From Octopus vulgaris (taxonomy: Eukaryota): a DNA stretch of 64,000 bases. The translations under genes and the position numbers were made by a program. Under the pieces are notes generated by a model, which saw only the letters and a list, made by a program, of their open reading frames with translations, was not told where the DNA came from and searched no databases. Each line of letters begins with the position of its first letter. Positions within the stretch are counted from its first letter, which is position 1. This document shows, piece after piece, positions 1 to 64,000 of this stretch. The stretch is from the NCBI GenBank assembly GCA_951406725.2, contig OX597822.1:8246001-8310000 (forward strand), given 5' to 3'.

Positions 1-1739
1 TATATCTTTTTACAATTTGATTAGAACTTCCTACGTTCTTCAATAATTATGTTAATATACTTAAAAACATATTTCTGTACCTAATCGCTGTCCTTTCACA
101 TTAGTTAAAATGATATTTCCTTTTTTGCTTTTTGTTAAGAAATACCGCTGAATTAAACTTTGCTCATCATTTCTCCCCCGTAGAAGTACAGGTGTTACTT
201 TAAACTATGTATTCATTCAGTAAATTTATGAATGAATTTATTATAGCTTCTTGGATATACAACAAATCATACACATATACTAAAGGCTGAATTATTTTTC
301 CTTTTTTATTTTACATTGCATTACCAAAAGCATGATTTTACTGATGTCTATAGAACTCATATTGGGAGCAATTTTAGACTATATGCACATAGACTCTAAA
401 GATAAATACACTTCAAATATTCTTGTATTTGAATAATTTAATAATTAATTCCAATATTGAAGTTAGCGTCCCTCACGCCAGATATACGTATTATATCAAA
501 TGATATGCACGTAACCTTCAAATAATATCACAGGATACACAGATGAGTTTGCAGAGACGTGAAAAGTAAAAGACCAAAGTTTTGATGAACTTCCATATAC
601 GAAATGGAATGTCAGCTTTTCAACAACGAATGAAATAATTACATGGCTTAAGAATCTAAAATACGATCATAACCTTTTATTTTAGAAATAGATGTTAAGA
701 GAAATTCAGCCCTTAATATAGTGTTAAACGAAGCGAACTGACGATGACAAATGAATCTTGTGAGTAAATTCCATGTAAATCGTCAGAATTATTAACCGAA
801 GAATATAAAATGAAACAATAATATACATGGTAATGTATATTAGGACAGAGACATTTAGGAGAAAAGAAAATATAATTTAAAAAAGAAAACAGCTAAAATG
901 GAAAATCGATACCAAAATATTCTCATCTGAAGGAACATTTTGAATGGGGATGAGATTTTACTTTCGCTTCACCTTTACTGCAATGGGCCCATTTATATTT
1001 TGCTGAAGAATATCCATCCCCTATAGCAGAATTAGCACTTTATTCATAGAAAAGTTCCTTTGTTCTCATGCATCCTTAAAGGGAAAATTGGATTTAGTGT
1101 TTTATCAATTCTTACTCGCCCTGTTTTCAAGATTATCTTCAATAGAATTCTGTACAGAATTTTGTAATCTCACGTACGGACATCTTCATTGATTAAATAA
1201 TGAATGACGCTCGAAGAAGGAAGAAAGTAAAGCGTTATTCTGAACGATAGTAACATTTTATTTTGTTACTTCGCATTCTAAGAATATCAAATTGCTTAGA
1301 ATTCGGATTTTCAGCTTCATTGGTGACATAGAAAGTACTAAGTTAGATCGATGTATTTTCGCATATACATATTCCCATACACATGCAAATAGTACATTCA
1401 CCCACGCGCGTACACACAATCAGATACAAGTACACACACATAGACGCATACATAAGAACACACACATTGACAGATGCTCATATATGTGTGTATGTATCCG
1501 CCTAAGCGTCGAGTAACAAGAATATCTGCATTCGCAAATGAAAGTGGAAAAATGCATAAGTGTGCCACCGAAATCTGAAATGAAAAAGAATCCTGCATGT
1601 TTCCTCTCTCATTTAGCCACTGATGGCTTATTTAAGCAAATTATTGCGATAATTTTTACGGTCGAATTCTATTACATTTTAGAGGAATGCTTATTAAATA
1701 GCAAGGAATTGTCGAACTTTGAAGAAAGTTATATCATAA

Positions 1740-1765
1740 CAGTAATAATAATAATAATAATAATA

Positions 1766-1822
<57 letters not shown>

Positions 1823-1831
1823 GTAATAATA

Positions 1832-1870
<39 letters not shown>

Positions 1871-1876
1871 GTAATA

Positions 1877-1946
<70 letters not shown>
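1740..1946 (+). repeat. (AAT)n microsatellite
   Basis: Near-perfect AAT run with occasional AGT units. Confidence 0.98.
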
Positions 1947-1948
<2 letters not shown>

Positions 1949-2452
1949 CCATATACAGAAAGATAGATTCGAATAGGCCACATATTATATTGAAGGACTT
2001 CAGACAAAAATTATGTCCCCTCATTGATATCATTGTCCCAATCGGCATGAATGTATCTGTCAAAACCTACCACAAATTGACAAGTATAAAGATCTTGAAA
2101 TAGAACTTGGCAAAATTTAAAACCTTAGGACTAAATCAATAGCAAAAGTGGCTGATTGCTACCTAGCTCAGTTAACAGGAAATTCCGATATGTCAGAAAT
2201 TCAAAAGATAGGGCTCGTGAGACCTGCCCAAATGCTACGTAAAATAATGTCTATTCTATCTCAAATGTTAAGATATACTTATAATTTTCGTATGTTTTCT
2301 TAAACATTCTCTAGAACAATACTGTGTACAAAACCGAATATATAGCACCCTAGGCATAACACCAACTTGAACTTCTTTATTGTTGTCTGTTGATGTCTCT
2401 CGTTGAGACTTGGTGTCATCTTGTATAATTACAAAGCAAAAGTCAAGCATAT
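1947..2452 (+). mobile_element. Decayed 3' fragment of R4/Dong-type retrotransposon, family A
   Basis: Aligns by eye to ~5990-6539 (ataggcc..atattgaaggacttcagacaaa; tataaagatcttgaaataga; 3' end aaagcaaaagtcaagcat); flanked by (AAT)n on both sides. Confidence 0.85.
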
Positions 2453-2520
2453 AATAATAATGATAATAATAATACCAATATCAACAACAACAACAATAAT
2501 AATAATAATGATAATAATAA

Positions 2521-2606
<86 letters not shown>

Positions 2607-2608
2607 TA

Positions 2609-2781
2609 GGTGCAGGAGTGGCTGTGTGGGGTAAGTAGCTTGCTAACCAACCACATGGTTCCGGGTTCAGTCCCACTGCGTGACATCTTGGGCAAGTGTC
2701 TTCTGCTATAGCCCCGGGCCGACCAATGCCTTGTGAGTGGATTTGGTAGACGGAAACTGAAAGAAGCCTGTCGTGTATATG

Positions 2782-2816
<35 letters not shown>

Positions 2817-3035
2817 GTGTGTGTTTGTGTTTGTCCCCCTAGCATTGCTTGACCACCGATGCTGGTGTGTTTACGTCCCCGTCACTTAGCGGTTCGGCAA
2901 AAGAGACCGATAGAATAAGTACTGGGCTTACAAAGAATAAGTCCCGGGGTCGATTTGCAGGCTAAAGGTGGTGCTCCAGCATGGCCGCAGTCAAATGACT
3001 GAAACAAGTAAAGAGTAAAGAATAAAAAGTAAAGA

Positions 3036-3037
<2 letters not shown>
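2609..3037 (+). mobile_element. tRNA-derived SINE family A, copy 1
   Basis: tRNA-like head with A/B-box-like motifs (tggctgtgtgg..; ggttcagtccc), internal (TA)n(TG)n, tail of AGTAAAG-like repeats; four copies in window. Confidence 0.9.
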
Positions 3038-3094
<57 letters not shown>

Positions 3095-3095
<1 letters not shown>

Positions 3096-6000
3096 GACAA
3101 GCAATATTGGATAAAATGAACGAAGCTGCAGCTAGAGAAGATAATACAGAGGAAATAATTATAGACCAGCCTAGGGCTGATAAAAACGAAGTGAGGATTG
3201 AAAGAGTTAGTATAAGTGATAGGCAAAGTGAAATACTCTCTGAACCAATCATAAACACTAAGACAGATAAGCATCAAATAGATAAAGAAAGTCACACAAA
3301 TATTGACCCAACAGAACTACATGGGCTAAAAAATCAAATCATGATTGAATGGCTGAAAATTAAAGAAACCAGCATGGATGAACGTGATACACTCCCTAAA
3401 ATCCGCAACTCTAACCAAAACATGAAAATAATTGGTAAAATCCGGCTTGCACTTAAGGCTATAATTTCAGCTAATGATGTTGATATCACAAACCTCAACC
3501 ACCTATACTATGCATCCGCGAAAATCTCAACGATCCTATATGGTGTAAAGATTAGAAAACGGCAACATTCCCACAAAAAGCCTTCTTGGCAAGAGCGTCT
3601 GCAACAACAAATTAAAATATTTAGATCAGACATTGAATATTTGAAAAACCTTAAGGCTCAAAAGACTACCAAACCTACAAAAACCCCCAAATTACTGAAA
3701 AAATATAATATGAAAACTATACTTGATATTGATGCCACCATAGAAACCATCAAACAATAGGTATCTGCCAAAGCTGCCCGCATAGCGAGGTATGAAAAGC
3801 GTGTTAGATTCTTCAAGGACAACAACATGTTCAAAAATAACATCAAGAATTTTTACAGGAAGATAGGAAAAACAACAGTTACTGTAAAGTCTGTACCATC
3901 AAAAGAAGAAGTGCAGGGATTTTGGAATAAAATCTGGGCAGAAGAAAAAACACACAACGAAAAGGCCCTCTGGATTGACAGAATATCTACAGAACTGGAC
4001 CCCATAGAAGAGCAAAAGTGGGAGGGTGTCAAGGTAGAAGATATAAGATCTGCTCTCAGGAGGTCAAGCAAATGGAAGTCTCCAAGGAAGGATAACATTC
4101 CTAACTTCTGGCTGAATGCCTTCCCAGAGAGCCATGAACTGCTAACAGAACTGTACAATGATGTTTTGCAACACCCTAGTAGGATGGCTCCTTGGCTAGT
4201 TAATGGGTTAACATTCCTGCTTCCAAAAAGTGAAGAAACAAAGGAGCCAAAAAAACTATAGACCCATAACCTGCATAACAACTATGTACAAAACGCTAAC
4301 ATCTGTCCAGACGGAATATACCTATAGTTTTTTAACAGACAGCAGCATATTCCCTAATGAACAGAAAGGATGTAAACGTGGATCCTACGGCTGTAAAGAC
4401 CAACTACTCATCAATAAGATGATCTTAGAAGATTGTCACAAACGACACAAAAACTTATCAATAGCCTGTATAGACTATAAAAAGGCTTTTGATAGCCTAC
4501 CACATAGCTGGATTAGGAAATGCCTGGAAATGTATAAGATAGCACCTACTCTGCGAAACTTCTTGACTGTAAGTATGAGATCATGGAGAACCACACTAAC
4601 TCTGAACAGTGACAATGAATCCCTAAATGCTGGTGATGTAAAAATTTCGTGTGGCATTTTCCAGGGTGACTCACTGTCACCACTCCTCTTTTGTTTATCC
4701 TTAATACCTCTCTCAAAGCTGCTCAATGACGCGCAGTACGGGTATAAAATGTTTGATGAAAATATAAATCATCTCATTTACATGGATGATTCAAAGCTTT
4801 TTGCAAAAAATGACCAACAACTCAAGGGCTTACTAGCGATAGTCAAACAATTCAGTGACGACATCAGAATGCAATTCGGCCTCGATAAATGTGCAAAAGC
4901 TACCTTTATCAAAGGAAAAATGGCAGAAACATCTAACGTTAACCTTGACCAGCATAATGTCATAAAAGAACTAGACCCAGCGGAGAGCTACAAGTACCTA
5001 GTGGTACATGAAGGGAACGGAATAAGGCATTCAGAGATGGAGGAAAGGATCAGGAGAGAATGCTATCGAAGAGTGAGAGCAATACTCATGACAGAGCTGA
5101 ATGCAAGAAACAGGATCGAAGCGATCAATGCTTTAGCCATACCAGTCGTAACTTACAGTTTCAATATTATTAACTGGTCAATTACTGAAATATGTCAGCT
5201 CGACAGAAAAATAAGGAAATTGTTGACAATGCATAGAATGCACCACCCTAAGGCAGATACAGAACGACTCTATCTGCCAAGAAAAGAGAAAGGCCGTGGT
5301 CTTTTGCAACTGTCAATAACAATGAAGATTGCTACAATTGGCCTAGACACCTACCTGAAAAACTCTGAGGACTGGATGTTAAAACTTGTCTCAAAACATA
5401 AAAACAAGAAAGCATCATACTCAGTCACAAAACAGGCAAAGGAATATCTAAGTGAATTCCGAATACAACCAATTTCGGAATTAGAGATAGACATACAAGA
5501 AACAAGCACAGAAAAAGCTAGGCGCATGAAAACCCGTGCCAAAAACTGCGGCCTTAGATATTCTGAATAATAAATGGCAAGAAAAACCTCTCTATGGCAA
5601 ATACCCAAAGAGAGCGAATAATGCAGATATCGACAAAGCCCTGACCCGTCAATGGGTAATGGCCTCTGGCTTAAAATCTGAAACAGAGGGGTTTATCATA
5701 GCAGCTCAAGATCAATGCCTACCAACAAGAAACTACCAGGCCAACATATTAAAGAACGGCAGTGTATGCCGACAACAAAATGAAACCATTGATCATGTTG
5801 TCTCCAAATGCAGTCTTCTAGCGCCTACAGAGTACCTCAATAGGCATGATAGAGCTGCACAATATATTTAGTGGGTTACTTGCAAATAACTAGATTTGCC
5901 CCATGAAAAAAACTGGTGGGAACACAATCCACCCCCAGTGCTTGAAAATGACCACATCTCACTCCTCTGGAACTTCACCATTCAAACTGACAGGAGGATA

Positions 6001-6539
6001 GATGCAAATAGGCCAGACATCATATTGAAAGACTTCAGACAAAGAACATGCCTCCTCATTGATATGACTGTCCCAATCGATATAAACGTATCTGTCAAGA
6101 CCTACCAAAAACTGAGCAAATATAAAGATCTTGAAATAGAAATCAGCAAAATGTGGAAGCTGAAGACTAAAACAATACCTGTTGTCATAGGTGCCCTGGG
6201 AATGATAGCGAAAGGGACTGATTGCTACCTAACTCAGATACCAGGAAACCCCAAATGGCAGAAATTCAAAAGATAGTGCTCATGAGAACTGCTCATATCC
6301 TACGCAAAATACTCTCTATGTAATCCCATGGTTTAAAACAAACTTTTTTTAATTTTAATTTTTATTTTTTAAAAATTTTATTTTTATGTATTAGACATTC
6401 ACTAGTACAACACAAAAAGAAACAAAAACAAAAAAAAAAACAAATATATGGCACAGAACTTCCAACCTGTTGTCTCTTGAGGTCTCTGGGTGAAACTTGG
6501 GGCCAACTTGTACAGACATAAAGCAAAAGTCAAACATAG
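3095..6539 (+). mobile_element. R4/Dong-clade non-LTR retrotransposon (RT + CCHC + restriction-like endonuclease), family A, 5'-truncated and disrupted
   Basis: ORF pieces 3107-6276 carry NYRPITC, QKG, DYKKAFDSLPH, GIFQGDSLSPLLF, YMDD, FGLDKC, RLYLPRKEKGRGL, CxxxxETIDHVVSKC, RHD, RPDI..IDMTVP..KYKDL; stops/frameshifts near 3758, 4255, 5540, 5869; ~220 bp 3' UTR then (AAT)n. Confidence 0.95.
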
Positions 6540-6566
<27 letters not shown>

Positions 6567-6571
<5 letters not shown>

Positions 6572-7053
6572 GGTCACAGAAAACGAGAAAGCAACCATAC
6601 TCTGGGATATGCCGATACACACAGATAGAGAAATTAAGGCCAATAGACCAGATATAGTAGTCTGAGATCATGAAGAAAAAAATGCTTTCTAATCGATGTA
6701 TCTATACCGGCAGATGACAACGTGTCTCTAAAAGAAATGGAGAAACTTTCAAAATACAAAGACCTGGAAATAGAGGTACCAGAATGTGGATTCTAAAAAC
6801 AGAAACAATTCCTATCATAGTAGGTGCATTAGGCATGATAAAAAATGTTCAGACAAATACATAACAAAAGCACCAGAACTTACAAACACATATATCATAC
6901 AGAAAATTGTACTACTAGGCACTGCACACATCCTACGCAGAACACTTTCCATACAATAACGATCAGAGCATCATAACAAATCACAGCACATACCCAAGAC
7001 ACACAGAGCTGCGCTCGGTAGTGAAGTGAAAGCACGCTATAAAAATAAAACTA

Positions 7054-7056
<3 letters not shown>
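6567..7056 (+). mobile_element. R4/Dong family B, ~490 bp 5'-truncated copy
   Basis: Near-identical to 8330-8827 (RLE region and 3' UTR ending aaataaaactactg), between (AAT)n tracts. Confidence 0.93.

Positions 7057-7134
<78 letters not shown>
7057..7134 (+). repeat. (AAT)n spacer between R4 copies
   Basis: Perfect AAT run. Confidence 0.98.
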
Positions 7135-7136
<2 letters not shown>

Positions 7137-8824
7137 GGCAAAACGATCAGCCACCTTTTATATATGGATGACCTAAAACTATACGCTGCAAACGACAAAC
7201 AGCTGGAAACACTATTAAAGACAGTTCATGGATTTACCAAAGAAATAGATATGAAATTTGGATTAGAAAAATGCGCCAAAGTAACCATGAAAAGAGGAAA
7301 ACTAGTTAAGAGTAACAACATCACACTAGATAAAACCAATGAAATAAAAGAATTAGACCAAAGCCAAACTTACAAATACTTAGGAATCCATGAACTAGAT
7401 AAGACACAACACACACAAATGAAAGAGAAAATAAAAAAGAATATTATAGACGAGTTAGATCAATACTAAACACAGAGCTCAATGCCAAAAACAAGATAAT
7501 AGGTATCAACACTTTAGCTGTCCCAGTTATAAGTTACAGCTACAATATCCTTAACTGGACACGAAATGAACTGACCAAAATAGACAGGAAAACAAGAAAA
7601 ATAATGACAGGATCTAGGATGCATCACCCACAATCTGACATAGAAAGACTATATATACAACGTATAGAAGGTGGTAGAGGCCTTATACAGCTGGAAAACT
7701 ACTATAAAATAACCACCATAGGACTGCAAAAATATCTACTTCAGAAGGAAGGAAAACTGATCCAGATAGCGGCAAAACACGAGCAAAACAAAAAACTGTT
7801 CTCAGTATTTAAGGAAGCTGACAAATACAAACAAGAAATCATACCACCTAATAAACATGAAGAAGAAGAAGAAGAAGATGAAGAAACAACAAAAACTATA
7901 AAACAAATGAAATCCAAACTAAAAATAGAACAGCAACGAATCATGATAAAACGATGGCAAGAAAAGCCCCTTCATGGTAAATACTGGACTAAACTAAACG
8001 CAAAAGAAATAGACAAAGAAAAATCCCGGCAATGGTTGAGAAGCTCAGGATTGAAAGTTGAAAAACAGAGGAATCTTTAATTGCAGCACAAGACCAAAGC
8101 CTCCCCACCAGAAATTACCAAAAACATGTAATGAAAAGAAATATTACAAGTAACTGCAGAATATGTGGAGATGGACAAGAAACAATAAATCATATTATCT
8201 CTAGCTGCCCAGTCCTGGCTAAGAAGGAATATATTCACAGACATGACAGAGTTGGAACCTACATACATTGGAAGCTATGCCAACATTATGGAATAACAAC
8301 AGAAAAAAGATGGTATAGGCACACACCAGAAAAGGTAACAGAAAACGAGAAAGCAACCATACTCTGGGATATGCCGATACACACAGATAGAGAAATTAAG
8401 GCCAACATACCAGATAGAGTTGTCAGAGACCATGAAGAAAAAAAATGCTTTCTAATTGATGTATTAATACCGGCTGATGACAACGTTTCTCTAAAAGAAA
8501 TGGAGAAACTCTCAAAATACAAAGACCTGGAAATAGAGGTAACTAGAATGTGGAATCTGAAAACAGAAACAATTCCTATCATAGTAGGTGCATTAGGCAT
8601 GATAAAAAAATATTCAGACAAATACATAACAAAAACACCAGGACTTACAAACACATATAACATACAGAAAATTGCACTACTAGGCACTGCACGCATCCTA
8701 CGCAGAACACTTTCCATACAATAACCATCAGAGCATCACAACAAATCACAGCACATACCCAAGGCACACAGAGCTGCGCTCGGTAGTGAAGTGAAAGCAC
8801 GCTATAAAAATAAAAATAAAACTA

Positions 8825-8827
<3 letters not shown>
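7135..8827 (+). mobile_element. R4/Dong family B, 1.7 kb 5'-truncated copy
   Basis: YMDDLKL, FGLEKC, YKYLG, RLYIQRIEGGRGL, CRICGDGQETINHIISSC, RHD, PD..ID..KYKDL; frameshifted ORFs 7164-8724. Confidence 0.95.
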
Positions 8828-8919
<92 letters not shown>

Positions 8920-8948
8920 GAAGAAGAAGAAGAAGAAGAAGAAGAATG

Positions 8949-9019
<71 letters not shown>
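8828..9019 (+). repeat. (AAT)n tract with internal (GAA)n
   Basis: Seen directly. Confidence 0.97.
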
Positions 9020-9020
<1 letters not shown>

Positions 9021-10015
9021 GGGGACGTTTAAGAAAAACACCGGGGGACGTTTAAGATGTAAGAACGATACAACAGAGCTCTGAAATCTATCCACAAACA
9101 TCGAAAACAAGGACATCGTATGAAACCAAAGATTTACTAACAAAGGATTGGACTGTACCCGAGTAAGTAATGCTCATTAACATTTATTTCTATTTTCGAA
9201 ACGAAATGATGTATTTTGCCTCGATATCATCTCCACCTCTAACACAACACATATAAGCATGCGTGGAATATTACGATCAATCAACACCAGATCATCCCCG
9301 ACACCAAACACCATGTACAAAGGAACTACGAAGAAATTAAATACCACCGATATTATTCAACCCAAGAATAACAATCGGGAGGTACGTACCTTAAACTTAT
9401 AACACAAAATGTACGAAAAACTACACGTGCAAAACAATGTGACAACAGAAATGAACGGACCGGTACCCTACGAAAATGACGACCGTCAAAATAATGGGCC
9501 GGACGTTGTTCCTCATGTCCCGCAGATAAAACCCAAAAGACATAAATGGACTTATGAGGAATACATTTCTATCCTACACGCATACTTCACAGCAGTGCTC
9601 TACCCCAAAAATGTAAACACAACAACACATACATATAAAATATGGAAGGAAAATAACGTAAATATAGACTTGGATACAGCAATGAACCCTAATAAAATAG
9701 CTAACGTACGAAGATACATTCTCAAAGCAAAAAAAATATCAGAAATAGAAATCGAACATCTAAAAGAAAAAATACACCAGGGTGCATTAGACATGATAAA
9801 AAAATATTCAGACAAATACATAACAAAAACACCAGGACTTACAAACACATATAACATACAGAAAATTGCACTACTAGGCACTGCACACATCCTACGCAGA
9901 ACACTTTCCATACAATAAACATCAGAGCATCACAACAAATCACAGCACATACCCAAGGCACACAGAGCTGCGCTCGGTAGTGAAGTGAAATCACGATATA
10001 AAAATAAAACTACTG
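9020..10015 (+). mobile_element. Internally deleted R4/Dong family B derivative (putative 5' end fused to 3' end)
   Basis: 9781-10015 matches the last ~235 bp of family B; upstream ORF 9409-9918 has KRHKWTYEE..ILHAYF..YKIWK..NKIANVRRYILK..EIEHLKEKI, resembling the N-terminal motif of R4-clade ORFs, in frame with the family-B C-terminus. Confidence 0.8.
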
Positions 10016-10064
10016 AATGATAATAATAATAATAATAATAATAATGATAATAATAATAATAATA

Positions 10065-10158
<94 letters not shown>

Positions 10159-10186
10159 GGATGATAATGATGATGATAATAATAAA
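10016..10186 (+). repeat. (AAT)n/(GAT)n microsatellite
   Basis: Seen directly. Confidence 0.97.
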
Positions 10187-10731
10187 TTGATGCACTACCA
10201 GGCACTAGCATTCATGGCTTCTGATCTTAACTCATTGGAACTTTATCATTTACATTGTTGTGTCTTGTTATAAACGATGGGCTACAGCAAATATTCTGCT
10301 CAATACCACAGATTTGCATGTCATTTGTTTGACCTTAAACAATTGAGCATGTCCCTTAGTGGCTGACGATATGTGCATCTCTGATCACGAGCAGAAGTAG
10401 TTGGGGAGCATCATAGCCATAAACTGAGAAGAATTCTTTGGGGCTTGAACGAACCATCTCTGGAAACATGGCTGTGTCGTTCATCATCCTTAAACAATCT
10501 TGATTGAGGGACCTTTTGCGCGGGTTGGGCTACTTCGCCTGAAGGAAATTCTGAATCATACCCGCAAGGTCACCCGCAGTTTATCCTGATATGAAATCAC
10601 CATGTGGCGCACACGTCATTGTGATGCATGTGCCTCATGTATCCTTATCAGACGAGTAGTTTTGATGTGTATACTGAGCTTCGTATATTTTACTCCAGTG
10701 TCACTTTGATAGCATGCACTGCTCTCTCACT
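10187..10731. repeat. Unclassified ~540 bp insert between AAT tracts, probable interspersed repeat
   Basis: GC-richer non-coding segment bounded by (AAT)n on the left and aataat..aacaataat on the right; single copy here. Confidence 0.4.
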
Positions 10732-10767
10732 TAATAATATTTGTAACAATAATGGCGATGATATTAG

Positions 10768-10784
10768 TATTATTATTATTATTA

Positions 10785-10849
<65 letters not shown>

Positions 10850-10950
10850 GTTATTGTATATTATTATTATTATTATTATTATTATTGTTATTATTATTAT
10901 TATTATTATTTATATTATTTATTTATTATTATTATTATTTATTATTATTA

Positions 10951-10995
<45 letters not shown>

Positions 10996-11143
10996 TATTA
11001 CTTATTATTTTATTATTATTTTTTATTATTATTATTAATTATTATTGTTTTGTTGTTATTATTATTATTATATATTTTTTATTTATTTATTATATTATTA
11101 TTTATATTATTTTATATTATTATTATATTATTATTTATTATTA

Positions 11144-11189
<46 letters not shown>

Positions 11190-11217
11190 GTTATTATTAT
11201 TATTATTATTGTTATTA

Positions 11218-11248
<31 letters not shown>

Positions 11249-11349
11249 TTATTATTATTATTTATTATTATTATTTATTATTAGTATTATTTATTATTGT
11301 TTATTATGATTATTATTTATTTATTTATTACTATTATTATTATTTATTT

Positions 11350-11380
<31 letters not shown>

Positions 11381-11392
11381 TTATTATTATTA
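10768..11392 (+). repeat. Degenerate (ATT)n array ending in (CTT)n/(ATT)n
   Basis: ~620 bp imperfect ATT repeat. Confidence 0.97.
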
Positions 11393-11394
11393 TG

Positions 11395-11555
11395 AAGGCA
11401 TTGGGTTGGCAGAATCGTCAGTACGCCGTAGAAAGTGCTAAGTTAGTTTCTAATTTGGAATTGTGCTGAGGTCGACTTTGGTGTTTATGCTTAGTAAATA
11501 AGTACCAGTTGAGTACTGCGTGTCAATGTAATTGACTGACTCCTCCCAGAAAAAT
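11395..11555 (+). mobile_element. SINE-like family D, decayed copy
   Basis: ggcagaatcgt..gaggtcgacttt..aataagtaccagttgagtactg matches the reverse complement of 15495-15690 and 32393-32597. Confidence 0.65.
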
Positions 11556-12517
11556 ATCATCCTATTTCTCCATGTTCTCCCTTTGAACAGTCATTGGATA
11601 GTTAATTATCCTATTACATGCCCTAGCAAAATATCAATTTTTCATTTTTGTTGAGGTACAGAATATGATACAACCAATTGAATATAACCAGAATCCATTT
11701 TATTTGCAGTTAATTCGTTTGTTCATATATTTCGCATAGTCATCATTGGACTATAGCGTTAGATACTATGCATTTATTTAAGTCCGTATCTCACTACTTT
11801 CCTTTGAACGCTATTACAATCGGCAATTTTCTTCCCTAGTAGATGTGTGAATTTCTACTAAGTAAGCAATGTAAAATACAAGCAAACCTGATTACTCTTT
11901 TCTATGCTATAACAAGTAACATTTTCCATAATATGAGTAGCTGTTCTCTTAGAAAAATACATTGATGCGATATTAAACGTATTATGTACAGCAATATATA
12001 AATACATCGTTGGAAAGTTGTACACAACATTCATTTAATGTGCTTTCTGGGGCTTCATGTTCGAAATATAAAAATGAAACTATACGTTTATTCCCGTTTA
12101 CTTAATCTCTCCATCATAGAGTTACTCCCACTATGCTATGATTTCACACTTGCTATAAAACCCATTTGCACAATTCTGTACAGATTCAGAGATATACTTA
12201 TTTAGTATATTATTACCCATATAAAAGACATTACATATTTCTCTGAGATACACCATAAGCTGCCGAGATCTAAAATCCCCCTGGTGATAAAGTTAGATAT
12301 TTGTTCTATGACTGCTGAATGGCGAATGCCTGGAACAATATAACAGTATGTCGTACTCTATGGAAAACATCGAACCATGTCAATAATTTGGTAAATAAGT
12401 GAAAATAGTTGTCAAATGTCTTGCAAAAATTTTGTGAAGGTGATTGCGACACAGAAATAAGGAGGTACCAACTCTCCTAAATATAAGCTACAAAATACAA
12501 TTTTATTAAAATATATA

Positions 12518-12904
12518 GGCGTAGGTGTGGCTGTGTGGTAAGTAGCTTGTTTACGAACCACATGGTTCTGGGTTCTGTCCCACTGTGTGGCACCTTGGGC
12601 AAGTGTCTTCTAATATAGCCTCGGTCGGACCAAAGCCTTGTAAGTGGATTTGGTAGACGGAAACTGAAAGAAGCCCGTCGTATTAAAGTATATATATGTG
12701 TGTGTATGTGTGTGTGTATTTGTGTGTCTCTGTTTGTCGTCCCCACATTATTGACAACTGTTGATGGTGTGTTTACGTCCCCGTAACTTAGCGGTTCGGC
12801 AAAAGAGACCAATAGAATAAGTCCTGGGGTCGATTTGCTCGACTAAAGTCGGTGCCCCAGCATGGCCGCAGTCAAATGACTGAAGCAAGTAAAAGAGCAA
12901 AAGA
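12518..12904 (+). mobile_element. SINE family A, copy 2
   Basis: Colinear with 2609-3037. Confidence 0.9.
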
Positions 12905-13611
12905 CTTGGGCGTGTCGTGTTAAAATAACATATTTTCAATAATGGACCTGCCTATGTTTGATTTTATTGAGATATTTACATCTTCCTACACTTACATCAA
13001 ATGCCATGCTCTCATCCCCATTGAAATATTAGTGCAAGATCTTTCTTTTGTTTTATACGTGAACAATACACACTCTCCATAGAAAATCCTGTTAAATATA
13101 TGATATCAGATTTTAATGTTCATAAAATTAATTTCTGAGTGATAACAGGTTAAATCTATTAAGTAAAAGAGAATTATATACAATATTTACCACAGGCACA
13201 CGTAAAGAACTTCTAAATATTTATTTTTTGTTTAGCTTAATAAAATCAATTTTCGAACTCTTTCAAAATATGCGTGGTATTTTATATTACCAATAATGTT
13301 CAAACTATATATTGATGCAGAGAATATATAAATATACATATACAACTAATAAACACTAATAAACACAATATTGAACAGCTAACTATATGGAATACAAAGG
13401 AAAAATGAATATACAATGCATGTCTCTTTGTGCGTGTGTATACATGCTGTGTCACTGTGTGAGAATATGTCACTGCGGGCATATGATGCAGCGTTTATAT
13501 ATCTGATGACTATTTATGAATGCTAAGCGTGTATGCATACTGGCATACGTAAAGTATACCTATATGTGTGCATGTATGAATATATTAGTATATACATATG
13601 CGTTCATTCAT

Positions 13612-13621
13612 ATAGATAGAA

Positions 13622-13652
<31 letters not shown>

Positions 13653-13787
13653 TACAGATAGATAGATAGATAGATAGATAGATAGGTAGATAGATAGATA
13701 GACAGACAGATAGATAGATAGATAGACAGATAGATAGATAGATAGATAGTTAGATAGATAGATAGATAGACAGACAGGCAGACAGAC

Positions 13788-13865
<78 letters not shown>

Positions 13866-13894
13866 GCAGACAGACAGACAGACAGACAGATAGA

Positions 13895-13942
<48 letters not shown>

Positions 13943-13948
13943 TAGATT

Positions 13949-13981
<33 letters not shown>

Positions 13982-13990
13982 GTAGGTAGG

Positions 13991-14071
<81 letters not shown>

Positions 14072-14092
14072 TGGTAGAAAGCGAGAGAGAGA
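13612..14092 (+). repeat. (GATA)n/(GACA)n compound microsatellite
   Basis: Seen directly. Confidence 0.98.
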
Positions 14093-14920
14093 CAAAGCCA
14101 CTCACATATTTAAATATGTGTCCATATTTTTGTATATTGTTTGTAGGTCATTTTGCAAATGTATGTGTGCACATATATATGAACACATAGACGCACATAT
14201 ATGTGTGTAACTAATGGATATACGTGAGCATTTTTACTTATACGAAATCCTTTTGCATTTTATTTCAGTGTGTTTGATCGAAATAATAACTAACTTCACA
14301 TATACAGAAACAGCTGGCTTTCCGCAATTTTCTTTTTTTCCGAGTACAAATATTTGTTTTGCAAACAATCATATCTAATCAATCAAAGAGTGAAACATTG
14401 TGTTTCAATAATTCTCTCTCTCTCTCTCTCTCTCTGTCAGTATCCAGTCGGTTTCATTTGGCAACGAAAGAAAATCGACGGCATCCCTAATTATTAATTT
14501 TCTAGAAGTTGCGTTACATAGCTTGTTTTTCTCAGTTGGTTGCTGACATTGCTGTTGCTATTCTTACTGTTTCTGCCAGAGTGTATACTTTATTTCGTTG
14601 TTGCTGTTTCTGTAGTTATTTTGGTTGGTTTGTCTATGGATGTGTTGTTATTATAGTGAAATATTTTCTTGGAAATCATGATGCTGTTATAAGTGTATAT
14701 TTGTTTAGCGCTCGAAGAATCTTTTGCTATTGTTTTCTGCTTTTAAGGTCCATTTCGACAATAGATACGCATACGCATACATAAATATACACTCGAACAA
14801 GTGTGTATCAATACATGTTTCTATCAGTCTTACAGATGCACCTATAAGTCTTTCTATAAAGAAATACTCATATGTTCACTATTAAGCATAGACAAGTGCG
14901 GATACATATATAACATCATT

Positions 14921-15306
14921 TTTGGAAGCACTCCGTCGGTTACGACGACGAGGGTTCCGGTTGATCCGATCAACGGAACAGCCTGCTCGTGAAATTAACG
15001 TGTAAGTGGCTGAGCACTCCACAGACACGTGTACCCTTAACGTAGTTCTCGGGGATATTCAGCGTGACACAGAGAGTGACAAGGCCGGATCTTTGAAATA
15101 CAGGTACAACAGAAACAGGAAGTAAGAGTGAGAGAAAGTTGTGGTGAAAAAGTACAGCAGGGATCACCACCATCCCCTGCCGGAGCCTCGTGGAGCTTTA
15201 GGTGTTTTCGCTCAATAAACACTCACAACGCCCGGTCTGGGAATCGAAACCGCGATCCTACGATCGCGAGTCCGCTGCCCTAACCACTGGGCCATTGCGC
15301 CTCCAC
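14921..15306 (-). mobile_element. tRNA-derived SINE family B, copy 1, with 9-bp TSD
   Basis: Minus-strand head ggaggcgcaatggcccagtggttaggg..ggtttcgattccc; AACATCATT at 14912-14920 and 15307-15315. Confidence 0.92.
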
Positions 15307-15494
15307 AACATCATTAGACATATAATATAAAAATACTAGCTGACCACAAGCCGTCAATAATGATGGCTAATCGTAGTATTTTATATATAAGTAAGGTACA
15401 TAATAATCACACATACAAACATTCAAATACTCTCCTTGTCACGAACAAACATACATAAAATCACACAAAGTTGAAACGCTGATTTTTTTTTTCA

Positions 15495-15690
15495 CAAGGC
15501 CCGAAATTCTTGGGGAGAAAGCCAGTCGATTAGATCGACCCCAGAACGCAACTGGCACTTAATTTATCGAACCTGTAGGAACAAACGGCAAAGTCGACCT
15601 CGGCGGAATTTGAACTCAGATCGTAGCGACGAGCGAAATGTGCCTAATCATTTCGTCCACTGTGCTAACGGTTTAGCCAACTTACACCTT
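15495..15690 (-). mobile_element. SINE-like family D copy
   Basis: Similar to 32393-32597 (atcgaccc(c)ag..gcaactgg..ggcaaa.tcgacctc..gaatttgaactcaga); B-box-like gagttcaaattcc on the minus strand. Confidence 0.8.
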
Positions 15691-15706
15691 AAAATAATAA
15701 TGGCAT

Positions 15707-15734
15707 GAAGAAGAAGAAGAAGAAGAAGAAGAAG

Positions 15735-15765
<31 letters not shown>

Positions 15766-15783
15766 GAGGAAGAGAAAAAGAAG
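15707..15783 (+). repeat. (GAA)n microsatellite
   Basis: Seen directly. Confidence 0.95.
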
Positions 15784-15949
15784 AAAGACAATAACAACAA
15801 CAACAATAGCAATACTAATGATACTAGCAGCATCAATGATAATAATAATTATTACACTACTACTAATAATAATTAACTGGATAGCTATAACAAGAATATT
15901 CCATAGTACCTAACCATGTGTAATCAAGAACTCAGAAACCCACCAAAAA

Positions 15950-17950
15950 TTCTGGATCATCCTTACCATTAAACGAACAAAATGGAAGCATCTCCCCATC
16001 CGTTCTCTCCATCGTATGGTTTCGAACTTAGTGTAGGCCCATACTGTTAATTAATCCTCGCCTTATGCACCGATCTTTCAATACATTGGCTTGATGGGTG
16101 GGCAGTGTCCCTATTTCAACACACATCTTTCTTTTTAACTGGGAACTGAAAAGGTTGATTAGGGTTTGGCCGAAGCAGGAATTTTCCGTCTCAAGTTATG
16201 ACTCGTTCCTCAAGGATCAGTTATCAAAACCTTGCCACCAGGGAGGAAATTTGCCAGACTTTTCCAGGAAATTAATCTGGTAGGGTAATCAGGATAGAGC
16301 CGGCTGATAGATGAATCCCTCTCTATTTGATAGCAGCTATTCTCATCAATGCTTGAGAACTGTGATGACGTGAAGGAGCATTGCATCTGCATACATATCG
16401 CTCTGCACACATATAGGTCTACTTGTCTTGTTGTCCCTCATTCATTCAGGTATATCGAGAGGCTTTTTGTTTCCTAGGTTACACTTATTTTTTCTACAAA
16501 AGAAACTTTCATGTTTCGAATTGAAGCTTTGATTAAGACCCAATCATTCCACCTATATTACAGACGCAATGCCTTTCATATGCGGCTTTTAGGCCCCTAA
16601 ATTCACTCCTCTCAAACGTTGCCATCTCTATCACTATTTCCTTACGAATCTCAAATCTAATAATCCATTTCAGGACTGGCCAGATCGGATATTGGTGACT
16701 GCCTACGTTGCCTCACTCTTCTCTATGCCTTCGTCAATTCTTTGTAAACTTTGTGTACCCGGAAGACGGTTTTAGTTTCCAGTATCCAGGTCATTGCATA
16801 GGAAATATGTGCTGGAAGAATATATAAATCGCAAATGTGTGATCTGGGAAAGATCTATGCTCTCCTTATCTATTAGCCTAAAGACTACTTGATCTATATG
16901 CAATGTGGATTACTGGATGCAGCTCGCACCTCCCACATTTCTGCAGTTGGACTCAGTAGATTTACGAGGATTTTGTATCTTTTCTCCTGTCAGCTAAATC
17001 TACAGATTCGAGATATAATTAAATGTCACGATCTAATAGCGTGGAAACGCTAGTGAACAGAGGTATTTATGGAAAACATTCAGATGCCTAAAGAAATCTT
17101 GCCAAATCATCCCTTTTGGGCGTACACGGTGATTGAACAGTATTTTCACCCCACACGATACACGAAGTCAAGTCACAGATGTGCAATTCTAAGAGTTATA
17201 ACAAAGAGGGTTAACATTGCATGTTTCTCTCCTACAGCTATTGCAGAGAAACCTAGAATCTTGAGATCATTAAGCTAGTGAACTAGCTACAAAGTGACAC
17301 CAAGCCTCGCACACATAAAGAACCTTCTCACACAACTGCCACGTTAGCAGAAAAGAATGTAGATATAAGGGAACGGGTTCCTTATCTATGCCAGTTGACT
17401 GACACAGGCCCCCTAACATTTTGATCTTCATTTAGGTCTTTTAGAAGCCTACTGTTGTCCCTTACAGTGGAGCTTCTCTTGTCATTGAGGAATTTATTTC
17501 TTATTATCTTGTATGCTTTCACGTCCAGTCTTTTTAATTTCAGATTTGAAAGTTCTGAACCTGATGACATCTTCCTTTGGTTCAATGTTTGTGCGAGAAA
17601 GAATATCAGTTTTTGATTTGTACTCTTTATTAAAACAGACTTCTGGCGAATGTGGTTTCTTAATGTTACCATTTTTTGTGTGCCTGTTTGCAGTTTGCAA
17701 TCGTGAACCGTATGCGGAGCATTGCTTCATGACCGTAAAGAGGTTTGAATGTATCCGTTAATTGTTAATTTCATTAAGGTCATGAAGACGTAAGTGAAAT
17801 TATCAGCTCTGCTGGCACTCACAACGCAACTCCCTGGCTGCTGGCAAAATTTTCGTCTAAACTTCATTGTGTTACTTCGTATCACAAACTTGAATAAATC
17901 ACAGAGAAAATTAGACAAAAATTTTCTGTGGTAGTTTTTCAAAGGCGTTC
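15950..17950 (-). mobile_element. Highly decayed L1/Tx1-like LINE remnant
   Basis: Minus-strand fragments in the expected order: PGYWKL (~16775-16792, like the GPGYWKLN motif after L1/Tx1 endonucleases), GGMIGLNQS (~16525-16555, like GALINLDQSKAFD), YAD (~16385-16393). Boundaries uncertain. Confidence 0.45.
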
Positions 17951-19168
17951 ATATTGGGGTCAATATTGAGGTATAGGGAATAAACATCCAATTTTCGTCA
18001 CTAATCTTGTGCCTAATAAAATAAGTACCAGTTTAATCAACTAGCACTCTCCCACCAAAATTTCAAGGTTTGTGCCTAAAGTAAAAAGTATTACTACTTT
18101 TATTAATAATAATTACCTACAGCAATGACCATAATTTTTTTCTAAAAGCTAACTTATTGATTCTCTGTATTCCTGCATTCGGGCTGCTTCATTTTTTGTC
18201 TTCTCAAATACATCTTTCATCAGCAGCAACGACATCTGAACTTCTACCTTTAGTATAACTACTGCCGTCCATCATCATAATAAACATTTATATATACTCC
18301 ACTTGCACTACGGCCAACATCTTCATCACAATCACTAGGAGGGAAAGACTACATACACCTCACCTTCTCCTCTTCAACACCGTTGTCACTATGGTCATGA
18401 TTGGTATGTTTTTTATCCAATCAATCTTCTACTTTCTTTTTCTTTTCGCTTTTTCATTAAATTAGACGCTAGTCGTCTCTCTTTTTTCTTGTTTTCCTTT
18501 GTTTTTCACTCTTTTCTTCTGATTATTTTCATTCAAAATATATGTTCGTAATGTTACATACAATAGATGATATTTGTTTATTCATAAGCCCCGTTTTCAA
18601 CTACATTCTCTATGTTTACCCCTCTCTTTATCGTTCGCTGCTCGACAACTTTTTCGCTGTTTATTTCTGCTTTGGTTTTTTAATATCTTTCAGCGCCATT
18701 TTTCTGTAGGTAGTTCTTTGCACGACGCTAATGCGATAATGGAAATGAAGACAAAAACATTGATAAATAAATCCATGTTCTATATAGATTTTCAAGGAGT
18801 GTTTCATAACCAAACTATTTAGAAAACGTATAAAAGATGAGTTTTCATGTGTGCAATGGCAATGTAAACAAGCATATATACGATAAGGGCTGATATTGGA
18901 CATGGCGCAGTTAGTTGTATTAGTGACAAAATTGTATATTACTTGAAGCTCACTTGTGATATTTATCGTGACGTGGTTTATGGCTGTACTAATATTTTCC
19001 GTGTCCTTAGCGGCAAAGATAGCATCAATAATAAGTATTATAGATTTATGTGTAACTTTAGATTCTTCTGCTATGATATCAGCAGGATTAAAAGTTGAAC
19101 ATATCTTTTATTTATATTGGCAAAAATGGTAAGTTTTATATTAAATAATATGATATACTGCTATACTA

Positions 19169-20408
19169 TTGTGTTGGTAACTAAGTTCAAGGCGAATTTT
19201 TTTTAAATTTTGGAATCTATTTCTTTCGAGAATTCTATTTTTGAATCATTTTGGAATCTATTTTATTTTTTTTTTCTAGTTATTTTTAGTTACTTTTGTT
19301 TATTTTCAGATCATTAAAATGGAAATTAAGAAAAATGAGCATTTTCGACACCTCCTTCTTTTTGCTTTTAATCAAGGTTCTATGGTTGCAAAAGCTGCTC
19401 GCGACATTTGTGCTGTGTATTGAGAGGGTGCCATAGCCAAAAGAACCGCTCGTGATTGGCATGACAAGATCAAAAATGGAAATTTTGACTTCAAAGGTGT
19501 ACCTCGTTCTGGCCGTCCAGTTGTGTTCGATGAAAAGCGATTAAACCAACTTTGACGAAAATACTCGTCAAACGACAAGGGAACTGGCAGAAAAAATGGA
19601 ATGCTCCCATAATTTTATAGAGAAGCAACTTCACTCGATGAAAATGGTTCAGAAGTATGGGGCATGGGTTCCGCATGCTTTAAGTGACAACAACAAAAAT
19701 CATCAAGCCACAATCTCCGCTGTATTGCTTGCTCGTCACCGCTCAACTCTTGGACACAAGCAAAGATTTCTTAACCGAATCGTTACTAGCGACGAAAAAT
19801 AGTGCCTGTACATCAATATGAAGCAGTGTAAGGAATGGCTTAGCCCTGGTAAACAAGCGTGAAAAAAAATATTCAACCGCGTAAAACTATGTCGTGCGTA
19901 TAGTGGGACTGGGAAGGGATTATCCATTACGAATTGCTTGAACGGAACCAAACAGTCAACGCGGAACTCTATGTTCAACAGATGGAACGACTCAACACGG
20001 CTATTCAAGAGAAAAGACTCAATCGGCAGCAGGGAGTTCTTCTGCTGCACGACAACGCCTGCCCATATATCGACAATATGACCAAGGAAGCCATTCAAAT
20101 GCATGGCTTGGAAATGCTGCTACACCCGCCGTACTCTCCTGATTTGGCACCAACGGATTTCCACCTCTTTCGATCTTTTTCTAGGATATGCGCGGAGTTT
20201 CGTTCAATACTGATGCAAAACTGAGTGCATGGCTGGATCAATTTTTCGAGTGGAAATCGGGTGATTTCTACCAACGAAGTATTGAAAATCTTGTTGAACG
20301 TTGGGAAGAAGTTGTAAACATTATTGATTAATTAGTTGCTATTTTTTATTAAACCTTTTAAAAAATTTACATTAAAAAGAAACCGCTGGAACTTAGTTGC
20401 CAACCTAA
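19169..20408 (+). mobile_element. Full-length decayed mariner transposon, ~1240 bp
   Basis: Imperfect TIRs ttgtgttggtaactaagttc / gaacttagttgccaacctaa, TA at 19167-19168 and 20409-20410. Confidence 0.95.
19319..20330 (+). pseudogene. Mariner DD34D-type transposase pseudogene
   Basis: MEIKKNEHFRHLLLFAF.., WVPHAL, TSDEK, LLHDNA, HPPYSPDLAPTDFHLFRS; internal stops and frameshifts. Confidence 0.93.
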
Positions 20409-22910
20409 TATTAAAATACGTTCAGGTGTTTTTGTCACCCTTCTTTGAGATTAGACAGAAACACTCGCCGAAATCTGTTTTTAAAGTGAGCCTGGTGGGT
20501 AACAAGTTACCCATATTATTGTGAGGAGAGTTCAATAATAGTACAATTCTCTTGTCTGAGTTATATTCTGGCTCATTCTTCTTGCCAAAAGAATGAATAT
20601 ACGAAGATCACTTAGCTGACGACAGGAAACGGAGTCGATGTTGATAACCGAGATCATCTTTTAGAATTGTCAGTCGAGAAAGCTTTTTGGTTATATATTC
20701 GTCTGATGGAATACGTCCCCACTAACAGGGGTCATAAGCTTATAGATTTCGGTCTAGCAAATAGAGGGAAATACGTGAAATAATTTATTTAAATTGTTTC
20801 AGTTTCAAATAAGGCTACCTCTTTTGTGTCCACAAAATGAATAGCTCATCAAGAAATTTATGATTAAATTAATTAATGTGAAGAAAAACACAACCGAAGA
20901 TTGTGTGGTTTACTGAAGAAATAATTTTCCTTGTTTAATAAACTTTCTGAAAACTTGATGTGAACAGATATTGCTAGGCAAGATTCCTTTTTCTTTTCTT
21001 TCTTTTTCGTATTTGTTTCAGTGCCGAAAGTTGGAGAATGTTTACGTAAAACTAATGAAAATATAACTTTAGAAATCTTAAAAGCGAATGCAAAATCTAA
21101 GAGTAACTGCATCCTAGACTTACATAGATTAGCAACTTTGAAATTCTATAGACATGTATCTATCGAATCCCTTTTGTGCCCTAAGCCTTTACAGACATGT
21201 TAATGGTTAATGTTACAACTAATTTCCTCATTCACATTGGAACATATACATTTCATTCTTCTGTTTGAAATTTTGCTTCCTTATTAAAATATTATTGGAT
21301 AGTAATATCGACAACCAAACAATAAGCAAGAGCAACTAATAGTTCTTTGAAGTTTTACTATGCTTTTAAGCTTTCAACAAGTATTTTCTTAATATTTTAT
21401 CGCGTATGCCACTAAGTTCACAGGTTGAAATAAAATATAAGTGTATGTCAGTGAAAGAAAGTCGTCTAGTGTTTAAGATTTTTGAACCATGATCATAACA
21501 TCGTAGGTTCCAATACTACATGGATTATGATGCACCGTTGGACAAATAATTTCGTTGGCAATACTCGACTTAAAGTAGATGTAATACGGACAGTTAGGGT
21601 CATGCAGCATCCGATTTCCTCTTTTGTTTCCTCATCTTGGATCCTCTATTTGGTGATGAAGGAGGGTCGCGAGTGTTACTATTTATGTCTCTAGTAATTA
21701 TATTAGCAACTAATACAATTAGAGGCGATAAGCTCCATGTATCCAATGCATGCTTACGGCTGTATATATTTAGATATCTATATCATCTGCAGATAACAAT
21801 ATTACAATTTTTGTTAATCATAGATATCCTACAGTGAAAATACCTTCGTGTAAATCCACTTCAACACTTACTGTTGCTTGTTAATGTAAAATTCACTGAA
21901 ACAAAGAAGGATAATAGAATATTGGTTGCCTTGAGATACTCCTGTATACTTCTGCTTACACTTGGATGACATCCTATTAATATTCTATAATGCAAATGAA
22001 AACGCAAGAATTTAAATATAGATAGAAGGCGATATTTCCATGTAGGAAAACTGCACACAGACGGATAATTGGGAATGCACAGTGCCACATTCAAATATTG
22101 ATAGAAAAAAGGATTCATCCTTCTATTGGATGCAATTCGACTGGTGAAGACCTCGAAACGAAGAAAATATATATTGTATCATTATACCTCAGGGTTAATT
22201 AAATTCACATTACTAATGAACTTAGATCAACTGTAATTGTCTATAGTTCAGTATAAAAAATCGCGGTAAAAGAAAAAAAATAGCTGCAAAAGGAGTACCT
22301 GTCACAGGCATTTTCGTGTACACATTTCTACGTGGCATGCAAAATCAATGTAATACACGGAATTCAGAATGCCATGAAAATTGGATTTGCTTAATTCCTA
22401 ATCATAACACCTTTGTGGCAGAATAAGTCTATCATATTACCTGAGTCAAACATGGACCAAGGGCCAAATGACATTAGCAGAAGTATATAGTGTACAACTT
22501 CATTATATATCTTAACTTATTCAGTTTGATTTTAAATGATAATTTGTATTTCTATATGAGTTGTAATTGTGATTTTGCCGTTGCATTATATTACGTAGCC
22601 AAGTTCAACAACTGAGTTAATTTTGTCTTAAGGTTTTATAAAACATAGTGCCAACAACCGGTCTGTGGATTAGAAGCATTGCTAAGTCATTCGAATAAAG
22701 GATTTGCAGTTTTGTTACGGCAGTACGCATTTTGAGAATCCATTCAATTATTGAATATTTATTTATGTATTATCGACGAGGCAGACGGCAATAAACCTAT
22801 AAAGGAGACAAAAATTAGACCATATATTTTCTCTCAACTTGCTTAATTTAGAATCTGTGATTTTCTTAATTCTTATAATTGTCTACAAGGTACCGAATTT
22901 TCAATCCTCT

Positions 22911-23400
22911 CAGTTGATATGTCTTGAGTGAAGAGACAGTAACGCGCATTGCTTTCGCTATCACATACTTAAGTGTGTCGAGTGCATCAAAGTAGAGCGA
23001 TAAGTAGACTGACTGAAATGGAAGAAAAGAATTTCTTCTGCTATAATTATTGAAATTTTTACTGCAATTTCATAGTTAGGTATTAATTCCGACTGAATTT
23101 GCAATCACACTTTTCTTTGGCAGATGCAGTGTATCATTGTATAGAATTTGATGAGTAACTCATATACAAGTATTTACCAAGCAAGATTATTTCCAGTCAC
23201 TATAGCTTGGAGTAGGTAATCGTGCGGAGACAGAGAATTCTTGCTATTAGCCACTTAAGGCAAATTTCATGAGCATCAAGGAAAATGTATCTAGGAAAAT
23301 CGTGGTATTCCTTTTCAAATACGTTTTAACCACAGTTAATATGTCTTGAGTGAAGAGGCAGTAACACGCATTAATATCATCGCTTTCACTATCGCATATT
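22911..23400 (+). repeat. Pair of ~60-68 bp imperfect direct repeats
   Basis: cagttRatatgtcttgagtgaagagRcagtaacRcgcatt..gctttcRctatcRcata at 22911-22970 and 23333-23400. Confidence 0.85.
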
Positions 23401-23618
23401 ATTAAATTATAGAAATATTGCTAAATTTAAAAAGCGCTTTGATTGAAGATATTAAATGAAAAGCAATATTAAATACAATTTGTTCTAGTATTATGTGCCA
23501 TGTGTGTATGACTTGTGTTTGCGCGTAACTGCGTGATGCAAGTCCCTTGTAAGTGTGCGTATTGAAAGATAGATATATAAATAGATGCTTATATATATAT
23601 ATATATGTATGTATATAT

Positions 23619-23667
<49 letters not shown>

Positions 23668-24730
23668 AATATATGTATGTGTATGTGTATATCTATATCT
23701 ATAAAAGGCAGGATGTGTGTACGTGTACATGAATGTAATTTATGCATGTCCACAAATTAACACGCATGTCGCTTCCATTTTAGGAGGACATTGGTCACGA
23801 CCTTGATCGTACTTTTGACAACATATTTTTCCCGAGGCGCCCGCGGATAGTGGTAAACATTGAGTTTCAACCACAACTTCCACGTCGGTGAACTCCATAA
23901 CTTTGTTAAGATGAGTTAAGTCCCCTGTCTAGCAATCGTGAAAAAGAAAAGCAAAGGGTAAGTTTTTAGAATAATACCCGCAGGAATGCAAATGAAGACA
24001 CACATTTATACCAAAATTATTAGCTATACAAACCAGCATTTCTATTGGTAAGTACGGAATTTTTGATTGCATAAATATGGAAGATTTCATGACCAATGAG
24101 GTATATATTTCTCTCATGAATGTAAAATGTGTATAGATATATATATTGAAACATAGAATAAGGTGTGCATTGCATATTTCTTTGAATCCCCTATCAGAAA
24201 TCTACACATTCTACATAGATTCGATGCGTTGTTGCTATATCCGAACGCATACCATCAAATTAATAGAGAACACATTGAATATATAATATTCTATGAATAA
24301 ATCTGTGATGAAGTTTTCTTTCTTTCGATAATTTGAACCCCTTACAACAACATACAATATATACGAAAGCCAGTAATAATTCAGTTATAACCTGCATCTT
24401 ATTTGCTCTCTCATTATAGTCGCCATTCCTGACATTTCCTTGCTGTCGTCATTGTCTTCATTATCATCGTCGTCGTCGTCGTCATCACCATCATCATCAT
24501 CATCATCATCAACAAATAAAGCTGTTGGAAAAGACAAATTCCTCATATCGGACTAGAACAAATAATCTTAGACGCAACAGCCTTTCTAACTATCTTAGCT
24601 ATCCCCGATAACACTGCCTTCTAGAGCTGAAGTAAACTAGAATTCACGTCTGTTTCTACCCATCTGTTAAAAGGGATATTCCCTAATACCCGAATAAATT
24701 TTATCCGTAGACTGAATTAATTTTTAAACT

Positions 24731-24789
<59 letters not shown>

Positions 24790-24790
24790 T
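24731..24790 (+). repeat. (CTA)n microsatellite
   Basis: Seen directly. Confidence 0.97.
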
Positions 24791-26301
24791 AATGCGTCAT
24801 GTTATACAACTGATTCCTTAGCAGACAAAGCTCGAGTTCATGACATATATATCATTAATAAAACGACGCAACTAGATTTTTAGAAATTTCTCAAGATTTA
24901 CATATGTGTGTACCTACCCCAGCAAATGTGTGGCTAAGCACGTGTGTATGTATATAAGTATGTATGCATATATACATATATATTCATATACATACGTATA
25001 CACACAGAGAAAAGTTCCTACACAGACGTGTGTATGTGCTTCTTAACTGGAAAGGTTCGCTTCTAAGTGCATTTCTCTTATGCACAGATAACATCAAAGA
25101 GTGGAAAGCGCATACATTATTTCCATATAATTTTTCGTTTACATTTCCGGCTGTCATCGATAGTAACATTTCGCCCTGGTTCTGTGCTGTTCAGCACGAC
25201 ATAGCACAAGATTTGAAAACAATTGAAGCTAAATTGATTTACAAATCGAAATTAAAACGATCACTTTTTGTCTCTTTTAAAAATGGAAAATAGAAAAAAA
25301 ACAAATGCTTGGGGTTTCTTTCCTATTAAGCGACGTTTTTAGTTTTATACCTAATATATGCATAGTGATTAGGTATATAAAAAATGACAGCGTCACAGCA
25401 TAAGATGATGGGTGCAACCATACATTGCCTATTTTTTCAAAAGTTCTTAGATTATAAGTTCATTGACCGTAATATGCTTGGTAATGTGTGTGTGTATACC
25501 AAAGATAGTTTTCGCAAGAAAATTGATAGATTAATTTAAGGAAGATATGAATATATCTATGTAGGGAGGATAATATTCAGTTAGTTAATTAGACATTAAT
25601 TTCTCAAGCAACATTATTACCTTAAGCCTGTCTGCATTCTAATTTTTGTTTTTAATATCACACAAATTTACTAACATCTTTCTCTCTCCCTTATTATCAT
25701 TACTATAAATATCTCGATCCAAAATCGGAGAAATTTTTTCCTCTGAAACACAGTAATTTAAACATCTTTACCTGTTTATCAAGTTAAAAACTTTATAGAG
25801 GTAGTGTGGAAATAAATACAAAAGATTTGCTAACAAGTTGTCAGGACCTATACACGAGATCCAACCATATGTTAATACTGACTTTCTTTTCAATATAACA
25901 CCAGATAGGAAATAACTATGGCTTTGTATTTCTCCATTATGCCCATGAAATAACACGAGAAGGTACAATAAAATACACGAAACGGTATGTATACTGGAGT
26001 GCAGTAGATGTGACAAGAAGAAATAAAAATGAAAGTGATTTGATATCATGCTAAGGGGAGGTAATGATTAGTTTTGTAGTTGCTGTGACATGATTGAATC
26101 TGTCATATAGCGATTATAGAATATTTCCATTCTGAGGAAACTGTAAGATTTCAGTGTACTGTCAGTAGCATTTGATATGGATGCACTCTATATCGACCGG
26201 GAGGCTAAAATTAATCAATCTGTTCAAGTTCTTTCTATTCATCCTGCAAACCATCCATGCATACATGCACATACACACGCACATACACTCACACACACAC
26301 T

Positions 26302-26342
<41 letters not shown>

Positions 26343-27107
26343 GCGCACGTGTGTGTGTGTGTTCGTGCGAGTTTGTGTGTGTGTGTGTGTGTGTATGACT
26401 GGGAACACAGCAGATTAATGATTTGAAAAAAATAACGCTAGATTGATAGGGTGAGGTACGAATTGTAAGATAGTGAGAGAAAGAGAAAAAAGATGAAATA
26501 GTTATTTTTGCCAACAGAACATCATGCAATCCTGAAATTGGCAAAGAATTTGTCTGCTGTCAAAACCTTTATCAGTGAATTATTCAAATAGATGTGCGGA
26601 GTTGCTTTGGGTTAGATAATAATGCAACAGGAAATAATAATGTATTTATTACGATGTTGCATAAAAGTTGAGTAAAAACTGAATACATAACATTATAACA
26701 CCCATTTTTAATAAATAGAAGATAATAACGTAATAATATTTAATATAAAATCGTTCGTTAACTTAGTTTTAAGATGGTTCGCTAATCAGACACAGAAATG
26801 AAGTTATGCTATCCGTATCCTAAACTGTTATTATTGATGTTCAATTGGATACAAGTACACACATGATTTTAGAAAAAAACAACTGAAAACGTTACCATCA
26901 GTGTTTGATTGAAAAAGCAAAACATTTTGTCTGCAGCTCTATTAAGCTATCGAGGGTATTCCTAAAATATAATAGATATAAATTTACCTCTAACAATATG
27001 AAAATTATTCCACATATTTCTGCACAACATAACGCACTTCAGGAATGTGTGTGCGTGTTTGTGGGTGTCTGTCTATGTGCCGGTGAGTGCGCGCGCGTGT
27101 GTGTAGA

Positions 27108-28250
27108 AATTCATCTTACACATGATGTGGGGGTTGCAGAATTGCACTTACCGGAATATGTTGCATTCCGAATGGACAGAAGAGGAAAGAGCTATTCTAT
27201 ATGTGGCACTAAAATGACAAGTAGTTATTGATATATATATACTACATAGCACCCACCAGATGCTTTTGAGGACACAGACAAGTTTGATGACTGCCTCGCA
27301 AAAATAGAAATTATCACCAAACGGAAACAAGTCAGAGTACTCCTTGTGTTTTACTTCAACTTCTCAAAAGTGGAGGTCCGATGATCTCATTGCTGTGAGG
27401 AATGACACTGCCAATATGTACAGAGGGATACCCGACCCAGCCTTACCAACGCTTTGTTCATGGATCAAATTGAACTCCAAATACACCGGGAAAATAATAT
27501 ACTGATTTTCTGCTTCGAAAATAATATGGATAGCGTCCGCAATGTAAAACGGATAACAACACTAGTCTCGGATCATAATATAAGAGAGCTGCAGCATATA
27601 TGAAGCAACTAAAATCTCTTCAAACTGGAAATCGATTCAGAAAGAGGTACTCAAACCAGATTGAGTATCTTTTTCAGATCTTACTTGCAAGTGGTAAGCT
27701 GCCAGGCAGATTGGAGGAGGGAAACGATATGCCCTATTCATAAAGTAGAAAGAATAGTAGATACTAAAATTTACTGGCCTATCTCCTTCACCTTACACAC
27801 CAAGAAAATCATGGAAGAAAGTCGGAAGGAAATTAATTCCATTCTTTGAAGACGATGACTTACTAACTGACACTCATCATGGTTTTCGACCAGGTAGAAG
27901 CTGCCTAACACAGCTTTAGAACACTACAACTGGATGTTAAATCAGTTGCTCAACAAATCAAATGCGGACGTTATATATCTCGAATTTGCAAAAGGTTTTG
28001 ATAAATTCGACAATGTTATATGTCCCAAGCTGCGGGATTTCAGCATAGTAAAAAATTTTGGAGAGTGGCTATACGGCTTATTGACATTTTAAGAGATAAA
28101 AGTCAAACAGTGGTCCCCAATGGAACTACTTATACTGAAACACAGATAGTGCGTCAGAGTCCACACTGCAATAACTTAGGGCAACTACTGTTGATTGTGG
28201 CCCATTTAGACATTCCGCAGGAGCTCAGATAACCAGCCTTGCTAACAACG
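27108..28250 (+). mobile_element. Old, internally deleted CR1/L2-group LINE remnant related to 35938-39009
   Basis: HLTHDVGVAELHLPEYVAFRMDRRGKS vs HLGPDIGDAEIHMPQYAVLRSDRKGKS; HGFRPGRSCLTQLLEHYNW; ADVIYLEFAKGFDKFD. Confidence 0.85.
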
Positions 28251-28911
28251 CGAATTATAATTCACAGAGGCGCACTTTCCGCGCTGGTGACCAAGTGGAA
28301 CTGGAGCTTCACCAACCAAGATGAATTCTACACAAGTGTTTAACATCGGCTTTCTATAACCCCTTCATTTAGGTTCACTTTCTACATAGCACTGCATCGT
28401 TATCCTGTTTTCTTCACTGGTCCACTTCCTCTCCATTGCTCCATCATCTGGTGATGATGTTTTTGGATAACAGCTGTTGTCAGTTTCCATCTTCACTGAA
28501 CTGCTGCCGAGCGAGAAGCCTTCTCTTAAAGGTCGAATCTCATTTTCGCTGTCCTAACCAGAGTTTCTATGCAAACTCCTGTCTCTCATAAACTATGGAA
28601 AGGTGACTTTCGTCACATCGTCTTTATCATTAATATATTTCGACATCTGATAGTTTCTACTAACTTTTTTTGCATCACTTGCTGCACCTTTGTGCTAGTG
28701 TGGTGTGTGTGTGTGTACTTCACTGTCTTTTTTCCTGGGCAATATTGATTTGCATTCGTATGCTTTGTTATGGGCTTGGTTTGAGTCTATAGCTATGTTA
28801 GTTATATATAGTTATATAAGCTGCAATATGTATATATATAGAGTGCCTGTATGGATATGGATGGATCTGGGATTAATATGTGATTAAAATTATACAGCTT
28901 TCGTATATACA

Positions 28912-29345
28912 TTAGTCTTATTTTTATCACATGTTGTCATTGCATCACCGAGTACACCTCTGTGTGCCTTGGTTACGTGCTGAGGTTTGCGTTGCTGTTA
29001 TTTTGCTTTTTGCCTAGTAGTACTATTTTCTGTATGCTGTGGAGATTTGTAAGTCCTGGTGATTTAGTTATGTGTCTGTCTGTATATTTTTAATCATACC
29101 TAATGCATATATTATTATAGGGATTTTTCTGCTTTTAGGCTCTACATCCAGGTTATATCTATTTCCAGCTCCTTGTATTTTCAGTGTTCCTCTGTTTCTT
29201 TTAGAGATACATTGTCCTCTGTTGGGATTAATACGTCATCTCGCAGGCATTTTTTCTTGAGTATCGTTGCCTTGTCTTTTTCTGGTATCTTATATGGAAT
29301 ATGCCTTTATCATCTTTTTTTTCTGTTGATATTCCATTGGTATAT
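28912..29345 (-). mobile_element. Old decayed 3' fragment of R4/Dong family B
   Basis: Reverse complement resembles family-B 3' UTR (ccaaggcacacagag..ctcggt..ataaaaataa) and RLE-coding region. Confidence 0.75.
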
Positions 29346-29804
29346 CATAATTATAACTGATGAGTACTCGTATTAGAAATATCACCGTTTTAAGTTTTAC
29401 AACTGTTACTATTAGCACTATCAATAACGTTAACTGATTTATTAGATTTAATTCAGTAAACTCCTTAGCTGTTTTACTGGTATGTACTGCATCGATTTAA
29501 TGTAGGTTTTTCGCCGTAAGAAAATGAAATTTAATTGCATTTCGATTAAGAAATTTGCAGTAATATTACGGATATTTTAAATTATCATATGGTGCATTAT
29601 ACCAAGTCATATATCTCAATCTTGCTCTTCACTAAGCTCTTTTATTATTTTATTATTTTCCGTAAGTTATTCATTCTAAGTAAACAAAGCTGACAGCAGT
29701 ATGGGTCGGTAATTTATAAGCAGTAAACTATTAAAGATGTGTAATTATACATTATTCTCCGCGTCCTTTTAATATTATCTGGAAACTTATTTGGTCTCTT
29801 ATAA

Positions 29805-30025
29805 CTTACTTTTACTTTACTTTTACCTTTACTTGTTTCAGTCATTTGACTGCGGCCATGCTGGAGCACCGCCTTTAGTCGAGCAAATCGATCCCGGGAC
29901 TTATTCTTTGTAAGCCTAGTACTTATTCTATCGGTCTCTTTTTGCCGAACCGCTAAATGACGGGGACGTAAACACACAAGCATCGGTTGTCAAGCAATGC
30001 TAGGGGGACAAACACAGACACACAA

Positions 30026-30075
<50 letters not shown>

Positions 30076-30251
30076 GTATACATACAAACGACAGACTTCT
30101 TTCAGTTTCCGTCTACCAAATCCACTCACAAGGCTTTGGTCGGCCCGAGGCTATAGTAGAAGACATTCGCCTAAGATGCCACGCAGTGGGACTGAACCCG
30201 GAACCATGTGGTTGGTTAGCAAGCTACTTACCACACAGCCACTCCTGCGCC
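29805..30251 (-). mobile_element. SINE family A, copy 3
   Basis: Reverse complement of 2609-3037. Confidence 0.92.
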
Positions 30252-30728
30252 TATAAGAGACCAAAATTAAAACAAACCCCCCGAACGGGACGCGAATGTT
30301 TTCCCAGGATTACTCATTTACAACTGAATGGACTGGAACCTATAGCAAGGAAGTGCTTTTGTCAAAAGCATAATGCATCACTCGGTCCTGGATTTAATAC
30401 AACGAGATGGCACACACACTACAGGATCACAAGTCTACCGTTCTACCTGATACCTGCCTCTTAATTTAATAATTTTACATTCAATATTGTAAACATTGTC
30501 ATTCTCCAAAAAATTTTATTCCCTTCATCAAAGACAATCACTCGAAATATTGGGCATTTCTGTTACTATCATTGGTGCAATAATCTTAATTGCCCTCATT
30601 AATGTTTTGTTTCCGCTTTCTATTTCTCGGTTTAGCCTAGTACACGCGTTCAATTGTCCGTCTCCATGCATTGTTGCATTGATTTTTTTGTATTTATGTA
30701 TTTATCTTTCGTTCTTGATACGCACGCT

Positions 30729-30729
<1 letters not shown>

Positions 30730-30768
<39 letters not shown>

Positions 30769-30799
30769 TATATATGTTTAAATGATATATCGCATGTTC

Positions 30800-30871
<72 letters not shown>

Positions 30872-30905
30872 AGCAATCGTGCTTTGTGTGTGTATTTACT
30901 CTCTC

Positions 30906-30951
<46 letters not shown>

Positions 30952-31035
30952 GCCAGAGAGAGAGAGAAGAGAGAGATTAATAGCCTGATATCTAAATATA
31001 TATATATATAAGTAAATAAATGGTACAACAAGGCA

Positions 31036-31075
<40 letters not shown>
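30730..31075. repeat. Compound (CA)n/(TA)n/(TC)n/(GA)n microsatellites
   Basis: Seen directly. Confidence 0.95.
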
Positions 31076-31703
31076 TTTATACATACATAAGTGTATATAT
31101 ATGTCTCTGTGTGTGAATATATATTTACATCTGTGAGCATGTATATATGATGAGCTTCCGGAAATTCCCTATGCACTGATCATTACCCGCACATTTTTGA
31201 TTAACCATGCGGTTGTGAAGTTACGTTCTTACGCATTGCACTCACTTGATTTGAAGAAAGAAAAGTGTTTGAAAACTTCGAGAAAACACAAAAGGTAAAT
31301 TTGAAAACTTGTGCTAGACTTCGTTATTCTAAGCGTCTCAGTTTACTGAAGCCACGTATATAACAGAATGAAATAGAATACAAATTATAAAATAACCAGG
31401 CAAATGTATTTCCAAAATCAATACCTACCGAATCAGAGTATTCGGTCATAATACCACTCTCTATATTTTGACTGAATCAAAGCTATCACACGTAGAGATT
31501 TGATACATCAATGTTATTTTACTGACGTTGCTTTAAGTGCATTACCGAAAATTACTCAGGCTTGTGGAATGAAAATAATCTACCGATTTTATCTAAAGAA
31601 TAAAGAGCATTCAAATAATGAATAAGCAATTCATATGAATGCATAGAGTTTCAAGATACCTTCATGGAGCAACATTGAAATAGATGATTCAAATAACAAG
31701 GAG

Positions 31704-31716
31704 AGTAGTAGAAGTA

Positions 31717-31786
<70 letters not shown>

Positions 31787-32135
31787 CAGTAGTAGTAGCA
31801 GTAGCAGTAGTAGTAGTAGTTGTAGCAGTAGTAGATCTTTAGCTTTTGACCAGCAGATTTAGAAAATATTTTTTTTTGTAACTAAAACCTTTCAAACTTC
31901 GTATACTGGTAGAATGTGTCATATAAAATCTATTTTGCTCTTAGCGTTTTTGAGAAAAGTTTATATTTACGAAGTTATTTCGTTTTAAAGTTGTCGTATC
32001 TAGGTAATTTCAACCAATCAATGACGTGTATTCAGCTGAATAAAATTACTGCCTTTGTTTGTCAACAACAGATATTGAAAGTGTTTAGTTACAAAAAATT
32101 ATTTTCTAAATCTGCCGGTCAAAAGGTAAAGATCC

Positions 32136-32197
<62 letters not shown>

Positions 32198-32198
32198 T

Positions 32199-32243
<45 letters not shown>
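31704..32243 (+). repeat. (TAG)n array interrupted by a MITE
   Basis: TAG runs at ~31704-31832 and 32136-32243. Confidence 0.95.
31833..32135. mobile_element. MITE (~300 bp) with ~60 bp imperfect terminal inverted repeats
   Basis: Left gatctttagcttttgaccagcagatttagaaaata..tgtaactaaa; reverse complement of right ggatctttaccttttgaccggcagatttagaaaata..tgtaactaaa. Confidence 0.9.
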
Positions 32244-32244
<1 letters not shown>

Positions 32245-32392
32245 GAAAAATTTTGACAAAATCAAACAGGAACTTGGTGGGTACTTTTATTTTCAACGGC
32301 CAGGAAAGTTGATAATGGTGAGATGTGATCTTCATATCGAAATAACGGAAACGAATATCGCAAGCCATTATTTCAACTTCTCAACATCAATA

Positions 32393-32597
32393 ATCCTTTC
32401 TACAATAGGTACAAGACCAGAACTTTTGTGGGAGGGGAATAATCGATTACATCGACCCAGTACGCAACTGGTATTTATTTTGTCGAGCCGGAAACGATGA
32501 AAGGCAAATTCGACCTCTGTAGAATTTGAACTCAGAACCTAGCGAGAGGTGAAACACCACTAGGCATTTCGCCCGGCATGCTAAAGATTCTGCCAGT
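32393..32597 (-). mobile_element. SINE-like family D copy
   Basis: Similar to 15495-15690. Confidence 0.8.
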
Positions 32598-32698
32598 TTT
32601 GTTTTTATAATGTTATGCTTCAATATAATACACTTCACGGTGTACGTCTCTCTCAAGATACGTCTCTGACCTTCCTGAACATATTCTTGTATTTTCCA

Positions 32699-33093
32699 CT
32701 AGCAGTATCGCCCGGCGTTGCTCGGGTTTGTAAGGGAAATAACTATATAAGCATTTTTAGAGATGTAAAGTATAATAGCCATCTCAATATGGCTAACCAC
32801 AAAGAGTGGGGTTACTGTAGCTTTTTATGCTCTGAGATTTAATAATACATTTTTAGAGAGTTACTTCCCTTATATATGCCAAAAATGCATTAAAAATGAG
32901 AAAAATTGATGGTAATTTTTATTTTAAATCGTAGACTCATCGTAGACGCGCGCTAATACCCAGAAGGGCTCGATATGAATCACGACTATAAAATACCCGG
33001 TTTTGGTTAAACTGCACCGCAAAATGTGGGAGTAGTTAGGAATCTAAATCGTAGGAGACAGACAGCACACAACCTTACTTTTATATATAAAGA
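32699..33093 (-). mobile_element. Non-autonomous Helitron, copy 1
   Basis: Minus strand begins A|TCTTTATATATAAAA and ends cccgagcaacgccgggcgatactgCTAG|T (GC hairpin then CTAG), A|T insertion without TSD. Confidence 0.88.
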
Positions 33094-33094
33094 T

Positions 33095-33332
33095 TACTCT
33101 TTTTACTCTTTTTTACTCTTTTTACTTGTTTCAGTCATTTGATTGCGGCCATGCTGGAGCACCGCCTTTAGTCGAGCAAATCGACCCCGGGACTTATTCT
33201 TTGTAAGCCCAGTACTTATTCTATCGGTCTCTTTTGCCGAACTGCTAAGTGACAGGGACGTAAACACACCAGCATCGGTTGTCAAGCAATGCTAGGGGAA
33301 CAAACACAGACACACAAACATATTCACACACA

Positions 33333-33372
<40 letters not shown>

Positions 33373-33532
33373 TACGACAGGTTTCTTTCAGTTTCCGTCT
33401 ACCAAATCCACTCACAAGGCATTGGTCGGCCCGGGGCTATAGCAGAAGACACTTGCCCAAGATGACACGCAGTGGGACTGAACCCGGAACCATGTGGTTG
33501 GTTAGCAAGCTACTTACCAAACAGCCACTCCT
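33095..33532 (-). mobile_element. SINE family A, copy 4
   Basis: Reverse complement of 2609-3037; its tail abuts the Helitron 5' end. Confidence 0.92.
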
Positions 33533-34255
33533 ATTGCTTTGTAAGCGTTCCTCCTATTCGTGTCCCAATCCTAATGTTATCTACAGTCCCAGTATTATAT
33601 TTTGAAGTCATTAGTTATATTTCACTCTCGTTTTGCGTAAATCTTACACATTACTGAGATGCATATTCAAATCTTATTTCACTGTCTTTGAGCATTATAT
33701 GCGTGTGATCCAAGATATCTGAAATCTATTTACGCGTCTTAACTTTGTATTCTTTCATGACATAATGTGCTGGTTTGACTGATTGGAAACAATAAACTCA
33801 GTTTTATAATCTTTGATATGTAATCCGATCAGTTTTGGTGATTCCCTCTTTTTTCTGCAAATGATGAGCTTCATTGGTAATATTGGAAGAATTATATAAT
33901 CTGCATCAAATCGTTCGAACTAATAGCTTCAAAAAGAAGGCTTCTTTTTCCATAAAATTTTCGAATGCTGATTGCACCTGCAGTGTTACCTAAGATAGTG
34001 TATAACTTCATACTCCGAATCTGCTAAGGAATATGAATGATATAATAGCATATAGGTACTGGTTTTAATACGTTTGTATTCCTTTAATTTGCAGAGGTAT
34101 TGAGCTTTCTGAACGAAACAAAACTTTAGTTACATTTACTTCATTCCAGAGGAATTGCTTTATAAGTGGGTGATTTTTTAAAACAATTCACTGTAATTTC
34201 GGCAAATTTCGTCCTGTTTATACACTTTACTCCAGAGATAGACAAACTTAGAATA

Positions 34256-34769
34256 TCTTTATATATAAAACTGTAGTTGTGTGAGTGTCTGTCTCCTACG
34301 ATTTAGATTCCTAACTCCTCCCACATTTTGCGGTGCAGTTTAACCAAATTCGGGTATCTTATAGTCGTGATTAATATCGAGCCCGTCTGGCTATTAGCGC
34401 GCGTCTACGATGAGTCTACGATTTAAAAAATAATTTAACATCATTTTTTATTCCATTTTAATGCATAATTTTTCGTGTGTCGATGGCGGCGGAGTTGGCG
34501 TCCATGGTCACGCCTGCACCTGTTTGCTTCTCCCCCTTCTTCCCTCCCTCGTGAAGCTGTGGGGAAAGGAGTGTAAGGAAATCAACGTCGTAATGCGTTG
34601 TCAAGGAGACCAGCGTTCTTTTAGAACAACGACTTCATGGCTTGAAGACACCAAAACAGAAATGGCTAAGAAAGCCCGAATTGGCATCTATAAGGGGAAG
34701 TAACTCTCTAAAAATGCTTATATAGTTATTTCCCTTACAAACCAGAGCAACGCCGGGCGATACTGCTAG
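34256..34769 (+). mobile_element. Non-autonomous Helitron, copy 2
   Basis: A|TCTTTATATATAAAA..gagcaacgccgggcgatactgCTAG|T; homologous to copy 1 at both ends. Confidence 0.88.
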
Positions 34770-34954
34770 TCTTTATTTAAATCTTTAAATTTTCTTTCCT
34801 TAACAATAAATTTTGTTCGAGAAGCAATCCAGTCTTGTTCTATTTTCTGGTTGTTTGCTTACTGTCAAACTCGTTCTCTTCGCTCTCATGCCTCTCACAC
34901 TTCCTTTCTCTCACCCTCTCTCTCTCACTCTCTCTCTCTCTCTCTCTGTATATA

Positions 34955-35148
34955 GATCGTTAGCCACTACACACATTTTTCTCTCCTATTTTTCTTTCCT
35001 TTTTTTTTCTCTCCTTGTTTTTTCTGTGTCCCTTTCTGTAGAAGAGCGTATGCTCGAAACGTAAAAGACTTTTTTCTATTCCTGAACGTTATACTAATAC
35101 ATCTGTTTGTTTTGTACACCACCTGTCTTTGTCTTTTGTTTTTTTCGT

Positions 35149-35152
<4 letters not shown>
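34955..35152 (+). repeat. Short dispersed repeat (family H) carrying a hammerhead-like motif, copy 1
   Basis: Homologous to the reverse complements of 42872-43050 and 52990-53190; next to (TC)n/(TA)n. Confidence 0.85.
35032..35067 (+). ncRNA. Minimal type-I hammerhead ribozyme-like motif, non-canonical core
   Basis: cttt CTGTAGA a gagc gtat gctc GAAA cg TA aaag: stem I, core, stem II, palindromic stem III, GUA triplet. Confidence 0.6.
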
Positions 35153-35227
<75 letters not shown>

Positions 35228-35846
35228 CAAGATCTAAATAAATTTGGCTTACGGCTTTTTCCAGTAGTCTTTAAAGCTACGCTACTGATAGGTTTACTTA
35301 GTGGTCTATTGATCAGCTGAGAAAATTCGAACGACATGAAAAAAAGAAAATATCAATGCTACTTTCGTCAGAGCCACTTCTGGTAATAGCAAACCAGAAC
35401 ACCAAAGGAATATACGTGTATGGGGAAGGAAAAAAATAGGGCAAATGATACGTAGAATAGAGAAAAGCGGAAGACATGTAGCAAGAAGGTGAAGAGAAAG
35501 AACGAAAAAACAGAAGAACAGAAGAAATACTTACTTAATAGAAGGAGGGAGGATAGTATTGTCAAAATGTTGGAAAGGGACAGTCATAAATCTTTAGTGT
35601 TTGCAGTCAGGTCAACACATGAAAATATTTGATTTGTGTTTAGATTAGATATACTCCAAATATGTTGAAATTTGATATGGGCCATTTACACACATGGACA
35701 AATTAAGTCCTTCATATATGGACGCTGATGTTATCAGGTATAGTAAGGGAATACATACAAACATACATACATGTGCGCGTGAATGTGTGTGTGTGTGTGT
35801 GTGTTATGTAAGTGCATTTCACAACTATACACACAAACACACTTAT

Positions 35847-35916
<70 letters not shown>

Positions 35917-35937
35917 GTATATGTATATGTATATATA

Positions 35938-38900
35938 TCCTTAAATCCTTAAAAATTGTTTTAGCCCGAAGGCCGCGACCATGCTGGGGCACCACCGCTG
36001 AATGAGCTACACTAATATGTGAATCCACCTCTGATACGTGGCACTTGATCAACAAGGGAATTCAATGCTGCTGCCCGCATCTGCGTCTCCTGTCGTGAGG
36101 TAGGTTCATTTGGGACTCCCGACAAGAAGAGATCCAGTTTAGTTTTAAAGAAACCCACATCCACACCATGTAAGTCTCTCAGGCATTTAGGGAGGATGTT
36201 AAAGAGCTGTGGTCCTCTGAAACCCAAGCTGTTGCAGTATCTGGACCTGTATTTTGATGGTGATGTTGGAATCTTTGGCACCATGTAGTGGCGCCCTGTT
36301 CTGCGGTTAGGGTAACTTTGAATGACAAAGTTTGGGACAAGACCCTCCAGGATTATCCAGATGTATATCACCGCATATCTCTCCCGCCTCCGCTCTAGGG
36401 AGAAGAGGTTTAATAATTTCAGTCTTTCCCAGTAGCTGATATTTTGCATTGAGACTATCTTCTTTGTGTAGAATCTCTGAATTGCTTCGAGTTCTGCTGT
36501 TAGTTTTATATTGTGTGGTGACCATAGTTGGGAGCAGTAGTCCAAGCGGCTGAGGACGAATGCTTTCCAGAGGACCATCAGTGTCTCCTTCTCTCTTGTT
36601 CTGAAAGTTCGGAGAATCCATCCAGCTACCCGTCTGCATTTTATCACCAGATTAGTAATATGCACTCGGAAAGATGCATCATTGCTCATGTCAATGCCCA
36701 GGTCACGCACTGATTTTGACTCAGGGATTGCAATTATTCCTGGGCCAGTGTATCCAGTCTGCACGTCGTTTACCTTTGTGTGCCGGTAGCGCAGGGCCTG
36801 GACCTTACCTGCATTAAACTGCATGTTGTTGTCCTCAGCCCACCTGTATATTGTATCCAACTTCTGTTGCAGTTGCGCAATATTTTCAGTGTTTTGTATT
36901 GTGTGGGAGACTTTTGTGTCATCTGCATAGCTAGCAAGGGTAGCCATCGTAGCAACTGAAGGCATGTCTGAAAGGGCCATTATAAGCAGCAGTGGCTCCA
37001 AGACAGTGCCCTGTGGAACACCGCTTGTTATTTGTTTCCTTGGAGGTGGCTCCTTTGCTTTCAACTGCCTGTCTTCTGTCTTTTAGGAAGTTGTGCAGCC
37101 ACTCTCCAAGTTTTCCGCCTATGCCGAGACCACGCAGTTTCTGACAGATCATACCATGGTCGACTTTATCAATGGCTTTTGCAAAGTCGAGATATATTAC
37201 ATTCACATTTGAGCCATTTAGTAGCTGTTTTAACACCCAGTCATACTGTTGCAGGAGCTGTGTTAGGCAGCTTCTACCTGGTCGAAATCCCTGCTGGGTG
37301 TCAGACAGCAAGTCATTTTCTTCAAGGAACATGATTAGTTTCTTGCGGACTATTCGTTCCATGACTTTGCTGATGTGTGAGGTCAGAGAGATAGGCCTAT
37401 AATTTTTAGCATCTGCTCTGCTACCTCCCTTATGGATAGGGCATATTACCCCCTCTTTCAATTTGACTGGGAGCTTACCACTTGCAAGAAAGCTCTGAAA
37501 AAGAAGCTGTAGCGGTTTTGCAAGGGCCCGTTTGCACGAATTGAGAAGGATCGCTGGAAATCCATCAGGTCCAGCAGCTGAGTTTGTGTCAATGTCATCT
37601 ATGGCGAGTGTGATATAATCATCTTCAATGTTGATGTACTCAATTTTTGCCTCTTTGGCCGCAGGTAAAGTGGCAAAGAATTCTTCTGGGTTGTTTACTT
37701 GCATGTGTCCTAGAGGTGTAGTGAACACACTTTAGAATTGTTCGTTCAGTATTTCACTTATCCTCGTGCGATTTCCTGTGAGAGAGCCATCTTTTTGGAA
37801 GAGAGGTCTTATTCTCTGGTGCACTGTAACTGTCTCTTTGGCAAACTTAAAGGAAGCTTTAGTGTTTGATTTTATATTTTCTATTACCCAAGCTTCTTTA
37901 TCTGCACTCTCCTTTTCATGGGACGATGCAGACTTTTCTCAATTTCCAATAGCATTCTCTCGAGCCGAGACTTCTCACCACATTTGGTGTGCTTGCTCAG
38001 GCGGTTCACAATCCTTGTCCGTCGTCTCATAAGGATCTTCCTTTCTCTAGGGATCCTGTTTTTGTTTTTGCGTGTGCTGGCCCTGCACACAGGGACATAT
38101 TTGTCACATATGGCTTGTATTATGGACATGATGTGTTTGTGTTTCATGTTAATGTCCGGTGTGGAGAGACATTTAGGTCAATCCTGTTTAAGGATCTCTT
38201 TCTCAATCAACTTCCAGTTTGCTTTATGAAAGTTTAAGTTGGAGAGATGGTGGATGCTTCGTATAGGCTGTGTGTCTACGGGGGCTTTTGGTCCATACAT
38301 AGACAGCTCTATTATGTTGTGATCCGAGATCATTGTCGGCATCACTTTAACATTATGGATAATATATTGTTTGTGAAGCAGAGATCCAGTATATTATCAG
38401 TCCTTGTTGGTTGCAGAATTATTTGCTCCATGAAAGAGGCATTTGTGAGATGGAGCAGGGACTCTGCCTGTGCCTGCTGATGGTGCGTCATCCCTGAGAG
38501 CATCTGCCCCCAAGGCCATTCCACATTGGGGAAGTTAAAGTCACCCATGAAGAATACACTGTTTTGTTGTTCAAGGTTGGTGAGGACTTCTATTTTTGTT
38601 AGGCAGTCTTCAAACATGCCTGAGTGATTTGGGGCATCTGGTGGGCGATATGTAGTACATATGACAATATTCAGTTGTCTTATGTGTACAATTTGAGTGT
38701 CATATACTGAGTTTGAATATGACAACAGGACCTGGGGCGTGAGGTCATCTCGGATGTACATTGCAACTCCACCATGGCTCTTTCCTTTTCTATCTGAGCG
38801 TAAGACTGCATATTGCGGCATGTGTATTTCTGCATCTCCTATATCGGGTCCAAGATGAGTTTCTGTGAGTGTCATGCATATAGCTTGATTGCATGTCACA

Positions 38901-39009
38901 AGGTCTCTCAGGAATGGGATTTTCCTTTTACAGTTTCCGCGCAGCAGCCCTCCTACGTTCAGTAGAAATATTTTTGTGGTGTGTGTGTTGCTGTTGGTGT
39001 TGGTGCACC
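35938..39009 (-). mobile_element. CR1/L2-group LINE, ORF2 (APE + RT) region, frameshifted, apparently lacking ORF1
   Basis: LTETHL, GGVAMY, YRPP, GDFN, LDLCF (APE); GPDGFP, NYRPISLTS, QQGFRPGRSC, YLDFAKAIDKVDH, GVPQG, YADDTK, YWERLKLLNLFSLERRR (RT); short 3' UTR ending in TTAAGGA-type repeats; TA-rich flanks. Confidence 0.95.
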
Positions 39010-39412
39010 TATATCTGTGTATATAACTATATCTATATATATAAATAAAATATCTGAAAACTTGTTAATACACTTAAAGATATTATTTACTTCCGTAGAT
39101 GTATTATTTAGGCACATACGCAGTATATAGTGAAACTAATCATAATATTAAATTCATATATATAAGTAAAAAATTCGATTCAAAATACTCCTAGAATTCC
39201 TGTCTTCTAAATACAGGGGAAAAGTCAAATTATATCTTTCAATACACTAGCTTAATTATTTATTGATATCAAAGACTTGTCATCGGTTATTGGTATGTTG
39301 AAAATAAAACATCGTATAATTATCATAGTTGACAGTTAAAAATAATTAGGCATCTATTCTGCGATAATTGCTTATCGTCAGTCAATTCATTCCTGATCTA
39401 GAATCTATAGGG

Positions 39413-39458
<46 letters not shown>

Positions 39459-39578
39459 GTGTGTGTGTGTTGTATGTATATATTTGTAGATATATTCATG
39501 TACATATATGTGTATCTAGTCTATCTATGTATGTGTATATGTGTATGTATAAATGATTACATACATGCACACACACAT

Positions 39579-39650
<72 letters not shown>

Positions 39651-40359
39651 CTGCACATACAAATTCAAAATCGGAACAAGAACGTAACGGACGACACTAA
39701 AAACGTACGATGAGATGCAGGATACAAAAACCGATAGGAAAACAAGTACGGAACATTCGCGGCTCTCTACTTATCAGTCAAGCTTACAATCATCTTTACA
39801 GTTTCGGCCGGTTACACTTGCGACTGTTCAAAATTGGTAGGACGCAAAAATCTAAGCTAAGTGCATAACAGTTTTGAAAGAAACAAAAGCAAGAGGAATA
39901 ACAAAAGGTTTCTATCGACTAAAAGGACAAGTTACGTTAAGCTGCCGTGTGAAGTGGAGGCCTGGCGGCAACAAACGTATGTTTTTGTCAGGAGACAGGA
40001 AAATAAGGTGTTGTGCCAGCGGAGATCAGGCGGAGAAAGAAAGATCATGCTTAATCAAGCAGCGATCACGTGGGAGGAACAGAGAGAGGTAGGGATTAGA
40101 GGGATTGAAGAATTAGGGAAGCAACTATAGAGAGAGTAAGAGAGAGAGAGGGTGGACAGAGGAAAAGGTACGAGGGAGAAACAAGAGGGAAGTAGAGAGA
40201 TTAAAGAAAGAGAATGCCAGGAAATGTGAGAGAGGTGGGACGAGAAAAAGAAAGCTGATGCCAAGAAGGTGAGTGGGGAGTGAGAGAAATAAAAGAGGAA
40301 AAAGGGTCACAACACATGTGACTAAAGCGCTACTAATAGGTTCATATATGTATATAACA

Positions 40360-40870
40360 GGAGGCGAAATGGCCCAGTGGTTAGGGCAGTTGACTCGCGG
40401 TCGTACGATTACAGTTTCGATTCCCAGACCGGGCATTGTGAGTGTTTATTGATCGAAAACACCTAAGGCTCCACGAGGTTCCGGCAAGGGATGGTGGTGA
40501 ACCCTGCTGTACTCTTTCACCACAACTTTCTCTCACTCTTTCTTCCTGTTTCTGTTGTACTTGTATATCAAAGGGGCCAGCCTTGTCACACTCTGTGTCA
40601 CGCTGAATCTCCCTGAGAACTACGGTAAGGGTACACGTGACTGTGGAGTGCTCAGCCACTTGAACATTAATAAATGAGCTGCGACGTCAATGGTGCCAAG
40701 CTGTATCGGCCTTTGATTTTCCCTTGGATAACATTGGTGGCGTGGAGAGGGGAGGCTGGTATGCATGGGCAACTGTTGGTCTTCCATAAACTACCTTGCC
40801 CAGACTTGTGCCTCGGAGGGTAACTTTCTAGGTGCGATTCCATGGCCATTCATGAGCGAAGGGGGTCACA
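40360..40870 (+). mobile_element. SINE family B, copy 2 (different 3' tail), 12-bp TSD
   Basis: Head and body match 14921-15306 up to ~40670; ATGTATATAACA at 40348-40359 and 40871-40882. Confidence 0.92.
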
Positions 40871-40903
40871 ATGTATATAACACAATAGAACAATAGAAAG
40901 GTG

Positions 40904-40944
<41 letters not shown>

Positions 40945-41189
40945 AAACTAAGATAGGGATTATGAAGGTAGCCCACAATGGGATATCAGTTATCCAATAT
41001 ACTGCTGGTGAAGTACCCAAATACTAAATACTTAAATGCCTATAATTACATTGCAATTAATTCATTTATTGCATTGAATAGGTGAAGGTAAAAGAATATT
41101 TTACCGTAAATTCATGATACAAATAAGAAAATGGAGGAACCAATTCATTTCGATCGTCAAACTTATGGATATTACAGTATCATATTATT

Positions 41190-41239
<50 letters not shown>

Positions 41240-41629
41240 CACATATGTTCGATATCTGTTTCAATTCTATCGATAGCATCCAGTTCTGAACCGCATTAGG
41301 CTTAAATAATCATGTATGATAAAATACACAAGACTTCAACATATTATTCATAATTGTAATGGTGAGCAATGACATCCCCTTGCTTCTCTATCGTTTCGAG
41401 GGTTGCTTTTATCCATCATTTTAACTACACTTAATTCATGCACATATGTAACTGATCACGCATAATTTGTTAAGCGTATTATCGTTTTGAAGTGGAAAAC
41501 CAATGAAACAATTGCAACCGGTGTGGAACTTATATTGGTCATAAATATTTATTAGGTAGAGATATAGAACCAAGACTAAATATATCTATGTATGCACACA
41601 CAAACACAAACACACACACACACATATAT

Positions 41630-41664
<35 letters not shown>

Positions 41665-41952
41665 ATTTTTCGGTACTCTAGATGTACTAACTTATAAACT
41701 GTAACTGATATGCAGTTACGATGTGGAATATCTAGGATGTAGGCAAGTATAAAATATAATTTCCTCGCACTATTTTATTAATATTCATAATCAGTTTTGT
41801 TTACCTTTAGCTAATTCTATACATTCGGCAAACCAAATATCCTTACTGCATTAGCTTCGGTATGCCATTAGTTTCATGCTGTGCATCTCCACTAACAACA
41901 TATATGTAGTTGTTATGTCATGTCTTAGTGTACATACTTCTCTACAGTATAA

Positions 41953-42030
41953 TGTTCCTTCTCGAGCCATTCCAGGCTCATAAAGGCCGGTTTCCTGGTT
42001 TCAGTGGCGTAGAAATTCCCCACCTGGAGA
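41953..42030 (-). mobile_element. Isolated SINE/LINE 3'-tail module
   Basis: Matches 61875-61951 (tgttccttctcgagccat..ccccacctgga). Confidence 0.7.
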
Positions 42031-42211
42031 AAACTTTACATTTCTGGTTACCTTTTAGGTTTTGTCACCTTTAATTCGTTTGCCTTGGTCGATTGAAATG
42101 TTTATTCATTATACATTTCAATTTATGTATATATATGTATATAAGAATAAGGATAGAAACTGGAGATTGAGAAGTTAATACTTGTTTATTATTAACAACA
42201 AATCAAAAAGC

Positions 42212-42296
42212 ATCCCTTACAGCTGTTTCAATTAATACTCAGTGAATTCGTTGAATATTAAATTGACATATCTTGCGAATAATATCTTCAGGGAGA
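42212..42296 (-). ncRNA. Hammerhead-like motif with long stem II
   Basis: Minus strand: tcc CTGAAGA [~55 nt] GAAA cagctg TA aggga; canonical core, palindromic stem III, imperfect stem I. Confidence 0.45.
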
Positions 42297-42748
42297 AACT
42301 ATACCCTTGGATGTTTTATATGTGTTTATGTATTCTTGAAAGCAGACTAAATAATAATATTTATGATTTGTATTTTTATATGTTCGGGCGAGGGGTTTGC
42401 AGGTTGATTGGAGGTAAGTTAGCGTAGATAAATAGAATTAGAGTAATAGATGGATAAATTAAATAAAAATAATATAAAACGGGTTAGAATGTAATATACG
42501 TTTATAAGGTATAAATAAAGTTAAGAATATGTGTATATATGCAACTACGCACGCATACACATACACACATACATATATGTATCCGTACGTCCATACATTT
42601 ACACAGAACAAATTCCATATACATACAAGTATACATATATCCACACATAGCTGCGCATGTAAGAATATACGCATATATTCACATATATGTATATGTCTGA
42701 AAACATTTGTAGGTATGTACATTCAAACATACATCTGTGTATATACAC

Positions 42749-42779
<31 letters not shown>

Positions 42780-42871
42780 CGTTTACACTTTTACCCATCA
42801 CACTTAAGAAGTTAATATAGTTCTATGTTATATGTATATATATGTGTGTGTGTCTATGTATATACGTATAG

Positions 42872-43050
42872 TGAGAATTTACAAAAGACAAAAGACAAAC
42901 ACGGATGTGTAAAGAGCAAACAAAGGTTTTAGTTTAACGCTCGAGAAGTTAGAAAGTCTTTTACGTTTCGAGCCTACGCTCTTCGACGGAAAGAAACACA
43001 GAAATAAACAGGGAGAGAAAATAGACAAAGGTTTGGTTGCTAGCGATTTA
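42872..43050 (-). repeat. Family H repeat, copy 2 (hammerhead-like motif 42957-42994)
   Basis: Minus strand tcttt CCGTCGA a gagc gtag gctc GAAA cg TA aaaga. Confidence 0.85.
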
Positions 43051-43352
43051 TTATATGTTAATATATATAGCTTTGTATGTTGACATATATTCATGCAAAT
43101 ATACATACATATGTGTGCGTATGCATTTGTCAATGTTCATTTATGCATACACACCCACCTGCAAATCGAGATAGAGAAAGAAAAACAAAAGGATAGACAG
43201 CAGCACGTATGATTGATTCTTCAACTTGCATTATATTTATATGCAAAATATCTATTATGTTCATATGTATTTCGATATGTGTAAATGCTTATAACTACGT
43301 GGATATAATTGTTGACGTCATATTTTCATGCATAAAGGAAATATATATACTT

Positions 43353-43408
<56 letters not shown>

Positions 43409-44764
43409 GTATATTTATATGTATATTTATATGTATATGTATATGTATATGTATATACAACCTGAGGCATAGCATATACCATGAATGAATTCGATTCCTC
43501 TTCATCTTATTTTCCTTTAGGCAAGAATTTTTGTGAGGAAGAGCTGTTTCGTATATTTATTATTTGATTTGTAAATGGCATAAGGATAACTAATGGAAAC
43601 ATGAAATCTTACAACACAAACATTTTCATGACGTTATATGTAAGGAAACAAAATGAAAGCCACTGGTGCTAGTATTATTCGTTGAATGTCCAATAAATAG
43701 AATACGGTTACATGCTGTCAGAGTATAGGCAACGTATGCAACTAATAAGCATATCACTTATATTATTCCGTATCAGGAACGTGAGTTTATTCTGCGTTTT
43801 TGCTTCATTCAATACGATAATACAGAGACGCTTTCGAGGAAGTAAACTCTCAGCTTTCATTCGATTTAGAGTTTCAAGTTTGATTATAATTATATGAATA
43901 TACATGCGTGAGAATGCGTTGATGTGTTATTCTGCAACTGATCATATAAACGTTTAGATATAGGAGCCAAAATTTCTTTAATACACACACACTAATGCCT
44001 GTAATAACAATATAATACAGTGCGTACTATACACCGACAATATTCTCAACAGCATGGAACAATGTGTCTGGAGTAGATTTCATTATATATATGATCAATT
44101 CGAGTCGTACTGAGTAAAAGTATAAAATACGGCAAGGACATTAAGGAAAAACAAAAATTACCGAACACTGATATGTTAAAAAAAAAATTAAAGATAATAT
44201 GTAATTTCGGTGAAATCTAAATCATAATCGCGAATGCCGAGCCACAGCAATACAGAAATCTAATTCTTGAAATAGGTAAAGAAAAGCATTTATTTGATTG
44301 ATATACTGAATATGTTTTAACAATCAGTGGCTAGTATTCAGAAGTCGGTTGTAAAGCATATTTTAAAACGAAGGATATTGATTATAGAATATATTATGAT
44401 ATCCTTATCGTGTATTATAGGCAGAGTCTAATGTAGGTTTAATTTACCGTGTGGTCAGTAATTCGTGAGAAACACTTAGAGACATTTATCAATATCACTT
44501 GTACGCTTTTCGTTCAACTCCTCTAATTAAATTGAGAAAGCATTAATCTTATTCCATCTCATTTTACTTTCTATAGAAAATTAAAGCCTTAAGCCTATGT
44601 TTAAAGAAAGCGAGATTGCTTAGACATAAAGTCGAGCAAATATATGCATATTTGATTGGGTGCTCTCTCTTGAATCACTAGCTTTTACTTAATACACAAA
44701 AGTAATATAATGAATGCAAAGTTCTAAAAAGCGTAATTAAATATATGAGATAAATATTGCAATA

Positions 44765-45075
<311 letters not shown>

Positions 45076-45250
45076 AAAACAGACAGCCAGATAGACAGAT
45101 AGATACATAGATAGATACATAACTAGATAGTATTACATATATAATGGTACAATTTACAGTTATCAAATTACACTTAATATGTGTACACATACACACATAT
45201 ACACAAACGCACACACACAATTACGCACACACACACGCACACACTCACAT

Positions 45251-45284
<34 letters not shown>

Positions 45285-45580
45285 GTATATATATATTGGC
45301 CTGCTCGCTTAGCCAGCGGGGTGGCGTCATTTGAAGGCTAAAACAATGCAAAGCGCATTGTGACCAGCGATGTGTAGCAACATCTGATAGCAGAGATATA
45401 GATATGGCTATACGTGAAAGGAAAGCCCTGTAATAAAGTAAAACCTTTAGCGTTAATAGGGTATTATATTAATTTAAATATATCACTTCTATATTTTCTA
45501 TGGGAAATATTCTTTAGGAAGAAGTCTTCCTTCATTTTGTTGGAAAACAGTATGAAGGAAGATTTCCTAAAATCTATTTC

Positions 45581-45952
45581 ACAACGGGGCGCTACTGCAT
45601 GGTGCCAAAGATTCCAACATCACCATGAAAATAAAGGACCAGATACTGCAACAGCTTGGGTTTCAGAGGACCACAGCTCTTCAACATCCTCCCTAAATGC
45701 CTGAGAGACTTGCATGGTGTGGATGTGGGTTTCTTTAAAACTAAACTGCATCTCTTCTTGTCGGGGGTCCCAGATGAACCTACCTCACAGCAGGAAACAC
45801 AGATGTGGGCAGCGGCATCAAACTCCCTTGTTGACCAAGTGCCACGTATCAGAGGTGGATTCACATATTAGTGTAGCTCATTCAGCGATGGTGCCCCAGC
45901 ATGGCCGCGACCTTCGGGCTGAAACATTTTTTAAGGATTAAGGATATAAGGA
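45581..45952 (+). mobile_element. 5'-truncated 3' fragment of the CR1/L2-group LINE
   Basis: Near-identical to the reverse complement of 35938-36300 (GFRGPQLFNILPKCLRDLHGV..GGFTY*), TAAGGA tail. Confidence 0.95.
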
Positions 45953-46445
45953 ATTTAGTGACAATTCGTAATTACTTCCCTAAGCAGTAACATATTTCAT
46001 AATTAGGTGTCCTATTATGAAGTCAAAAGTTACATTAGGACTGCGCAATTAAACTTAACTTTGCACCCTGTGCTTTAGACAGCTCGTTATATATTTTATG
46101 TACAACAAAGCATATATGATGGGAAAAATCTACATAGATTTAATATGAAAGCCAATGAGTAGAAGTACATTCTACGCTTGCAGTCTTTGGATTAAAGTCA
46201 AGGAGATAGCTGGTAGATCTGCTACGGATAAAAACCGCTGGACACATAAATGGCTGCTCGACCAGTAGCAAACATTCTTCTTTGATGAAATAAGCACGTT
46301 GGAGGACTGTTAAAAGAATGCATAGAAAAGTAAGAAGATTTACTCGACAAATAAGGTAATTGTTCAACTCCTCTTTTTGTTGTAATTATTTACAAAAATA
46401 AGAGTGCGTATAATGTTATACTTACCCTTGTATAACGACCACATG

Positions 46446-46500
<55 letters not shown>

Positions 46501-47779
46501 TATACAATGATTTGAGAACGGAAACAAGTCAAAATTATGCAATTTTATTGTCCTTTCAAAAACTGCTTTCCATGAAGTCACGTGGCCCAGAATATTAAGA
46601 GTGGAGTCAGTTAAATCTATTTTGGCATTTATTTGAAAGATAGATGTATATTCATGGCAATGAAGTATTCAGGATATGAAAGGGTTCTCCAATACAACAC
46701 CAGCTATCATATTCCGTTTTCAGAGATCAGATTAGTAGACTGTTTAGAGATTCTGCTAAAATATATAGTATTTCTTTCGGATTTTTGTTCTCTGCGCTCA
46801 AATAACGCCGCAGTCAAGTTTAACTATATTATTCCCAGGTCGAAATAATAAAATACCAAGGAAGATATGTTAAATCGACTAAGTTCATTGCCTAACATTT
46901 CTGGTATTGTGTCTATGTTAGAAATATTATAAAGTGTTAAATCTCGAGCATTTTGTACATTTTCACCAGAGTCACTGACTTTCACAGATATGAGGCTTCT
47001 AACTGATACATCGTGGAGTTGACTTTATTTGTGTTTCAACTCAGAAATGCTACAAAAAATGTAGTTACTGGATGAAGATTATTTCGCCGTTGTCCGTGCT
47101 AGCTAATAATTAAATAACAGTCTATGATAATGGCCCCGATGTTGGCTTTTAGCTGGTTGGCTCTTAGCTGTTCACAACGTGAGTAAGAAAAATAGAATCA
47201 ACCCGGCTCAATATGCTTTGAACTTCAAATCTAAAATTATTTAATATGGCGCTCAGTCGATTCAGATATTTTAAACATAGTTACATAACCATTTTCTTTT
47301 TGTCGGTTATAAACGATAATTCTCAATATAGTCGTGGAGCGTTACTTATACCGTTAGCTTTAATAATAAAATTGAAATGAGACATACGTGGATTGAACTC
47401 AGATCATGTTATAGAATGAGTTAACTAAATTCCAGAAACTATAGTTCTTACGTATCTATCATTTTTGGCATTCATCGTCAAAATGTAACAATACGAAATG
47501 GAAGATAGTTTATTCATTTCTTTTTTTATATATAGAAATGTATCATAATTTCTGAATTACTGATTTATTTCTTGTCTATAAATTAAAAGAGCACAGATAA
47601 CTACAAGCAAAGGTTAAATATAGTAAATTTAAAATCTTTTGAATAATTTAGCATTTGAACTTAAGATTTAGCTCAAGTAAGTTCACGCAATAATTATAAT
47701 TCCTACAGATATTTATGGACGTTGAACTTTTGACGCTCCCATCCGTTGTATTGAATACCTTTCAGTTAGCATGGACCTG

Positions 47780-48660
47780 AATTAGATCCAAATTTGTCCT
47801 CCTTTAATTTCATTTAACGGAGGTCGATCTAATGCAGAACTAAGAATTCTAAAATAGATAATTACTGATAATAGCATAAGAGCCAACATTCCTGCTAATT
47901 CAGTGTACAGTCTATTTTAACGTACCACGTTCTTGCTATTGGATGAATGAAATAAACGCCAGAACCAGTAGGGTCTTGTTAAAAGAGAATAGATTTGATA
48001 AGATTTACTAATATAGCTTCAATGGAGGTGAATTATGTTGCTTTAGTGAATTTACATTTAATGTGTTAGTTGATTTGAATAATGTGAATTATTTCTTTCA
48101 TGGAAGAAATATCCACTTTCTAATGCAATTATGACTTTAAAGAAAGCATTCAAATTATGGTTAATCATCTTTAGCTCATTTGAATATTTTAGAAAATATA
48201 ATTGCACATTTAAGGAGGCTTCTTTGGAAAAGATATCCATGCTTATCGCCTGCCTAATCAATGGATCCAAGTTCAAAATTTGCAAGAAACCATATTATCA
48301 TGCTGTGGTACATTAAACATTGCTTGGAAACTACATGTTTCTAATAGTAACAACTGTTGTGCCGTATAAGTCAATTCTGTTCCTTTTTGCACGTATGTAA
48401 ATAGAATACTTTCAGGTTATTCGCTTAACTCTGAACTGAAAGTTACAAGAACTCTCATGATAGTCTTTAAGTAATAATAAACGCTACGAAAATTGCTGAG
48501 AGAAGTTAGAACGAACTGATTTCGTTTAATGTCTAACTGAACATTTTATCGACTCTTAACAACTATTTATATCCTGGTTCTCAATGCAAGACTTGACAGA
48601 TGGCAACCATTAAACGTCACTCAAATTAACTCTAATCAAATGTAACTGTTTAAAATCAGT
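47780..48660 (-). pseudogene. Possible heavily decayed LRR/transmembrane receptor pseudogene
   Basis: Hand translation in mixed frames: FKQLHLIRVNL, TFNGCHLSSLAL, LDIKRNQF, NLKVFYLHTC, FLQILNLD, NQLT, then hydrophobic LAGMLALMLLSVIIYFR. Many stops; pattern only. Confidence 0.25.
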
Positions 48661-49064
48661 TCCAGTCTAGTGCTTACTCCACTGGTGGTGGTGCGATAAA
48701 ACGAAAGCTACTAGCTAGAATACGAAATATTCACAATTTACAACAAATGAGAATAATATTAATCATTATTAATGAAATTCACCATAAATGATTTCGTTTC
48801 ACTTGCAGCGGCATGCTTCTATTTCAAACCCATTAAATATAAGTTATTACTGTTTTAAAATTTAGTATCAAAAGACTGATTATTTAACAGTAACAACGAG
48901 AGATATTGGATAAATGTAATACAAGATATAAGAATTATAACACATGTAGCAATATAACGGGACACAAACAATGAGGAAACAACTAAAATACTAAAATGTA
49001 TTGTTTTATATATATATATATATAAACAGGCAAACAGGCAGGCAGACATAGAGGCAGAAAGACA

Positions 49065-49146
49065 GACAGATAGACAAACAGATAGATAGATAGATGGATG
49101 GATAGCTAGATAGCTAGATAGATAGATAGATAGATAGATGGATAGC

Positions 49147-49215
<69 letters not shown>

Positions 49216-49280
49216 GGATGGATGGATGGATGGATAGATGGATGGATGGATGGATGGAGGGATAGATATATATATAGATG

Positions 49281-49352
<72 letters not shown>

Positions 49353-49383
49353 TATAGATAGATAGATAGACAGATAGATAGAC

Positions 49384-49453
<70 letters not shown>
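49065..49453 (+). repeat. (GATA)n/(GATG)n microsatellite
   Basis: Seen directly. Confidence 0.98.
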
Positions 49454-50005
49454 CAAGATGTTCTTAGTGTTTATATATATATGTATCTGAGTGCTACCAG
49501 AAAAATGTGAACCACTTCAAACAGCTAGACAGATAAGTAGTCCTTAACTAAACTGGCAGCTTCAAGGAGAATACTTCGTCACGAAGCTCAATTAGTTTAC
49601 TCGTTACGTTGAAGACAATAATATTCAAACACCCTATTAAATCCGACGATACAACGACGACCATTTGAAAAAAGGCACGGTCAGTGTTATGTTCGCATTT
49701 CATTTAAATAAAGCTGGAGCGAAATAAGTATTGTCAAAAATACAGAGCAGACAAGGGGATGTGGTTAATAGTGATTCTCTCGTACAAAATCATGTTGTTT
49801 GCTAAACATCGCAATGAGGGTGTACAAACATCTAAAATGGTGGCCAGGTTCTAAACACATGAAACTTTTATACAGAGTGGGAGAAATTTAAATCACTTCA
49901 AATCTTTTAGCAATCTACAGCATTCTTGACGCTCTTGAAGATTTAGATACCATTGGAACATCTCGGTTCAAAACATCACCCACATAATTTATATGTGGGT
50001 ATGTG

Positions 50006-50051
<46 letters not shown>

Positions 50052-50129
50052 CACTTACATACACACACACACGCATATATATACACTACACATGTACATA
50101 TAGATAGGCAGATATATATATATATAAAT

Positions 50130-50185
<56 letters not shown>

Positions 50186-50199
50186 GAAAAACAAAATAG

Positions 50200-51245
50200 A
50201 ATGAGAAAGTACAAAATATTTTTATTATATGGTAAAAAAATATGTCAAAATCGTTATGTTAGGAAAATGATATAAAAGTTTGTGTCGGTTTCGCATTTTT
50301 TTTTTCAAATTTCTCAAATTTCTTTACCGATCATGTGTCCTCTATTCGTTATAGTGTGGTGCAGAGGAGTTTGAGACGGGCATTTTCCGTCATAAGGGAG
50401 ATAAACAAACATGTTGTGAATGATTTGGTTTTGTTAATTTAACATGATTTGGTTTTGATAGAAGAAAATGCTTGAAATGGTTAAGTTTTGACTTATATTT
50501 TTCAATGAAGCAGGTTCCCTCATTTAATCCAACTTGTGTTTGTGTACCAATGGCACATTGATAAAATGGAAAGATTACAAAGTGTGGTACCAGTTGTTTT
50601 GCGCATCTGTCAATGTATTCACTGAAGGTATCATTCTGTATACTAGAATGCAATCTGCTGTTGGTGCAGAGTGAATCTACGTCTGAGCGATTTATCTCGT
50701 AGACATTGTGTAATTCTGGTGGCAGACCGAGCATCTTATAACATAAATCAGGTTTTTCGAGACACAAGTAAAGTCAGATTTGATTTTGATTATTAGACCC
50801 TCTTTAAAAAGGAATTCTGGTCCTTCTAGAATGATGGGGTATGTTGCGCAATAGGGTCAACCATATTTTTTCACTTTCGCATCCATTATTTTACAAAATA
50901 ATTTTGCCTTTGTGAGGATCATTTTTGGTGACCAGTTGTTTGCGTTTTTATATAATCTTATGTGTTTGTAAACATGTTGTTCGTTTTGGGTCCTCATTTA
51001 GCATTGGTAGATTTTGGGTGATGAAGGTGAAGGCTTGATTGTTTCTGGGGTTGTAAGTAAATATGTGCGGCAATAATTCGGGGAGGGCGTGTTGCTGTGT
51101 TGCACTTTTCTTAAGGTCGATTTGTATTGCAAGTTTGATTCCATCCTGTGCAAGCACAATTGACAATCTTTTTCTAAAATAGTGAAACTGGTCAAGTCAA
51201 TAAACATCTTTAAAATTGCATTTTCAAACCTTCTTACAGCTCTAC
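50200..51245 (-). mobile_element. Decayed Penelope-like element, 3' part
   Basis: FSEYIDRCAKQLVPHFVIFPFYQC..KYKSKLN parallels LSEHIEKCADNIKPNFTVFPFYQC at 62765-63523; bounded by (TA)n. Confidence 0.8.
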
Positions 51246-51249
51246 TTTG

Positions 51250-51304
<55 letters not shown>

Positions 51305-51310
<6 letters not shown>

Positions 51311-51450
51311 ATCCAAACAAGAAAGCACAAAAAAAAACAACAACGCGAGGACGTGGTACAAATATAGTATTATTGGACGCTCAGGAAAGAAGGAAAGATC
51401 CAGAGAAGGGAAGACAGAGGGAAAAAAATCGCCAACGGTACACACGCGGT
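51305..51450 (+). repeat. Short (TA)n-flanked dispersed repeat (family H2)
   Basis: agttaatccaa..acgtgg.aca..tatagt.ttattggacgctcaggaaag matches the reverse complement of 62408-62510. Confidence 0.8.
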
Positions 51451-51463
51451 ATATATATATACG

Positions 51464-51517
<54 letters not shown>

Positions 51518-51949
51518 GCTCAAAGAAATTCAAACTTTGATTTTCCCGCTGTATTTACAATGTTATAATAATTAAATATGATATAATATAAGGAAATGAT
51601 AGAATATTAAATGTCCATTATGTTTCAACTAGTACTTTCATGCATGAAACCATGCAATTTTGAGCTTCATGAAGTAGTGGTGACAGTTATGCTTTATAAT
51701 TTACAATTGCCACAGTTGTAAATAAAATTGTACATAAAATGTGAAAATCAGACAAAGTTTCATTATCTTTGTGTAATATATTCTTCTATACACAGTCATA
51801 CACACCCGCGTGTGACTGTGTATATATACTCTTATATACTTATATACATATGTGTGTGTGTGAAAATAATTTTGTCAATCTACTTCATTTTGGTTCCTCC
51901 AGAAGATATTCACTAGTTGACAATTGCATACTTCTTTTAATTTTGACTC

Positions 51950-52013
<64 letters not shown>

Positions 52014-52026
52014 GTTGTTGTTGTTG
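51950..52026 (+). repeat. (ATT)n/(GTT)n microsatellite
   Basis: Seen directly. Confidence 0.95.
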
Positions 52027-52148
52027 AATTGAACTCAGAATCTTGGGGTTGGTATCCCGCGCTATTCACCACTACGTCATATATCAATAATATTAATAAC
52101 GTCGAAAAATACCTTAGAAATGAGAACCTAGGTTCGAAATTTCCCCAA

Positions 52149-52194
52149 GACACCTCATGAAGGATGGGTGATATATCAGTCGAAACACTGTGTT
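52149..52194 (+). ncRNA. Degenerate hammerhead-like motif
   Basis: gacac CTCATGA a ggatg..cagtc GAAA cact gtgtt; stem I pairs, core and stem III mutated. Confidence 0.35.
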
Positions 52195-52815
52195 AACAAC
52201 AAACAAGATGAGGACAAATTACTGTCAAACGTAAATAATGTAAATAATGTGCATAATTCCGCATCTCTTAAATATAGAAATGTATTCCTCTACTTTCCGT
52301 AGCATCTTCGGGTCAAAATCTTTCGATATTATACGACTACTTTAGCGTCTCTCATTGACTCCCACTCTCACTTTTTCTATTGTTTTACCCTATGGTAATC
52401 TCCTGTCTGTTCCCAACATCATAAGTGAAAGGCACTTGTGTATTATTGGACATTAGTGGGAAGCTAATCAAGAGATCAGAAGTGATCTACTACAATATGT
52501 GCTACAGCATGGCCATACTGAAACAGGTCATCCGAACACAAGGGATATAGACACTTGATGCCTCCCAGAAGATCTCCCTCAATTAATGCACAACAGAAAT
52601 TGCAGCTTAGGAATGTCCGGGCAAGTCCGATCACATGATGATATAGTTTGGACCAACAAAAATTCATCATCCACGTAAAGAAAGATATTTAGTACAGAGT
52701 ACTTGAAAAATAGTTAAAATTAGTTTCATATAGTAGAGATTCAAGTGTTTGACAAATATATAAAGTATCATGCGTCTCCATGAAAATCTTTGAGGTTCAT
52801 TGAAAACTATTAGAT

Positions 52816-52934
52816 ACTAACATTATAACACGGCTTTGCCCGGGATTAAGTTAGGATTATTGAGGTACTCAAGTTCTTTATTTCAAACCAAACTAACATC
52901 GACATCAAATTTGGACGATGTCCGTTGAAATTGG

Positions 52935-52945
<11 letters not shown>
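52816..52945 (-). mobile_element. Possible decayed Helitron-like fragment
   Basis: actaacattataacacggctttgcccggg resembles the actagcagtatcgcccggcgttgctcggg terminus at 32698; other end runs into (TA)n. Confidence 0.35.
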
Positions 52946-52989
<44 letters not shown>

Positions 52990-52993
<4 letters not shown>

Positions 52994-53190
52994 GAAAGTT
53001 TACGAAAATAAACATAAGATGAAGGCAGGTGGAGTACAAACAAACAAATGTATTAGTATAGCACTGAGGAATAGAAATAGAAAATGTGTTTTACGTTTCG
53101 AGCCTACGCTCTTCGACAGAAAGATACACAGAAAAAAACAAGGAGAAAAACAAGGAAAAATGCGTGTTGGAGCTAACGATCTAACATGGC
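52990..53190 (-). repeat. Family H repeat, copy 3 (hammerhead-like motif 53086-53129)
   Basis: Minus strand cttt CTGTCGA a gagc gtag gctc GAAA cg TA aaac; (TA)n on both sides. Confidence 0.85.
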
Positions 53191-53713
53191 ATATATATAT
53201 GGGGGCAATACACACGCATACAAACATGTACGTACGTACACCTATTGCATACATGTTTTTGTACGCATACATGGTTGTGAATGTATGTGTCGCTCGTTTA
53301 TCCAAAAAACACTTTTTTCCTCCATGGAAAAAAATGTCTTAACAAAAACTTACTAGTCTATAGAAAGGGACTTAACTCCTGTTTGCAAACAATGGTGATT
53401 TCTCCGACTTGAACATTGCTAAAAGTTTTGGTTGAACATTTATATTTACTGCTATTCACTGGTGCGTCTGGTAAAAGTAAATTGACGAAAATACAATGTG
53501 GAAAATTGGAGCGACATACGTGCTATTTTGTGAACGTGAATAGATTACATTTACGTACACACACACACAGTCACACATACACGCACACATCCTGTCTTTT
53601 ATATATACAGATATTTAAAAACCAGGGCTTTAGACTATAATAAAAATTGACAAAACGTTACCTTCTTTGTATACTGGCAAGCTTTTTTGAATGATTAAAA
53701 ATGGTCTGCGTTC

Positions 53714-53817
<104 letters not shown>

Positions 53818-54528
53818 GGTTATGGGCGTCATAATAAAAATAGCGTAGCCGAGAACTGACTAATTCAACACCTCTTGTTCATAGCGAGTTTTAAAACGAT
53901 TTATCTGCTGCAAAGTTTCAGATCATAAAACTCCGGTGTGACGACAATCCCCTATACAGACATGGTGTATGTTACTGCACATATGTCTGCGTACTACCAC
54001 AGCTTGTTAGTAGGTAAAGCGAATACGCAAAACAAAGTTCCCGATAGTGACTTTTCTACAGTGATAACACGAGCTCCGAACTTATGAATGAAACCTTCCA
54101 AGCTTGTACCTTCAATGCACAATTTAAAGAACAAGTATTTCATTAAATTCTGGGCCATCATAAATTCACACTCGTTTCACTTATGTCAGCTATGCACTGC
54201 TGTTTGATTAGTCTGAAAATTTACTTTTGATAAAATGAATGTAATATCAAAAAAGTTTGCAAATAAATTGAATCCATTTGCAATTTGAATTTGAAATTTA
54301 TATCTCACCTTCTTCAGGATTATTTAAGAAACATACTTTATCCTTAATGAGTTAGAGGTGGTCAATGTCAAGACTATTTCTTTATTTTATTGCATCATTT
54401 AATTAAAATGGTATTTTTGCTAAATTGATAATCACAATCACGCGGTTACAGATGCAATTTATTTTCGGAATCCAAGAAAACCGATAATAAAGTAACGATA
54501 ATGACATTAAGAAAAATACATACATACT

Positions 54529-54531
<3 letters not shown>

Positions 54532-54606
<75 letters not shown>

Positions 54607-54630
54607 TATATATATATATATATATATATA
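54532..54630. repeat. (CA)n(TA)n microsatellite
   Basis: Seen directly. Confidence 0.98.
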
Positions 54631-54969
54631 ACAGTAAAAACAACTATACAGTGCAACAATGTTGTGCAACAATGTTGCGGAATGTGACATATAAAATTAT
54701 AGTCGTAAATTCATTTTTAAAAAGGGGGAGGAAGCGATGATGTGATAAGTTATCCAGTCAGTGCGAAATTTTGAACGTAAATACCTGATATCATAAATAC
54801 GCGTTTGCAATATTAGCTGACTAAATCCGCTATGTTTGCCTAAATTACATACATTGAAGCGTCTGGGGCTTTTGTTGGGGTGTTACAGTAGATGTTTTGT
54901 TACTGTTCACTTAATCGATATCAGTTGAATCATAGTCCATGTTTGTTATAGCAGTGTGGCAAGTATTAT

Positions 54970-55029
<60 letters not shown>

Positions 55030-55209
55030 GTATTTTGTGAATGTCATTTTTTTTCTTTTTGCCAAATAAACAGACGCATTATATATTCATTCATCACTGT
55101 CTTACCACTGTCCTTATTCTAACTTATGTTCATTGTCCCGAAATCTTTCAGCAACACTTTCCGTCTTCGATTTTTCCCTTGCTCTGCTTAATCCACCACC
55201 CACACACAG

Positions 55210-55290
<81 letters not shown>

Positions 55291-57495
55291 TATTTATATA
55301 TATATGACCTGGTGCGAGTGTGCATAATACTTGTAGTGGCAGTTGTAGACTAGTTTTTGATCATTTTATTGTTGATAGTGGCGGCGGTAATGGTGGGGAT
55401 GTTGACGTCTGTGATGTCATTAATATCACAGTTTCTGTATCTGTATTTTAGTTGGTGGCATAGGCGATAGTGACGAGGTGTTTATTACGATGATAGTAAT
55501 TGTGATTTTAGTTGACATCATTCACTCCAACAAGTTTATCATGACAGTGACTGTTTTAGAGAATGTTCTCTCGATAGACGCCCTGGTGGCGGTGATGGTG
55601 GCGGTAATGGTGGTGATGGTGTTGGTGCTGCTGCTTATAGCGGGAAAAGAACAAAAATGTGATTGCGTTAGGAGAAGTTTGTTTAAGAGATAGCAAGTGC
55701 AATAGTGGTGCTGGTTGTTGAAATGATGGTAGTGGACGCATTATGATAATGGTAATGCTGGGAGTATAATGAAAGATGGTATTGATGGCCGAAAGGTAAA
55801 GGTATCTGAGATATTTTTGATTATTTTCAGTTAACATCAAAATAATTTATAGTCCAATTATTTTCTAAACAGCTCATTGTTCATAACCAAAACGAATTCT
55901 ATTATGGCTAAGTTCATTAAATCAGAGTTATGCGGTAGTTGTCCATTAGAATTAAATTACCTGTCTGTTAGTTCAACAACGCAACAGAAACAACAATTAC
56001 AAGATATCACTTTCTTTTAATTTTCTGTATCTTTTAAATTATGGTTGGTATGTAGAAGAAGGTGTCTAAGAATAAATGAGGGGTGGGTTGTGGCGGATGT
56101 CTCAGAACACAGCGGAGATCGAATCATAGCAGATTCATGATGAAAGCGACCGTAACGTCCATCGTATAAAATATTTGCATAATCTAACATAGAATTAATC
56201 GTTGAAATTTAATTGTTGGTCGGATGTTTGCTGAAGTAATAGGAATGGCATTATCGATTGCAATGATAGATATGATGATGCCAGACATGGAGTATCGAAT
56301 ATGTTATGATGATGAAAGTGGTGGTGCCAATTGGAGAAAATACTGTTGTGGTGTGAGGGAGGACAATATTAAATGCAACGGCGAATATTGATGAGGTCAG
56401 TGCTAGATGTAATAGAGAAAAAATGGATATAACAATGATGAGAGACGAGATATTAGTAGTGATGGCGAAAGTGTGTGACGGAACAGGGATAATGATGATG
56501 GCTGAATAGGAACAATGTTGGTGCTAGAGATAACTCCTTAACGTCTTCAGTAGATAATGAAGCTGGCTCTTACTAAAATTGTATACTTTCCCGGTGTAGT
56601 TATTTTATTTAACACAACATAGCTAACGTCGTTGAACTTTGTGTGAATACTGTATAAAGCATTTTGTAGCTTCATTTAGTTTTAAGATTACTGTCTTCAT
56701 AAGAGAAATCGGAAACTTGAATTGTAGTTCGGGGTATATTTTCATCATTGTCATACACATACACTTACAAATACGCACACGCACAGGCACACATGCATAT
56801 ACACACACACATCTATATATATAGAGACAGAGAAGAAGAGAGATACATACATATATATGCATGTATTTATGCATGTGTATATACATATATATATATGTAT
56901 ATATACACAAACTCATACAAGCATATACACTCACACGCGCGCGCACATACACACAAACAAACATATACATGCATATGCGTGTGTGAGTGAGAGGGTATGT
57001 GCAAGGAAAACATCAAATCGAAATTCTTGAATAAGTCTGACCCTTATCTAAGTATCGATCCGCTCTTCAGCTGCATAGAGATTATTTTTATAGTTTGGAC
57101 AACTGGACAGTACCATTCAATGCAGCCGTGTCAAAAAGATCAAAAATATAAACACTACTTAGTTAATTTATACAAGTTGCAAGAGCCAGACATAGGTTCG
57201 ATTCGTACGTTAAGTCGGCACAAACACAAATAACAAATCGTCAATGTAATATTGTCACATACCTGCAGCTATGAAACGTAGAAATGAAATGAAATAAAAT
57301 AAAATATACACAGACGTATATAAACAGGAGATACAAATATTACAGGCTCTTCCCCACACGTACACACTAACTAAACATAGACACGCATACAGGTATACGC
57401 ATGCGCAAATGAAGACACCTACAATAGGAATACAAAATACAAAATGGCTGACCGTTAGTAAGGATAGACACGCAAATGAGAAAGAAGAAAGCAAA

Positions 57496-57540
57496 GGACC
57501 ACTGATGAGGTTGCAGGAGTGTGACGAAAGGACTCTGACC
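57496..57540 (+). ncRNA. Minimal hammerhead ribozyme candidate with canonical core
   Basis: ggacca CTGATGA g gttgca ggag tgtgac GAAA g ga c TC tgacc; 6-bp stem II with two GU pairs, CUC triplet, weak stem I. Confidence 0.45.
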
Positions 57541-60500
57541 TAAATAAAATTAAGATTAATGTAAAAAATAAATAAAACTGAAGCAAATTAACACCAAATA
57601 TATAGTGCGTATGTTCTTATTGGCTAAACTGGCAAAATGACCATTCCTAAATACAGAAATAAAATATATTATATCAAATAAAGAAAATACATTAAAACCC
57701 ACATTGCCAGCTAAAGAACGATAGAACATAAAATCTCAAAACGGACTAAACGGCGCAAACAAATGTTATTCAGAAAATATTATTTAAAATATAAGTTATG
57801 AACACCATAATTCAATAAAATACGGAAGCATAATGATAAGAATTTGGTTACAGGAATAACAAAGCTCAGTTTCATAAGGTAACAATCATAATAAAAAGAT
57901 AAAAACAATAACATTTCATCTTCCCAGGGTCGCTAAAATAAGAGATTAATTAAAGAACATACAAAAAAGTCAGATAATGCCATGTTAAAAACATACAGCA
58001 ATAATAAATGTTACATACAAACTCTAGAAATTATACCAAAACCAGCATTTTTACTAAACAAGCTACGGAACATGTTCAAAGCCTTAAATACTTAAAGTAC
58101 AGCGATCATACCGAAAATATTCTCAACACAAACAACATTGAACCTACGTGCTACAATACAGCCAAGGTTTCTCTTTTCACTACCAATGAGTAACAAGGAA
58201 ACACCAGTCTATATAATATAGGAGCTCAAGTTCAAAATCCACCCACTCCCAGAAGTGATGGTGTACACAATAATATCTGGGGGAAGTTGCAAAATAACCT
58301 CCAGAAATCTTAATGCCAGATGTTAAAGCTTTTCAATCCCACCAGCAGCGAACGTTTTTTATAAGTCCCAAGTGAGCCTCCAGCAAAGTACTTCTCCTAC
58401 ATATCAGACACTCCTGTTATTGCGCACTGAAAGACCCTGACTGGCATCCGGAAACGGATTACTTGAATAATTGACATTCTGCCACTACTGAACATGCAAA
58501 ATCTTCATCCAACAAGCCAGTAGTCTGAAGTCTTTGTCTTTTTTAACACTGGAATAATTTACTCTGCATCTAAGAGCTGCCTTGGCATTTTATTTACCAA
58601 CCAAACAACTACCTATTCGGTGCACTACATCTCCTCATCTCTAAGGCATCCATTGTCCTCTCAGCACTAAAGGCTATATTCCGGTTTTCCTGTCCAGAAC
58701 CTTTTACCCCTGGAACTTTCCCTCTGTTCATCATAGTTTTCCTTCAGCAGTTGACCTGCAGCAGACCAATAGCCACATCATTGTTGCCTGCTTCCGGGTA
58801 GATAATTTTATAAGCTGTATTCACTCCTCCCTTCTCTAGATTCCATAAGTAAGAAAATATAGGAACATGACAACAGAACACTTATATGAGCAAACACAAA
58901 TTATGAGTGTTTCAATATCTCGATAAACATATTCTGTATTCGTGAGGAAATGGTTAATGTACGTACACATCAACTACTAAAGGAAAACGCAGCGGGGTCA
59001 GTGGACATGAACATTGTATTACAAATGTGTGATTACTAACTAAAACCATTTACTGACATTTATTTTTGATAGTGCATAAAAAGTAGATTACTTGTCTTCG
59101 GGGACCTTTTCATAAGCGAAGCGACAATACTAATATAATCGGAAAAAGAAAACGGTTTGTTAACTCTGAACAGATTTAAGGCAAACTCCAATACTCAACG
59201 TGTAGCATATTAGTGTAGTGAAGATATCATTATTGTTTGTCAACAGTAATTACATAAATATACAAACTCGATTGAATACAGCTAATTTCGTCAACATCAT
59301 CATCATTGTCATCAGCATGATCAACATCAGCACCAATAACTACAAGATCATTATCGTTATTATGTTTACCATCATCATCACAAATGTTGTTTAAATGCTA
59401 TTGATGCAGCAAGATAATATAGTCGATTGGTGCCAACGAAACACCAGTCCTTGATTCTTTAACTGAATGTCTTAACAGATGTAAACCAACTGATTTGAAC
59501 GCAGAAGATAGATTTTCGAAAGTAAGCAATATGAACCAAGACTTCATAACAAGTTCGATATATATTCTCTTCACGGAAATGCAAATTATGGATTTTGTAA
59601 ATCACTAGGGGGAGTACAATTTATAGAATGGGTTGGAGTAGTAGAAATGTACCGCAGCAAAATGTAGATAGTTATTTTAACAACAATTATTCCTAACATG
59701 GAATAAGTTTGATTCAATCAGGAAATGAAATTGTGCACAGATCTCATCTTGTCAGCGTTACGCATAGTTCTATACAGCATTAACCAAAAATAATTTCAAA
59801 ACTGAGATATCATACTTGGAGACATGGTAAATTTTTATTTAATTAGAGACCAGTATAGCTGAACACATATGCTTTCTATTCAAACTGAAATATAGGAATG
59901 ACATGTCCAACCCGGCGGGATTGTAATCAGGCAGTGACGAGACGCCTCTAAATAATATAATGCATTTAGAGAACGCACTTGAGGTTCTGTAGTCTCATCG
60001 ACCTGCAAAGTTTCAAGTTATCCACATGACAACCGATCATTAGTTGGAAATAAATTAAGAGTTAACGGTAATATACCTAGAGGAGAGAAACGTGTTTAAA
60101 ATGAAGTCAATTAATAAATTTAGCACTGTAGAGAATCATAGTTATCTATCAAGCCGATTTAACATGTTCATTAATTTGTTTCGAGAAGAATTATAGCAGC
60201 CATAAGTGTTATGGCAATAAGAAAAGTCAACAATAACTACAGTGGTAAAATTTTGGAGTTCAAACGTTCAGTTCTTGATGCAATATTCTCAAGTATTTTA
60301 TAGAGAAATAGTGACGAAGTTATGTAATGGAAGCAGAAGCAGATACATTGGGATAATGTAAAATATATATCTAACTTACTCATAATAGTTGAAGACCATA
60401 CAATTTTAATTTAAATCACGTACATCCCCTCAATATATACGCGTATATATATATATATGTGTGTGCATATGTACATATGTATATAAATCCGTGTCTGTGT

Positions 60501-61057
60501 AATTATGTGTTACTTGTCCATAAACTCTGTTTATAGAAAAAAGACATGTACACCGAGACAGGAAATGAGCGGAATAGGGGACAACAAATCGATTTGGAGT
60601 ATATTCGTCTTCTCATTTTATTGCAGATATGGTAGTATCACATTAAGACAATTCATTCCAAAGGCCCCTTTGATGAGCCCCAAAACCTTATTTTGTTTTC
60701 AATATTTGGTAAGAAATGAACTACACAAAATCATGAAGAATTTTACCAAAGAGAGTCGTCTAGCAGTTAATTCCAGCCCACTGGAAAACGAGCAGACCAT
60801 AACACATGAATTGTAGAAAAGGCTTGGAGTACCATTAAAAATACATGCATATAAACTTATCATGTTGGTCTTTCGATATGTAACTTTTAACGGCTGACAC
60901 ATCCGACTTTTAAATGTGAAATGGCGTCGCAAAATGCGCAGAGTATCTCATCTCTCGTCGTCAGCAACATAAAATGCTGGTGTATTCCGATATTATGTTA
61001 TATTACATAAAATTATGTCATATTATGATATTTTATATATAAAGGATAAAATAACTC

Positions 61058-61450
<393 letters not shown>

Positions 61451-61872
61451 ACGTGTGTAGCTCAAATATGCCTGTGCGTATTTGTGTGAAAACAAATATG
61501 AAAATATCTTGTAAATAACTTCGTCGATACGTATAGATGTCAATAGATACATCTAGGGGAAAATCCAGGTTTTGTGATTGAGCATTTTCATAAGCCATAT
61601 TGGCTGGAAGCAGGGTGAGCTTATACTTAAATATTTAGCATAAAATATTTTTTAAATAGGCTACACAGAAGAAAGTAAGCGGTGGAGAGAAGGATCTTGC
61701 AGTTTGTGAAGAATATCATCAGTTGTTATACGATGTTAAAGAAATCAAAAGTAAAAATCTTGTTATAAATTACACATTATATATACATAAATATGTGTGT
61801 ACATCTGTGTGTGTGTGTGTGTGTGTATACCTAGATATTAAATTATATGTGTCAGTGTCAATATATATTTTG

Positions 61873-62105
61873 TTTGTTCCTTCTCGAGCCATGTCTGACT
61901 CATCAGTACCGGTTACCCGGTATCCTTGGCGTATAGGTTTCCCCACCTGGACGAGAGAAAGTTGTGAAGAAAGAGTCACCAGAAGTTCGCCGCTGCCTTC
62001 TGCCGGAGCCCCGTGGGGCTTATGTGTTTCGCTCATAAACACACACATCACCCGGTCTGTGATTCGAACAGACGATCCCCCGACCGCGAATACGCTGCTC
62101 TAACC

Positions 62106-62106
<1 letters not shown>
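61873..62106 (-). mobile_element. SINE family B, diverged short copy with a third tail
   Basis: 61952-62106 resembles 15130-15287; 61873-61951 is the module also seen at 41953-42030. Confidence 0.75.
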
Positions 62107-62107
<1 letters not shown>

Positions 62108-62140
<33 letters not shown>

Positions 62141-62148
62141 AACTCCAT

Positions 62149-62183
<35 letters not shown>

Positions 62184-62342
62184 TATACAGTTATATATTT
62201 ATAGATATAGATAGATAAATATATATCTATAGTTATGTATATATCTATATATATATATATACATATATATATATACATATGTATATATATATACATATGT
62301 ATATATATATACATATATATATACATATATATATGTATATAT

Positions 62343-62376
<34 letters not shown>

Positions 62377-62407
62377 CATATGTATATACATACATATATA
62401 TATATAA
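62108..62407. repeat. (TC)n and degenerate (TA)n/(TACA) array
   Basis: Seen directly. Confidence 0.95.
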
Positions 62408-62510
62408 TCCTCCTTTCCTTCCTTTCCTGAGCGTCCAATAACACTATACCTGTTCCACGTACTCTCGTTCTGTGTTTTCTGTTTGTGTTTTCATGCTTGG
62501 ATTAACTATG
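62408..62510 (-). repeat. Family H2 repeat, partial
   Basis: Reverse complement matches ~51305-51397. Confidence 0.8.
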
Positions 62511-62589
62511 TAAGTGTATATATAGTAGTATTAGTAACAGAAAAGAGGGATTTCGATAATCCCCACGTGGTGAGTTGTAATGTATATAA

Positions 62590-63719
62590 GAAATTAAAAA
62601 AGGAAAATACGCACACTTACATAATTTTAATATAATTTTTGATATATCGACTGGTTTCGCTATCGCTATTCATGATATTATGTTTTACTTATTTGAATAT
62701 GTATCTTTTTTTAAGAAGAAAGTTTGTCCCCATTGTGTGTGATGATATTCACGAGTGAATGACTTCACAAGTAGCTAAATAAAGGGAGGTAAATAGTTAT
62801 CGTTATTATTGTTATTGTTGTGGGTAAGGGAAATAACTCTTCAGCTTTCGGTAATGGGAGGGGAATATATATGTGTACAGACAAAGACAAGTTTCGAAAA
62901 CCTTGTTTAATGAGGGGATTTATGTACAGTGATGTAATCGTGAACTGAAATATGTAAAAATATAAAAGTTGGTTATGCGTGCATATTAAGACGTGTTCTA
63001 TATTTTTCAATGAAAAAAGTTTATTTAAACGTCCAAGTGGAGGGATTGTGTCTTTGCACTGGTAGAAGGGGAAGACTGTGAAATTTGGTTTGATGTTATC
63101 TGCACATTTTTCTATGTGTTCACTGAGAGGAAGTTGTCTGTATTGCGGGAAACGGACTTGCTCTTTCTGTAGAGTGGTTCCCTTTCTCAAGCTCATACTC
63201 GTTTGTCCAATATAGCTGTGTCTACAACTCGAGCAGGTTATTACACAAATTAGGTTCTCAGAGGCACAAGTGAAATTAGTTTTAATTGTGCACCTCTGTC
63301 CTTGTTTGAAAAGGAAATCCGAGCCTTCAAGCATGTTGGGGCATGTTCCATAGTTTGGGCGTCCACATTTTTCAGCCGTTGGTTTCGTGGTTGTTTTGCA
63401 AAGCTTCGCATTTGTTAGTAGTCCCTTTAGCGATTTGTCTTGTTCTTTGCATTTGATGAGTTTGTGTGTTGTCAGGATGTCGTTCATTTTTCGATCTCTA
63501 GTTAGTAAAGGAAGAGTTTGCACAATAGTGTTGAACGCCTCACTGTTTCTGAGGTTGTGTATTGATATAAATAGTAATGTTTTGAGTTGAGGTGTGGTGT
63601 TATGTTTTGTTGTTCCTAGTGTTATTGCGTCTAATTGTTTGGCACGTTTAATCCCCTCATCGATAAGTTAGGGTGGATATTGTCTTTCAATAAGCGTTGT
63701 TTTGAGGTATTGAAGACAA
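62590..63719 (-). mobile_element. Penelope-like element 3' part (RT thumb/linker + GIY-YIG endonuclease), decayed, 5'-truncated at (TA)n
   Basis: CGRPNYGTCP, FTCASENLICVITCSSCRHSYIGQT..LR..EH; degenerate hammerhead downstream at 62644-62678. Confidence 0.9.
62644..62678 (-). ncRNA. Degenerate minimal hammerhead at the Penelope 3' end
   Basis: Minus strand atatc ATGAATA gc gata gc GAAA ccag TC gatat; 5-bp stem I, GUC triplet, mutated core. Confidence 0.5.
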
Positions 63720-63965
63720 TATATATATATATATATATATATAACACGTGTAGAATGAAATAAAACGATTTCTGTTCAATCTGCGTTCAGCTCCATTTCT
63801 TCAATTCACCAATAATATTTTAATTTCAATTATCCGCACCAACGCACGGTTGCAACACCATATGGTTGTACCTCCAACCGTGCTGTTTACTGCTGTGATT
63901 TTTGCTACTAAGGTATCGGTTAAACTTTTGATTAATCTACTACAAGATTGTTCATCTTTCTATTT

Positions 63966-64000
<35 letters not shown>

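Follow-up and report, generated by a model that had tools for sequence, protein, structure and literature searches.

A single-copy, internally deleted R4/Dong-type LINE in an AAT array of Octopus vulgaris, possibly shortened during its own insertion

The 996-bp unit and its surroundings

In a window of 64,000 nucleotides from Octopus vulgaris (contig OX597822.1, positions 8,246,001 to 8,310,000), a unit of 996 bp (9020-10015) lies between two AAT tracts, which had been described in an earlier note on this DNA and which we place at 8804-9019 and 10016-10117. The unit is composed of a 5' part and a 3' part of a transposable element, and the locus as a whole is a tandem stack of copies of the same family (Table 1). 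The last 235 bp of the unit match the 3' ends of both upstream copies (226/232 and 222/234 aligned bases identical), and their assignment to the 3' end of this family, called family B in the earlier note, was thus correct. The sequence upstream of the junction had been regarded as unique; this is true within the window, but elsewhere in the genome it recurs as the family's 5' end. Both ends of the element are indeed kept, as had been claimed, with the whole 5' UTR and the whole 3' UTR present. The deleted span of ~3.1 kb corresponds to the middle three-quarters of the element and includes the reverse transcriptase (RT), the CCHC motif and the core of the PD-D-K endonuclease; the reported loss of RT and of most of the endonuclease is hence evident, and Pfam detected no RT in the 169-aa ORF of the unit.

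Table 1. Features of the deleted copy and its neighbors, in positions of the window
Feature	Position	Strand	Remark
5'-truncated neighboring copy, same family and orientation	6568-7056	+	element positions 3632-4122
5'-truncated neighboring copy, same family and orientation	7134-8818	+	element positions 2438-4119
(AAT)n tract with short (AAG)n patch	8804-9019	+	3' tail of the upstream family-B copy; insertion target of the 996-bp unit
5' part of the element, with the 5' UTR and the beginning of the ORF	9020-9781	+	positions 1-764 of the L052 element, 97.4% identity
Tandem pair of the ~20-nt 5'-terminal element unit	9020-9058	+	same in many full-length siblings
Start of the parent frame	9259-9402	+	first ATG 9259, second 9313; private TAA 9400-9402 after 47 codons
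Residual 169-aa fusion ORF	9409-9918	+	124 codons of the N-terminal region and the last 45 parent codons
Myb/SANT-like three-helix domain of R4/Dong ORFs	9535-9780	+	private Arg-to-Tyr in the conserved W-T-R-E-E-Y motif
Deletion junction	9780-9782	+	element position 764 joined to 3888; 3.1 kb lost; 1-nt G overlap; single-copy
3' part of the element	9781-10015	+	positions 3888-4122; 97.9% to L052; last 45 codons, stop 9916-9918, ~100-nt 3' UTR
3' flank, (AAT)n tract followed by (ATG)n	10016-10185	+	

Several other features were noted in the window. Pieces of a second family, of the same type and diverged (1947-2450 and 3096-6539, with an RT at 4212-5570 carrying stops and frameshifts), lie head to tail in the same AAT array, the two pieces being ~70% alike, and a diverged (79%) 3' fragment related to the first family is found on the opposite strand (29011-29255, minus). 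A dispersed SINE-like repeat of ~430 bp occurs in four copies with 81-90% identity (2604-3057, 12513-12901, 29806-30255 and 33075-33532), and 36012-39064 (minus) holds a broken LINE that belongs to a different class and has RT and an APE-type endonuclease (Pfam RVT_1 and Exo_endo_phos). A stop-free frame of 300 aa at 62765-63667 (minus) has no Pfam match.

The parent element and the residual ORF

The parent is a TAA-targeting R4/Dong-type LINE of ~4.1 kb, the copy closest to the window unit being L052 (4122 nt). When the genome was searched with the 5' 761 bases, all 40 scored loci (the best 40 of 1856 candidates) were covered over nearly the full length, and the 39 loci besides the window copy were 94-97% identical to the query. 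The same 3' piece was found downstream in 16 of the 20 fetched loci bearing the 5' part, mostly 3.0-3.2 kb further on, and the 5' and 3' parts therefore come from one family. The alignment of the 5' part with the full-length family, proposed in the earlier note, agrees with this (Table 1).

In the translation of L052, a single ORF contains RT, then CCHC, then the PD-D-K motif of a restriction-like endonuclease, and no APE. The best PDB matches of this RT are R2 RTs (E 1e-25), and the CCHC and PD-D-K motifs are present in 68/69 and 66/69 of the long database homologues, respectively. The N-terminal region holds a helical domain that is conserved in database homologues and has no zinc fingers. 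In its structure model, three helices are predicted at H51-66, H73-84 and H96-108 with pLDDT of 87-98. This model was matched to the Zeste DNA-binding domain (Z 6.0, rmsd 2.8, 67 residues aligned; a middling Z, with a winged-helix match tying for first), to TRF1 (Z 5.2, rmsd 2.0, 50 aligned; again middling, with winged-helix domains scoring equally) and to a DMAP1 domain (Z within the middling range of 5-6), while the Atlas lead was the Rap1 Myb (0.85) and Foldseek gave no match at E <=0.001. The predicted fold supports the N-terminal piece as the helical Myb/SANT-like domain of the family, in line with the earlier remark that the upstream peptide resembles the R4 N-terminal helical motif.

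The assignment to R4/Dong is a match of the feature description, namely the ORF layout, the Myb/SANT-like domain and the (TAA)n target; no sequence named R4 or Dong was among the homologues returned by our search, and tblastn against phages gave no match. An AAT tract was found upstream in 94/101 and downstream in 84/86 of the census copies described below. R4/Dong elements with a Myb/SANT-like domain and (TAA)n targeting have been described in molluscs (PMC7998251), and Dong-R4 is reported as a large, recently active group of LINEs in O. vulgaris (PMC13282606). Dong elements of the R4 clade thus share with the parent the single ORF, the N-terminal Myb/SANT-like domain, the RT, the CCHC motif, the restriction-like endonuclease, the insertion into (TAA)n and the lack of an N-terminal zinc finger, whereas the window copy differs from them by the 3.1 kb that it has lost. 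An HDV-like 5' ribozyme is reported for Dong of Bombyx mori (PMC3774820), but none was detected in the octopus family: Rfam gave no match for a 5' ribozyme at E up to 1, and a purpose-built HDV-like descriptor, which had no positive control, found nothing in 6 copies. The folds of the UTRs gave no signal of RNA structure, with z of 0.73 (5') and -1.29 (3').

The family is divided into at least three subfamilies, which split near element positions ~860-990 (in the numbering of L052), and the window copy is a member of a small cluster with L052. In the N-terminal linker, an in-frame stretch of ~120 nt is missing from the commonest subfamily, which is also the youngest (~0.35% rare letters). Stop-free frames of more than 1100 aa are kept by 4/196 copies (L257, L242, L230 and L147; 1136-1225 aa), which is consistent with recent activity of the family. 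We also noticed that a 5'-terminal unit of ~20-22 nt is tandemly repeated before many full-length copies (e.g., L061, L066 and L146); by motif count, at least two units precede 25/101 census copies, with a maximum of eight, and they perhaps reflect repeated restarting at the RNA's 5' terminus.

As to the fusion ORF, its reported extent was reproduced: 169 aa from the ATG, in frame over the junction (KEKIHQ/GALDMIKKY) and ending at the stop of the family. In the window copy, nonetheless, T at 9400 makes a TAA that cuts the parent frame just upstream, and the 169-aa ORF is thus a remnant behind a private stop; C is found at this position in 16/16 full-length copies and in every putative RNA contig covering the site, and T in 0/102 other copies. 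Reinitiation may occur six bases downstream of the private stop. Within the ORF, furthermore, Tyr privately replaces Arg in the Myb-like motif, where 46/56 homologues have R or K, and Asp replaces Gly in the GALG motif of the 3' part, where 84/85 homologues have G; further private changes include Ile to Val and two silent ones. From the majority of its nearest relatives the window copy differs at 14 positions in 716 nt, to be compared with 7-21 for ten full-length relatives. In-frame joins occurred at the rate expected by chance, in 4/14 large deletions of our first census, and the in-frame fusion is therefore a one-in-three coincidence of frame; L145 (879 nt), for example, is an in-frame near twin of the window copy with other breakpoints. 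Given the private TAA, the private changes at conserved residues and the chance rate of in-frame joins, we do not retain the proposal that the unit encodes a small competitor protein, and nothing suggests selection on the fusion peptide.

Copy number of the junction and census of deleted copies

In the genome of 2.8 Gb (227 contigs), a gapped 20-nt pattern of the junction had one match, as did the junction 30-mer with up to three mismatches, and a 96-nt query was spanned only by the window locus among the best 40 of 803 candidates. The undeleted continuation of the parent at the same 5' break, in contrast, had 1179 exact matches. Three sibling junctions were also searched genome-wide, and each had a clear match at its own locus only; the first had one extra match with two mismatches resembling the 3' sequence of the parent, the second none besides its own locus, and the third three partial matches of 86-87%. 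Since the first 5' probe (101 matches) turned out to be subfamily-specific, a shared probe (968 matches) was used in its place. Exact 20-mers along the element numbered 968 near the 5' end, 1179 at 758, 2382 at 2011 and 8770 at 3991; this climb toward the 3' end is the usual gradient of 5' truncation and indicates no surplus of 5' ends.

Our census comprises 192 5'-intact copies, the window copy included, which were taken from 100 listed matches of the subfamily-specific 5' probe, 100 listed matches of the shared probe on contig C1 and a few others, and is hence not a random sample. Dropped were L151 (mis-anchored), L176 (with the layout of L175, likely a segmental duplicate), L194 (no anchor), and L185 and L197, both of which came from another probe and the former of which is not 5'-intact. 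The 3' end was reached by 175/192 copies and was not within the fetched stretch in 17/192.

Deletions of at least 400 nt were found in 26/192 copies, each with a different junction; even L162 and L268, whose breaks are no more than 15 nt apart on either side, belong to different subfamilies and have different letters at the junction, and were counted as independent. L213 contains a filler of AAT and could represent two copies; it was kept among the 26. Copies with both ends and shorter than 2.6 kb numbered 14/192 including the window copy, 10 being shorter than 1.4 kb, and 8/101 in the sample across subfamilies on C1. The window unit therefore belongs to a population of one-off copies that arose independently. 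When smaller deletions are included, sizes run continuously from tens of bases up to 3.9 kb, single copies can have several deletions, and short overlaps and fillers occur; overlap lengths in the analysis of the 26 deletions are unreliable near substitutions, also at the window locus, the overlap of which was taken from a separate alignment. A recurring gap at 867/984 (27 rows) was examined as a candidate for a short internally deleted element (SIDE) and rejected, because it is the ~120-nt in-frame difference between subfamilies.

The breakpoints of these 26 deletions are clustered. Deletions of at least 2.5 kb amount to 10/26 versus a fraction of 0.171 expected under uniform breaks (p 0.008), 3' breaks at or beyond 3650 to 12/26 versus 0.227 (p 0.007), and in 10 of the latter 12 copies the 5' break falls no later than 1201 (KS p 0.003), where the cut-offs of 3650, 2500 and 1201 are post hoc. 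In the short copies with both ends, the 5' breaks cluster at 0.5-1.2 kb. Ordinary 5'-truncated copies start at or beyond 3650 in 14/29 cases, in a sample conditioned on reaching 3888. Inverted repeats pairing both break zones were searched for and none was found, and in the main texts of the literature we found no report of breakpoint clustering of this kind.

Origin of the deletion

The window copy is very probably ordinary debris, that is, a one-off that is dead and has not spread. How it lost its middle is less certain, and we read it, with a probability of about one half, as a decaying copy, present once, of an abundant R4/Dong-type LINE that targets TAA microsatellites, the copy having lost 3.1 kb of its interior in the course of its own insertion. 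The RT of the element, primed in an AAT tract, would have started at the 3' end of a full-length RNA, copied ~235 nt, stopped early and then resumed on the 5' part of the same RNA; the copy has no RT and has left no descendants. The clustering of the 3' breaks in the ordinary truncation zone and of the 5' breaks at 0.5-1.2 kb hints at such jumps of RT during insertion. Template jumps of the R2 RT and internally deleted L1 insertions have been described (PMC3414825), and junctions of truncated R1 and R2 copies are reported to have short overlaps or extra bases (PMC2718515). Also in favor of an origin at insertion, the 5' and 3' parts are concordant in subfamily in the six informative short copies, the other eight, including the window copy, being ambiguous or uninformative and none clearly discordant. 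Against it, the ages of the copies lean to deletion after insertion, and several copies have two or three separate deletions, as would result from decay at the DNA level. The 1-nt overlap at the junction, as read from the assembly, fits either route.

A serious competitor, which we hold to be possible though we do not favor it, is a normal full-length insertion from which 3.1 kb disappeared afterwards, when a double-strand break was repaired by end joining; the result would be an equally dead one-off. Deleted copies indeed tend to be older, with medians of 2.0% versus 1.5% rare letters (n of 11 versus 84, p 0.014); compared subfamily by subfamily, short copies had the greater age in one case (p 0.034) and not in two others (p 0.18 and 0.96). 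The continuum of deletion sizes with its overlaps, fillers and multiple deletions per copy is also as repair would leave it, as are the copies in which the 3' end was not reached. A precedent is Hebe of Adineta vaga, copies of which were inactivated by microhomology deletions (PMC2861651); like the cited internally deleted L1 (PMC3414825), Hebe resembles the octopus copies in unique junctions with short or no microhomology, inactivation and the lack of a derived family. The deletions reported for Hebe are, however, of 12-200 bp, while those in the Dong family reach 2.6-3.9 kb and have clustered breakpoints. For Drosophila SIDEs, Eickbush and Eickbush considered DNA recombination the likelier origin (PMC3414825).

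Deletions by repair are expected to become rarer with size. In our census, to the contrary, very large deletions are over-represented, and the 3' breaks lie in the usual stopping zone of RT.

It is improbable that the unit is a chimera, in which a short 5'-truncated newcomer was fused into an older, 3'-deleted copy, or a mis-join of the assembly. The tandem stack of family copies at the locus would provide for it, and a short newcomer would likewise put the 3' breaks in the truncation zone. Contigs were further compared from 8 sequencing runs, probably of other individuals (4 DNA-type and 4 putative RNA, none of the matching runs listed being on record as RNA); the parent continuation at 9781 was present in 8/8 runs, and no contig bridging the junction was among those listed. 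Both parts of the unit are nonetheless equally near L052 (97.4% and 97.9%), a rare 3' letter found in 2/98 copies is common to the window copy and L052, its nearest 5' relative, the subfamily is concordant in the informative siblings, and thirteen analogous short copies exist elsewhere.

The earlier note had proposed a propagating, non-autonomous SIDE family mobilized in trans, and had named a unique junction as the outcome that would speak against it; the junction is present once in 2.8 Gb. That the window copy is a founder or member of such a family is therefore very unlikely, even though both ends are retained with the whole 5' and 3' UTRs and intact-looking partners exist in the four copies with long stop-free frames. 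There is one copy only despite ~2% private divergence, 5' ends are not in excess, no junction recurs in 192 copies, and the three sibling junctions are each confined to their own locus. The unit does share with known SIDEs, namely those of R2 and R2/R1 in Drosophila (PMC3414825) and Persaeus from CR1 Zenon (PMC6740152), the joining of the ends of a non-LTR element across an internal deletion and, with neither RT nor endonuclease, the non-autonomous state. Those SIDEs are nonetheless described as multi-copy, old, diverged from their partners and reduced to RNA signals (the ends of R2Dwi_SIDE are 64% and 81% identical to the partner, PMC3414825, and Persaeus is present in 12 to 115,283 copies, PMC6740152), whereas the window copy is single, 97% identical to the parent and still carries decaying remnants of the ORF; the term SIDE is therefore not applied to it here. 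No SIDE derived from Dong or R4 was found in the main texts of the literature.

Finally, a retrocopy of a cryptically spliced element RNA, which the earlier note had considered on the correct observation that the parent reads TAG followed by GTGCATT at the 3' break (as parent copies usually do, with AG directly before the break), can practically be dismissed, because at the 5' break CACCAGG is followed by AAAATG in 16/16 parents and the removed stretch is thus AA..AG or, in the other register of the single G overlap, GA..TA, with no GT or GC donor in either, 0/11 exactly refined junctions (of the 26) are GT/GC-AG, and 4/4 putative RNA runs continue unspliced at 9781.

The locus itself has little weight, being one dead copy among thousands. 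What remains as a lead, and as a hint only, is the family-wide excess of short copies with both ends and clustered breakpoints. SIDEs of non-LTR elements are described as rare, while short copies with both ends are common here and an amplified family was not found, which suggests that the barrier lies at mobilization in trans and not at formation. If the clustering holds genome-wide, these copies would have recorded in nature the template jumping of an R4-clade RT, a point that bears on R2-type enzymes used for gene insertion.

A broader proposal, which we regard as doubtful but worth stating, is that SIDE-shaped insertions are a routine by-product of the Dong family's own mechanism. About 8% of the 5'-intact copies (8/101 on C1; ~75 per genome by extrapolation) would then have arisen independently by the end-to-end joining of 0.5-1.2 kb from the 5' side of the RNA to 0.1-0.5 kb from its 3' side, with RT jumping between the two ends of a broken or partly degraded RNA that the protein keeps together, and none of them would amplify. 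If so, the absence of amplification would point to a strong cis preference, and genome data alone would show which RNA ends are protected by the protein in an R4-clade particle.

Two minor observations on full-length and truncated siblings may be added. L175 and L176 (G000:C19:24.54-24.56 Mb) are a full-length pair 18 kb apart with the same layout and likely represent a segmental duplication. An internal (GAA)n stretch at element positions ~3163-3189 varies in length among the copies, and the 5'-truncated copies L035 and L049 start directly after the GAA run.
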